64,000 nucleotides of DNA, taken from NCBI GenBank assembly GCA_025594325.1, contig JANHCV010000014.1:62001-126000 (forward strand), in the 5' to 3' direction. The notes beneath the pieces were generated by a model that saw nothing but the letters and a program-made list of their open reading frames with translations, made no database searches and had not been told where the DNA came from. This DNA comes from Blastocladiella emersonii ATCC 22665. Its lineage: Eukaryota > Fungi > Blastocladiomycota. Shown piece after piece: positions 1 through 64,000 of this stretch. A program made the position numbers and the translations under genes. Positions within the stretch are counted from its first letter, which is position 1; the number at the start of each line of letters is the position of its first letter.

Positions 1-419
1 GTCGAGCTGAGCTGCGTGCAGTCGATGGGCCGCAGCATCTGGAAGATGCGTGCCTGTTTCGAGAAGTACCCGTAGTGCGGGTTGTACAGCGAGTTGTGGA
101 TAAAGTCGCGCGACGACATGACGCTGCACACGGGCGGGGACGCCGTCGCCATGACCGAGTCCAGCGTGTGCTGCGTGTACTCGGCGCGCGGCGTCCGCGC
201 CACGTCGCCCGGGCTCCCCGGCGGCACGTCGAAGCGCGTCAGCCGCGGCGGGTCGGCCGTCGCGGGGGATCGGGTGGTGGCGGTGGTGGGCGCTCGCTTC
301 GGCTTCTTGGGCGGCGCGGCGCCCGCCTTGGTCGCGTAGCCGGCAGTCGAGGCGATCAGGGCGCGCCGGGCCGTTGCATGGTGTCGCGCGCCGAGGCGCA
401 GGAGTGGGGCAGCTAACAT
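1..419 (-). CDS. N-terminal part of a mitochondrial SAM-dependent methyltransferase, MidA/NDUFAF7 family (YKL162C-like); runs off the window edge
   Basis: Manual translation from ATG at 419: MLAAPLLRLGARHHATARRAL (presequence-like) ... MSSRDFIHNSLYNPHYGYFSKQARIF, the conserved N-terminal motif of the fungal NDUFAF7-like family. Not in the ORF track because it has no stop in the window. Confidence 0.8.
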   Translation of the reverse strand, partial: MLAAPLLRLGARHHATARRALIASTAGYATKAGAAPPKKPKRAPTTATTRSPATADPPRLTRFDVPPGSPGDVARTPRAEYTQHTLDSVMATASPPVCSVMSSRDFIHNSLYNPHYGYFSKQARIFQMLRPIDCTQLSS

Positions 420-613
420 TGCGAGTTTGTGGGGTGCGTGGAGGGAGGGCGGATCGGCGCGCGGGCGTTGCGAGGCAAACTTGTCTCCGCCGCTCATGTG
501 ATGCTGTTGCTCAAGTCGGCGCGGCCCTCGCGCGCTCGGTCCTCGCGGTTCTCTCTCTCTCGCTCCCGAGATGCATGGAATGAATGAACATACGTCTATG
601 TACACCTAGCGCT

Positions 614-1423
614 TCACGTCTGCTTCGCACCACTGGGCGCCGCCGCCGCGGCCCCGAGCACCGCGGCGGGATCGACGGCAATATCGTCCGTCTTGAGCTG
701 GCGGTTAGCCTTCTTGCGGGGCTTGGGCGCGCTCTCGTTCTCGCGGAGATAGAACTGGCGCAGCATGAGGATCGCCTCGTCGCGCAGAAACCCGGACGCG
801 CACTTGAGCTCGGGTAGCTGCCCGTCGGGCCCCGCCCCGCCGCCCGTCGGCATCGAGTGGACGGGGACCACGGACCCGCACCCGCCGAACCGGTCGTTGC
901 CGCACCCAAAGTAGACGCGGCGCACGCCGAGCTGCCGCAGCGCCGACGCGCACATGACGCACGGCTCGACCGTCACGTACAGGTCGGTCGCCGCGAGGAG
1001 GGCGGCCAGGGCGGCGGCGGGGCCGGCGTGCGCTGGGTCGGCGCTCTTGGACCACTCCCACGACGGGCGCAGGCCGACGCGCTGCGCGATCTGGTCGAGC
1101 GCTACGAGCTCGGCGTGGCGCGAGGCCTACGCGGGACGACGGGGGTGTGTGAGTGGTGGGCACCGCGCGGGCACGCAAGGGTAGGACGCACGTTGGAGAA
1201 CTCGTTGGTGTAGTTGCGTCCGCGGCCGATCACCTCGCCGGCGTGCACAAAGACGCATCCGACGGGCACCTCGCCGACGTCGAGCGCCTCCTGCGCCTAC
1301 ACACACCGCCTAAACGCGTGAGCACGTGGGCCGCGAACTGACGCGTTCCCGCGCACACGGTGAGCGTACCAGGCGCAGCGCCTCGCGCATCCACTGCTCG
1401 TCGTACTCGGATTCGATCGCCAT
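614..1423 (-). CDS. TAD2: tRNA-specific adenosine-34 deaminase catalytic subunit (3 exons)
   Basis: Spliced product MAIESEYDEQWMREALRL|AQEALDVGEVPVGCVFVH...GRNYTNEFSN|ASRHAELVALD...LYVTVEPCVMCASAL...YFGCGNDRFGGCGSV. HAE and PCxxC zinc motifs present; GT..AG introns near 1369-1297 and 1191-1127. Confidence 0.93.
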
Positions 1424-1958
1424 GTCACTACCCGCAATGGAACCGCCGCCGGTGCAACCGTCAGCTACAACCGCCCCTTCGCGCCCGCCGCCGCCCGCCG
1501 CGCACGTGTGCCCGATCCACGGCCCGCGCGCTTCGCGCTCCGAAGGCACCTCGCTGCGCCGCGCGCTCGCCGTGTGGGGCGCAGGGCTGTGTCTCGCCGC
1601 CGGCGTTTCCGCCGCCGGGTCGCCGCGGGCCACAGCAATTGCAGGCCGCGCGCTCGCCCCGCTCCTCCCCGCGGCGCGCAGCTGGTTCGCGCTCGGCAGC
1701 ATGACTGCGGGCGTCGCGGCGGTCCCGCTCCGGCTCGGCACGCTGTTCCGCGTCGCCGCGCAGTCGTGTGCGCGCGGCGCGGGCAAGCTCGCGTGGGTCC
1801 TGGTCGCGGCGCAGGCGGCGGTCGCGGACTACGACGCCGGCGAGTACCAGCTGTACCTCGACGAGTTGCAGGAGGAGTGGGATAACGCTGGGAACGAGGT
1901 GGAAGATGGGGACAGCGAGGATGAGAGCGGCGACGGCGATGGCGACGACGACGGGTGA
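1422..1958 (+). CDS. Hypothetical protein with hydrophobic middle and acidic C-terminal tail
   Basis: Open frame with GC3-rich codons; ends DYDAGEYQLYLDELQEEWDNAGNEVEDGDSEDESGDGDGDDDG. Start could be ATG 1422 or 1437. Confidence 0.5.
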   Translation: MSLPAMEPPPVQPSATTAPSRPPPPAAHVCPIHGPRASRSEGTSLRRALAVWGAGLCLAAGVSAAGSPRATAIAGRALAPLLPAARSWFALGSMTAGVAAVPLRLGTLFRVAAQSCARGAGKLAWVLVAAQAAVADYDAGEYQLYLDELQEEWDNAGNEVEDGDSEDESGDGDGDDDG

Positions 1959-2128
1959 GACGACTGTGCGCCGCCTCATCACATGATCCGTCGCCACCAT
2001 GAACGGCGCGCGTGCGTTCGCGCCCGATGTACAGCTGATTCGGAAAAAATACACACTGGGGAGGCGTCCTCACCGTCATGTCTCCACACTCCACTCCGCA
2101 TACCAAAGTTCGAAGCTGCGAGAGGAGC

Positions 2129-2478
2129 AAAACAACATGCGGTGGAACCGACCTCTTGGCGCGACAGGACCCCGGCGCCCGGCTAGGAGCTGTAATCTCC
2201 ATGCCACGCACCGCTGGTTCTTCTCGTTGCTCCGTGAATCCGGTCTCACGCGGTCCGAACCGATTCCAGGGCGGGGTTGCTGGCGACGATTCCATCGTGC
2301 AACACTGCTGATTCCGCCCACGGCACGGTCATTCCGAGGCAGCGTCCATCGCCGCCGGCCAGCGCTCCGAGGAACGCCTAACGCCGGAGCCCCATGTGCC
2401 ACGCCTCAGGTTCGCCCGCATGTCGAGTGGTCGGTGCAAGCTTGCACCCTACAGACTGGCGGCTAGCCCAGTCCGACC
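2129..2478 (-). ncRNA. Signal recognition particle RNA (7SL/SRP RNA)
   Basis: On the minus strand: hairpin 2473-2454, UGUAG (2453-2449), hairpin 2448-2433 (Alu domain). Long-range helix 5: ACAUGCGG 2423-2416 pairs with CCGCAUGU 2142-2135, plus further pairings GAACC/GGUUC, GGCGUGGCA/UGUCGCGCC, UGGGGCUCCGGCG/CGCCGGGGUCCU. Helix-8-like AGACCG-GAUUCA-CGGAGCAAC (2247-2226). Ends in a T-run (2132-2129). Confidence 0.85.
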
Positions 2479-2497
2479 TAATGAATTGCGCACGCGG

Positions 2498-2556
2498 GGA
2501 TTCGAACCCTGCCCGACCGCTTCCCGAAGGAGGCTGCCGTGGTGTACCACCTGCTC
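2498..2556 (-). promoter_or_regulatory. Pol III B-box (2498-2508) and degenerate A-box (2547-2556) upstream of the SRP RNA
   Basis: Minus-strand GGTTCGAATCC is a perfect B-box inside a T-arm-like hairpin. GAGCAGGTGG lies about 40 nt upstream. No acceptor stem can be formed, so it is not a complete tRNA. Confidence 0.55.
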
Positions 2557-2638
2557 TTGCTTCTCGGGCGAGCGACCTCACCCGCGACCCCAATTCGACG
2601 AAAATGCCAGACGACACGCAATGTATTCCGCTTCCCCG

Positions 2639-4443
2639 TTACATGATCACGCAATCCTTGTCCTTGGACTTTTCCTTGCGCTTGCGCCCGCCCTGCGGCG
2701 AGTACTCGCCCTCGTCGGCGTACTCGGGCCGCGACTGCCGCGGTCGCCCCGCCAGGTGCGCGGGCGGGCCCGTCGGTTGGGCCGGCTGCACCGCCTGGTC
2801 CTGGTACTGGTGCTGCTGCGGCCGAGTGCGGATGCCCGCTGCAGCGGCGGCCGCCTCCACCTCGGCCTGTGTCGCGGCACGGCGCGCCGCGTCGTCCTCT
2901 TCCTGCTGCATCGCGAGGGCGATCGCGAAGCTATTAATACACACGAATCGAACGGGTCAGTGCTCGCTCCCGCGTTTCCAAGTTGACGCAAAGAAACGTA
3001 CTCCCGATCCGCCTGCTCGTTCGCGCCCTCGCCCGTCGCACCGTCGCCGAGCGCCATGGCGCCAAAATGTGCGTCGAGCGCACCGGCGCCGCCTGGTCGC
3101 GCCCCCGCCGGGTACAGCTCGCCGAGCGGGCGCTCCTCGGCGTCGTGGCTCGTTCCCGCCGACAGCAGCACCGCGGGCGGCACCTCGACGAACCCGCCGT
3201 CGACGAGCACCGAGTCGCCGTCCATGGACGCGAGCGTCTCCCACACGATCTCCGGGTGCTCGGCGTACCCGACGTCGGTCACGAGCGTGTACAGGGCGCC
3301 GTCGGCGCGCTTGTACAGCGTGAAGAAGTGATTGTTGTAGAAGAGCGCGTAAAGCGCGTCGGGCAGCGCGGTGGCAAGCGAGATGAGCCCGTGCACCGTG
3401 AGCTGCGACGGCGAGTCGCGGAAGAAGGCGCGAACGATCCCGCCCGCGGGCGAGTCCTCGTCGCACGCGAGCACCGCCGCGTCGTTGAACGCGGGCGCGG
3501 TGCCGCCCGTGCCGAGCACCGCCCACACGGCCGCGTCCTGCGGGTCGACGGTCCACCCGTGCACGAGCCGGATGTTAAACCACTGGAACAGCGCCGCCTC
3601 GGGGTCGCCGTCGCCAAACGATGCGATCCCGTCGAACCGCACGTTGACGTCGAGCCCGCGCACCAGGCCCGGGATCAGCCGCAGCGCGTCGTCGAGCGTC
3701 GGTCGCGGAGTGCCCGAGGTCGGCGATACCGTCGCCGACTCGCCCAGCGCGTCGCTCCGGCTCACCAGATACTCGCCCAGCCGCTCGCTCAGGAACCCGA
3801 AAGTCACCGTGTCCTGCAGCGGGATCACCAGCTCGCCGCGCAGCGCCAGCACGTTGCAGATGGCCAGCAGCGGGCACGGCCCGTTCGCGTTCTGCAGCAC
3901 GACCCGCACACGCTTGTCGGCCGCCAGCTTGTCCGGGAACACGATCTCCTTGACGCGGTACACGTCCTGGATCCCGTCGCTGGCGGTGGGCGCGGCGGTG
4001 GGCGTAGGGGCGGCGGGTGGTGCGGTTGCGGGCGCAGCAGTGGGAGCGACAGGTGGTGCATCGAAGGGGTTGCCCGGGGCTGCACGGACTGCGAACGGGT
4101 CGTGGGCGGGTGTTTGGACAGCCGCAAACGGGTCGCCGACCGCAGGAGCACTAGCCGGGGCGGCGGTCGGAGCAGCACCGGGCTGGGCCGGAACAGCGGA
4201 AACAGCATCGAATGGGTTGTGGACGAGTGGCTGGGCTGTGAACGGGTTCCCGGGCGGCAACATGACGGCGAACGGGTCGGCCACGGCGGGCACGCTCGGT
4301 GGCCCTTGCGCAACCGGTGGTTGGTACGGCGCGTCGGGCGTGGCGCACACGGACTGCGGTACGAGCACAACCTCGGTGACGGGCAGCGCGGCCTGCTGCT
4401 GCTGTTGGCCCGGTTGGGGCGACGGGGTCGGGAGGTCGGTCAT
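2639..4443 (-). CDS. MINDY-1/2 (FAM63/MIY1) K48 deubiquitinase, 2 exons
   Basis: Catalytic motifs QNANGPCPLLAICNVLAL and FYNNHFFTLYK. Intron 3001-2931 (GTACGT..TAG) joins ADRD|FAIALAMQQEE, a MIU-like ubiquitin-binding motif. Stop TAA at 2639. Confidence 0.92.
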
Positions 4444-5643
4444 GGTAGGTTCAGCAGCGAGTTTCAATAAGCAAGATGTCAAGCAATGAATTCGTTGCAA
4501 GAGGTGGGCGTTCGATGGGGAGAGCGGGAGAGCGAATCGGCCGACGCGTCGACTTGAGAAGCGCACGCGCAGCGCCAAGCTTTCCGCAAAGGAACGTGGC
4601 GCACCGACCATCAGGTGACCGCTTCGCGACGCGGCTCGGTTCTTTCTATCATTTCTGCCCGCTCTACCCGACGGAACATGGAACGACTTTATGCAAAGCA
4701 AATGAAATCACTGGTTGCACACCTTTGCGGTCGCCGATCTCGTTGCGGGAAGCGGTGTAAGGTTGCCGCTGTGTTGACGCAGCCCGTTGGTGAACCCTCA
4801 TGATTCTGGCACCTAACTTGCCAACCACACAACTCTCACGCCAAAATTGGGGGGTAATTGACTAGCCTAGGTCGTGAATGCTCCATTCTTGCAGCTATCG
4901 CCCATTGCTTCCTCCGTCCGCGTAGCCACTCTCAACTCGCTCACCGGAGAGACGAAGCCTTCCATTCGTTCAACCGAGAGATTTTAAAACGCTCGCTTGT
5001 GTTATACGTTCACTTGGCGTCGCGTTAAAAAGTCGCATGACGCACCGTCAACCGTCACGGACTCGCTCCTTCAGGGTGCCGTCTCCGACCGCTCACCAGG
5101 TTCTCAAACAAAGGCCTCGGCTACCATGAACTTGGTAATGTTTGATGGGGGACAGTGTCGATTGATAATTAACATTTGCTGCGGCAACCTTCAAACGGCG
5201 CAAGGAAGGGGAGCGCTTGAGAAGGCACTGCAGATGGGAAAGCAACCGCACCAAGTGCTTGTCGGTTACGGGCCGCTAAACGTTTCTACTGCAAGCGTTC
5301 TACATCCAAAAACACGCTCGCGCCGCATTTTACCTTACCCATATCGCTGGCGAACTTGAGGGCTGCCTCCGCCACGTGCGGGTTACCATCGCGCGGGCAC
5401 GACAAGCGAGCCATTTGTGCCAGCGTTCTACATCTTCTTGCCGATAAAATTATATATAATCGACGCACGTAGCGTAATTGAGGGAACGCGAGCAATTGTG
5501 GCGCAGCGACTGTTCCACGACGCGTCACGCGCCTGGTCAACGCGTCGCTACTCCATTCACTTCCCGATCCGCGATACGTTGGGTAGACGAGTGAAGGTGC
5601 AAATAACAGAGTGTATCGAAGGAATTCAGTTGCGCAGCAGGGA

Positions 5644-7898
5644 CTAGGCGAAAGCCGCGGGTGCGCAGCGACCAAGTTCCGCGAGCACCGCCTCGTTGTC
5701 CGCAAAGACGCGCTTGGTCGCGCGAACCCACTCGACGTCCCGAACGCCGTCTTATGCACCGCCGGGAATTAGGTTCCAGAGCATTAGCGAAATCGCGCTG
5801 CGATCGTCTTCAAAGTGAGCAAGGATGCCATCGAGGTCGGCGTAGACAAGTATCGCGAGCAGGCGGAACGTTGGGGACCGCACTGCAAGCGCGCACGCGC
5901 TACTGTTCACCTCCCACCCGGGAAGCGCGATGGACTCTTTGGGGCGTTTGAGGAGGACAATCACGGTTGCGAAGAGCGACGGAAGAGACTTGGTCCACGG
6001 CTTGCAGGCAGGGTGCCAAGCCAAATGGGCGAGCGGACCGAACCACGCAGTCTGGGTTGCGAGATCGCAGCAGTCGCAGGTGATGGCGGCTCCGTTCACC
6101 TGGATCGCGCGACGACCTGAGGTCCGGTTGAGCTGCGCCATGACCATGACGTGGAGAATCTTGTCCGCGGTCTTGAGTGCGCTCATCATGCGAACGGCTG
6201 AGGCAAAGCACTCGGGGCGGTTGAGGACCGCCACGACGAGAGGGAGGAGTGGAAGCAACTGATCCACCTCGACAGGATTAGTGAGAAGCTGGTTGGCAAG
6301 GAGGAACACGTCCATGAGATCGGGCGCTTCGAGGTCCACCCCCAGGAAGACGGATGCCACAGGACTAGGCGTAGGGGCGATCGAACTGGCAAGTGACTTC
6401 CAAATCGCGCAGCCATAGTAGTGGGTCACTTTACCAAACTCACGCTCATTGCGCGTGCGGCCATGAGGGTAGCTCAGGACAAACTGGGCCGATTGCGGAT
6501 GGGCCTCGCCCCGAATCCACGTCTGCATCAATGCTACACGTGCACGATTGCTCGGATTAGTCGCGCTTGGCGGGGTGCGCACCTGGTTGGTGACAACGCT
6601 CTCCGCACCGATCTGTACCACGGATTCGAACTGCTCGCCAAGTTTTGCGATTACTGCGTCGACAAAGATCCCATGAGAGTGGTCCCGGTTGCTAATGAGG
6701 TCAATCTCAAGAATCTTTGCCCACATTGGCGTGGCGAACTTGACATGTCGGTCAATTGCAAGGAGTGCGGTCGCTGTAGCTTCGTTCGAGGGCCAACGTG
6801 TAACGATTTTTTCCGACCGCGAAAAGGACACGACCCTCATCTACGGTGCCATAACGGTCGGCATACTTGTTCAAGACGTGTACGAGCGGCTCGGTAGAGT
6901 GGAACGCAGCGATACAGGACAGAAAGCCGCCGTGGCTAGCCGTCGGATGACTGACAGGCCAAGTGTGATCAAAATGGCGATCGAGCAGGCGAACGATGCT
7001 CGAGAACAGGCAAGTAGCGGGGAAGAGAGCAAGCTGGCAAATCAGGCGGTTGCTGATCGACTGCAAACCGAGAAGGCCATCCATCGAGGACATGTCGAGG
7101 GAGAAAGGCGGCTGGCGCAATAGATCAACGAGGTCGGCGTTCCAGCGGAACAGGGCGACGAATCCAAGCATCCCCATGAGACTCAAGTCGAAGCTCGGGA
7201 GGAGTTGACTTGGAGGGACCTCCAACAGGCGTGCCAATTCGGCAGTAAAGCATGCCCATTTACCCGGCTCGAGTTTCCCGGCGAGCAAAGTTGGACGATT
7301 GGCAGCGGCCCGGGTCAGCATCTGGAGTAGGGCCTTCCGTTCGTCGCAAGAAGTAGCGAACATCATAAGTTGGATCATCGAAGCGATGGGCGTGAGGCTG
7401 AACGCGATTGAATTGTCAGGAAGCTTACTGGAGAAATACTTGACATTGGCCTTGTGCATGGCCAAGAATCTGTATGCGCGAGGCGCGACCAGGTCGAAAG
7501 CAGCTTCAAGGAGTGACGGACGATTCGTCAAAAGCGGATCCATTGGCAGTCTGCGGCGTGTGACCCAATTTGATGGCGATGGCGCGCTGCTCGAAATAGG
7601 CGCCGAGGTCGGTGGCAGCGGGTCCGACTTTGTTCACGTAGAGTTGGCCGAGCGCGGGCGGGGTCCCAGTCCGAAGCACCCGGCAGATCCATGAGGCAAG
7701 CGCGCATGGATCGCCAGCGGCATCGCGTAGCGTGCTCGAGGACGTGCACACGACGTGCCGCGGGACGGCGAGCTGGAGGACGGCAGCAAACAGTTCGTGT
7801 GGGAGAGCCTCCGGCGAGATTGACTCGCGCGGAGGAGCCTTGTGCTCGTTTAGGGACAGTTGCGACAAGTCATTTTGGGGTATCCATTGGTTTTGCAT
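5644..7898 (-). pseudogene. Family-1 paralog A (F-box-like N-terminus plus helical body), disrupted
   Basis: Colinear with paralog B (LPHELF..., TDLGAYFEQR, ILEIDL, CDCCDL, LWNLIPGGA). Frameshift near 7515, frameshift in the A6 run at 6807-6812, and in-frame TAA at 5752-5754 where B has Leu. The reading frame resumes to TAG at 5644. Confidence 0.75.
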
Positions 7899-8132
7899 GA
7901 GCGAGTGCGGGATCGAGGGAGAGCGGACGGTGCGTTCGCGCGGAAAAAACGTCGACCGCAACGTGTCAAGCGAGCATCACCTGATGGGCGCGTCGCGCCG
8001 ATTTCCTCTCCTACGTCGCGTCGCGTCGCGGCAGCGGCTCGAAGGTCGGCATCAGCCTCACAACAAAATCGCGGCATATATTCAACGTGAGACAAACAAG
8101 AATTCAAGAACACAAACAAGTCCTCGCCGGCA

Positions 8133-10386
8133 CTAGTCGCGCTGCGCAGCGAATGCGGGCGCGCACCGATGCAGCTCGGCGAGGACGGCCGCGTTTGCTG
8201 CGACTGCCATTTCAGTCTCACGGATCCAGTCCGCATCGCGAGCGGCATCGAGTGCGCCATTTGGAATAAGCCGCCAGAGTTCAAGCGGGATGCCAGCACG
8301 ATCGTCCTCGTAGTATAAGAGGAAGCCGTCAACGTCCGCAGCAACGAGAAGGGTGAGCAGGCGGCGAAACGGGTACCGCTCTGCGAACGCGCACGGGTTG
8401 TTGGTTTCGTAGCCGGGGAGCGAGGACAAACCGTCGGGATCCTGGAAGAGAGCAAGGACGGAGGCCAACAGAGAGGGAAGCAGCCGCGTCCACGGGTTGC
8501 AAGCAGGAAGCTGGAGCAGGTGCTCGATTGAGCTGAACCACGCGCGCTGGGCGGTGAGGTCGCAGCAGTCGCAAGTCAACGTCAGATCGCCATCTACTTG
8601 CATCGTGCGCCGGACGAGGGACGGCTGAAGTTGCGCTGACACCATGATGTCCAGTACGTGGTGAGCGGACTTGAGCATTTCCATGGTATCCAAGGCATGC
8701 GGCAAAGTGTGGGGATTTTGCAAGATTGCGATGAACAGGGGAGATAGTGAGAGCAGTTGTTGCGCGTCGACTCGGCGCACGGGAAATCGCATGACCATGT
8801 TCACAACGCGAAACATGTCAATAAGATCGGGCGCTTGCAGGTCCGCGCCTACGAGGGCCGAGGCCACGGACAAAGGGTCCGGCCCTCCTTCAGAATTATT
8901 GAGGACGACTGCAAGCATACATGCGCAGTGGAACGAGATCGACAAAATCTCGGTCTCGTTGCGAGCAACAGAATGCGCGTAGCGAAGAACAAGCTGGGGC
9001 GATTGGGGATGGGACCGGGTCGCTTTCCAGGCCTCAAGGAATGCTACATTGTATCAATGACGGTTAGGCGGGTTGGATCAAAATAGTAGACGACACGGTT
9101 AAATATGCCGGACCATTCGTCAACACTTGCTTGAAACTATCGCCGAGCTCCGCAACGATAGAATCCGTGAAGAGTCCAGTAGCGCGACCCTGGCATCGGG
9201 CGAGGTCGATCTCGAGAATTCTCCCCCACCCAAATTTGTTAATTAGCCCGCGGCGCCAGAGGGTGACGAGGGCAGTCGCGACAGTCTCCGTTGAAGGCCA
9301 ATGCGAAACACGTTCCAGCACAATAGCGAGCACTGCGCTGTCGTGGCCTTCAAGGTTCAGGCGGTCATAGTAATTGACCACAACGTGGGCAAGCGGCTCG
9401 GGGGAATGAAACTCGGCAAGGCGGAGCACGAAAGCAAGGTTTTGGGGATCTGTAAAGCCAGCCGACCAGCTCAGTGAAAAGTGAAGGTCAAGTAAGTTGA
9501 TTACACCCGAGCTTGGGCGCGAGGTCGCTGAGCGCAGACCAGTTAAGAGTTGGTTGCTGACCCAACGATTACTAAACGCCCTGCCCGGCCTGGTCGTGTC
9601 AAGGTTGAACGGCGGTTGGCGCAACAAGTCGACTAGGTTGGCGTCCCAACGGAACATGGCGAGATACCCGAGGGCATCCACAGGGGTCCAACCGGTTACG
9701 TCGAAATCGTCGAGATCCAACATCAATAGCGAGTCCTTTGCTTGGGCAGTCAAAAACGCCCATACCGATGGCTGGACCCGAGTTGTAAGCAGACTTGGAT
9801 GGTTGGATGAGACCGAGGCGAGCATCTGGAACAAAGCTTCGGATTCGTCGCGAAGCGACGCGAGAACGAGGAGCTGGAGCATGGACGCGGCAGGTGTGCA
9901 GGTAAATGCGGAGGGACTACCGGGATCTTTACGGAAAGCTCGGCTGGATAAAAGTTGCACGAGAAAAAAGTCGCTGTCGTGGCCAGGATGAGCGACAAGA
10001 GTGTGATGAGCCCGTCGCGAAATCAAGTCAAAGGCAGCCGCAAGAAAGGACGCCTCGTCAAACGCCGGAGCGCAAACAGCCTGCGTCGTGTCTTCCAAGG
10101 TGGAGGCGATATAGCGCTGCTCAAAGTAGGCGCCGAGGTCCGTGCAGTACAGAACATCGAGTTGCGCATAGCTTTGCCAAAGCACGGGAGATGTGCCGTT
10201 CCGCAGGACCCGGCTCATCCAAATCGCTCCGACACAAGGATCGCGGGCGAGGTTGGCGAGCGCGTGAGAAGCCCCGCATACAGCGGACCGGGGTTCCACG
10301 AGCTGCAACGCGGTCGCAAGAAGCTCATGGGGAAGGAGCAAGATTGAGCCTTGAGGTCGTTGCATCGAGTTGTCTGGACGATCCAT
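8133..10386 (-). CDS. Family-1 paralog B, F-box-like N-terminus; apparently intact, 2 exons
   Basis: ORFs 9064-10470 and 8133-8945. N-terminal ILLLPHELLATALQLV resembles an F-box. Phase-1 intron donor after LTNG at the same position as in paralogs A, C and D. Confidence 0.7.
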
Positions 10387-10853
10387 TAGTTTAGCATGTG
10401 AGGTTGAGGTCGGGAGGAGAGGACAGGAGGGATATGTTCGCTCGCGCCTAAGTGGCGCGCTGCTCGGCACGCTTTGGCCATCACTTGATGTCTCGCGCTT
10501 TCCGACGCGCTCGCGACTTGGTCCTCGCAGCCTACTCTTGCTCCAACACAGGCGTAAATGTCAATCCCATGCATTTGTACTCGTCAAACTTGGCCGCATG
10601 CTTCCAGCAAGCCGAACCATCGCAGGGCCCGATAGCGTCGTCCTGACCGGCTGCCTCGTTGCACTGCTGACAAGGCGTTTGTGCATTGGTTGCTGCGCCC
10701 TCACGTCCACCAACCAGTCGCCCTCGCTGCGAACGAGAAGGTCGCGCTCCGGCATCGCACCGCGATCATGTGATCAAGCTCTCAGCAAAGTGGCGCAGCG
10801 GCCGCCGTGTACGGAAGGCCCGCTGATCCCGATCCCTGTCAAGCAAGAGCGCC

Positions 10854-13676
10854 ATGGAAGCGAATGAAGTCCTCGTCGGAGTTGCCGAGTTTGCGCTGTG
10901 GCAGACGGCCACGCGACTGCTCGTCGTCGCAGTCGTGTCGCGCTTCGTCTACTTTGCCGTGTTTGCGTCGCGCCCAGGCTTCGGGGTGGCGACCCGCATC
11001 TCGCTCATCGACACGGTCAAGTCGCTGCTGGCGTTCGTGAGACGCAATGCGCTCCGCCACGGCCGTCGCCGCCGCGTCCTGCTCGCGCTCGCGCTGTTCC
11101 TGCTCTCGCTGTCGGGGCTCGCCACCGATTTCGCCGTGTCGACGCTGTTTGCGACCTACGTGCGCTCGCGCGAGATCGAGGTCGTCTGGGTCCGCCCGAC
11201 CAACACGCTGCGCCGCCAGTACCTGCCCTCGGCCGAGTTTGGCGTCCCCATCTTCCGCCACGCCGTCAACCAGGTGCTCGCCCCGCTTGTCCGCAGCAAG
11301 TACCCGAGCTCTACGGGCGCGTGGTTCCGCGTGTTCGGCACGCTGTCGGACGTGGACGTGGCCGCCGCGCGTATTCCCGGCCGGTGCGGCGACGTGGCCC
11401 CGCCGCCGCCGCCCAACGGGTCCGAGCCGCTCACCAACGGTGTCGACCCGGCCCCGCTGACCTACGACCCGCCAGCCGACTCGCCGCCGGGCGTCGTGCT
11501 CATGGAGAGCGCGAGCGCGCGCCAGCCCACCGTGTTCGGGTACCAGCAGCGCATCGTCACGTTTGGCCTGCTCACGCTTGACGAGGCGCGGCCCGACGGG
11601 TTCGTGTTCATGCTGGCCGCGCTGCCGATCCCGCTCACGCGGTCGGCGCAGTCGTCGGGCCTCGTCCGCCCCGTCTCTTCCTCTGGACCGAGCGGGCTGT
11701 GGACCGTCATGGGTCTCGGCGCGGGCCAGTCGAGTCGACAGCAGCAGTCACCCGACATGGGCAACGGAGCCGCAACGTTGTCGTCGCGTGCGTCGCACGT
11801 CGGCGTCACCAGCCTCGGCCCGACGCTCGCCGGGTACGAGCAGCAGTGCGGGCTCACGCCGGACGAGGTGCGCGCGTGGCTCGAGAAATACGTCAACACG
11901 CCCAACACGACCGAGGTCGCGACCGACCGGTACTACGCGCTCGGGCAGAACAAGACGCTGTCGACGCGCGTGGGCGTCTACTACGCCGACGAGACGGCGC
12001 AGATCCAGACCAGCACCGTGACCGGGTCGACGGTCGCCACCTTCTTCGCCGTCGACTCGGACCTGCTGAGGCGCGGCGAGACCGAGTTCCTCACGTTCGG
12101 GTCCATGATGACCGAGAACCCGCCCGCCGACAAGCTCACGTCGCTCGTCACGGCGTCGGACCACGCCAACCTGCTCGCGCGCGCCGCCGTCCCGCGGGAA
12201 AACCGCACGGATGCCGGCGCTGCGATTCCCGTGTACAACACGACACACGTCGCCGTGTCGAGCTTCCGGTTCGCGTGCAACGAGACGTACTCGGGCACGG
12301 GCGCCTTCTTCTTCGACTACGACGCGGTGCCGCCGCGCATCACGCTGCGCAACGACACGGACGCCAAGGTCGTCACGGGCGCGAGCGACGATCCGCTCGG
12401 GTGGCTGCGCGACCTGCCAGCCAGGGCGCGGGCTCGCGCACGCAAGCCCGACCACTGCACCATCTGGCTGTCGGGCGCGGCCTCGTCGTACACGAACCGC
12501 ACCGTGGCGACGCCTGCGGCGCTGCGCGAGCTGCCCGTGTCGTTCCTGAGCGGTGCGCAGGTATGTCGCACCAGGATGACCACGTACGTGAACCCGCTGC
12601 CCGCCTTTGACAAGCGGTTTGGCGAGGATGACGGCGGGCTCCAGGCCGTGTCGCGGCCCGGCGATTTCGTGGTCGCAGTCCAGGACGAGCCGCAGGAGCG
12701 GCCGCTCGACGTGCGGTGCATGGACCCCGAGGTCGTGCAGCGTGCCTCCGCTGCTGCCGCCGCTCGTCGTGGTGACGCTCCTGACGATTCCGCGCCGACC
12801 AAGGTGCCGCACCCGTGGCTCGGGCTCGCGTCGCTGACGCAGCTGCTGGCGAGCGACGACGCCACGGACTCGCGCGCCGGGTGGGGCCAGGCGCGCGTCG
12901 ACAGCATCAACTCGGGTGGGCTCGCGGCCGAGGGCAGCGCGGCGTACCCGACCTGGATGGACCCCGACGGCCAGCAGCTGTATTCGACGCGCGTCGTGCG
13001 CATCGCCGTGTGGGAGCTGCTCGCCTCGGCGGGCCTGTTCGTGCTGCTCGTCGCGCTCGGGCTCAGCCGCCTGCCGTCCATGTACTCGACGGTGCTGCCG
13101 CAGCTGTACTCGAACGCGCTCATCGAGCCGCCCGCGCGCACGCGGCGCCGCGCCGCCATGGACGAGGAGGAGACGGTGGGTCGGACCGATTTCGCCGTGG
13201 GCCCCGACGCGACTGCGTTCATTGACTGCGCCGACCCAGCCGAGCAGGCCAAGCGGCACAGCGTCTCGCGGTTCGACCTGACGCGGCCGACCGTGTTCGC
13301 GCTCGTCGAGTACCCGCACGGCGCCGACCCGACGTCGCCGCTGCCGTTCCCGTCGCACGCCGTGCTGCTCGTCGACGCGGACCAGCGCTCCGTGGTGACG
13401 CCGTTCGGGCTGGTCCCGCTCGCTGCTGCCGCATCATGTGCGACTGACGTGGCGGACTCGTCGTCGGCCTCGCTCATGAGCTCGCCCACCCCGAGCACGG
13501 CGACGCTCGTCGACCCGGACATTCAGCTGGTGCCTCAGGCCAAGCCGCTCGAGGGCGACTCAGGCGAGCGCACCCCCGTACCCGCCGCCGATCGGCCGAC
13601 GGTAATGTACACGTCCAACAGCTACAGCCGCGTGTACCGCCGCCTCAAGCAGCGGCTCGACGAGCTCGACTTCTAG
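10854..13676 (+). CDS. 940-aa single-exon integral membrane protein of unknown function
   Basis: Long ORF with strong GC3 bias; 2-3 N-terminal hydrophobic segments, a large domain with many N-x-S/T sequons (NGS, NTT, NKT, NRT, NET, NDT), then one more hydrophobic segment (IAVWELLASAGLFVLLVALGL). Confidence 0.8.
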   Translation: MEANEVLVGVAEFALWQTATRLLVVAVVSRFVYFAVFASRPGFGVATRISLIDTVKSLLAFVRRNALRHGRRRRVLLALALFLLSLSGLATDFAVSTLFATYVRSREIEVVWVRPTNTLRRQYLPSAEFGVPIFRHAVNQVLAPLVRSKYPSSTGAWFRVFGTLSDVDVAAARIPGRCGDVAPPPPPNGSEPLTNGVDPAPLTYDPPADSPPGVVLMESASARQPTVFGYQQRIVTFGLLTLDEARPDGFVFMLAALPIPLTRSAQSSGLVRPVSSSGPSGLWTVMGLGAGQSSRQQQSPDMGNGAATLSSRASHVGVTSLGPTLAGYEQQCGLTPDEVRAWLEKYVNTPNTTEVATDRYYALGQNKTLSTRVGVYYADETAQIQTSTVTGSTVATFFAVDSDLLRRGETEFLTFGSMMTENPPADKLTSLVTASDHANLLARAAVPRENRTDAGAAIPVYNTTHVAVSSFRFACNETYSGTGAFFFDYDAVPPRITLRNDTDAKVVTGASDDPLGWLRDLPARARARARKPDHCTIWLSGAASSYTNRTVATPAALRELPVSFLSGAQVCRTRMTTYVNPLPAFDKRFGEDDGGLQAVSRPGDFVVAVQDEPQERPLDVRCMDPEVVQRASAAAAARRGDAPDDSAPTKVPHPWLGLASLTQLLASDDATDSRAGWGQARVDSINSGGLAAEGSAAYPTWMDPDGQQLYSTRVVRIAVWELLASAGLFVLLVALGLSRLPSMYSTVLPQLYSNALIEPPARTRRRAAMDEEETVGRTDFAVGPDATAFIDCADPAEQAKRHSVSRFDLTRPTVFALVEYPHGADPTSPLPFPSHAVLLVDADQRSVVTPFGLVPLAAAASCATDVADSSSASLMSSPTPSTATLVDPDIQLVPQAKPLEGDSGERTPVPAADRPTVMYTSNSYSRVYRRLKQRLDELDF

Positions 13677-13835
13677 ATCTCTCTGTGTAAACAATGCTTG
13701 TGTGTGTTCAAAAGCGACGCGTCGCGATATCATGTGAGCGCCGCCACAACAAGGCGAAAAAAAGTGTCTCCGCGATGTCTCCGCCCGCCATCGCTTATCC
13801 CCCCAACCCCACCACGTATCACCACAACCACTGCC

Positions 13836-14750
13836 ATGCATACATCACTTCTCGCAACGCTGCGCGCTCGGCCATGGGCAGCCGCAACTGCAGCCGCGAC
13901 CGCGACGGGCGCCGCGTGGTATCTCTCGGCACCGTACCGGCGGCCCGATCCGTCGCCCACGGCGTACGGACCCGTCACCGTCCTCAAGAACGACCCAACG
14001 GGCTCCACCACGCGCACGCTCACCCTCGGCCTGCCCTCGTCGCTCGCGCGCCGCGTCGCAGCGTGCCCCGTGCCGTTCCACTTTGACGTCAAGAACGCCG
14101 ACCTGATTGTCGCCCGCTCCTACACGCCCGTCGGCATCGACCGTGCTTCTGAAGCAGGCAGCGCGACCGCACAGGTCCTTGTGAAGCGGTACCCGGTCGG
14201 CGAGACGTCCAAGTGGATGCACCGCCGCCAGCCTGGTGACGAGATTGAGCTGTGCGGCCCGCTGCACGACTGGGTGCTGCCTTCGCCTTCCGACGCCGGC
14301 TTCGCCGCTTCATCGGAACCCGCGACGCTCGGCATGATCGCGGGTGGGTCTGGCGTCACGCCGTTCCTGCAGATCCTCGAGGCCGCGCTCGAGTCGCCCG
14401 CCTCGCCGGCGACTGCGGCGGCGCAGGCGTGGCCAAAGTTCTCGCTCCTGTACCTCGCGACGGACCACGACGCGATGCTCGGCCGCGACCGCCTCGACGC
14501 CCTCGCCGCCGCGCACCCGGACCGCCTCCGCGTCACGTACCTAGTGCCCGGCCGCCGCCAGCTGTCGGGCGACGTGCTCCGCGAGTCGATGCCTGCGCCC
14601 GGCCGCGGGCTCGTCGCCGTGTGCGGTCCGGACGGCATGATCCGCACCATCGCGGGTGACCGCGGCCGCGAATACGGCACGCAGGGTCCCCTGCGCGGCA
14701 TGCTGCGCGAGCTCGGGTACTCGGCCAGCGAGGTCCACAAGATGACATAG
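13836..14750 (+). CDS. NADH-cytochrome b5 reductase family flavoprotein (MCR1/CYC2-like), mitochondrial-type N-terminus
   Basis: FAD motif VARSYTPV, NAD motif MIAGGSGVTPFLQIL, CGPDGM. Confidence 0.9.
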   Translation: MHTSLLATLRARPWAAATAAATATGAAWYLSAPYRRPDPSPTAYGPVTVLKNDPTGSTTRTLTLGLPSSLARRVAACPVPFHFDVKNADLIVARSYTPVGIDRASEAGSATAQVLVKRYPVGETSKWMHRRQPGDEIELCGPLHDWVLPSPSDAGFAASSEPATLGMIAGGSGVTPFLQILEAALESPASPATAAAQAWPKFSLLYLATDHDAMLGRDRLDALAAAHPDRLRVTYLVPGRRQLSGDVLRESMPAPGRGLVAVCGPDGMIRTIAGDRGREYGTQGPLRGMLRELGYSASEVHKMT

Positions 14751-15129
14751 ACGTTCTTTGCTTGTTCATTTTGATGGGACGCAAGCTTGAGAATGTGCGC
14801 CAGGGTGAGGGCTGAGAGATATCACCTTCGCAGCGAGACAGACGGACATCCAGACAAACAATTTATATGTCACACAACGAAACGACAAGGAAGAAGCCGC
14901 TAGACATGCGCGAGACGAGCACGTCAAATTACTGAGACCCGCCCTTGGCCACGGCAAGGAACTCGGGCGACTTGGTCGCCAGCGGCTCGACGCGGCGGAG
15001 CTCCTTTTCAATAGCAAGAGCCGTCACCTCTGGCGACTCGCGCTGGTGCTTGGCAAGCATAGCCGCAATCCAGGACGCGTCCTTGACGCCATCAAGCGCG
15101 CCATCAGGGACCAACACCCAGAACGCAAG
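13993..15129. repeat. Left copy of a near-identical inverted repeat (partner 62864-64000)
   Basis: Position x pairs with 77993-x at both ends, so there is no net indel. The translated ORFs are identical in the ORF track apart from one V/A change near the breakpoint. Confidence 0.97.
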
Positions 15130-17386
15130 AGGGACGCGCCGTTCCTCGTCACACGCTGCGAGAGTTGCAGCCAGCTCGTGTTGGGCAAGGAAACGGAAAG
15201 TCATAAGTACGCGTGATACATGGCCGCCTCCGCACTCGCACTGATTGTCGTCCCAAAAGCGCCAACGTGGCGAGATCGCTTCGGATGTCAAGGGAGAGGG
15301 TTGTGCAGGGGTTGGTCGGTCAAAGCCGCTCCAGCAGATGTCCAACGCGAGCTCGGTCGGAAACCAGTTCGAGTCGTCCCCCGTGGCGGGCGCGAGCTGG
15401 TGTTAAGTTTCCATGGCGACAAACCACAATGCGCTGGATTGGAGGTCACAAGTGCGGGCACCCGCGCGCCAGGGTCCGACTGGAAACGTGTTCGTGTGTG
15501 ATTCGTCGTCGAGTTGACCCAACAACATCGCAGCAAGGAATGCTCGCGCAGTCCCATCCTCGCGTATGAGACTAAGCGCTGCGTCGCGAGTCCTGGGGTC
15601 ATTCAAGATAACTGCGGGGAGCCACGAAAGGTGCATGATTTCCGGGCAGCCGCGTAAATCCAAGTCAATGAGATACACGTTCGCCATGCGAAAGAGAAAC
15701 CACAGAACCACAAGTCGATGTTGGTCGTCGAATCAAAGACTCGACCGACAACTGAAAAACCATAGATATACCAGTCATTCTCGCAGGGGTTTGTCCCATC
15801 ACGTTGCAGCGAAATGATCTCGCTCATTCGATCAGCAAGCTCAACGACGAAGCGGTCGTTGGGCTCATTGCCAAGATGTCGAAGTGCGAAGCAGAGGATG
15901 TTGTCGAAGCTGCGCTCGTCCTCAAGGCAGCTTTGCACGCTGCGATGGAAGGCTACACGAGGCTAAGAGTGAGAACCAAACCAGGAGGAGAGTCGCACAA
16001 AACCACAACTATCGTACCTTCAATAACAGCGTCCTCGAATCGTGGACCAAGATGGTCGACTGCAAAGGTGGCAAGCGGCCCCGTTCCCGTGTCGTCGTCT
16101 TGAGCAGGGGACAGCATGATGATGTAGCCCCACGACACTTCATTGAGGAAGCCAAGCTCGTCCAGGAGCGCAATGTCGGCCATACTGATGGCCTGCGTTG
16201 TCAAGCACCAGCGCTCAACATTGTCGGAAATCCTGTAGGCATCAAAATTGTTGATGCCTTCGGCTAGACGACCGTGCAGTTGACGCGCTGCGTGAATCAG
16301 AAGCTCGGGGGTATCAAACCCGCTCAGGAGCGCTGCAAAATGGGAGCCTTGAGGTGTTCGAAGCAGGCCTGGCTGGCATGTGCTGAAGAGGTAGTCAAGA
16401 ATCGGAATCAGGCAGGCCGCGGGCACGTTCTTCCGCGGGAGGTTGCTCAATGCGACGGACGTCAGCGAGTTTGGACCAAGAGCGTGGGCAAGCGGATGTG
16501 GATCGAGCCCAAAGTCCGCCGTGCCAAGGCTTTGCACAGCGTTGAAAATGGGAAGGTTCCACGTCGCGACTGCGAGTGAATACAAGTGGCCGATGAATGA
16601 GACCTGCATGGAGTCCAGGCTAAGCAATCTGTCGTTATCCAGGACCAGCGGCTTGAGAAGCTCGCGCGTTTGCAGTGAGAGCACCCACCATGCGAATGGA
16701 ACAAGTTTGACCCTGAGGAGAGCCGGAGCACAGTTTGCAATCCTGGCAAGGAGAATCTTGAACTGATCGGCATTCCAACGTAGGACTCCGTCAACTGCGA
16801 TCCGAAAAAGCGAAGGTCCAGGACGGGCATAGCAAAGCGGGAACTCTACGTCGCGAAACGCTTGAGCGTATTCACCGCTGGGAAAATTCATAAACTCGTT
16901 CATGATGTAGAAATAGAGCGCTGCCGAACCATAGCTCTTCGGGTATCGGTGGCAGAGATCAAAGACTAGACCCTCCAGGAGAACAAGAAGTAAATCAGGG
17001 CTGGGAGTGACGACCCCTGTGAGAGGAGTGTCACGCTTCGAGTTAAGAAAGAACTGATTGAGAACTGGGCCCAACTTGTCCAAGGGCTGCGCTCTACGAG
17101 CACGGGCGTACGCGTCGAGTAGCTCCGGATGCGCGTGGCGGGTGAGCACAGCGGGCGCCCACACGCTCTGAACACCGCGAGTGCGAACGATTCCGGCCAA
17201 CACACTTGTCGAAGTGCACAGGACTGACCGCGGGAGCGCTTGTTGAAGAACAACAGCGAGGGCCACGTCGGGAAGCCAGGCAAGTGAGGAAGGCGCCTCC
17301 GGCGGCAAGGTCGCATCGGCAATTCCACTGGCCGGGCTGACGCTGTCCATGCTAGCAAGATTACGTTGCATCAAGTCCGGTTTCAT
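14936..17386 (-). pseudogene. Family-1 paralog C, disrupted in exon 2
   Basis: Exon 1 is ORF 15953-17386 (LAWLPDVALAVVLQQALPRSVLCTS). An 8-bp tandem duplication (15698-15713) shifts the frame, and there is an in-frame TAA at 15403-15405. The C-terminus VPLAFWVLVPDGALDGVKDASWI matches A and B. Confidence 0.75.
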
Positions 17387-17679
17387 TTCATTCGCTGTTC
17401 ATCGGTGTAGGATGGGTATGCGCAGAGCGGGAGCCAAGGCGCCGGAGCACCGCGTTTCGAAGTGGCGCGCCTTCGACGCGCGCCGCCCTTCGCGCCGCCG
17501 CCTCGACGCGAGAGAGATCAGTCCGTGTGACCGACCAGGTGACCGCTATATGTCTGGCTGAGGAGGCAGCCGCACGGGTTGCGCCGAGCGCGCCGCTCTC
17601 TCTTGTCAAGCAGTGTAACCACCGTCAGCTCTTGCCCGCTTCGATGAAAACTTCATGCAAAGAACCCAACTTGCTGACT

Positions 17680-20600
17680 ATGACCCCTACGAACGCGTCG
17701 CTGTTCGGAAAGAGTCCGACGCTGCTCCCGTTTGGTGAAAGCCGGCCGATGAACCAGCTCCGCTACCACACCGTTGCAAGCGGCGACACGTTTGATGTGC
17801 TCTTATGTGATTCCCACGACCTGCGGCACGTTGGATGCACGCTGCACAGCGCCGTGCAGAGCGGCATCGCGCATCAAATCGACTTCCACTTCCACGACTC
17901 GCAGCCCGAAGTTCTTGCTCGCTCGCTTATGATCTTATTTGCCCTGCGGACCCGCTGTGGTGACCTCGCTGAAGCCAAGTTCGCTACTTACGTCGCCCAG
18001 CTCACCTACTCGCACGACCTTGACCCGACCGTTGCCTCGTTTTGGGAGTCCATCATGCACTTATGCCTCGATCACGACTGGCTCGGTTCTTCTTCCCGCG
18101 TGCGCGTTCACACCGAGGGCACCATGCGCGAGGTCCAGCGGTGCTGGTGGGCGTGGCTCGCCACCAAGTGGACGACTGCCGATTTTGCCAAGCTTCGCAC
18201 CGAGGCGATGCCGAGTAATAATGGCTTGGCCAAGCCCGGATCTTCCCGCGTTGCATCGCGCTTACCCGAGTTGTCCGAACGGTACAGCGACGGACTGCCA
18301 TGGACTTCGCTTTCGCGCCTGACTTGCGCTGCCGATCGGCTTACTCAGACGAAATCGTGTTTCATTGACGCGAGGGACGAGCACCCTAGTCTATGCGTAA
18401 ATCCGACCATGTTTCACGTACGCAGTGACGGGTCCTTCACTTATACCGTTCCTCCCGAGTTGCGCGTCTACAGCGCTTTCTCGATCGATTTTGACGGTGC
18501 TACTTGCGACTCGAGCATGCTAATCGAGCTACAGGAATGGCTTGGTGCGCTTCGCCGCGTTCTCTGCGCTGATTTGGACTACGCGTCAACACCTGCTGCT
18601 GCTACTCAGTCTGGTCTCGTTACGTCAACCATCATGTTAACCGACGCGTGTGGCAACCAGCCACCTGGTCGCATGTGACCGACCGCGCACCTGTTCCTGC
18701 GCCGCCTGCTGCCCGCGGCGGCGCTCCCTGCATTCGCATCCACGCTCCCCTCACCCCGCCTTGGGTTCGGGGCCGGAGGCAGGAATACACATCCCTGACT
18801 AGCTGTATCGTGGTCTCCTCGTGTCCCCCTCCTCGCCACGCTACACATCACTTTTGGGTGCGGTAATGCCATGCAGTATCTCGAGGAGCTTGTTGCCGAC
18901 AAGGATTGCAGATTTGACGCCATTGACGCAACACCGCTCATCGACACTCATGGTCTCCTGAACACGCTGATCCATGGTTCACCGCTCCTCAAGTCGCACC
19001 CGGTCGACCGACGCTCGCTTCTCTTCACTTCTACCACGAACGGGGCCAACCTTTGCGGCACTCACCTTGGTTATTTGAAGTTTTCGACTGGTCTCGACCC
19101 AGCTCATTTCCCAACCCTTTTTGGTGTTGGTCTTGTCGAGCTTCCTTGTTCTGAATCATGGATAACCTGCGTCCAGCCATTTCTGTGGTCGATTCCGCAG
19201 CAGCGCGACTCGAAGCGCGCCATGTTCGCGTACACTTTTTTCAAGCTGCCTGCGCCTGCGGTTGTTGTCTCGCTGTCAGAATCCGAATTTTTACTTTTGG
19301 GCCTCAAGAGTTGTCTCACAACGCTCCTGTCCGAGCGCGCGTCGCGGACCCATCAGCTAGGTACGGAGCCCGCCTTTAATTTACTCGATCTGATCCTACA
19401 TGTACTCACTAACGAGCATTCTACCCCTCAACATTGTAGCTGGCGCCTTCCCAACGGGTGCCTTCCTTCCCAAATTGCTTGCGTATGCGTTCGCCTCGGG
19501 ACGCCTCGCTTGGACAGGAGAGGAGCCACACACGTCCATCCCGTGGCCAGAGATGCCCGATTTCTGGCGCGAGGTCGAGGAATGTGTTCCGAGCGTGTGG
19601 TTTCCCGAACTTCTTGCACAGGCGCAGCTCCACGGATTTCCGATTTTCCATGAAACTACCAGCGCATCGAAGGTTTGTCGCCTCAAGACAACGGTTTCGC
19701 TGCTCAACCCAGCACCGTACGGCGGAATTCTACTTGCCCTCACGAACGGCCACCACGCTTTTCGATTTGATTCGGTCCATACCATGCGCTCGGCCGATGG
19801 GCTCAGCGTCACGGTGACCGCGTACGCGCCTCTGAATCTTGTTCTGTCAACTTCAACTGCTCGTCATCTCCGCGGCGCCGTGATTCCAATGTACGCTTTC
19901 GAAAACCAGCAACACTCTGGGCGGGGCGCGTACACAACGGTCGTTTCGTCGTTCAGCACTCCCGAACAGGCCATTGCGGATATGAATCCCACACCGATTC
20001 CCGTCTACTCGCAATGCAGTGCCATTCATGGGATCATTGCCTACTCGGGCTCCGTCCGTCCTTCGCTCCGTTTGTGGCCTTTGCCTGTCTTGAGCCTCCT
20101 GGAGAGTGGCAGCGATAGTGCGGCCCTCATTCTTGACTTGCCGCGCGTCTTTAAGGCTGCCAGCATCACCGAGCTGACCAGACTTGATGACATTGCTTCC
20201 AGCCGTGGCGCCGCGGGACTCTGCATCAACGGCAAGGTGTGCCAGCTTGCTCTTCCCTTCACCGTTACCGTGACTCAAATCGACATTGATCGCAATGAGC
20301 TGTGCGTGATTGTGCACCTCGAAAAGGTGTCGACACACGCTGCGTTGGCTTTGTCCATCGATCCTGTTATTCCGCGTTCCCACTCTCGCGCTGCTGCACC
20401 GCTTTGGGCTGGCAAACGGTCCTTTTGAATCGCAAATAGCCTTCTGAAGCGTTTCGCGGACGATCTCACGCTTCCCCTGGATGTGGGGCGCCAACACAGC
20501 CAGTCTCGATACCTCCTTGGCTCGCAGATCCTGGCGCAGTTGGTGTCGTCAATGGTATGCGGTTTGTTCTTTGCCCACGCACGCGGGCATCGTCTCTTCG

Positions 20601-21103
20601 AATTCAAGCGGCGTAAACCAGATGGCAGCGACAAGCCGATCATGCTCCTCGTCGCGGGCGAGCTGTATCTTGTTGCGCCGCTGAACAGCATGCAGGAACC
20701 AACGCCCGCCTTTCACTGCAGCCATGTGGACTTGCTTTCGCAGAAAAGTTTGCTGTCCGATTTGGCTCGTCTCGCCGCTGCAGCGCAGCAAAATAGGGCT
20801 TTTGGGCTCGAGCTTGGGACCGCGGACGCCAGCAGCCACCGGGTTGGCTGGATGGAGTGCGAGCCGTCTCCAATCCTACTCCAAAGCTGTACGGACGCGA
20901 GAGCCGAAGACATGCCTCCCATCGCTCCTTACTCAATTGTAGTGAGCGCAAGCGTGGCTGTGGCGTTCCGCGACTACCTCCGGTTTACCGCGCGTCCCGA
21001 TCCAGGACGTGAGCCTGTTACGGTTCTTACCTCCTTGAATGTGCCACTCTTGCACAGCGAGTTGACACCTGTCTTTCCGCTCGTTGGTTCCTGGGTGCAG
21101 TGA
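17680..21103 (+). CDS. DUF4470-domain protein (family usually carries a C-terminal zf-MYND); multi-exon, one in-frame TGA
   Basis: FDVLLCDSHDLRHV...FHFHDSQPEVLARSLMIL and ITFGCGNAMQYL...FDAIDATPLIDTHGLLNTL resemble DUF4470 proteins. Phase-compatible introns about 18670-18802 and 19361-19439. TGA at 20426-20428 is in frame with the downstream ORF. Confidence 0.65.
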
Positions 21104-22610
21104 TGGGAGTCGAGAGTATGATAATTTTAAATGTGTTGATTGTCCGTACTTTTTACTGTGCTCTGAGCCTCATTGGTGAGAGCGCGAAGCTACGCGAGCA
21201 TTTGAAAATGACGCGTTGCGCCACAACGTGACCTGATCAAGTTTGATCTCTGTCGTGCCTCTGGCAAGAGCGTTTCTCTGCCCCTGTCCAATCAGCGTCA
21301 TGCAAGCTCCGCACCTATAACAAGTTTTCTCCTCCATTCACCTTGCATATCACCAAGGCAGAACTTTTGTACGTCAAAAAGACGTACGACGACCGCAACG
21401 ACGAGTCGCCTTGCCTCGCTCGTCCGCCCCCTGACGCGCTAACCGGTGCAATAAAGCTTCTTTATCATGTTCAGTATCCAGATGCGTTCCATGGAGTTAG
21501 GCCGCTTCATTGGCTCGGTGGCGCTGAAACTTTGCCCGCAGCCAAGCACCGCAAGCAACTGGCCCGTTCTAGTTGGCCTCAACGTTAACTCCTGGCCTGA
21601 GCCCACGCGTGCCTCAACTTTCTCGACGTCCTCAAATCCCGCCAAACACAACAGCAACGTCGACACTGGCTCGCCCGCTGACTCGCCGCCGACTGTCCGC
21701 AACTGCCGTACCTCAGGCCAGCAGTTGGGTAACAGCGGGAACGAGCCGCTCATTGCCATTTTGGGGCGCAAACTCAAGTTTTTTTGCTGGCTTCGCCGCT
21801 AACGAAGCCGTGACCCGGCTTCTGTGCAATCAATCCACCACCCCAAACTGCACCTGCACGGCCGCCCGTCCAGCCTCCGCGACGCGCTTCTTGCGTATTG
21901 CTACCAAATTGGACCGGTCTGATGCAGCTGGTGCCCAAATCGCAGCGCTCTGCGCCGTCCGGCGCACACGCGTTGTCAACACCACGCGTTGCGGACGTGA
22001 CGGGCGAAACAGTTTCGCTTCTGCCTTCCACCACAACCTCGGGTTCGTGTTCATTGCGGCCCCGAATGAAACGAGGCACAGTCGAACGGTGAGAAGCAAG
22101 AGCGCAAGGAACACACTCGTAGTTAGTACCGCCATGGATGGCACTCCAATGGGAATCGAGAACGATCCGTTCATAGAGATTGAGTGAAACCAGCAAGTAA
22201 GCGGTGGACGCGTCGTGCCACAACGCTGCACGATCGGAATTAATCGATGTGTAAAGGATGTTCATGTGCTCGCTTGCTCAAGACTGATATGCACCGCACT
22301 TGCTACGGGCATTGTAGCATACTGCCTGATACGGCGCCAGAACCTCAGGGTCGACGTCAGGTGGTTCGTGCATCGGAATCCCTTCAGCAACGAGTTGTGG
22401 CCCGAAAGTGCAATCGGCGGGAACCCACAAAGTTGTGAGAGTGTGTCTTGGACCGAGGGATGGTCGCGAAGGGGCAAGCCACTCCGCGCGGCGGTCAGCA
22501 TACACGGTGGCGGTCAGCGACACTCCCAGACGCGTTTCCTGCTCTAACTCCTTCCCCTGATGGCCAAAACATGATTTGAGACATGATATGGATAGCTGGA
22601 AGAGCCAAAA

Positions 22611-22693
22611 CGATGGCGGTAGGGTTCGAACCTACGCAGGCAGAGCCTAAATGCTTTCAAGGCATTCTCCTTAGACCACTCGGACACGCCACC
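22611..22693 (-). tRNA. tRNA-Ser(UGA), intronless, long variable arm
   Basis: GGTGGCG/CGCCATC acceptor stem, D-arm TCCGAGTGGTCTAAGGA, anticodon arm AATGC-CTTGAAA-GCATT, variable arm AGGC-TCT-GCCT, T-loop GGTTCGAACCC, discriminator G, followed by TTTT. Confidence 0.97.
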
Positions 22694-22696
22694 GCT
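22680..22696. repeat. Target-site duplication, left copy (TCGGACACGCCACCGCT)
   Basis: Identical 17-mer at 25735-25751; the flanking bases differ on both sides. Confidence 0.93.
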
Positions 22697-25600
22697 GTGC
22701 GTCATGCTCAACGACCCCCCCCGCACGGCGTGCCCGCGCGCTACGAGCTCGGCATCCTCCAGTTCCAGACGCAGTGCGCGTTCTCGCCGCTCGAGCGGCC
22801 CGACCTCGCGCTCGTGCCCATGTCCAACCAGCTGCCGTGAGTGTGGTTTGACAACTAGCTGCTGCTCATGCAGCGGCGCAAGATGTCGATCGTGGACCGC
22901 CGCCGCGACTACAACCTCATCGTCGCCGGCAACTGCACGCCCACGGTCCTCGTCGCGCCCGACGTGACGGTGCGCGGCAAGAGGAGCCAGGACCGCGTCT
23001 GGACCAAGAACTTGATCCGGTGGCTGCCCCTGTACACGCTCGAGACGCTGCTCGAGTACCTGCCCGACAACGACGACGGCCTCATCGGGCGCAAGTACAC
23101 GCTGCCGATGCTCCGCCGCATGGAAACCAAGGACGTGCAGCAGCTCGTCAAGGAGTTCCGCGTGCCGCTCACGGACAACGGCAACGCGCGCATGAACGCC
23201 GACGACCGCAGCGTCGCCCGGATCCTGCTCGACGTGGCGAACCGCAACCACGCCCAGATCACGGCCATCAGCCACGGCCAGGAAATGTACCCGCCCGCGC
23301 TGCCCATGGACGACGATCCGCCCACGCCCGCCGGCGCGCCGGCGCTCGTCTTCCGCCACACCCGCCCCCGCCCCGCCGCCGCGCTCGTCAATCCTGTCCG
23401 CGCCGTTGGGTTCGAGATCATGCCCACCCCGGGCAGCGTCGTCATCGCGTACACGGACGGTTCGTACTACGTGGACCGCCCGGGCCCCGAGGGCGTCGCG
23501 CGCGCGGGCTCCGCCGCCGTGTTCCCGCTGCCCGACGGCTACGACACGGCCACGCGCCACGACGCTGACTGCCGCGCGGCCGCCAACGGCGTCACGGACG
23601 ACGACGTGGGCCACATCGCCGCCGCCAAGCTGCCGCCCGGCCCGTTCTCGTCGACGCGCGCCGAGATCCACGCGTTCGTCCTCGCCGTGTCGCAGGTCGC
23701 CGCCGGGACCGCGCTGCACATCTACTCGGACTCGCAGGCCGCCATCGAGGCCGCGCGCACGCAGCTCTCGCCGACGGCGACGATGCGCCAGCGCGTCCGG
23801 TGCGCGTCGAGCGACCTGTGGTCCGCGCTCCGCCTCGCGCTGCGCGACCGCAACGTCAAGGTCACCTTCTCGTGGGTCCGCGGCCACGCCGACGACCCGA
23901 CCACGCCCAACAACATCGCCGACCGCGCCGCCAAGGCCGCGGCGAACCAGCCGCCCGCCTCGGACGCGTACTTTTCGAAACGCACGCGCACCGAGTCGGA
24001 CCTCCATCACGTCCCCGCCTTTTTCGACCACGAGATTTGCGGCGACCCGCGCAAGTTCATGCGCGACCTCGCGCAGGCCGAGTGCCGCGACGCGGTGCTC
24101 GCCGAGAACGTGGCGCACCTCGCGCTCGCGCCCGAGCCCGTACCCGTACCCGTCGCCGCCGATGCTGCAGCCGCCGCTGTAGCAGCCGCGAACGCCGCCG
24201 CCGCCCAGGCCGAGGAGCTCGACTGGGAGGCGACCGCGCTCGCGCTCCACGGCGGGTCGCGCCCGCTCGCGCGCCGTACCTCGCGCGACCAGAACAAGGA
24301 GACGTCCTTCCGCCTGCGCGCGCTCGCCAACAAGCTGCCGTGCCGCGAGTCGCTGCACTCGGTCGGCCGCATCGCCGTGCCCAACTGCGGCAGGGCCGAG
24401 TGCATCGCGAGCGAGGACCTCGAGACCCGCTGCCGCACGTGCCGCGAAGCGCTCGACATGGCGCCCCGCTGCTCGTGCCGCCAGGTGGACACGCCGTTCC
24501 ACTGGTTCCAGTGCCAGCTCATGGACGGCAAGCGCGTCGAGACGCTCGACCAGATCACCAAGTCGTGGCTCGGCCAGCTCACGTCCGTCGGCGCGGCCAA
24601 GCTCGACGCCGCCCTGAACCCCGCCGCCGGCGTGCTGATCGACGCGCTGCTCGGCCCCGACCTGCTGCACCTGCAGCGCCTCGACCTCGGCGAGCTGCGC
24701 GCCGACCGCGCCGCGATGCTCGCCGCTCGCGTAGCGGCGATCCCCAGCTGGGTGGCCTCGCGCCACGCGGCAGTAGCGGCCGGCCTGCCGATCCCTGGCG
24801 AGGACGCGCTGCCGCCCGCTACCACGCACATCCCCGCCGCCGCCGCGGCCCGCCTGTCCGCCTGCGCCATCACGCGCGGCGCGGTGCATGCGTGTCGCGA
24901 GTTCCTGGGCAGCCCGGCCGCCGCCGCCGCCGCGACCGCGCTCCACCCGCTCCCGTCCCCTCGCCGCCTCGCCGCTCAGCTGTACGACGCCGCCGCGTCG
25001 CTGCTGCGCTCGTGCATGTGGGTGCCGTACGTCGGGCTCCAGACCATTGCCCGGGTCCAGACGCCGCACCGCAACGCTCGGTACCGCCGCCGCCGTACCG
25101 AACGAGTGCGCCCGCTCGCGCCGACGCGCCAGTGCCGCCGCGGTGAGGCCCGCGACCAGCCGCAGGGCCAGGCCCGCGCCGAGACCCGCCAGCAGCGGCG
25201 CCGGCCGCGCCCGCAGCAGCCCCAGCTGCAGCCGCAGCTGGGCAACGCCGGCGACGGGGACGAGGACGAGGACAAGAACGAGGACGAGGACGAAGACGAC
25301 GACACCCGCCGCCAGCGGTGCCAGACGTGCGCGCGGCAGCCCGCCCGTCACAACCAAGACCGATCCCGCATGATCTCCCTGATCCACGGGGCGGTCCTGC
25401 GCAAGACCATCAACGGCCCAATTGCGCAAGACGACGCGTCGGAAACTACTATCGAATCAAGTCGGGTGGACCTCTGAAGTTCTTCATGTCAGCCCGCCGA
25501 GGGGGCCCCCACGCTCGCCTGATCGCTGAGCTCGCCCGGCGCGACGTCGGCGACGACTCACTGCGGCTCCGCCGCGGCTGAGCCACCCGCCGCCGCCGCG

Positions 25601-25734
25601 TCGCGTGGGCCTGGCGCGCAGGAGAGTGCCCCTCGACGGTCAAGGTCGCTCGTACGCGTCTCCAGCGCGTGTGTCCGCATACTGTTGTCCCTCCTTCACG
25701 GTTCGATGAGCTTCTTACATATAATCTTGTTCTT
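22697..25734 (+). mobile_element. 5'-truncated non-LTR retrotransposon (RNase H plus CCHC zinc knuckle, no RT/APE) inserted in the tRNA-Ser 5' end
   Basis: ORF 22868-25477 has RNase HI motifs AYTDGS, STRAEI, IYSDSQAAI, SWVRGH, NIADRAAK, then FRLRALANKLP and CSCRQVDTPFHWFQC. The same frame extends 5' to about 22712 through two stops. Bounded by a 17-bp direct repeat. Confidence 0.85.
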
Positions 25735-25751
25735 TCGGACACGCCACCGCT
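25735..25751. repeat. Target-site duplication, right copy (tRNA-Ser nt 1-14 plus 3 upstream nt)
   Basis: TCGGACACGCCACCGCT; its reverse complement AGC-GGTGGCGTGTCCGA equals the tRNA 5' end. Confidence 0.93.
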
Positions 25752-26826
25752 CTTGATTTCTCATACTTACTATGCGCTGCCGTTCAATAAATCATCTTGT
25801 GACACTCATTTGATGCCTCACCGTACCTTTTGGGCCGATCGTCGGGTGGAGAGCGCGAATCGTGCGGCCTCGGATCGCCATGGCCACTGATAATCCAGCG
25901 TGCTTCCACGCGTGGTTTCAGTCGAGCTGGTTGGCCCCCTTGCGCTGCTCCTCTGCCCATTGAGCATGTCTGGGGCGTGACGTTTGTGAAGAGTTCATTT
26001 CCGTGCCCGAACTGCAAGCGTCGTGCGGTTATGAGCCACGACGGCGCGACAACCAGAAGTTAGTTGCAGCGAGCCGCACAAACTACCTCTCCTCCTTCAC
26101 ACAATGTCTCTCAGCCTGTCTAAGGGCGGGACACACAGCTTTTACCTAATAACACGTCTTTTTTTCCAGTCGCATTCGACGGATAGGTTTCCCCTCGCGG
26201 CAGCGACAGTGGAGGCAAGGCAGTCCTGCCTCGCAGCGGTCACGTGTTTTGAACGACGCGTCCCCTCCCTTCACGTCCCAAGTTCCACGACCGCACACTC
26301 GATGCAGAATCATTTAGAAATCACACATCGAGTGGTGTGGCGCTATTAGCGCGGTTAATTCCTGCCACGCACCACGATCATCCCGCGCATGGCTCCGTAG
26401 GTGTTGGGCGAGATTTTGGCCGACGGCAACGTACGCGATATGCTATTAATCATATGTAGAAGCCTGTCAACTGCCGTCTCTTCTTGATAGAAGTCAGCCC
26501 TCGGAATTACGGAAGAAATCGTCGGTTACCGTTGCCTTTACTGTTCCAATCCTGGACAAGAGCCATCGGGTCATTCGGATTGGCAGTGAGAGAGTGACAG
26601 TAACGTACTTGACAAACAGTAGAGCGTTCAACTTTACTGATAACCACACGCAGTCATAGTTTTTACCGTTCAAGGGTAGCGAAGTGCCGGACAGCAGCTG
26701 TTCAGGCGCGAGATAAATATGCGGCCTCCCCGCTGCCGTCGCCGAGATCCTCAGCAGTCTCGACTACAAAAGCTCATCCTACCCACTACTCACCTACCCA
26801 CCACTTACCACCACCCACCACCTACC

Positions 26827-28766
26827 ATGACTGTCTATTCGGCAAACCACACGACCGACTCGACCGCCCTTGTGCTCGGCGAAACCCAGCAGGGCAAAAC
26901 GACACTGCTCAACTTTCTTCTGGACGCCGCGGGTGCGAGCGCCGGGGATTTCGCCAAGATCGGTAACGGAACCAGCTCCTGCACCAAGGAGTGCACCACT
27001 TACTCGTGCCAGCCGTCCAACTTCTCGTATGGGTTACGCCCGCGCTCTACTGGCTCAAACTTGGACTTGGACTTGGAATTGGAGCTGGACGATCGCAGCG
27101 ACGACGCGACCGCCGACCTCCTGGACGAGGAGACGGTCGCATTCGGCGAGGAGCTCGAAAAGTTCCTCCAGCGCAGAGTACCCACGCTCGCAAACAAGCT
27201 GACCGAGATGGTGGGAAAGTTCACGCGCGGTTCCGGACGCTACCAATCAGTCGAGGACATCACTCGCAAGCTTACGGAAAACTTCTTCACGACCAAGCAC
27301 ACGCTCTACAAGCTCGCCAAGCTGCGCACTCTGGCGTGCCACCGCCCCCAGAACCTCACTATCATTGAGTCGCCGGGCTACAACGACTCGAATGGCGACG
27401 TCTCGCCGGGTATCGACTTGTACCACCTTGCCGGCGTCATGAAGCACGTCCTCGATCATGGGCCTCTCAACGCCATTATCTACGTCATCAAGTGCACGCA
27501 GCCGTTCAACGCGCCGACCAAGGCCAGCATCGAGCTGTGCTTGGACAACCTGACGCAGTTTTGCTCCCGCCTGATCGTCGTGCACTCGGCATACAACCCC
27601 GTCGAGGCGCTCCAGTCCGGCAAGGACCTGGGTGACATCAGCGAGCGCATCGCCGCGTTCGAGGAGGTGTTCAAGGACAAGCCGTACGCCCAGCGCCTGC
27701 ACGTCACCCACCTTCCCATGGCCAACGTCATCTACAAGACGTCGAGCTCGGTCGTTGTGGATGCTTTCAGCTACGAGCAGCGCGAAACTCTTCTCCGCCA
27801 GCTCGCTGACGCGGCCGCGCACACGACGACGATGCCAAAGGTGGTGAGTCTGAAGAAGCCCAATGCACTCAACGCCCTCGATCTGGTACGCTCTTGATCC
27901 CTGCCCTTGTTTCCCCACACACGTCACAGGCTCCCTGACTGACCCCCACCTTGTTCGCTGTCAATTCATTGCAGAAAATTGGGAGCCTGCTCGAAACCGC
28001 TGTTACCGAGAGCCTCGCAACGGTCGATGCTGCCAAGGACGCTAAAACCGCCGAGGTGATCATCAACCTGACCGGCCAGATTGCGCGTGCCGGCGCCAAG
28101 GCCAAACACTTGCGCGCCGACGCCACTGCCCTTGAAACCGACGACGAGATCAAGTTCAGCGAGCAGCCCTTCTCCTTCGGCGGAAAGTTTGCCCCGGCGA
28201 CGTTCAAGCACATCGCCAAGTTCGAGGATACCAAGTTCACCCTGGTCCGGCTCGCGTCCACCATGGCCAACGGATACGAGTTCAAGAGCACGATCGAGGG
28301 CCCGCGTTCGGGCCACATTGAGTTTTGGTCGCGCTTCTGGGCCCCGCTCCGGGGTACGGCATTGGCGTACACCGTTTGCCGCGAGTTCTACGCCGCCAAG
28401 ATCAAGAAGCTGCGCATCGAGGCCGCCAAGGCCGATGTCGACGCAGAGAACTTGGTCAAGGTGCTGCGGCTCCTCAAGGCAAAGTACTCGCAGGAGGAGG
28501 ACGCAATCACGCTGCACGAGCGCAAGAGCCAGCTCGCGCAGTTTGCGCTGCGGTTCACCACGGACCACACCATGCCCTTTGACCTGTTCCTGCGCCTCAC
28601 GCACCAGCTCGACGCCGGGACCCCGTACGACAAGACGCCCCTCGCTCGGTTTGCCAAGAGCGTTGTTCGCGACCGGGAGGCGCCGGCCGATGCCGACGCA
28701 GAGGAGGTCCTCGACGCCTACCTCGAGTGCGCTGAGCAGCTGATGTTTGCTGATGATTCCGCTTGA
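26827..28766 (+). CDS. TRAFAC-class (AIG1/septin-like) P-loop GTPase with helical C-terminal domain, 2 exons
   Basis: G1 LVLGETQQGKTTLLNFL, G2 IGNGTSSCT, G3 variant LTIIESPGYND, then LNAIIYVIK. Phase-0 intron 27886-27974 (GTACGC..CAG). Confidence 0.8.
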
Positions 28767-29091
28767 TTCAATTGCCTTGGCTGGCTGCGACGTGTCTTGG
28801 TTGTAATAATAATACATCATGAAATTTATCCTTGATTGTTGCAGTACGACCTTTTCCCAACTATGAGCTGGACGAGTGCGAAGAACAACCGCGCGAAAAG
28901 TGCGCTGCGAGACGCGACGAACAAACACGTGAGCAAGCGAGACACTTCTATTGTTCAGGCGGCCCCGACCGAGTCACTGCCGCCCTCGGCACTAGGTGCT
29001 CCGCCCACCCTCGTCTCTTCATGCAATGTGATGCTAGCGCTCTATGCAATCTCATGAACCTGCCCTCTTGAACACTACCACGCAACGCACC

Positions 29092-30630
29092 ATGACGGAC
29101 CAACGCCAGCACCCGTACCACCACCCAGCCTTCAACCACGCCCACCACATCCGCCAGCGGTCGCTCGGCGCCCTCGGCGCCCTCGGCCGGCTCGGCAGTG
29201 CCAGCCCGATCCTCGCCTTTGCCCGCCACCGCCACGACCGCGTCATGCAGGCGCTCGCCCTCTCGCGCCATGAGTTCTTTGCCGCGTGGCACCGCGGCCC
29301 TTGCACCTCGCTCGCGCTCGATCCGCTCGACGACCGCTTCCTGATCTCCACGGGTCTCGACTGCTCGATCGCGCTATGGGACACGCGAGCGCCTGTCGAC
29401 GATCTCGGCGCGCGTAGGACTTCGGGCAGGCTCAAGCCGATTGCTTCTTCTGCGAGGTACGTTGCATGATGCTCTCGTCTATCGAGGGCATGCTGACCGA
29501 TCTAGGTAGCCAGGACGGGCACAAGAGCGGCGTCACGACAGCCGCATGGTATTCCGTTGACGCAGGGCTCCTTGTCTCCGGATCGGCCGACGCGGCTGTC
29601 ATTGTGTGGGACGCGAGCACAGTCACAGTATGTCCCTCTCCCTCCCTCGTAGCTCGCATGATCGCGCTCACGCAATCAACACGACCGTGTAGCCAGCCGC
29701 CCGCTTCGAGATCGGCGAGCGTGTGCACCACGTCGACCTGTCGCCCGACGCCCTAATCGCCGTCGGGTCCGAGGAGAGCCACGTCCGGCTGTGCGATATC
29801 CGCACGGGTTCCTCGGTCCAGTCGCTGCGCGGGCACAAGGCGGGCGTCAAGGCCGTGCAGTGGATGCCGCACAAGGACCACCACCTGGTTTCTGGCGGGT
29901 ACGTAGCCGTGGCTGTCGATCCGCTTTTGCTCACGCTCGTTTCCATGAACGTAGCGTCGACGGCACGATCCGGCTGTGGGACGTGCGGCAGGGTCGCGCC
30001 GAGCTGGGCGTGCTCGAGACCGGGCCCGCGCAGGTGATTGGGGTAACGCCCTCGGCCGACGGCGCGTACGTCGTCGCCATGACGTCGACTGGCCGCACCC
30101 AGGTCTGGGTAGTCGAGGCGCGCGAGCTGGTACGAGTTCTCGGTTTGCCTTGCCGAGATCTCTCACTGACTCTTCGATAGGTCGCCGGGATCCAAACCGC
30201 GCACCGCGCGATCCGCACGACTCAACCCGTGCTCACGACGCCTTCCGTGACGCACCCAGGCGTCCCGGGCTACTTTATCCCGAGCGGCGACGCAATCCTG
30301 TCCGTGGACCTACTCGAAACCGAACCCCCAACGCACGACGGTCCGCCGCCGACCCCGCGTGCGCGGTACCTCGCCCGGCTACTCTCCCCGTGCGCTGCGC
30401 TGGCGTGGAGTGCGCGGCGCGGCGTGCTGTTCTCGAGCTGTGAGGACGGCGCCATCGTGTGCTGGGACACGCGGTCGGCGGCGGCCGCGCGGCAGCGGAA
30501 GCGTGGTGCGCCGGGGGATGATGGGGATAACATCGTCGTTCCGCGCGCGTACCGCGCGAGCGCTGAGGCGGAGGAGCCAACGAGGGTGCGGCAGCGGAGG
30601 GATAACTGGAGCGACGACGAGGATGACTAG
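29092..30630 (+). CDS. ERCC8: WD40 DNA excision repair protein CSA/ERCC8/Rad28, multi-exon
   Basis: HRGPCTSLALDPLDDRFLISTGLDCSIALWD, GHKSGVTTAAWYSVDAGLLVSGSAD, VRLCDIRTGSSVQSLRGH, DGTIRLWDVR; several short GT-AG introns. Confidence 0.85.
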
Positions 30631-30636
30631 AATGTA

Positions 30637-33600
30637 TTATTCTGCAACGGCTGGAGTGCGTGGGACAATGATACTGGACCGGCGCGACGGGCGGTGCGCC
30701 ATGGCGGGCGACGGGAGGGCGAGTCCGCTCATAGGCCGCGACGACTCGTCCGCGCTCCCGCCGCGGCCGCTGGACGAGGGCGAGGACGTGAAGCTGTCGC
30801 GGCGCGCGAGCGAGAAATTCGATCCGCGCACCGAGCTGTTGCGGCGCGACGCCCCCGCAGACCCAGGCGCCGAGCCGTTGACGCCCAGCAGGCCGGGCGA
30901 GTCGGGCGCCGCCACGGCGGTGCTCCCGCGGCGCGACCACATCCCGCTGGACCGGCGCGAGCTGGGCCCGTTGGGTCCGCTGCCGACCGAGTCGAGCGAG
31001 CCCGCGACGGACGCAGACGCAGCTGCGGCGGCGGGGGCGGCCTGGCGCAGCGTGTTGGGTGCGACGACGAGGAGACTCTGCCGGCGGCGGGAGATGAGCG
31101 ACGACGACATGCCGTCGACGACCGCGTCGTTGTACAGGTCGGCCATGTGCACGCCGAGGTTGATGACGGGCGCGCCGTCCTCGTCGAGCTCGCGCACCGC
31201 GTCCACGTCGACCTCCTCGTCCTCGTCGCCGTCGACGCTGCCCGCACCGCGTGACGCAGGGCGCCCGATAAACGACGCGGCGCCGAACATGTGCGCGGGC
31301 GACGGCGCAGCGGACGCGGCGCGTGACTCGTGCAGTGTGGCCATAGACGACGCGAGTGACCGGACCGCAGGCGTAGGCGAAAGCGAGAGCGTCGAGAGCC
31401 CAGACTCGCTTGGCCGGCGGCGCACGGGGACCTTGATCCCGCGCCGGTCGAGCGCGGCGAGCTGGCGGAGCACGTTGGCGCGGGTCCCAAGCTGCTTGAC
31501 GCGTTTCGTGAGGACGGCCGTCTGCGCGTCCTCGCCGTTGCCGGCCTCGGCGAGGGCGAGCACCGTCTCGAGGTCGCCAACGGCGCGGCCCGCGAGCCCG
31601 CGGCGCACCGCGCGGTGCAGGGCGTGTTTCGCGTCGGCCGTGACGACGGCCGCGACCTCGGACTCGGCGCTCGCGGCGCCCGGGATCGCGAGCGACGCGA
31701 CGTGCACGCCGAGCGAGACCAGCGCGCGCTCGGTGTGCACGCGCAGCCCGCGGTCCTCGGGGTACGTCGACGTGAACCATTTCGCCAAAACGCTGCGCAC
31801 GCGGTCGGCGAGCGCGGCGAGGGCGAGGGCCGCGGTCCCCGTGGCGCCCGCCGCGGCGTGCAGCGGGGTCGCGGTGCCCGACGTGTGCAGCGCGGACTCG
31901 CTCCCGCCGGAGAGGTTGTTGGCGCTCGTCGCTGACAGAAGCATCCCGCTGCCCCGCACACTGCTCCCGCCGTCGCTGCCGCCGCTCTTCTTGGGCACGA
32001 GCGGGCGCGGCGTCGGGCTGAGCATCCTCCCCGCCGAGTTCGAGCCCGCCGCATTGTCGCCCTGGGCCGATCCGCGGCGGGACGTGACCTGGTGCGTGCT
32101 CCCGACGCGGTCGGCGGGAGTAGCGGGGACGGGCACGTCGGCGCGCATGGTGGTCGAGTGCGGTGCGCCGGCAAACGACTGGACGTGGTCCTCGCAGTGC
32201 GCGAGCAGCTTGACGAGCGAGTAGCACCCCTGCTCCTTGACCTCGGACACGAGCTCGTGCTCGAGGAACCCTAGCAGCGACGCCAGGATGTCGAAGGCGA
32301 CCTTGGGGCCCGTCGCGACGCGCGAGATGGCTACACGTTCGAGGCCCGTGTCAGTGACGTTTGGGCGAACTTGCAAGAGCCGAAGTGAGCATACCCTTGA
32401 CCGCGTGCGCGCGAACCGTCGGCTCCGAATCCGACAACCGGTTGAGGAGTTCCTTGAGCAGCTGCGAATGGCAAAGCGCCAGCGCAGCCGCGGTGCGACA
32501 CGCCTCGAGTCGGATCGAGAGGTAGTCGTCGCGGAACGCGTCGAGGTACGGGTCCCACGCGTCCTCGGTGACGATGCGCACAAGGGTCAGTACGCGGAGG
32601 GCGTTGCGCCGCGACAGCACGTCGGGCGCCTGCAGCATGGTCGCCACCTCGCGCAGGACGAGCGGGAGGAGGTCCAGGTCGCCGACCACGCGGCTGCACG
32701 CGTCGCGCAGCGGGAGGTGCCAGTCACCCAGCATCATGCTCACGACGCGACGCAGGCCGTCGTGAAGCACCTGGGCCTCGGGCGAGAGCGGCGCGGCCGG
32801 GAGGAGCGTCGACCGCCGGCCACGGTGGTGGTGGTGGTGCGACGAGGAAGAGTTGTCGAGATCCGCGTCGTTGCTCGCTTCCACGTCGTCCCAGCTGCCG
32901 GCGCGGCTGGTCGGCGAGCTGAGACTCCCGCCGCGGCCGCCGCCCTGCCCGCTCGCGACCGCGTCGTACTTGTCGCCGCCGTCTGCGACCACGACGTGCG
33001 GCTCGCCGACGAGCTGCGCGGCCCACGCGTCGGGGTACCCCGCGCGCCACGTTGCCGCGACGGCCGCGAGGACGTGCACGGCGTCGGACCGGACCGCGAC
33101 GTTCGAGTGGTCGAGGAGCGGGAGGAGCGCTCTTGCGACGGTCGCGACCTCGTTGGGGGCGACCGACATGAGCCCGTCGACAGCCGCCGCGCGTGCGCGG
33201 GCGTCCACGTCGCCGAGCTGGCGGCACAGGAACGCGATGACGCGGTGGTCGGCGACGTGGCCGAGGCGGAACAGGGCGGCGGCGGCGAGCCGCTGGTCGG
33301 GGAGCGATCCGGACTCGACCATGCCCATGAACTCGCGGACGCACGGCGCGACGAGCGGGGCGGGGAGCTGGCCGCGCGACGTGATCCACGCGAGCCGCGC
33401 GGCCGCGTGCCCGACGCCCGCGAAGCCCGTCGACAGGGCGAGCTGCAGCGTGCGCTGGATGGCCTCAGGGAGCGTGCCCGGCTTGGTGCCGGGTGGGAGC
33501 GAGGTCGGCAGCGTCGTGAGCTCGAGCGTCTCGACAACCACCGCAAGCTCGTCGAGCGGGAGCTCGGATTTGGCGAACTCGGCGAACACGCCGGCGCGGA

Positions 33601-36434
33601 ACCGCTGGCCCATGGTTTTCACGGACGCGAGGAACGCCGAGGCCTCGAGGTAGTACGCCGCGGGCACCCCGTCGCCGCCGTCAATCTCGTCGCCGCCCGC
33701 ACCGCCGCCGCCGCCGCCGTCGAGCGACAGCGACGACGTGGACGTGAGGAACGTCGACTCGGACGTGGCGCGCGAGTACGCGGCGATACTGTTCCTCGCG
33801 GCGGAGCTGCGCCGGCTCGCGGCCTCGCCTGCGCCGCCGCCAAAGTCGGAGAAGACGCTGCGCCGGCGCGCAACCATGGAGTTCGCGTCCGCGCCACCCC
33901 CCGCCGTGGCCCGCGTCGCCAAATCGCCCGAGCTCCCCGTCACGTCCGCGCCGCGAGCCCCAAAATCGACGCTCGCGCGCTCCTGCAGGTACACGGTGCC
34001 GGGCGTGTGGTTCTTGAGCCCGCCGGGGACGCGGTCGGGCGGACACCGCCACACCTGGTCGGCGTGGGAGCGGAGGACGCCGAGGACGGTCGCGGTCGTG
34101 GCTGCGGCGTGGGCGAGGCGCGCGCTCGCGGTGCGCGAGCCGGACTGGGACAATGCGTCCGAGTCCGCAGTGAACAGGACCGACGAGTTGGCCGAGGACA
34201 GCCCCACGACGGCGGCGGCGGCGGCGGGCTCGGCGGGCTCCGAGACGGCGTCGACGAGGGCCTCGAGCAGCCGGTGGCTCGTGTGCCACTTGGCGGTGAT
34301 GGACGCGGGCGCGCGGATCAGGCTCGGCGGGGGTTTCGTCGGCACGACAGCGCCGTCGTCGTCGGCGACCACGACGGCCGCCGCGCTCCCGGCCATCCCG
34401 CTAGCGCGCGGCGTGACGGCGGCCGTCAGCTTTCGCGAAGTCGGGTGCAGGAGCACGCTGAGCTCGGCGGCGGTGGTCCCGCATAGGACGCGCAGGACCT
34501 GTTCGTCGGCTGCGGCGCGGTCCTCGGGGCCCAGGGCCTCAGCAGCGGCCACTGGTGGTGGAACCGGCGGCGGGATCCCGCTCGCGCGTTTCCCGCCGCT
34601 GGTATTCGCATCAAACGCCGCCAACGGTCCGGCTGGCGACGCCGACGACGTGAACTTGCGCAGGACGTTGAGCGTCGCGGCAGACAGACACGCGTGGATG
34701 CGCGTGGACTCGGGGCGTGCGGGGACGGCCGAAGCGAGGAGCGCGGCCGGGGTAACGCTCGCGGCGGAAGGTTCGGCGGGCGGGGACGGCGGGCGGTGGT
34801 GGTGCTCGAGCGGCGCGGATGCGGCATGCGGGAGATGGTGGTGCAGGTCGGGTGCGTGGTGCTCGCTGGTATGCGCCGAGGAAGCGTCGAGCGAGACGCC
34901 CGACGGGACCGGGTCCGGGATCAGCATCACGGACCGGCGGCGGTGCACGGACGCGGCCATGGCGTCGCCGCCGCTGGCCTGGTCGCCCGTCGCCGAAGTC
35001 GACGATGACGACGCTGGCGGGCGCGTGAACAGGATGCTCTTGCGGCGGTTCGCCGGGTTAGCCGCTGCCGCCGCGAGCTGCTGCTGCGCGGGTCCTGCTA
35101 CCGCCACTGGCACCGGAGCTGCTGGTAGCTGCGGCGGCCGCAACGCCGCAAGCGTATCCGCGAGCGCCGACGCGGGCCCGCCGGCGAGCGCGATCGCCGT
35201 GATCTCGTTGTTGACGGCGAGCGTGGACCCGGACGACCGGACCGACGAGGGTGCGGGGATACCCGCCGGGTGCAGGCTGGCGGTCGACGAGCCCTTGCTG
35301 GGCGGCGAGGCGGCGCGGGCGCTGGCGGCGCGCGGGGTCAGGAAGCCATGGTCGAGCCGTGACGGCGAGGTCGGGCGCGACGCGGACGCCGAGGCGGAGA
35401 GCGAGTCGCCGAAGCTAAGGCGCGACGAGCGGCTGCGGGAGAGTGCGAGCTCGCTGGCCGACGTGTTGGTACTCGACGGCGTTGCGTCGGCGGCGCGGAT
35501 CGCGACGATGGCGGGAGACACGGCGCGCGGCTGCTTCTGCTGCAGTTTCCGTGGCGACGTCGGTGCCGGCGAGACGAGGCGGCGCTGGACGCGTTCAGGC
35601 GACAGGGTCGTCGCCGTGCCCCGACTCGCAGCCGCCGGGATCTCCCACTTTGCATCCGCCGGCGCGCCTGAGGGCGTCTTCGGCGCGAGCGGGAGCGGTG
35701 TGTTGACGACGTCGCGGTCAAACTCGAGTGCGACGACGGTCGGCGGCGGCACCTGGCGGGCGCGGAGTGCGCGGCGGTACCGCTCGTCGCGCTCGAGCTG
35801 GTGGACGACGGCGTCGACGTCGTGCAGGCGGCGCGCGTAGGGTTCGGGGATGGCGAGGCGCGGCGGGAGCTCGAGCGGGTCGGCGACGGGCGGCGGGTCG
35901 CGGTGGCCGTGGTGGCCATGGACCAAGGACTTGCCGCGGGTGCGGAAGGCGTGCGAGGTCACGGCCTGGACCAGCGCGTTGGTCGCGGCCACGTCGTGCT
36001 TGGTGCGCAGGCCCGTGCCGACCGTGAAGGGTTTGTCGGGCAGCGGCTGCGCGTGGTGGTGGTCTCGCGCGGCTCTACTCGACGGACATCCGCGTTAACA
36101 ACTCGCTCGCTCGGATCACGGTGTCGCAGTAGACGTACCCGCGTCGCGCAACGACGACGCGCTCCTTGCCCACGCCCTCACCACCGCCGGTCCCCGGCGC
36201 GGCGCGTGCGGGCGGGACGGCCTCGGCGGGGACGAGCTCGAAGACGTCGCGGAAGCTCTTGCGCAGCGAGGTCGGGTGGGCCGTGGCCTGCTGCGGCGTG
36301 GCGGACGCGAGGCGGCGGCGGCCCGCGCGCGTCGTCGCGGCCGGCTTGGGTTTGGCGGCCGGGTGCCTCCGCGGCGCGGCGCGGGCGCTGCCGTCGAGGC
36401 CGACCTCGTGGCGCGGCAGCGAGAGGGTCTCCAT
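30637..36434 (-). CDS. Large HEAT/PBS-lyase repeat protein, HEATR4-like, with long low-complexity regions
   Basis: ORFs 36075-36587, 32351-35992 and 30637-32583 are linked by GT-AG introns. HEAT block LSRRNALRVLTLVRIVTEDAWDPYLDAFRDDYLSIRLEACRTAAAL...LSDSEPTVRAHAVK. The HEATR4 assignment is from memory. Confidence 0.7.
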
Positions 36435-36736
36435 GATCTCGCGTGCGTATGTGTTGTTACATGGTTGCAGAGCGCTGGTAGTGGTCGGTGGCGGGGAGAG
36501 CAAGTCGGAGGGAGAGACGCGACGCGTCCAAGGGGAGACGGTGTCTCCCGTCCCTCGCGCACGCGAGACAGGCACGTACGTCGACACTTCACGGAGACGT
36601 AACGGAGACAGGTGCAGGCGGTTCGTTTTGAAGAGAAATTTATCAGGTCATCGGACGAAACAGAACGGAAAACTGGGTGGGGGCGGGCATGCGTGCAAGT
36701 GGGGGTCGAGTCGCGCTTGGTGGTGGTGCGGGGAGC

Positions 36737-38013
<1,277 letters not shown>

Positions 38014-38237
38014 TCACATCGCGCCGTCGCCCGAAATACGCCTCCCTCCCTTTCCGCTGGTTAAAAACGTTTTTGTGCGGCTTGCTTCTAGAACCGTGCA
38101 TGATCATCGCCTCGGGGTGGCGCAGCAGCCGTCATTCGCCTCTGTGGGCCGAGGGCGTGCCTCGCACGCGGCCGAGTGCCTGCCTGCTCGCGACTCACGA
38201 TGTCGTGCTGCAATCACGGGTGGAGGTGGTATATTAC

Positions 38238-39386
38238 TCAGTCGGCCTTATGGATGACCGTGTTGTTCATGCCCCACGAGTGCGACCAGTACGTGATCGT
38301 GAACGCGTCGGGGAAGTGGGCCTTGCACTTGGCCGCGTCGAAGGCGGACGAGCTCGCTGAGCACACAGCCTGCAGCCCGCCGGGCCGCGTCCAGTCGTAC
38401 GGGTAGATGACGCCCGCCTCGAGCACCGTCACGTCGCCCGCGACCTGCCGCGCTGCGGGCGACCACTCGGTCGACGAACACGCGCCGCCCCACATGCGCG
38501 CGAGCTCCGTCAGCATACGCGGGCCCGTGACCGCCTCGACGATCCCGGAACCGGCGCCCGCGGCGCTGCGCGCCACGACCTGCGCAATGGCCAGCAGCCA
38601 GAACGGGTGGCCGGGCGTCGACGCCATCCACGCGTTGGGCACGTTGTGCGCGTTGTCGTCTTGCGACATGAACGCGAGCACCGCGCGCGGGCGGCCGGGA
38701 GCCCCCGAAACCACATCATCGAGCAGCGGGTCGAGCGGGCGGATCGGCTCGAGGTCGAGGTCCGAGTACACGCCGCCGAACGCGTGCAGGTACAGGTACC
38801 GCACGCTGTCGACACGCATGATGGTCGCGGGGAGCGCGTCCCACGTCGGCAGGAACCACGAGTACCGCTCGCGCACAAACGCGCGGTTGTCGGCGTCCGT
38901 CCACACGCGCCGGTCCCAGCTCGGATGGTGCTCGCCCCACGCCGCGTGCCACTGCGCAAACTTGGCCGGCAGGTCGCGCGTCTTCCACGACTGGTGCAGG
39001 ATCCGCGGGATCGTCGCCGTCGCGTTGCCGCTTGTTGTCGCCGTTGCGTTGCTCGCACTGGTGCACGGGAAATCGCTCGGCCACGCCGTGACGGCGGGCC
39101 GCTTGGCCGCAATGTACAGGCACGCGCCGTTGCACGTCCCGACGTCGAGCGTGGTGGCCGCGTGCAGGAGCAGCCAGCCCGCCGCCACCAGTAGAAAGAG
39201 CGCGCCGACGAACCCGAGCCGCGACTCGGGGCAGAACCGGCACCGGCGGCGGGTCAGCGAGGTGGTGGGCGTCGACACGCGGCTCCCGCTCGCGCTGCCG
39301 AGCAGACCCGTCGCGGTCGGGTTGCGCCGCCGCGCGCGCCCGTACTTGTCCGTGTCCGGGTCGTAGGTCGTCATGGTCGGTAACAT
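38238..39386 (-). CDS. GT32 (OCH1/SUR1-like) DxD mannosyltransferase, type II membrane protein
   Basis: IPRILHQSWK, WTDADNRAFV, DSVRYLYLHAFGGVYSDLD, NAWMASTPGHPFW, TGP; N-terminal signal anchor. Confidence 0.92.
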   Translation of the reverse strand: MLPTMTTYDPDTDKYGRARRRNPTATGLLGSASGSRVSTPTTSLTRRRCRFCPESRLGFVGALFLLVAAGWLLLHAATTLDVGTCNGACLYIAAKRPAVTAWPSDFPCTSASNATATTSGNATATIPRILHQSWKTRDLPAKFAQWHAAWGEHHPSWDRRVWTDADNRAFVRERYSWFLPTWDALPATIMRVDSVRYLYLHAFGGVYSDLDLEPIRPLDPLLDDVVSGAPGRPRAVLAFMSQDDNAHNVPNAWMASTPGHPFWLLAIAQVVARSAAGAGSGIVEAVTGPRMLTELARMWGGACSSTEWSPAARQVAGDVTVLEAGVIYPYDWTRPGGLQAVCSASSSAFDAAKCKAHFPDAFTITYWSHSWGMNNTVIHKAD

Positions 39387-39560
39387 GGCTGCTTCGTAAT
39401 CGTTGTGGGAGCGAGGGCGAGCCGCGCGGGGTCGGCGCCAACTTCAAAGAAGACGCGCTCGCGTGGCGCCCACCTGACGGCCATCAACTCTTCGACCTAG
39501 TCCATCATCCGCGCTTTGGAGTAGCGACGCACCGACCCAACTCATCGCAACGCACCCGCC

Positions 39561-40029
39561 ATGCCGTCGCCAACACCGCTGCCCGTGCGCGAAAAGTACT
39601 CGATCTCGGATGCCCTGGGCGGGCTGTACACCTGCTACTGTACGCTTCACTCGCCCTTGCTTCCCTCGCGATCGCTAACCCCACAACAACAGCGTTCCGG
39701 TACCAGGCGCTCAGCTACTACCGGTACGGGCGGCGCACCGAGTGCGATGACAAGTGGGACCACTTCAAGTTCTGCATGTCGATCCGCACCAAGCCCGACG
39801 ACGTGGCCGACCGCAAGATCGCCGAACGCGAGGCCATGCTGGCCGCAGAGATGGCCAAGCGCCCGAGCTCGCTCGACGTGTGGGAGCTGCGCGACAAGGT
39901 CCGTTTTCCTTGGTTCATCAACGAGGGTTCTCCCAGTGCTCACGCTGAACGCTGTAGCCGCCAGCCAACTTCCCGCCCGAGGTCGCCGACTGGTCGCCCG
40001 CCACGGGCGCGAGCGAGAGCGCCATCTAA
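39561..40029 (+). CDS. EMI1/UPF0545 (DUF3128) family protein, 3 exons
   Basis: Spliced ...LYTCY|..FRYQALSYYRYGRRTECDDKWDHFKFCMSIRTK...KRPSSLDVWELRDK|PPANFPPE. Confidence 0.8.
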
Positions 40030-40076
40030 TGAACCTAGTACAGCAAAAATCCATGTGTATTCCATCCAACGCTCAC

Positions 40077-40918
40077 TCAGTTGGCGACCTTGAACTCGGT
40101 CTGCCCGTCGACGGTGATGAGCGAGTAGAGCGCGCCGGACTTGGCCTTATCCTCGTGCTTGGCCCACTTCCCGATCTGCGCGGCCACGGCGTCGAGCGGG
40201 GTCCACTTGCTGGTATCGGCGTGGGGCATGAACTTGCGGTTCATGGGGGTGTCGAGGGTGATGGGCAGGATGCCGACGGCGCGGGCGCCCTCGGGGAGAC
40301 CCGACTCGGGCGCGCCGAGCGACGCGACCAGGTGGTGCACGGCCGCCTTGGTCATGCCGTACGCGATCATGCCGGGTGTCGGCGCCAGCGCCGCGTGCGC
40401 GCCCGTCAGCACCAGCAGGCCGTCGCGGTTCAGGTGCGACGCGGCGAGGTGCGCCGCGATCGCCGACGTCTGCACCGACTGGTTCATGGAGGTCTCGACC
40501 GCCGAGACGAAGTCTAGTTGGCGAGTGCGGCCGTTAGTTCCCAGTCGTGCCGCCGTCACCGACCAAAGACAAGCGTACCCTCGGCCGCCGCGTTGCCGCC
40601 GCACCACCCGCCGGCGACGCAGATGAGCGCGTCGACGCCGCCGAGCGGCTTCACGGCCGACGCGACCGTCTTGGCGTGCTTGTCCCACGTCGCCCCGGCC
40701 TCCTCGTCGCGCAGCGTGATCGAGTGCGTCGCATCGGGGTTCTCTCGCCGGTCAATCGACGTCACCTTCTACACTTGCGCGCAAGTGTGTGAGCTGCTGC
40801 GCTGGGCCGTGTGCTGGAGCCAGGGGGAGGGACGGACCCAGTTGAGCCCGCGGAAGTGCGCGACAATGGTGCGGCCGAGGGCGCCGGCGCCGCCGTAGAC
40901 GAGAGCGTGCTTCGACAT
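40077..40918 (-). CDS. QDPR: Dihydropteridine reductase (SDR family), 3 exons
   Basis: LVYGGAGALG, DALICVAGGW, GLLVLTGAHAAL..TPGMIAYGMTKAAVH (YxxxK), LPITLDTPMNRKFMP. Confidence 0.93.
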
Positions 40919-41330
40919 GATGGTGTTGATCCGTGTAAGGGGGGTTGATTCGTGGTAGCCTAGGCTGTTGGGGAGAGCGGGAGAGGGCCGCGGGACCACG
41001 CGCCGCCTTTGAGGGATCGGCGGCGGCGCTTAAGGCTCCACTTGGCCGCCACGAACGCGCTCCGCCACTTCCGCGCACGGCCGCCAAGAATACGCTCCGT
41101 CCAGCGCGACCACGTAAGCGCCAGCGTAGTAGTCAGCGAGGTGCCCGCGAATAGCGCGTCGCCGTGTCCGTGACGATGTCGGCCACGGACGCGGACCTGG
41201 AACGGCGGCCGGTGGCGGCGGCGCCGACCGCGCAGCGACCTGCGCCTCCGCGACGCCGGCCGTGGCTCCCCCTCTCTCCAGCGCACCGGCTGCTTATTAT
41301 ACGTAGACCAGAGTAAAAACAGTTGCTGCA

Positions 41331-42555
41331 ATGAAACTCGCGAGCTGGGACGCGTTCCCGAAAGTCGACGACGCCTTCCTGGCGCGCACGGCGAGCGGCG
41401 CGTGGACGTCGGTCGTGCTGGCCGTCCTGCTCGCCACGCTGGCCGTCAGCGAGACGGCGCGGTTCCTCGCCGTGCACCACGAGTACGCCTTTGTCGTCGA
41501 CGGCCAGGTCCGCGAGACGGTCCCCATTGCGCTCGATGTCACCGTCGCCATGAAGTGCGAGTGTGCGTGGCTTCGCTTCACTGGCTGTTCTCGGGCCTGG
41601 ACTGACTACATGGGAGAGCAGACGTCACGCTGGACGTGTACGACACCTCGGGCACCTCGCTGCACGTCGGCAACACGGTGCAGCGCGTCCCCGTGCGCTT
41701 CTCGACCGACGGCGTGTACAAGCACGGGTACGCCAGCCTCTGCCCCACGCCCACTCCCTCAACCTAACCGCGCCCACGCAACAGCATCCAACCCGCATCC
41801 ACGCAACCGCGCGACGACCCGCTCTCGTCGCTGCGCACCGTGAAACTGCCTCCCGCCGTCGCGGTCCCCGTCGAGGACTCGGACGCGTGCCGCATGTCGG
41901 GCGCCTTCACCGTCAACAAGGTCGCGGGCAACGTGCACGTCACGGCGCTCGGCCACGCGTACGGCGGCCTGCACGTCCCGCACGACGCGCTCAACTTTAC
42001 CCACCGCGTCGACGCCTTCACGTTTGCCGCAGACGACGCGCCGATTGCCGCGGTCGAGCTCGCGAACCCGCTCGCGCGGTCGTATGAGGTGTCCACCACG
42101 AGTACGTTTCGCGTTGCGAGGTGCGGGGGGCTGCGGCGACTGACACCACGGTGTAGACTTTGAGATGTACCAGTACTTCCTGTCCGTGGTCCCGACGTCG
42201 CTCGCGGGCCTGCGGTACCCGGTCGCGACCAACCAGTACGCCGTGACCGACCACAAGAAGAAGCTGGCCACGGGCCCCGACGGCCAGCTCGACGGGATCC
42301 CGGGCATCTTCTTCCGCTACACCTTCGAGCCGATTGCCGTGCAGTACGCGTCTTGCGCCGTTCTCTCATCGTACGCGATGCTAACCTGTCGCGTGTAGGA
42401 TCACGTCCGGCGGATCCGAGTCCCTGGCGCGGTTTCTGGTGCGCATGGCGGGCATCGTGGGCGGCGTGTACGTGTGCGCGGGCATGGTGCACTCGCTCGT
42501 CCACACCGCGCTCGCCGTGCTGAGCGACCGCCGCAAGCGGAGCGTGCGCATTTAG
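41331..42555 (+). CDS. ER-Golgi intermediate compartment protein ERV41/ERGIC2-like, multi-exon
   Basis: DAFPKV...RTASGA, CRMSGAFTVNKVAGNVHV, NFTHRVDAFTF, YQYFLSVVPT, TNQYAVT, PGIFFRYTFEPIAV. Confidence 0.88.
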
Positions 42556-42587
42556 AGGGGAGCTGTGCAAAAATGTATACTGATCGA

Positions 42588-45500
42588 CTACGTCTCAAAG
42601 TGCGTCCACTCGGTCGCCCGCATCGCCTGCGCCTGACTGTGCACGACGGGGCGGCCCGAGTTGTGCACGGGCAGGCGCGTGGCGAAGAAGAAGGCGGCGA
42701 GGAGGACGACGTACGCGAGCGTGAGCATCGAGCCCTTGAAGTAGTTGGACTTGCCCTCGTGGTAGACGAACGAGAGCAGGAACACCGCGAACATGACGGC
42801 CGTCATGTCAAACTGCGGGAATATGAGCGTGAACACGTCGTTCGCCCTGCGTACCGCGCCGTCGAAGCTGCAGAACCCGACGAGCAGCGGGATCTGCACC
42901 AGCGCGACCTGCACCGCGTACGCCGACCCGATCTCGAGCGACAGCGCAATGTTCCCCTGCACCGCGAACGCGATCGCGTTCACGAACTCGGTCAGGCTCG
43001 GCACCAGCGCCAGCAGCGTCAACCCGAGAAACTTTTCCGGGATCGGGAAGTCGTCCAGCACCACCTCGACCGTCCCCACCAGCAGCTCCGCGATCAGCGC
43101 AAACGAGATGGTGCACGCCACGAGGACCAGCATCGAAGTCCGCCGGCTCCACTCGGGCGCGTCATGACCACCACTGGTGGACGCCGCGGGCGGCGCAGCG
43201 GCGGGCGGACGGCGCGTGCCGAGCGTCGACGCGGAGACCGTGCGGCCGACGACGATCGACGGCGGCCGCGCACTCACGCTTGCGACTGAGACGGCCGACG
43301 CGACGGGCGTCGCGTGCAGCTGCCCCGTCGGGTACTGCGTGGCCGCGGTTGCGGGCGAGCCGAGCGGCGGCGGTGCGTGGTGCAGCGGACGCGCGAGACG
43401 GTTCCCTGCGGCGGGCAGCATCGTGAAGGGCGACGGCGACGGCATGGCCGCGGGGCGGAGCGAGGCGGGCGTGCCGACCGCGGACGCGGGTGCCGTGGTC
43501 GTCGCGTGGACGCCGCCGGTAGTAGTGGTGGCGGCAGCGGGCGGGTGGTAGATGTGCTTCTTGTGGGTCTTGAGCGAGAAGACGAGGCCGATAACGTAAA
43601 CGAGCGGCAGGATGATGGCGCAAATGTACGACAGCGGGACGACGGCCGAGAGGTACACGGCGTCGCTGGCGAGCGGGCGACTCACGGTCGTGCAGTTGGA
43701 GCAGTATTGGTCGGTGCACTGCGCGCACGCGAGGTCAAACTACACGCGTGCCGCGGGGTTGTGAGCGGCGAGAACCGTGGGGAGCAACCCAAAAAAAACG
43801 TACGCTGCCAAAGATCTGGTAGAACAACGTCGGCGTAAACGTCCCGATGAGCGCCATGATGAGCATGGTATTGGTGACGCCGGCCGACTTGGCGTTGAAC
43901 GCCTGCTGCTTCCTGCGCAGCCCGCCGGCGATCATGGACACACCGGGCAGGAGCAGGAGAACGCCGAGGAACGTGCCAATGACGGCGCCCTCGACGAGCT
44001 CGGTCTTGCCCTCGCGCAGGGCGAGGCAGTACAGGATGACCTCGATGACGGACCCGAACGACGCGTTGAGGACCGCGCCGATCGCGGGCGACGACTGCGC
44101 CGACACGGACGCGACCGCCATCCCGATAAAGTACGACAGCGGGATCGTCGCGAGCAGACACATCCCAAATAACAGCCGCGGGTTCGCGATCGCCTGGCCC
44201 AGCAGGTACCCGTCGACGAGCACCCACACGACGAACGGGATCAGGTTCACAAACAGGATGTTCGTCCCGTCCACCGTGTACTTGAGATACCGCAGCCCGC
44301 CCGCGCGGCATACGCACAGGAGCAGCGTCGCGGGACTCCCCGCGGCGGCGGCGGGCGCCGTGCGCGGGCCGAGCAGCGGCGCGCGCGCGTCGTCGGTGTC
44401 GCTGACGGCCTCGTCGGCGCTGTCGACGACCGAGATCGCGATCCCGGCAGGCGTCCGCGCCGGCTCGGCCAGCGACGCGCCGAAATGCACGTGCTGCATG
44501 AGCGCAGCGAGATCCTCGCCAGGCCGCGCCCCCGCGACCGCAGGCACGGGTTCCGCGAGCTCGACGTGGTCGACGACGAGCGCGAGTGGGTCGCGCCACA
44601 GCTGCGCGGCGGCGATCCCGACGGCCTTGGCCATGGGCAGGTACACGACAGCGAGCCAGCTGGCGGCGGCGGCGGTGAAGAGGACGGGGCCCGCGACGAC
44701 GGCGAGGACGAGGCGGTGCAGCGCGAGGCCGGGCGAGCAACAGCAGCGGGTGCGTGGGGCGGGCGCGCGGTGCAGGACGTGCAGCTCGCGGCCAAACGGC
44801 CACGCCCAGTACAGCGCCATGCGCAGGAGCGCGCGGGCGTACGCGTGCGCGGTGCCGAGGGACGCGACGGCGACGGTGAGCGCGGCGAGGGTCAGGGCGA
44901 GCGCGAGCGGGACGCTGAATAGTGCGGCCCACACGAGGTTGCCCGGGGTGAGGACCGACCACCACCCGAGCGCGGGCGGCGGGAGCGGGTGCGCGCCGTC
45001 TCCGACGTCGTCATGATCCGACAAGAGGGACGGTTCGGGGGCGTGCATGGACGCGGGCCGGGTGCGCAGGCCGCCCCACGAGGTCGGGCTCATGGGCGGC
45101 GAGGCCATGGCTGAGGGTCCGAGGAAGGGCGAGTGGGTGGACCGCAGCTCCTGCTCGGTGGCCACGTCGATGCCGCGGCGCTTCTTGTACAGGGCGGGCT
45201 TCCACAGGCGCAGGCCGAACGGGTGCTCGGCGTTGATGAGCGCCTGCCGCTCGCGCACCGTCATGGGCTCGTGGTCGCTCCATTCTTCTTCCTCCTCTTC
45301 CTCGTCGTTGGTCGAGTAGTACCCGGTGCGGTGCGAGTGGACGGCGAGATCGGCGTGGTCGTCGTCGCCCGTCCCCTCGTCGTCGCTGACATTGCTCGAG
45401 AAATCGTCGAGCGTGGTCTCGTACTGCGACACGGCGGTTGGGCGGCGGCGCGCTCCACCGCGGGTGCTCCCACTTGGCGTGCGCGCCCCGCCGCGCCGTT

Positions 45501-46314
45501 GCCGGGATGCAGGCTGCCGCTGGCGCAGGTGGCTGGACGCGGACGCGGCGCTCGGCTCCCTCCGCGACCGCGCGGGCGCACCCGCTGCGGAAGACGACTC
45601 GCGCGGGCGGCGCGGCAGACGCACGGGGCCTGACGCGTCCGACTCGATGTCCGACTCGGCGGTCCCGCTCGCGCTGGCGCGGGATGACCGCGGTGGTGGC
45701 GGGTGGTGGTCGTACTGCGCGCTACGCCGGCGGCGGGCGTGGCCGGGTGGTGGGGACACGGAGCGCACGGGCGCGCGGGCGGCACGCGGGATCGGGTTGC
45801 CACTGGTGGGGGTGGCGGCGGTCGACGGGCGCAGGCGCGGCGGCGGCAGCTGCATCGAGTGCATGGAGGTGGTTGGCGTCGGGCCGAGCGGCGGGACGGC
45901 GGGGCCGAAGATGCGCGGGTGCCAGTTGGCGGGCAGGTGTTGCGGCGGCGGCGGGAGATGCTGATGGTGGAGGGGCTCGACGGTGATGGGCGCAGCGGCG
46001 GTTGAGGCGGCGGGCAACTCGAAGGCCGTGTCGGTGCTCGCCGAGCGGCCGCGGTCCAGCGGCGGCAGGCTCGGGTCAGTGTTGATCGTCGTCATCGGTG
46101 GTGGGAGCACGGCGGCCGCAGCAGCAGCGTGCATCGGCGGGAGCGGCGGGAGCGGGGGGAGCGGCGGGACGGGCGGGACGCCGTCGGTGTCGGCGATGGG
46201 AGCGAGGACCGTGTTCTGCGACCGCACGCTGTCGGGCGACCGCGCAGCGCCACCGCCGGTCGTCGCCGTCGTGTACGCCGTCAGGAACGAGGCGTCGGAC
46301 GTGGACGAGGACAT
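42588..46314 (-). CDS. Vacuolar cation/H+ exchanger, VNX1-like (CaCA family with YccF-like N-terminal membrane region)
   Basis: HPFGLRLWKPALYKK, GNLVWAALF, AIGAVLNASFGSVIEVILY, EFVNAIAFAVQGNIALSLEIGSAYAVQVALVQIP, EGKSNYFKGSML. Confidence 0.92.
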
Positions 46315-46615
46315 GGTCGTGTGCTGTTGTTGGCGGTGCGTGATGGCAGCAGGAGGTCGATGCGTTGCAATGAGTGTGCGATGTGATACAGAGCAATGTT
46401 GTGGGCGAGAGTTGCTAGGCAGAGAGGGAGGGGGGAAGAGGGGAAGAAGCTTGTTGGAGGGGAGGTTGGAAGCGTCGGCGGCGCGTGCGCGTGTGGGACG
46501 CGCGTGTGGGACGCGCGGCCAAGCCACTCACGCTTCGCTGCTTCCCGGCGAGAACAAGCGTTCCGTTCCTCTTCCTCTCTTCCTCTCTCCCTCTCCCTCT
46601 CAACGCCTTGTCACC

Positions 46616-47586
46616 ATGGAACCCGCCATCTCCGAACATGTATCGCCGCCCGCACCCGCGCGCCCCGACCTGCTGCCGCGCCTCGTCGACGTGCACTGCC
46701 ACCTGACCGACACCCCCGCCCTGCTGCCCTTGCTCGCCGCCGATCCCGCCCACGACGGCAGCGGTGTACGCACGGGCCGCGTTGCGCTCATGGGCACCTC
46801 GCCCAGAGACTGGGACGCCGTCCTCGCCGCGCGCACCGCGTACCCGGCCCACACCGTCGCCGGCTTTGGCGTGCACCCGTGGTTCGCGCCCGCCACGCTC
46901 GCCCTCACCGAAAACGACTGGCTCGCGCGCCTCGAGGCCCTGGTGCGCGACCACCCGTGGGCGTTCGTCGGCGAGATCGGCATGGACCGCGTCGCCACCG
47001 ACCCGCACTCGGGCGAGCTCTACGACTGGGACGCCCAGCTCGCCGTTTTTAGGGAGCAGTGGGACCTCGCTACGCGGTACCAGCGGCCCATCAGCATGCA
47101 CTGCGTCCAGGCCCAGGGATGGGTCCTCGATTTCTTGAGAGACCAGGCCAAGCTCTCGCCCAAGGCCAAGCGCGATCGCGACGCTGCGACTGTGTGGCCG
47201 CCTCGCATCAGTACGCTGCCTTGCTTCCGTGACGCTTCACGCGCTAAATGTGTCCGTGCGTAGTGCTACACTCGTTCACCGGCTCGCCCGACCTGCTCAA
47301 GCAGCTCGTCAACCTCAAGGGCATCGGCCCGCGCCTCTACTTCTCCTTTTCCGTCGTCGTCAACGCCCGCTCGCCCAAATTTGCCGCCCGCATCGCAGCG
47401 TGTCCCGACGACCGCATCCTCATCGAGAGCGACGTGCACCGCGCCGACTCGGTCGACGGCTACATGGACCAGGTCCTCACCGTCGTCGCCGACGCCAAGG
47501 GCTGGTCCCTCGACGACACCGCCGCGCGGACGACCGAGAACGCGGTCCGCTTCTTTGGCGACGCGTGTCTCACGGACGAGCCGTAA
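46616..47586 (+). CDS. TatD-family metal-dependent nuclease (Scn1-like), 2 exons
   Basis: LVDVHCH, FGVHPW, VGEIGMD, SMHCV, LHSF, ILIESD; one short intron near 47211-47262. Confidence 0.9.
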
Positions 47587-47619
47587 AAGAATAAACCGCT
47601 GGAGTGTAAATTACATTTA

Positions 47620-48480
47620 CTAGATCGCCATGATCGCCGGATCCACTTCGCGCACCGCGTCCGAGACCACAAACACGCACCGCGGCCGGTGAACCTTGTA
47701 GTTGCGCTGTGGCGGGCCCTGGTTGACAAACAGCCAGTACCGGTGCACCCGCTTGCTGATGCAGTCGCGCCGCTTGCCGCGCACCTCGAGCTGCGCAAAC
47801 GCCTTGTCGTTCCACGGCGTGTGCGCGTGCTGGTACTGCGGCGAGACGGCGCGAGGTGCGTCGCGTGGCGTGCCTTTGGGCGGGGACTCGAGCCGCGGCG
47901 CGCCGTGCTGGCTGCCGCCGAACCGCACCACCTCGTACCGCTTGGCCTGTCGCTTAGCCTGGCGCTTGGTCTTGTTCCGCTGCTGCTTCCGGAACGCGCG
48001 GCGGTGGGCCTTTCGTTCCGCGTTGGTGAACGAAGACCAGTCCCACTTCTTTTTGATCAACGGGCTCCAGCGGTAGCCGAACAACTCGGCCGCCGGGTCG
48101 CGCGCCCGCGCGTTGTTGGGCTCTGGAACGGGTTTAGGCTTTTTCTGCTTCTTCTTCTTCTTCTTCTTCTTCTGCCTCGGCGGCGGTGGCTCGCGACGCT
48201 CGTGACGAGCAGGAGAGTCAGCGGATGGAGCGGGACCGTCCTCAGTCGGCGGTGGTGAGGTGCGACGCTCACGACGCGTGCGACGTTCGCGACGAGCGGG
48301 AGGGTCGGGAGGCGGAGCGGGGCTGATCTCGGTCGGCACCGGCGCGGCCGCGGCAGCAGGTTCAGGAAGCAGAGCGGGGCAGGACTCGGTTGGCGACGGC
48401 GACGGCGCGACGACAGGCGCAGGATCAGTGGAGGGGCTATAAGTCCAGTTGTCTCTGTAACGTGGTCTCCGTCTGCCCAT
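47620..48480 (-). CDS. Hypothetical Pro/Lys/Arg-rich basic protein
   Basis: ORF from MGRRRPRY; poly-Lys from a (CTT)n tract near 48146-48172. The C-terminal motif is shared with the fragment at 49184-49440. Confidence 0.55.
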   Translation of the reverse strand: MGRRRPRYRDNWTYSPSTDPAPVVAPSPSPTESCPALLPEPAAAAAPVPTEISPAPPPDPPARRERRTRRERRTSPPPTEDGPAPSADSPARHERREPPPPRQKKKKKKKKQKKPKPVPEPNNARARDPAAELFGYRWSPLIKKKWDWSSFTNAERKAHRRAFRKQQRNKTKRQAKRQAKRYEVVRFGGSQHGAPRLESPPKGTPRDAPRAVSPQYQHAHTPWNDKAFAQLEVRGKRRDCISKRVHRYWLFVNQGPPQRNYKVHRPRCVFVVSDAVREVDPAIMAI

Positions 48481-49183
48481 GATCGCGAGTTTACGTTCGA
48501 GGAGCGAGCGAGTCGTTCGGCAGATCGAGTTGGCGACGAGCTGCGATGATGGACAGGCGCTGGACCTGTCAAGGACAGCATCCCGCAGCTCTGCTGTGCG
48601 CGCGCGTCCGAAACCACGCGCCGCTCCAAGATCAGTGACCTGACGCGTCCGAGACGCGACGCACGAGGACGTATGTGTGCGCAACGATGCTCTCCGCCGT
48701 AAGCAACAAGGTTACTTCGAGCTGCTCCGGGGACGCGCGCTTGACACCTTTAGAGCGCGCATTGAGATTTCGACGCTCTGCGCTGTGACTACGGGCGGCA
48801 AGCGGCAAAATCGGGGATTATCTTGTTCCCGAGCGCACTCAAAGCTGATGAAAAGGCGAGGGGCAAGCCTTAACATTGAGAGCGTAGCGCGGGGTACGGG
48901 TCGGCAGGTGGCGTCACGGACGCGGCGAGCCTGCTCCACGCCGAATGCCAAGTCGCGCTGACCCACTGCGTCAGGCCTGATCCTGCGCGATCGAGATGCA
49001 TAACATAGCAGAAGCGTATTGCATTGAGTTGCATTTGGAGATTCATTGAGTGCGATGGAGAAGTGACAGGAGGCGCGGAGATCAGGTCGACATGAGCGTC
49101 GCGTCTCGCTTCCCCGCGCGTGGTCCTCTGGCCGAACGTGGCCTGACACTTTGGGCAATCCCCTCGCCTTGACGACGCAGATC

Positions 49184-49440
49184 TCAAAGAGGAGCTGTGA
49201 ATGATACATGTTTACATTGCGCCGCGTCCTTGCGCGCAAACCCGCGCCGAGAACGGTGCACCGGACCCTTGCTGACGAAGAGCCATTGCCGATCCGCGCG
49301 CTTGCTGTAGCTGTCGCGCCTTTTGCTGCAGCGGGGCGAGAAGTCGACGACGTCCGGGTGCACGGCCGAGTACTCGGGGTAGCTTTGCGGGACGGCTTCT
49401 CGCCGCTCCAACCGCGTGGGTGCCTGCTGGTACTCAAGTC
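49184..49440 (-). pseudogene. Paralogous fragment of the 47620-48480 orphan
   Basis: SKRRDSYSKRADRQWLFVSKGP versus GKRRDCISKRVHRYWLFVNQGP; also RLE...AVPQSY versus RLE...AVSPQY. Confidence 0.5.
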
Positions 49441-49856
49441 GTAGCCGCTACGAGCCCCCGTTGATGCGTTCACAGTCTGGCTCAGGCTGCGATGTGAGCG
49501 GTATTCATGCCGCCGTGGGGATCTGCGCAAGCAATGGAGGTGAAGGTCCAAGTCGTTGATCGCCTTAGCCGAGGATGAGAGCGTCTCTAAAGGGAGCGTA
49601 CGGGCAGGCGGACGGCGTCGCGGACGCAGAGATCGCGCTCCTCGCCACCGGCCGGGTCGACTTGACCCACTGCAGCCGACTCTCTTCCGTACAACGAGGA
49701 CACATAGCATAGCAGATGGCGTTTGCATAGAGTTACATGTGCTAGTTCATTGACACCAGCGAGGGCTGACAGTAAGCGCGCCGACGAGGCCGATATGAGC
49801 GGCGCGAGTCGCCACACTCGGTCCTCTCTCCCCCACAACAACATCAAACGGATCTC

Positions 49857-50747
49857 ATGCACATTACAAACCCAATCGTCGCCCGTCTTGCCGAAGCCGC
49901 GCTGCCCGTCGTCCCCGTGGTGCGCGTGGTGGCCGACCGGTCGGACGCGGGCGTCGCGGCGGTTCTGGAGCACCTCGGCCCTAACGACCCGGGCCAGGCC
50001 GTCGTTGTGGCGGCGGGCTTCGTGTACACGACGCTGTACGGCAAGCGCAAGCGGCAGCCTTGTTCCACGGCACCGACGACGACTTCGGTGGCGGCGGGGG
50101 CGGGTGGCGCGGCGCCGACCGCGACGGTGCTGCCCGACGCGAGCAGCGGCGTGTACCCGCCCGAACCCGTCCCGGCCGCGCCGTACGCGCAGCCCGCCGC
50201 GCACGTCGAGGAGAGCGAGGACGAGGACGCGCGGCTCCCGGTACACCTGTCGATGGCGACGCCGACGCCCAAGTCGCACATCACGCTGCACGTGCGCCCG
50301 TTCGACGGCGTCGCGCACACGCTGAACCCGAGCGCGGCCACGGCCGAGGTGCACCTGAGCAGCACGTACCTGTCGCGCCAGCCGCCGGCGCGGCTCGCGG
50401 CCGAGATCTGGGGCGTGCTGGTGCACGAGCTCGTGCACGCGTACCAGGGCAGCGCGCACGACACGGCGCCCGGCGGGCTGATCGAGGGCGTCGCCGACTA
50501 CGTGCGCCTGCGTGCCGGGCTCGCGCCGCCGCACTGGCGCCGGAAGACGGGTGGGCGGTGGGACGGCGGGTATGACGTTACAGCGTACTTTCTCGACTGG
50601 ATCGAGCGCGCCGTGTTCCCCGGGTTCACGCGCGTGCTCAACGGGATCCTCGTCGCGATGCCGCGGTGGGACGAGCAGGTTGTCGCGGAAGTGACGGGGC
50701 ACCCGGTCGGCGCGCTGTGGGACCTGTACCAGGACGACCTTGCGTAG
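49857..50747 (+). CDS. BSP family (basic secretory protein / peptidase of plants and bacteria) HExxH protein
   Basis: GVLVHELVHAYQ, GLIEGVADYVRLRAG, WDGGYDVTAYFLDW. Confidence 0.9.
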   Translation: MHITNPIVARLAEAALPVVPVVRVVADRSDAGVAAVLEHLGPNDPGQAVVVAAGFVYTTLYGKRKRQPCSTAPTTTSVAAGAGGAAPTATVLPDASSGVYPPEPVPAAPYAQPAAHVEESEDEDARLPVHLSMATPTPKSHITLHVRPFDGVAHTLNPSAATAEVHLSSTYLSRQPPARLAAEIWGVLVHELVHAYQGSAHDTAPGGLIEGVADYVRLRAGLAPPHWRRKTGGRWDGGYDVTAYFLDWIERAVFPGFTRVLNGILVAMPRWDEQVVAEVTGHPVGALWDLYQDDLA

Positions 50748-51298
50748 TCGGCTGCTCGTCCTGCGAGGCGCAGTCGCGCGTCGTGACGCGACGCGTCGCG
50801 GTTCGCGGGCTGGCTGGTCGGGCTGGGGACGCTGCGCCACGACGGCGTCTGGGGCGCGTTTCAGGCCGCATGCACGTCGCCGGCCCCATGCCGTGGCCAA
50901 ATTTGATATAGATTACGCTTTCACTCCACCTCTCGCACGCGAGTAATACAGCGAGTCGGTATATGAGCGAGTCGGTGACCGCGTCGCGCGAGCGTAGTGG
51001 CGCAATAAAGGACGCCGGTGTGGCGGATGGTTGCACGCCGCGGCGTCGGCGGCAGCGACCAGAGAATCGATTGGCCAACCGCTGGACGGCTGGAGGTGGG
51101 CCCACCTTGGCCCGGCCCGAAGCGCGGAAGCAGCGTTGCTCAGCGGCAGCAGGCCCCACCGCCACATGCAGGCACAAACCCTCGTCCCTCGCTCCTCCCC
51201 CGAACTCAAGCTCTCGCTCTACAGCGTAAAACAAACGCATATCTTAACCCACTCAACCGCTCTGCGCCAACGACCGTGATCTAGCGACGAAAGCAACC

Positions 51299-52273
51299 AT
51301 GACCGCGACCATCGACCCCGCCCCGGCCTCGATGGCCAAGCCCGAGGCCACGACCACCGCCGCCGCTCCCGACGCGGCACCCAAGGCCAAGGGGATGCAG
51401 AAGATGGTGGCGGGCATCGCGTACCCGCGCGACGCCAGCGCATCGTACGTGGTGTCGGTGGCCACGCTGCTGTGGGTGCGGGCGGCGATCCTGGCCTTCT
51501 GCGTCTTCATCACGGTGGCCGGCTTTGTCCGCTGGATGCGGGACGGCGAGGGAACGCTGGCAGACCTACGCTGGGCCTTCATGTTCACCCATATCAACTA
51601 CTTCTTTATTATGGGTTACCTTGTGGTGCGTAGCCTAGGGTTGGGTCGCGGCAACGCGGGCCTCAGTAACCGACCACGCGCCTCACTGACCGACCACACG
51701 CCGTGCATCGTCTAGCTCTCGATTCTCATCACGCGGCGCGCACTGCCGAGCGGGCTCACGGACGAGGCGGTGATGTCGCGGTTCACGGCGGTGGTGCACT
51801 CGACGCTGTACTCGTGGATGTGCTGCTTCCAGCACATTGTGACGATCGTGTACTGGCTGTTCCTCAGCAAGGGCTTCTTCGAGAGCACGAGCACGCTGGG
51901 CCGCACCGTGTCCGTGTCGCAGCACGGCATCAGCCTGCTGACCGTGTATGTCGAGATTGTGCTGGGCGCGATGCACATTAACGTGTGGGCCATTGTGCCC
52001 GCGCTGGTCCTCATCGTGGTGTACACGGGGTGGGCGTTCCTGTACTACTTCATGTGCTCGGGCGCGGGCGACGCGTGCACGGCGAGCCCGTGGGTGTACG
52101 GGTTCCTCGACGTCAGCAAGCCCGCGGCCGCGTACATGTACCCGGGGGTCCTGCTCGCCACCTTCTTCTTCTTCGCCTTCGCCGTCGGGCTGCACCGCGT
52201 GCGCGACCGCGCCTACGCTGGCCGCGCGCTGCGGGTGCCTGGCGCCGAGGGCAAGGCGGCGAGCGCGGCGTAG
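51299..52273 (+). CDS. Multi-pass membrane protein, FAR-17a/AIG1-like or rolling-stone-like, 2 exons
   Basis: About six hydrophobic helices with FMFTHINY, IVTIVYW, QHG and WVYGFLD motifs; intron about 51625-51714. Confidence 0.65.
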
Positions 52274-52917
52274 GTCGTCCAGATTGTCGAATATAGATCC
52301 ACTCAGTGTCCCCAACACGATTCGATAGCGAGAGCGTGGACTTGCTCACGTCCTTGCACCTCTCCCTCACACAGCAACCCTCCCGTGACGCTCAGGAACG
52401 CATCCAGGGCGGCGCCAAGGCTCGCGACAAGGCAGGGCGCGCTCAGGCAGTCGGTCGAGTCGGCGAGGGCCTTGGCGTGCTGGCGGGTCCGACATGCGCT
52501 CTGCCAAGCGCCGAGGGCAGGCTTACATCACAACAACAAGGACATGTCAGGGTGTTGCATGGCAGCGCGAGGGTTCCATCGTGGCTGTGCGCAGGGAGGG
52601 GGACGCCGAGGAGCGTGGTAGCGATCGGAAGCGGTCTTGGCGCGACCCCGGGAATTTGGGTTTGGTCGCTGTGCGGTGACGACGCGCGTCGGAGTTCGCG
52701 GTTCGCGGAACGGGCGGCCGCTTCTCCTCTCCCCCTCCCCCCTTCCTTCTCCGCACCCGCACAAAAAGTCTCCCGTCTCCCATAGATCCCGCGTCCGTCG
52801 CTGCGGCTCTCCTCGCGCAACCTTCTGGTCGGAGCCGACCGCATTCATGTAACCGAACCGACCCAACGACTTTGCGCAACGCACCCACCACCACCACCAC
52901 CACCACCACGACCCGCC

Positions 52918-55900
52918 ATGAACTCGGCCGTCTTCGCCTTCCTGCAGGCCAGCCTGCAGTCCGAGGCCCAGTCGCCGCCGTCGCCCACCTCGCCCGGCGC
53001 GAGCAAGGAGGTGCGCGTCCGCCCGCCCGTGTCCGTGGGAACCGCTCCGACTCGGACACTCATCGCACCCTTCCCCATAGCCCGGCTCGGCCAGCCCGCC
53101 CGCCCTCGCCCGCCTCGCCCCCACCGCCGTCGACAGCCTCGACCTGAGCCCCGAGGACGCCTTCCCGAGCCTGCTCGCCGGCGTCGCCCGCTCCTCATAC
53201 GCCGCCGCCCCCTCCCCCGCCGGCCTCTTCCGCACCGCCCCACCGCCGCTCCCGCCGCGCAGCCGATCCAGCTCCACCAACGACGAGGATGACGAGCCCG
53301 GCGAGGGCCCGCTGCGCCCGCCGCCCGCCCTCCCGCCCCGCCCCTTCCACTCGGCCATGACCCTGCCCACGGCGCCGGCAGGGCCGCGGCCCGACCTCCC
53401 GCCGCGACCTGCCACCTCGGCCGGCACCGCGCCCACCACGCCGCCGAAGCTGTTCCTCGCCTCGCTCGGACCGCGGAACGGGAGCCCCGTCGCCAAGGAC
53501 GCGCCCGCCGTCGGCCCCGCCGTGCGGCCCGAGGAGAGCTCGACCGAGGACGAGGACGACGACGGTGCCGACCGCGATCCGGCCGCGGCCACCGTGACCC
53601 GCGAGCTCGCGACCGCGTCGCCTACACCCGTCCAGGACGCCGCCGTCCCCGACGCCGCGCCGCCCGCCGCGCTGTCCACGGACCCGCTCGCGCGCCTGAC
53701 CGCCGCCTTCGACCTGGGCGCCGCGCCGCCGACCAAATTCCACGGCGAGTTCTCGTGCTGGCTGATGCGCAACGTGCTGCTGCGCGGCTACCTGTACGTG
53801 CTCGACACCCACCTGTGCTTCTACGCCCGCGTCCCGCACGCCTCGAGCCCGCGCCGACACGCCGGCTTCCTCGCCAAGCGCGGCAAGCTCGGCACCGACT
53901 CCACCTACTGGTTCGTCCTGCACGGGTCCAGCCTCTCCTGCTACGCCAACGCCACCGACACCTACTACCCGGTCGACGCCGTCGACCTGCGCGACGTCGC
54001 CTCCGTCGAGCTGTCGCGGTCCAACCCGACCGGCCTCAAGCTGCGCATCCGCGACGCCAACGGCGGCGAGCCCAACCGCGTCTGGCGCCTGTCGACCGAC
54101 TCGCCGCAGGCCCAGCGCGAGTGGTTCCGCCTGCTCCAGGAGGCCAGCTTTTTGGTGCAGAACACGGACGACGTGCGCCTCGTCCTCCCCTGCGCCGCCT
54201 TCTCGCGCGTCGCCGTGTCCTCGTCCGACCACGCCGCACGCATCACCGTCGCCTACTCGGCCCTCGGCGGCCACCCGGCGCTCCCCGCGCCCGCCGACGA
54301 GGACGACGAGGAGGAGTACGTGTTCGCGTACTTTGGGGCGAACGAGGAAACCGTGTTCCCGCTCCTCGCCTCGCTCGTCCCCGCGCGGCCCGCGCGCCAC
54401 GCGTCCCTGTCCGACGGGCTCGTGCCCTCGGCCGCATCGCCCACGGGTATCAAGCGCATTGGCGCCTCGCTCGGGCTCGGCCGATGGGCCGCCGGCGCGG
54501 CGTCGCCGCCCGTCTTCGTCAAGGACCTGTACGCGCACCACCGCCCGACGTCGGCGCCCTCGTCGCCCGTCCACGGATCTGCCCCGCTGGCGACGGCGGC
54601 GGCGGCGCCGGTCCCGGCGCTCACCATCACGACCGAGGTGCCGACGACGGCCGCGACCGCGACGTCGGCGCCCGCCACCCCGATTGATTCCCCCTCAACG
54701 CAGCAGCCCCTCCTCGGCGGCGCCATGAACCTGATCCGCCGCCTGTCACACCGCCGCTCGCACAGCGACGTGCGGGTCCCGCTCGGCGGCGCGCTCGGCG
54801 GCTCGCCCGACGCTTCATGCGACCCCGCGCTGCTCAACCGCGTCGACTCGGGCGCCTCGCTCGTGACTGCCCCGAGCATCGACGCCGCCGACGCGGCCGC
54901 CGCGGGCAGCACCACGCCCGGGCCCGGCGCCGCGCGCCGCGCGCACCGGCGCAACTCGTCGCTCGACCTCGGCCGCGGCCGGCTCGCGTCGCTCAGCGGC
55001 GCCGCATCGCCGACGTCCGGATCGCGCCCCGCGCTCGATCTCGTCGCGCCCTCGGCGTCTGTGACCGCCGCCATCGTCGACTCGGCGCTCGCCGCCGTCA
55101 AGGGCGTCGCGGCGGTCCCCGGCGTCGTGTCGGACCTGCTGATCCGGTCGCGCCAGCCGTCCGAGACCTCCGTCGCGGCGCTGCCCCCGACGGCCCCGTC
55201 GGCCGCCGACACGCAGGCGGCGCTCGACGCCGAGTTCCTCGCGACCTTCAAGACCGCCGACACGGTCGCCGTGCGCGTCCCCGGGTACCTCGTCCGCACG
55301 CTCGCGCACTACGGCCGCCTGTACGTCGGCAAGGGACACCTCGCCTTCAAGCCCAGCGTCACGCTGCTCCCCGGCCGACGCGGCGGGAACTGCGTCGTCC
55401 CGCGCACCGAGATTGTCGGCGTCGTGCCGACTGGCGAGCGCGGGATGAATGTTGCCGCGAAGAACGGCGAGCTCGTGTTCCAGTTTGCCTCGGCTGAGGT
55501 CCGCGACCACGTTGTGCGCGCGCTCACGGTCGCGGTGCAGCAGGAGGGTGGGGAGGGGGAGGTGGAGGCGGATCCCGCAAGTCTCGTCCAGTGCTCGAGC
55601 ATTCTGCAGGGGATCAAGCCCGTCGAGACCGCGGCGGTCGCGCAGGTCGCACCACCGGCAGTCGCAGTCGAGGCGCAGCCGCATCTCAGTGTTGGTACGC
55701 TACCTCTCGCCTTTGCATCCGCGCAAACCACAACTGACCCGCGCCCACCCTGTAGAGGACATTGACCTGCTCCCGCAGATCGTGCACGAGCAGTACAAGG
55801 TGCCGCGCCCACCGCCGCCGCCGATGCGCATCACGGTGATGACGATCGGGACGCGCGGCGACGTGCAGCCGTTCATTGCGCTGTGCCAGGGCCTGCAGCG

Positions 55901-57251
55901 CGCCGGGCACACGGTGCGGCTGGCCACGCACCTCGAGTACCAGCCGTGGATCGAGAGCCACGGGATCGCGTTCCGCGAGATCAAGGGCGAGCCCGCCGAG
56001 ATCATGCAGCTGTGCGTCGACTACCCGATGTTCTCGCTCGGGTTCGCGCGCCAGGTGTACGGCAAGTTCCGCGGGTGGATCGGCGAGCTGCTCGACACGG
56101 CGTGGACCGCGTGCCAGGACTCGGACCTGATCATCGAGGCCGCCGGCGCGCTCGGCGCCGGGTACCACATTGCCGAGAAGCTCCAGATCCCCGTGATGCG
56201 CGCGTTCATGATGCCGTGGACCCGTACGTCGGCCTTCGCCCACCCGTTCGCGCCCGTCCAGGAATCCCCCGTCGTCGCGTCCGGGCTCGGGTACAACTCG
56301 ACCACCTTCACGCTCGCCGAGCAGGCCATCTGGGCCGCGACCCGCCCCATCATCAACCGGTGGCGCAGGAGGACCCTCGGGCTCCCGTCCGTCTGGACCG
56401 CCGACCTCCGCAGCGTCCCCTTCATCTACGGCATCTCGCCCGCCGTCATGCCCCCGCCGCCCGAGTGGCCCGACTGGGTCCACGTCTGCGGGTACTGGTT
56501 CCTCCCCTCGCCGCTCAACGCGTGGACCCCGCCCGACCCGCTCGCGCAGTTTTTGGCCGTCGACCCCGCGCGCACCGTGTACATCGGGTTCGGGTCGATC
56601 GTCGTCCCTGACCCCGACGAAATGTCGCGCGTCATCGTCGCTAGTGTCCGCCGCGCGGGCGTCCGCGCCATCGTGTGCCGCGGGTGGAGCGACCGGCTCT
56701 CGAGCGGCAAAAAGTCGGCCGCGGCGTCAACCGCGTGCGCGTCGATCCTCGAGCTCGACAGCGTCCCGCACGAGTGGCTGTTCCCGCGCGTCCGCGGCGT
56801 CGTGCACCACGGCGGGTCCGGGACCACGGCCGCGGGGCTCCGGTTCGGCGTCCCCTGCATCATCAAGCCCTTCTTCGGCGACCAGTTCTTCTGGGCCGCG
56901 CGCGTCGAGGAGCTCGGCGCGGGGATCGCCGTCCGCCGACTCGTCGAGGACAAGTTCGCCCCCGCCCTCACGGCGCTCGTCTCCGACACGCGTATACAGC
57001 AGCGCGCCAAGGCCGTCGGCGAGCGGATCAACGCCGAGGACGGCGTCGAGACTGCCATCAAGGCGATTTACCGCGACCTCGACTACGCGCGGGCCGTCAC
57101 CCGGCAGCGTGTCGCGGCGACGGCGGCAGGCATCAACGTTGTCCACCAGCAGCAGGCGCAGGTGGGTTCGAGCGCGGCGGTTTCCCCGCTGCCAACGCCT
57201 GGAGCGGCGAGCGCGAGCTCCAACCCGCTGCGGAGGATCCTGTCGACGTGA
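52918..57251 (+). CDS. ATG26: Sterol 3-beta-glucosyltransferase (GRAM-PH-GRAM-GT28-UDPGT)
   Basis: FSCWLMRNVLLRGYLYV (GRAM), PH region YWFVLHGSSLSCY, second GRAM YGRLYV, ITVMTIGTRGDVQPFIAL, YIGFGSIVV, PHEWLFPRVRGVVHHGGSGTT, PFFGDQFFW. Confidence 0.95.
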
Positions 57252-57681
57252 CGAGTGGGAGGTGACGTGAGGTGTTAGAGGGAGATGATATAGTATGACT
57301 TGAATTGCACAGCTCAATCGTGGTTTGGATGTGGTGGCTGAGTATGAGAGAGTGCCATGCTCATCAAACAAGTCCGTATGAGCTAGTTTGATAGAGGCGC
57401 TATCCGAGCTGGAGCTCGGGAACCGCGCGCACAGCCACCGCGGTGACCGAGCGATGGGCGACTGGGTAGTGCTTTAGTCAAGGAACACGAAGGCTCGAGC
57501 ACAGTTTAAACGTGATTGAGCCGAAGGTGGTAGCTGAGTGCAAGGAGCGTGATAGATCGAGTGAGCTTCGCGTCTCAACGTGGCGGGGACGTGCCGGTCA
57601 TCCGCACGTGGCGAGTGACACGAATGCGCAAATTGCGTTGGTTGCCTCCGACGCTCCCTCCTCTGACGAGAACGCACTACC

Positions 57682-58856
57682 ACGGATCTGAATCTTGCTC
57701 CAATTTTATGCAATCTACCCGAAAAGCTCCTGCGCAACCTCGTTGCGCGCGTTTCCTTTCACGATGGCTTCTACGCGGGCCACGCCTCGCTCATCGCACT
57801 GGCCCGCGTCTCCCGCGAGCTGTACGACGTTGCCATGGCAGAAATCGCTCTTGATATCTCTTTTGAATCCTGTGCCATCCTCAGCGACGGCGTTCTCGAC
57901 TCTCCCAGGTACACGCTCACGCACCGCGGGCTGTACGCCAAGGGGGACGCGCCCGGGTCGCCCGGCTTCCCCATCAATGTCGCGTTGGTGCGCAGTGTTC
58001 GAATGACCCCACTTTTCCCCGCGCCGGCAACGGTCCTTCGCGGCTCTCCGCCTCGCCCCCCATGTGCGCTCTCCTGAGGCGCGCGACGGAGGCCAGTCGC
58101 CTCACGATCCAAAAGAACGACTCGGCAGCGACGCTGCGGACACTGGTCGGCCTTGTCGCGGATCGTATCACGTCTTTTGACTTGCGTCTCGGGTGCACCA
58201 GTGAGTTGGCGGCGCTTGCCGACCCGTTCTTCCCGTGTGTGACCGACATCCGCGTTTATTACGATAACCGAGGGAAAGACGACGATCACAACACCGTCTC
58301 CGTTCTTCCCGACTTTTCTCTCTTGCTTCCTGCTGTGACAAGCATCAAGTTGTACGTTGACGATTTGGGCGCAGCATCGATAGCGAAGCTTCTCGGCGGC
58401 TTCCCAACACTTCAGCACCTCAAGATTCGAACCAATCCGTATCACGGCGCCGATTCGATGACGAATGCTTCCGACGGCGGAGACCGCGGCATTGCCATAG
58501 GTATCGCCGCCGACCAACTCGAAATGATGCCGCGCGCGCTTTCGCCGCAGCTCGCCTCACTACAGCTTGAATTGCGCTTGGCGACCACGATCCTTGAACA
58601 TCTCCTACCGAACCCAGAGTGCCGGCTTCGCAAGCTCCACGGCTGCCGGCTTCACGTGGTACTTGATGGCGAGCGGTTTCCGCGTCTCACAACACTGCGT
58701 AACCACGAAGGGTCTTACGCTGCGCTGACAATCTGCGTTTGGCCTCGTGACGTTTCTGGACTGCATCTCCTGCCCGAACTCGGAATCAACTCTTTTTGTC
58801 CAGCGTTGGCGGGCGCAATCGCAACTGCCGCTTCCACATTGCACTCTGACCAATGA
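57682..58856 (+). pseudogene. Family-2 paralog E (F-box-like plus LRR-like), start codon ACG, frameshifted, 3'-truncated
   Basis: TDLNLAPILCNLPEKLL aligns residue for residue with MEHVPGPNLCNLPSKIL of ORF 61049. Frameshift between about 58003 and 58050. LRR-like units LQHLKIRT, LASLQLEL. Confidence 0.7.
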
Positions 58857-60738
58857 TGGCGGTCTAAACTCGAAATACTTTACGCTTACCCGCAGCGGAC
58901 TGTACGTAAAAGAGGGCGACAGCGGCCCATTCGACGCCGCTCCCGGATTCCCCATCGATGCCTCGCTCGTTCGAATCCTTCAATTTTTTATTTGCACGAA
59001 CATTTCCGAGTCGGCAATCCGTTTCCCCGCCGTGCCCGCCGTCTGCGCCTTGCTGCAGCGCGCATCTGGTCTTTGCTGCATCTCAATCGAAAATTACGAC
59101 TCGGCCGCGACGCTTCGGACGCTGGTGGAGCTCGTCTCTAACCAAATCACGTCTCTTAGCGTGTCGGTCGAGCGCACGAGCGACATGGCGGCATTTGCCG
59201 GCATACCATTCCCGCGCGCGACGGAAGTAAACATAACGCGCAATTGCCGTCCAGGTCCCGCCGCAGCCACCACTTCGTCCCTGTTGCGCGATCTACCCAT
59301 GTCCCTTCCAGCGGTGCAATCCCTCAGCTTGTACACTGCTGACTTGGATGCGGCGGCCTTGGGGAAACTGCTCACTGCGTTCCCAACGCTCAAGCGGCTT
59401 CAAATTCACACCTATGCAAGCATTCTTGACAGACCGACGCCGGGGAATGTCACCGAAATTGGGCTTGGAGTTGCTTGGGACATCAAGCCGGACCAGCTCG
59501 CAGTGTTGCCTCGAGCGCTTCCGCCGCAGCTCAGGTCCCTCGTGCTGCAATTGGCCTCCAGCAGCTTGATTTTCGAGCATTTCACGCCAAAGCCGGAGTG
59601 CCAGCTTCGAGAGCTCGAGTGCAGCCATTTGCGCATCGCGCTCGATGGAAAACGGTTCCCGTTGCTTGCGAAACTCAAGATTTGCAGCGCAATCAGCACA
59701 AGCGGTGCAACGACTTTGGTTCCTGTCAACCTTCGCGAGCTTCCCGGACTCGGCAATCTCACTGAGCTGGAAAGCTCTCGCCCATGTCCATCGTTGATGC
59801 TTGCCACTGCGGAGGCCGCAAAGCTCATCCCGTCCTCGCTGGCCAATGTACCTCGGCAATCGCGCACGCTGGGCCGACTCGCCAAGTTATCCGGGCCACG
59901 CGAGGTCGTTGCCGTAATGCTCGCTTACTTTTTCATGCCGAACCTTGTGACGTTGCACGTCAAGGACTATTCTCCTTGCAACTTGGAAACCAGTACCTGG
60001 CCCAGCTGGTTGCGCATCGCCCTCGAGCGCGCGACGAGCGGACTGTCCAACTCGTCGCCAAGTATCGCCTTCCGCAACAACCTGATGAGCCTTCGCCACG
60101 TCTGCGTATCCGGTTCACACCTTGACATCACCGGTTCCCCGCGAGTGCTACGCAACTCAAGTCATTAACGATGAATTTGCAGCTGCCAGCGGGCTGTGAC
60201 ATTGTCGTGCCCGCGCAGTGTATTGCGTTGGAGGAACTCTCGCTCACGCTCTCCGACTTGGCCTTATTCACGAGTCACGGCCCGCCACAGGTACCGGCCA
60301 AACCGTGGGACGTCGTGCTCCACTCAATTCTTCCGTGCCTTCGGAAACTCACGCTGAACGTCCTGACTCAACCAGCAGTTACAGGCCAGGTCATGGCCAC
60401 GCTTGGACCCGCTTCGCTGAAATAAATTCCTTGCCATGTCTCGCCAGCTGATCTTCGTGGACCTGTCCAGGGTTCATGCCGGCCCGATTCCCTCGGACTC
60501 CTCACCGGTAGCCCCTTGGACGCTTTATTTCCCGCTACCTCTGCCTCGTGGCTGGGACGATTTGGCAAAGCTCGCGTTCACGGTGCGGCCGTCGCGGATC
60601 GTGGGGCATCTCGTGCAGAATGTGGACCGCGAATCCCATGGCGTGGGCCGCGGAGTCGAGCGGATTCGCGAATGGGTCTGCGGCACTGCTGGATCGGAGA
60701 TTGAGATTGTGGGTGAGCGCGATGGTTGGGAGCTGTGA
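58838..60738 (+). pseudogene. Family-2 paralog F, 5'-truncated, LRR-like repeats
   Basis: Begins abruptly at CTLTNDGGLNSKYFTLTRSGLY (compare CTLTDDGGLVSEEFTLTRRGLY in D). Repeats LKRLQIH, LRSLVLQ, LRELECS, LVTLHVK, LEELSLT. Phase-0 intron about 60105-60183; frameshift near 60420. Confidence 0.65.
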
Positions 60739-61048
60739 GCCGATGAATATGAGCAGGAGTGCGATTGCAATCGATGAGAACTATCCAGCCTATTTGACTT
60801 CGATTCTCTCAGCTAAGCGTTTTGGTGCTCGCCCGGATCAATCTCACCGTGTTTATTCCCGATAGCTGGGAGGAACGCGATGTCTGGGTGGGAGAGACGC
60901 GTTGTTCACCTGCCGTGGGCTCACGTGGGCTTGAGTTTCGTCCGTTTCTTCAACCTCGTCACCGCTGAGCTCGCTTCGGTTCTCTCGCGTCGGCACCACC
61001 ACAACCATCAATGAATCGAATGAACGTCCTCCCACTCTATGCAACGCC

Positions 61049-63064
61049 ATGGAACACGTACCAGGACCCAATTTATGTAACCTGCCCAGCAAGATCTTGC
61101 AAAAGATCGCTTTGCGAGTGATCGGCTCGAAGCACATCTCGGGGACGATTTGCCCCTCGGCTATCGCGCTCTCCCGCGTGAGCCGCGAGTATCACGAGAT
61201 TATCATGCTCGAGTTCGCCAGGTTTGTCTATTTTGGCGATTGCACTCTCACGGACGACGGCGGTCTGGTCTCAGAGGAATTCACCCTCACTCGTCGCGGG
61301 CTGTATCCCAATGCCGGGGACAGTGAGTTGCCTGGTTCTGCCCGCTTTTCCATTAATGCCGCGCTTGTTCACACCATCTGTCTCTCATATTCCGGAGCGA
61401 AATCAAGCGATCCAGCATGCCTACCCACCATCGCTGCCCTGTGCGATTTGCTGCGTCGTGCAACCAGACTGCAGCTCCTCATGCTCAATGGATATGAATT
61501 AACACTTCGTAACTTGGTCGAGCTGGTTGTGGACCGCATTCCGACCATTTGCTGTTTCCTCGGTGCGCAAACGACTTGGTCGCGCTTGACAACCTCGATT
61601 TTTCAAAGTACGACCAGTTTCCAAATTGTTGTAAGCCATTGCAGCGTTCCCGAACACGAGACTGATGAAGACCGCGCTCCTGCATGTGCCCTGAGCGACT
61701 TTTCGTTATCGCTTCCAGCGGTCGAGTCTCTGTCAATCGACATCGACGACATCACCGACACAGCGCTGAGAACGATTTTCACCGCGTATCCATTGCTGAC
61801 GAAGCTGTCGCTGAAATCCCAACCCGCTTACGCTTTCTCCATGCCCTTTACTTCCATGACTGCGCTCCAGTGCGGGTGCACCAAGCCATGGAATATCGTG
61901 CTTCCCTCTCCCCTGCATCACCCTAAGTGCTTGTATCTTGGCGTCAACCTTTACTCGCTCTCGCTAACCGAGTTGTTGTACTTGACGGACCTGTCGGCCG
62001 ACGTTGTCCCGACCGACAAGGAATTATCTTGCTTGACCTGTCAAGGGCTCTCGGCACTCCGAATCGCGGTATACGCGGCTCGCCAAGGCAACATCGACCT
62101 TTTCACCAGATTTGTGGCCCTCATTTCCTCCCATGCACCAGATCTCATCACGATGAAGGCTCGCAGCTTCTTTTGGTGGTTCCTCTCCCGTGAGATACAA
62201 GAGTTTGTGCACGAACTAGACTTGGAGAGACCCGAACTGTGGGACATGACGTTCATCTCGTTCGCTAACCATTTGTTCACTGTTGCCGTCGCCAAGTGGA
62301 ACCTCGAGTTGATTCGCTACATCCGCGATTCTCTGCTTGGTGTCGATCCGCAGTCGCTCGCCCACGCCTTTGGACCAAATTACTTGGCATCGCTGGCGCT
62401 GAGTCGCATTCCGTGCAACGAGGGTGTGTCCGCGGCCGAACTGTTACTGACGCTTGACTATCTTATCGATTCGCTCAAGCGGGGTCCGCTGACCACTCCG
62501 CTGGGCAAGCACTTCGCGGCGCTGCTGAGCGCCTTTGAGACCCCGGAGCTGCTCTTCCACGCCGCTCGCCGCCTTCCTGAACGCATTTCACAAGACCTCA
62601 CCGACGACGATCGTGCACAATCGACAAGTTTATCGCCGTGGACGATTTGGACGCGCTGGTCAATTTTCAGCTCTCAACAACCTTGCGTGGGGGTACATTC
62701 TGCTTATGGGCTTCAGCCAGGATGGGGGCACTGGAACGGGAGCGCTCTCGACCTACGTTGCGAACTGCCTTGGCATCGATCTCGCATGCGCGTTCTTGCA
62801 AGGTGAGTAAGCTTGGCCTATCGATTACTGACGCTGCTCACCATTCTCACTACATTCGCTCCGCTTGCGTTCTGGGCGTTGGTCCCTGATGGCGCGCTTG
62901 ATGGCGTCAAGGACGCGTCCTGGATTGCGGCTATGCTTGCCAAGCACCAGCGCGAGTCGCCAGAGGTGACGGCTCTTGCTATTGAAAAGGAGCTCCGCCG
63001 CGTCGAGCCGCTGGCGACCAAGTCGCCCGAGTTCCTTGCCGTGGCCAAGGGCGGGTCTCAGTAA
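61049..63064 (+). pseudogene. Chimeric gene D: family-2 N-terminus, family-1 middle, broken intron, duplicated tail of paralog C
   Basis: Residues to about 62040 match E and F. From ALRIAV...QGNIDLF onward it matches C (AVAKWNL, LAHAFGPN, HFAALLSAFETPELL). Frameshift about 62620-62670; donor GTGAGT at 62803; the inverted repeat begins at 62864. Confidence 0.75.
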
Positions 63065-64000
63065 TTTGACGTGCTCGTCTCGCGCATGTCTAGCGGCTTC
63101 TTCCTTGTCGTTTCGTTGTGTGACATATAAATTGTTTGTCTGGATGTCCGTCTGTCTCGCTGCGAAGGTGATATCTCTCAGCCCTCACCCTGGCGCACAT
63201 TCTCAAGCTTGCGTCCCATCAAAATGAACAAGCAAAGAACGTCTATGTCATCTTGTGGACCTCGCTGGCCGAGTACCCGAGCTCGCGCAGCATGCCGCGC
63301 AGGGGACCCTGCGTGCCGTATTCGCGGCCGCGGTCACCCGCGATGGTGCGGATCATGCCGTCCGGACCGCACACGGCGACGAGCCCGCGGCCGGGCGCAG
63401 GCATCGACTCGCGGAGCACGTCGCCCGACAGCTGGCGGCGGCCGGGCACTAGGTACGTGACGCGGAGGCGGTCCGGGTGCGCGGCGGCGAGGGCGTCGAG
63501 GCGGTCGCGGCCGAGCATCGCGTCGTGGTCCGTCGCGAGGTACAGGAGCGAGAACTTTGGCCACGCCTGCGCCGCCGCAGTCGCCGGCGAGGCGGGCGAC
63601 TCGAGCGCGGCCTCGAGGATCTGCAGGAACGGCGTGACGCCAGACCCACCCGCGATCATGCCGAGCGTCGCGGGTTCCGATGAAGCGGCGAAGCCGGCGT
63701 CGGAAGGCGAAGGCAGCACCCAGTCGTGCAGCGGGCCGCACAGCTCAATCTCGTCACCAGGCTGGCGGCGGTGCATCCACTTGGACGTCTCGCCGACCGG
63801 GTACCGCTTCACAAGGACCTGTGCGGTCGCGCTGCCTGCTTCAGAAGCACGGTCGATGCCGACGGGCGTGTAGGAGCGGGCGACAATCAGGTCGGCGTTC
63901 TTGACGTCAAAGTGGAACGGCACGGGGCACGCTGCGACGCGGCGCGCGAGCGACGAGGGCAGGCCGAGGGTGAGCGTGCGCGTGGTGGAGCCCGTTGGGT
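62864..64000. repeat. Right copy of the inverted repeat (partner 13993-15129); continues off the window edge
   Basis: Reverse complement of 13993-15129. Confidence 0.97.
63243..64000 (-). CDS. Second copy of the NADH-cytochrome b5 reductase gene (5' end outside the window)
   Basis: Translation is identical to the corresponding part of 13836-14750. Confidence 0.9.
   Translation of the reverse strand, partial: PTGSTTRTLTLGLPSSLARRVAACPVPFHFDVKNADLIVARSYTPVGIDRASEAGSATAQVLVKRYPVGETSKWMHRRQPGDEIELCGPLHDWVLPSPSDAGFAASSEPATLGMIAGGSGVTPFLQILEAALESPASPATAAAQAWPKFSLLYLATDHDAMLGRDRLDALAAAHPDRLRVTYLVPGRRQLSGDVLRESMPAPGRGLVAVCGPDGMIRTIAGDRGREYGTQGPLRGMLRELGYSASEVHKMT

Follow-up and report, generated by a model that had tools for sequence, protein, structure and literature searches.

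A truncated LINE copy beside an intact tRNA-Ser(UGA) gene of Blastocladiella emersonii suggests a preferred, gene-sparing integration site in tRNA-Ser

How can a retrotransposon that appears to have cut into a tRNA gene leave that gene whole? The question arises in a 64,000-nucleotide stretch of the Blastocladiella emersonii ATCC 22665 assembly (the window), where an intact tRNA-Ser gene with the anticodon UGA lies on the minus strand at 22611 to 22693 (nt 1 at 22693, discriminator G at 22611). Rfam model RF00005 matched this interval with 54.8 bits over the full model (1 to 71), and ARAGORN called tRNA-Ser(tga) at 22610 to 22694, with both ends 1 base too far outward. Directly 3' of the discriminator base, a T-run read from the sequence forms a Pol III terminator (22607 to 22610, minus strand; AAAA on the plus strand). 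The window contains exactly two copies of a 17-mer, TCGGACACGCCACCGCT: a left, tRNA-proximal one at 22680 to 22696 and a right, distal one at 25735 to 25751 (both plus strand). Shuffled sequence gave 0.07 matches on average when as many as 2 mismatches were tolerated. The 17-mer consists of tRNA-Ser nt 14 to 1 together with 3 bases upstream of the gene, and the distal copy is an orphan tRNA 5' fragment. Beyond it, at 25752 to 25981 (plus strand), lies the original upstream flank of the tRNA gene, displaced by 3,055 bp and 74.6% identical to the flank of a second tRNA-Ser(UGA) locus on contig 1. The tRNA/element junction is spanned, with zero mismatches, by a short-read contig of the same sample. 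Because the final 2 nt (CT) of the left repeat also agree with element-internal sequence, the 5' junction of the element is ambiguous by 2 nt and shows a 2-nt microhomology. An earlier interpretation made from the letters of the window (the sequence-only reading) had described this arrangement as a 17-bp repeat of tRNA nt 1 to 14 plus 3 upstream bases that brackets a 3,038-bp element, leaves the tRNA complete and displaces its flank by about 3 kb; the coordinates were confirmed, and the Rfam-set nt 1 agrees with that composition.

The explanation that we favor, with a probability of roughly 0.8, is that the inserted DNA is a dead, 5'-truncated LINE copy integrated through target-primed reverse transcription (TPRT) into tRNA-Ser(UGA), and that its family has a strong, sequence-directed but non-exclusive site preference. 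The element (22697 to 25734, plus strand; 3,038 bp) lies antisense to the tRNA gene, as had been noted, and alignment to longer copies identified it as a 5'-truncated, mutated non-LTR retrotransposon of a type designated E2. Its 5' end falls in the region just past the reverse transcriptase (RT) of longer relatives, so that the RT present in the longer copies has been removed by the truncation, and its 3' end reads ...CTTGTTCTT. The GC content is 0.70 to 0.77, compared to about 0.58 outside, and two in-frame stops and a 1-nt deletion lie near the 5' end. A residual ORF2 frame of 869 codons (22868 to 25477, plus strand) encodes an RNase H at about 23576 to 23944 (Pfam E value, 6e-13), then a Cys/His-rich motif (24341 to 24514, plus strand) and a low-complexity C terminus. 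The proposed RNase H/CCHC content thus holds for RNase H, the only Pfam hit, whereas the Cys/His motif was read by eye. A Cys/His motif downstream of RNase H is also seen at the C terminus of APE-type LINEs. The last part of the element, a conserved 3' tail module (25644 to 25734, plus strand), is about 87% common to an ORF1-only element, E1, and to a diverged short copy, and it is probably the part of the RNA that is recognized for priming. Its consensus fold is weak and largely invariant, and we base no claim on it.

Across the 32.65-Mb genome, the conserved 3' tail was found in only eight copies. Two of these, on contig 17 (C17), are arms of one inverted duplication with identical flanks, and the eight copies therefore represent seven independent insertions. 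The family comprises E2 copies and a 3.6-kb ORF1-only partner, E1, which share a 3' tail of roughly 100 nt. Its members display the hallmarks of LINEs: a constant 3' end in all eight copies, four different internal 5' points, TSDs of 9 to 18 bp, and neither LTRs nor TIRs. Their RNase H lies downstream of the RT and precedes the Cys/His motif seen by eye. A longer copy on contig 19 (C19) carries an RT (Pfam RVT_1; E value, 4.4e-16) and RNase_H (9.7e-9). PDB sequence searches returned only generic RT and RNase H matches, the best being the R2 and L1 ORF2 RTs. About 20 more distant copies have a different 3' end and lie mostly within subtelomeric duplications.

A full-length copy with endonuclease and RT, which the sequence-only reading had proposed to look for, was not present in the assembly, nor was any family copy with an endonuclease domain. 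The APE domain (Exo_endo_phos) was absent from every reading frame of the longest copies, which lie at the ends of contigs 19 and 5 and contain RT and RNase H. Two full-length candidates, on contigs 16 and 4, proved to be truncated and to lie within shared subtelomeric repeats, and a genome-wide tblastn search with the APE part of a relative (P0004) detected APE in other LINE families only. The likeliest reading is that APE is missing because all assembled copies are truncated. Since none of them has an endonuclease domain, we infer the nicking enzyme and its specificity and do not see them directly. Relatives at 38 to 40% identity encode Exo_endo_phos (PF03372) together with RVT_1, and one of them has RNase H too; the contigs that encode two of these relatives (P0004 and P0005) contain no tRNA and no similar tail. 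An RLE-type identity (R2/NeSL/CRE) was not supported, as Pfam and PDB sequence searches of the C-terminal 500 residues gave no nuclease match and the relatives bear APE. By homology, the family would be an RT-RNase H-Cys LINE of the APE type, I/Tad1-like. Its look-alikes are fungal clusters with RT and RNase H (with or without APE), which serve only as a lead for clade placement. When metagenomes were scanned for the conserved tail core, all 10 matches were due to chance.

We then consider where the seven insertions lie. Four of them are at the same position, between A14 and G15, in three different tRNA-Ser genes, with TSDs of 14 to 17 bp that are locus specific and match the local gene: the window E2 copy in tRNA-Ser(UGA) (17 bp); a contig 1 (C1) E2 copy in the second tRNA-Ser(UGA) (16 bp), whose 5' truncation point differs from that of the window copy; a C1 E1 copy in tandem with this E2 on the same gene (14 bp); and the C17 E1 copy in tRNA-Ser(ACU) (16 bp). 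Two intact tRNA-Ser(UGA) genes are of the TGTCCGAGTGGTCTAAGG type, the only such genes found short of a whole-genome tRNA scan, and both are occupied. The remaining three insertions are at non-tRNA sites, one with a 9-bp TSD, and have in common only the nick motif TCCGA/G or GCCGA/G (the slash marks the nick); neither Rfam (E values up to 10) nor ARAGORN detected an RNA gene at these targets. The TSD begins with TCGG in seven of seven insertions and with TCGGA in six. If about 21,400 TCCGAG sites were used equally, the probability that at least four of seven insertions would fall in nine tRNA-Ser sites is about 1e-12, in a sample of seven events from one strain. Of the other matches in the genome, ten to the tail-end pattern and nine to a TSD 12-mer were chance occurrences with neither tail nor tRNA, and two further TGTCCGAGTGG sites on contig 20 were not tRNAs. 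Uninterrupted paralogous sites (L043 and L063 to L066) have the tRNA 5' end joined directly to the flank, with a single copy of the repeated sequence, which is the empty-site configuration expected of a true TSD. No joint that skips the element was found in the public reads (four runs of one sample, all DNA, stored as contigs).

Altogether, the targeting of tRNA-Ser is real, as a strong but non-absolute preference. The earlier claim of a true TSD held at each insertion and at the unoccupied paralogues; that of sequence-specific targeting, with tRNA nt 1 to 14 at the 3' junction of every copy, was borne out at four of seven insertions and failed at three. Because these three lie outside tRNA genes and outside any Rfam family, the element is not strictly site specific.

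Targeting might instead operate through the RNA polymerase III machinery, with TFIIIB or TFIIIC tethering as for TRE5-A and Ty3 and a position set by a fixed distance from the transcription complex. The position of the element does resemble the published location of Dictyostelium purpureum NLTR-A, 2 to 6 bp from tRNA genes (PMC5006619). Nonetheless, tRNA-Ser genes were hit only where nt 10 to 14 read TCCGA; no tail-family copy was found at tRNA-Ser genes with CCCGA at these positions, including tRNA-Ser(AGA) and a second ACU type, and none of the eight tail copies adjoins any other tRNA gene examined. Moreover, the three non-tRNA insertions have the nick motif with no Pol III gene nearby. We therefore regard tethering as unlikely.

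Slightly less probable again is that insertion is random, or merely biased to TCGGA, and that only tRNA-adjacent copies survive purging from a compact genome. Three copies do lie elsewhere, and tRNA-flanking DNA is a classic safe haven. In addition, every TSD at a tRNA site is at least 14 bp, exactly the length that keeps the tRNA whole; selection against shorter staggers could produce this bound, and a 9-bp TSD does exist at a non-tRNA site. However, survivorship cannot account for four uses of one phosphodiester bond across three genes, and many of the available TCCGAG sites are in non-coding DNA.

A single ancestral insertion beside tRNA-Ser, spread by segmental duplication or gene conversion with no targeting, would fit a genome that is rich in inverted segmental duplications, of which the C17 pair is an example, and the flank homology between the two tRNA-Ser(UGA) loci. 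The junction sequences already contradict this very improbable account. The 5' truncations differ (3,038 bp in the window and 2,620 bp in the C1 E2 copy, a 5' difference of 418 bp), whereas the E1 copies are full length; E1 is present in both UGA and ACU tRNA-Ser genes; and the TSDs are of unequal length (17, 16, 14, and 16 bp), each with acceptor-stem and upstream bases that are those of the locus where it lies. Furthermore, the window and C1 elements are 97.3% identical and their flanks only 74.6%, and these insertions thus postdate the divergence of the two loci. Least credible of all, and already contradicted, is that the 17-bp repeat arose by chance or is element sequence (3' transduction): TCGGA follows the tail in nearly all copies and could formally belong to the element, but bases 6 to 17 vary by locus and always agree with the local target on both sides, unoccupied paralogues have a single copy, and at the non-tRNA site C17:739k the upstream copy of the TSD contains TCGGA as well.

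For sequence-directed TPRT, the geometry of the window copy would imply the following course, which matches the first nick proposed earlier. The first nick would fall on the tRNA-sense strand, within the A box/D-loop, and separate A14 from G15; the nicked 3' end (...GTGTCCGA) would then serve as primer for copying the end of the element RNA into cDNA. The cut in the opposite strand would lie at a distance of 14 to 17 nt, immediately upstream of nt 1 of the tRNA; with the cuts so placed, fill-in would therefore rebuild a complete tRNA beside the 5' end of the element and leave an inert 14-nt tRNA stub 3 kb off. In the tRNA targets, we infer the exact nick position, within the shared homology, from the TPRT model. 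The predicted site determinant is TCCGA/G; in those tRNA-Ser genes that are occupied, it is extended to GTGTCCGA/GTGGT. This preference may be read by the (missing) endonuclease, by pairing between the primer and an RNA 3' end of the form UCGGA(CACG...), or by both, and from sequence alone the two sources cannot be separated.

Sequence-specific nicking by APE-type LINEs is typified by the R1 clade (R1, TRAS, and SART), near-absolute specialists of arthropod rDNA or telomeric repeats that disrupt their target unit; the Blastocladiella family differs in its non-exclusive preference. For R1Bm, the target sequence that read-through adds to the RNA 3' end reportedly sets the precise junction, which is the model that we propose for the UCGGA end.

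Among LINEs that seek tRNA genes, D. purpureum NLTR-A is found 2 to 6 bp upstream of tRNAs (Spaller et al. 2016, PMC5006619; review, PMC5911963). Like NLTR-A, the Blastocladiella elements lie near tRNAs, ending 0 to 3 bp upstream, and belong to LINEs with RNase H downstream of the RT. By its description, however, NLTR-A is set apart, as it is reported for tRNA genes generally, whereas the present family uses only TCCGA-type tRNA-Ser among tRNA genes; the searched portions of the text and supplement mention neither a TSD nor a nick inside the tRNA, while here the TSD puts the first nick within the gene. TRE5-A and TRE3 of Dictyostelium and Ty3 of yeast similarly use tRNA genes as safe havens and leave the host gene intact. 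Unlike the Blastocladiella site, which is inside the coding sequence, sequence dependent, and confined to one isotype, their positions at tRNA genes in general result from contact with Pol III factors (TRE5-A ORF1 binds TFIIIB; PMC5911963) and are tens of base pairs away or at the transcription start.

The sequence-only reading had held that known elements insert next to tRNA genes and not within them, which is incomplete. The NeSL-clade LINEs NeSL-1_TV (tRNA-Pro), LIN15_SM (tRNA-Arg), and LIN25_SM (tRNA-Glu) reside inside tRNA genes (Kojima and Jurka 2015, PMC4640811), likewise sequence specifically and at a defined position in one isotype. They belong, however, to a restriction-like-endonuclease clade, in contrast to the RT-RNase H type with APE-bearing relatives found here. 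In their tRNA-Arg example (S6 Fig; PMC4640811), the anticodon arm and the tRNA 3' half come after the element 3' end in the same orientation, which reads as a mid-gene insertion, whereas the Blastocladiella element is antisense and its long TSD makes the tRNA whole again. In fish, the Dada-tS DNA transposons, also inserted within tRNA genes, target nt 8 to 13 of tRNA-Ser (and tRNA-Leu), followed by AG (Kojima 2022, PMC8869645), a convergent use of the conserved D-arm/A-box in the same part of the same isotype; they are DDE cut-and-paste transposons with 6- to 7-bp TSDs (PMC3706591) and not retroelements. We found no published description of a geometry in which a TSD rebuilds an intact tRNA. 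Thus, tRNA-seeking and tRNA-internal LINEs are already published, and the gene-sparing variant in tRNA-Ser is what appears new here.

These data suggest a LINE that would exploit a target within a small essential gene and yet not destroy that gene, with the TSD, usually a by-product, doing the repair. The list of target-specific LINEs gains Blastocladiomycota and tRNA-Ser, and a testable mechanism is offered for the published, unexplained integration position of NLTR-A. Should an active master copy exist, the engineering of gene-sparing, site-directed retrotransposon integration could draw on its endonuclease or RNA 3' end. More tentatively, at a little under even odds, a fungal APE-type LINE lineage and its dependent ORF1-only partner may have evolved isotype-specific homing into the tRNA-Ser D-loop, with a stagger of at least 14 nt that fits the spacing between the nick and nt 1, such that each integration would rebuild a functional tRNA. 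If so, stagger-matched homing would constitute a self-healing safe-harbor mechanism and may explain why NLTR-A is positioned 2 to 6 bp upstream of tRNAs, and one insertion after another would accumulate outward from a single gene, the arrangement seen at the C1 locus.

Within the window, the 17-mer TCGGACACGCCACCGCT occurs exactly twice, at 22680-22696 and 25735-25751, and the 3,038 bases between the two copies have a GC content of 0.70 to 0.77, compared to about 0.58 in the surroundings. The sole tRNA found in the window, a tRNA-Ser(UGA), was placed by Rfam at 22611-22693 on the minus strand (54.8 bits, full model), and ARAGORN called it one base longer at either end. With nucleotide (nt) 1 set at 22693, the 17-mer covers tRNA nt 14 to 1 and continues for three bases upstream. 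The acceptor stem is fully paired and followed by a discriminator G and TTTT, and the gene is structurally intact. A short-read contig from the same sample spanned the tRNA/element junction without mismatch. Upstream of the tRNA, sequence within 25752-26268 is 75 to 79% conserved at the second tRNA-Ser(UGA) locus, across a stretch of 230 bp or more and a separate 90-bp block; it could represent a promoter element lying upstream of the gene or a unit of an old repeat. Flanks of the tRNA-Ser(ACU) genes have an AT-rich pattern with a loose resemblance to it.

On the plus strand, the insert (22697-25734) has an open frame of 869 codons, in which Pfam recognizes an RNase H domain (E = 6e-13) and which encodes a motif rich in Cys and His at 24341-24514. 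These results bear out the sequence-only reading, which had described a 17-mer of tRNA nt 1 to 14 plus three upstream nt bracketing a 3,038-bp RNase H element and leaving the tRNA complete. The longest relatives in the genome, located close to the ends of contig 19 and contig 5, encode RVT_1 followed by RNase H; because the alignment of the window copy to them starts just downstream of the reverse transcriptase (RT), this copy is 5'-truncated. A 1-nt deletion and two stop codons in the reading frame at the 5' end show that it is dead. The left repeat ends in CT, which also matches internal sequence of the element, constituting a 2-nt microhomology at the 5' junction. A full-length copy with an endonuclease, for which the sequence-only reading had suggested looking, is absent from the assembly, as no assembled copy of the family has an endonuclease domain. 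The nearest proteins outside the B. emersonii genome, from metagenome contigs and 38 to 40% identical, carry Exo_endo_phos and RVT_1, in one case also RNase H. By homology to these relatives, the family is probably an apurinic/apyrimidinic-like endonuclease (APE)-type LINE with RNase H, I/Tad1-like. It looks extinct in ATCC 22665.

About a dozen relatives are 91 to 93% identical to the element up to window position 24971 and have another 3' end beyond it. They lie at contig 19 2,007,340-2,017,170, contig 5 1,367,852-1,377,396, the starts of contigs 2, 6, and 21, about 35 kb on contig 17, about 96 kb on contig 1, and near the ends of contigs 3, 4, 15, and 16. These positions are about 5 to 100 kb from contig ends, within shared subtelomeric duplications, and the relatives occur in either orientation. 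The ends of contig 19 and contig 5, the two that were read, contained no telomere repeats.

We searched the 32.65-Mb genome with the terminal 335 bp of the element and with a pattern matching its final bases, and the tail family was found in only eight places; ten other matches to the tail-end pattern were attributed to chance. Four copies are of the window type (E2), all 5'-truncated at differing points, and three are of a 3.6-kb element (E1) whose body is unlike that of E2, with a 3' tail of about 100 nt in common (about 87% identity). The only protein that E1 encodes is ORF1-like and bears a CCHC knuckle. The remaining copy is diverged and 241 bp long. On contig 17, an inverted segmental duplication has one E1 copy in each arm; their flanks are identical, and the pair was counted as one event. 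Examination of flanks, the check proposed in the sequence-only reading, placed four of seven independent insertions at tRNA-Ser genes, each with its own target-site duplication (TSD): the window E2 in tRNA-Ser(UGA) no. 1 (TSD, 17 bp); a contig 1 E2 in tRNA-Ser(UGA) no. 2, which has the acceptor stem GATGGCG instead of GGTGGCG (16 bp); a contig 1 E1 (2,107,880-2,111,469; stretches L011/L042) at the same gene, between the tRNA and the E2 copy (14 bp); and a contig 17 E1 (387,434-391,016) in tRNA-Ser(ACU) (16 bp). The non-tRNA sites hold E2 copies on contig 17 at 739 kb (16 bp) and contig 5 at 292 kb (about 16 to 18 bp, slightly decayed) and the short copy on contig 17 at 1,480 kb (9 bp); neither Rfam (E up to 10) nor ARAGORN detected an RNA gene at the non-tRNA sites scanned. 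All four tRNA insertions lie antisense to the tRNA, with a TSD beginning at the complement of A14. Since each of these TSDs includes bases from the acceptor stem and upstream sequence of the locus it occupies, the duplication is derived from the target and was not brought by the element. The nicked strand reads [T/G]CCGA|G at all seven sites and GTGTCCGA|GTGGT at the tRNA sites.

Uninterrupted sites were compared among paralogues within one strain; all public runs come from one sample. A 3'-truncated, uninterrupted tRNA-Ser(UGA) paralogue on contig 1 (L043) runs from the tRNA 5' end directly into the flank that lies beyond both elements at the occupied contig 1 locus, and the predicted empty site of the window aligns collinearly with it. 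Similarly, four uninterrupted tRNA-Ser(ACU) genes (L063-L066) are bordered by the flank that has been displaced where the contig 17 gene is occupied. These paralogues show the empty-site arrangement that the sequence-only reading had asked for at an orthologous site. Furthermore, the window and contig 1 E2 elements are 97.3% identical versus 74.6% for their flanks and differ in truncation point and TSD, indicating separate insertions into already diverged loci, and E1 is present in two different isoacceptor genes (tRNA-Ser UGA and ACU). The contig 1 locus reads tRNA, E1, 16-bp stub (an orphan tRNA 5' fragment), E2, 16-bp stub, and original flank, which fits repeated use of an intact gene with older copies displaced outward; the reverse order is also possible. 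At contig 1 2,098,950-2,105,243 (L043, L003/L011), the sequence upstream of the occupied tRNA-Ser(UGA) gene is repeated 6.2 kb away in inverted orientation, joined to the 3'-truncated tRNA copy, which has no Rfam score. The tRNA-Ser(ACU) genes also occur as inverted pairs with identical flanks.

Assuming uniform use of TCCGAG sites (about 21,400 per genome, extrapolated from the window), the probability of at least four of seven insertions falling in the nine tRNA-Ser sites of the TCCGA type is ~1e-12. TGTCCGAGTGGTCTAAGG has only three genomic occurrences, one of them in the truncated paralogue and the others in the two intact tRNA-Ser(UGA) genes, each of which is occupied; two of the six TCCGA-type tRNA-Ser(ACU) genes are occupied, through one event. 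In tRNA-Ser(AGA) and in a second type of ACU gene, nt 10 to 14 are CCCGA, and the genome census detected no tail-family copy at these genes. Tethering to Pol III factors is the less favored explanation, because insertions hit one sequence class of one isotype and the same motif recurs at non-tRNA sites, which argues for sequence recognition. ARAGORN and the Rfam alignment assign the anticodon ACU to at least seven tRNA-Ser genes (L062-L066, contig 17 at 254.8, 258.0, 387.4, and 409.2 kb and contig 3 at 463.9 and 508.5 kb; L084, contig 1 at 1,202.5 kb). ACU is unusual for AGY codons, GCU being usual; if A34 were deaminated to inosine, the Arg codon AGA would also be read. On contig 14 at 500-1,400 (L083), five tRNA genes (Ser-AGA, Leu-AAG, Pro-AGG, Glu-TTC, and Leu-CAG) lie within 800 bp.

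Based on the target-primed reverse transcription model and the observed orientation and TSDs, the first nick would fall on the tRNA-sense strand after A14, and the primer end ...TCCGA-3' could pair with UCGGA after ...UUCUU at the RNA 3' end. The second nick would occur 14 to 17 nt away, 0 to 3 nt upstream of tRNA nt 1, and repair synthesis would copy nt 1 to 14, yielding a whole tRNA with both internal promoter boxes and an inert stub. Specificity could come from a sequence-specific endonuclease or, with roughly equal odds, from pairing of the RNA 3' end with the nicked strand, and the two are not exclusive. In the case of pairing, the RNA 3' end would include read-through target sequence from a master copy already within a tRNA-Ser gene. 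The conserved tail contains, at 25659-25671, GCGTGTGTCCGCA. It is similar to GGCGTGTCCGA, from the 5' portion of the target tRNA in the sense direction, and could base-pair with a 3' end formed by read-through UCGGACACGC; this likeness may be chance, because the diverged short copy has not kept GCGTGTGTCCGCA. The TSDs at tRNA sites are all at least 14 bp, just enough to save the gene, and one non-tRNA TSD is 9 bp; with n = 4, this may reflect selection or a preferred stagger.

E1 has no RT. That E1 has only the tail in common with E2 yet shows the same targeting suggests that it was mobilized in trans via the tail. Its contig 1 and contig 17 copies are 97 to 98% identical, and its ORF1-like protein (roughly 1,100 residues) spans two overlapping frames, the first with the CCHC knuckle and the second with an Ala-rich, coiled-coil-like segment; a mutation, an intron, or programmed frameshifting might account for the split.

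The premise of the sequence-only reading that known elements insert only next to tRNA genes was incomplete, since published LINEs and Dada-tS target tRNA interiors. NeSL-1_TV (tRNA-Pro), LIN15_SM (tRNA-Arg), and LIN25_SM (tRNA-Glu), of a restriction-like-endonuclease clade, are sequence-specific LINEs within tRNA genes (PMC4640811); in the tRNA-Arg example (S6 Fig), the anticodon arm and tRNA 3' half come after the element 3' end, in the same orientation, which reads as an insertion mid-gene. Dada-tS DNA transposons target nt 8 to 13 of tRNA-Ser (PMC8869645). The position of Dictyostelium purpureum NLTR-A, 2 to 6 bp upstream of tRNAs, was termed an as-yet unobserved specificity by its authors (PMC5006619; review, PMC5911963), and the text and supplement searched make no mention of a TSD for NLTR-A (PMC5006619). 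Our literature search found no paper on B. emersonii retrotransposons. Unlike the NeSL-clade tRNA-Arg case in the same orientation, the B. emersonii element is antisense, has APE-type relatives, and rebuilds the tRNA through its TSD, a geometry that, for an APE-type relative and a blastoclad fungus, appears undescribed in the literature searched. Altogether, the proposal of a sequence-specific, host-sparing, tRNA-targeting LINE was largely right, with the qualification that its specificity for tRNA-Ser is a preference (4/7 insertions).
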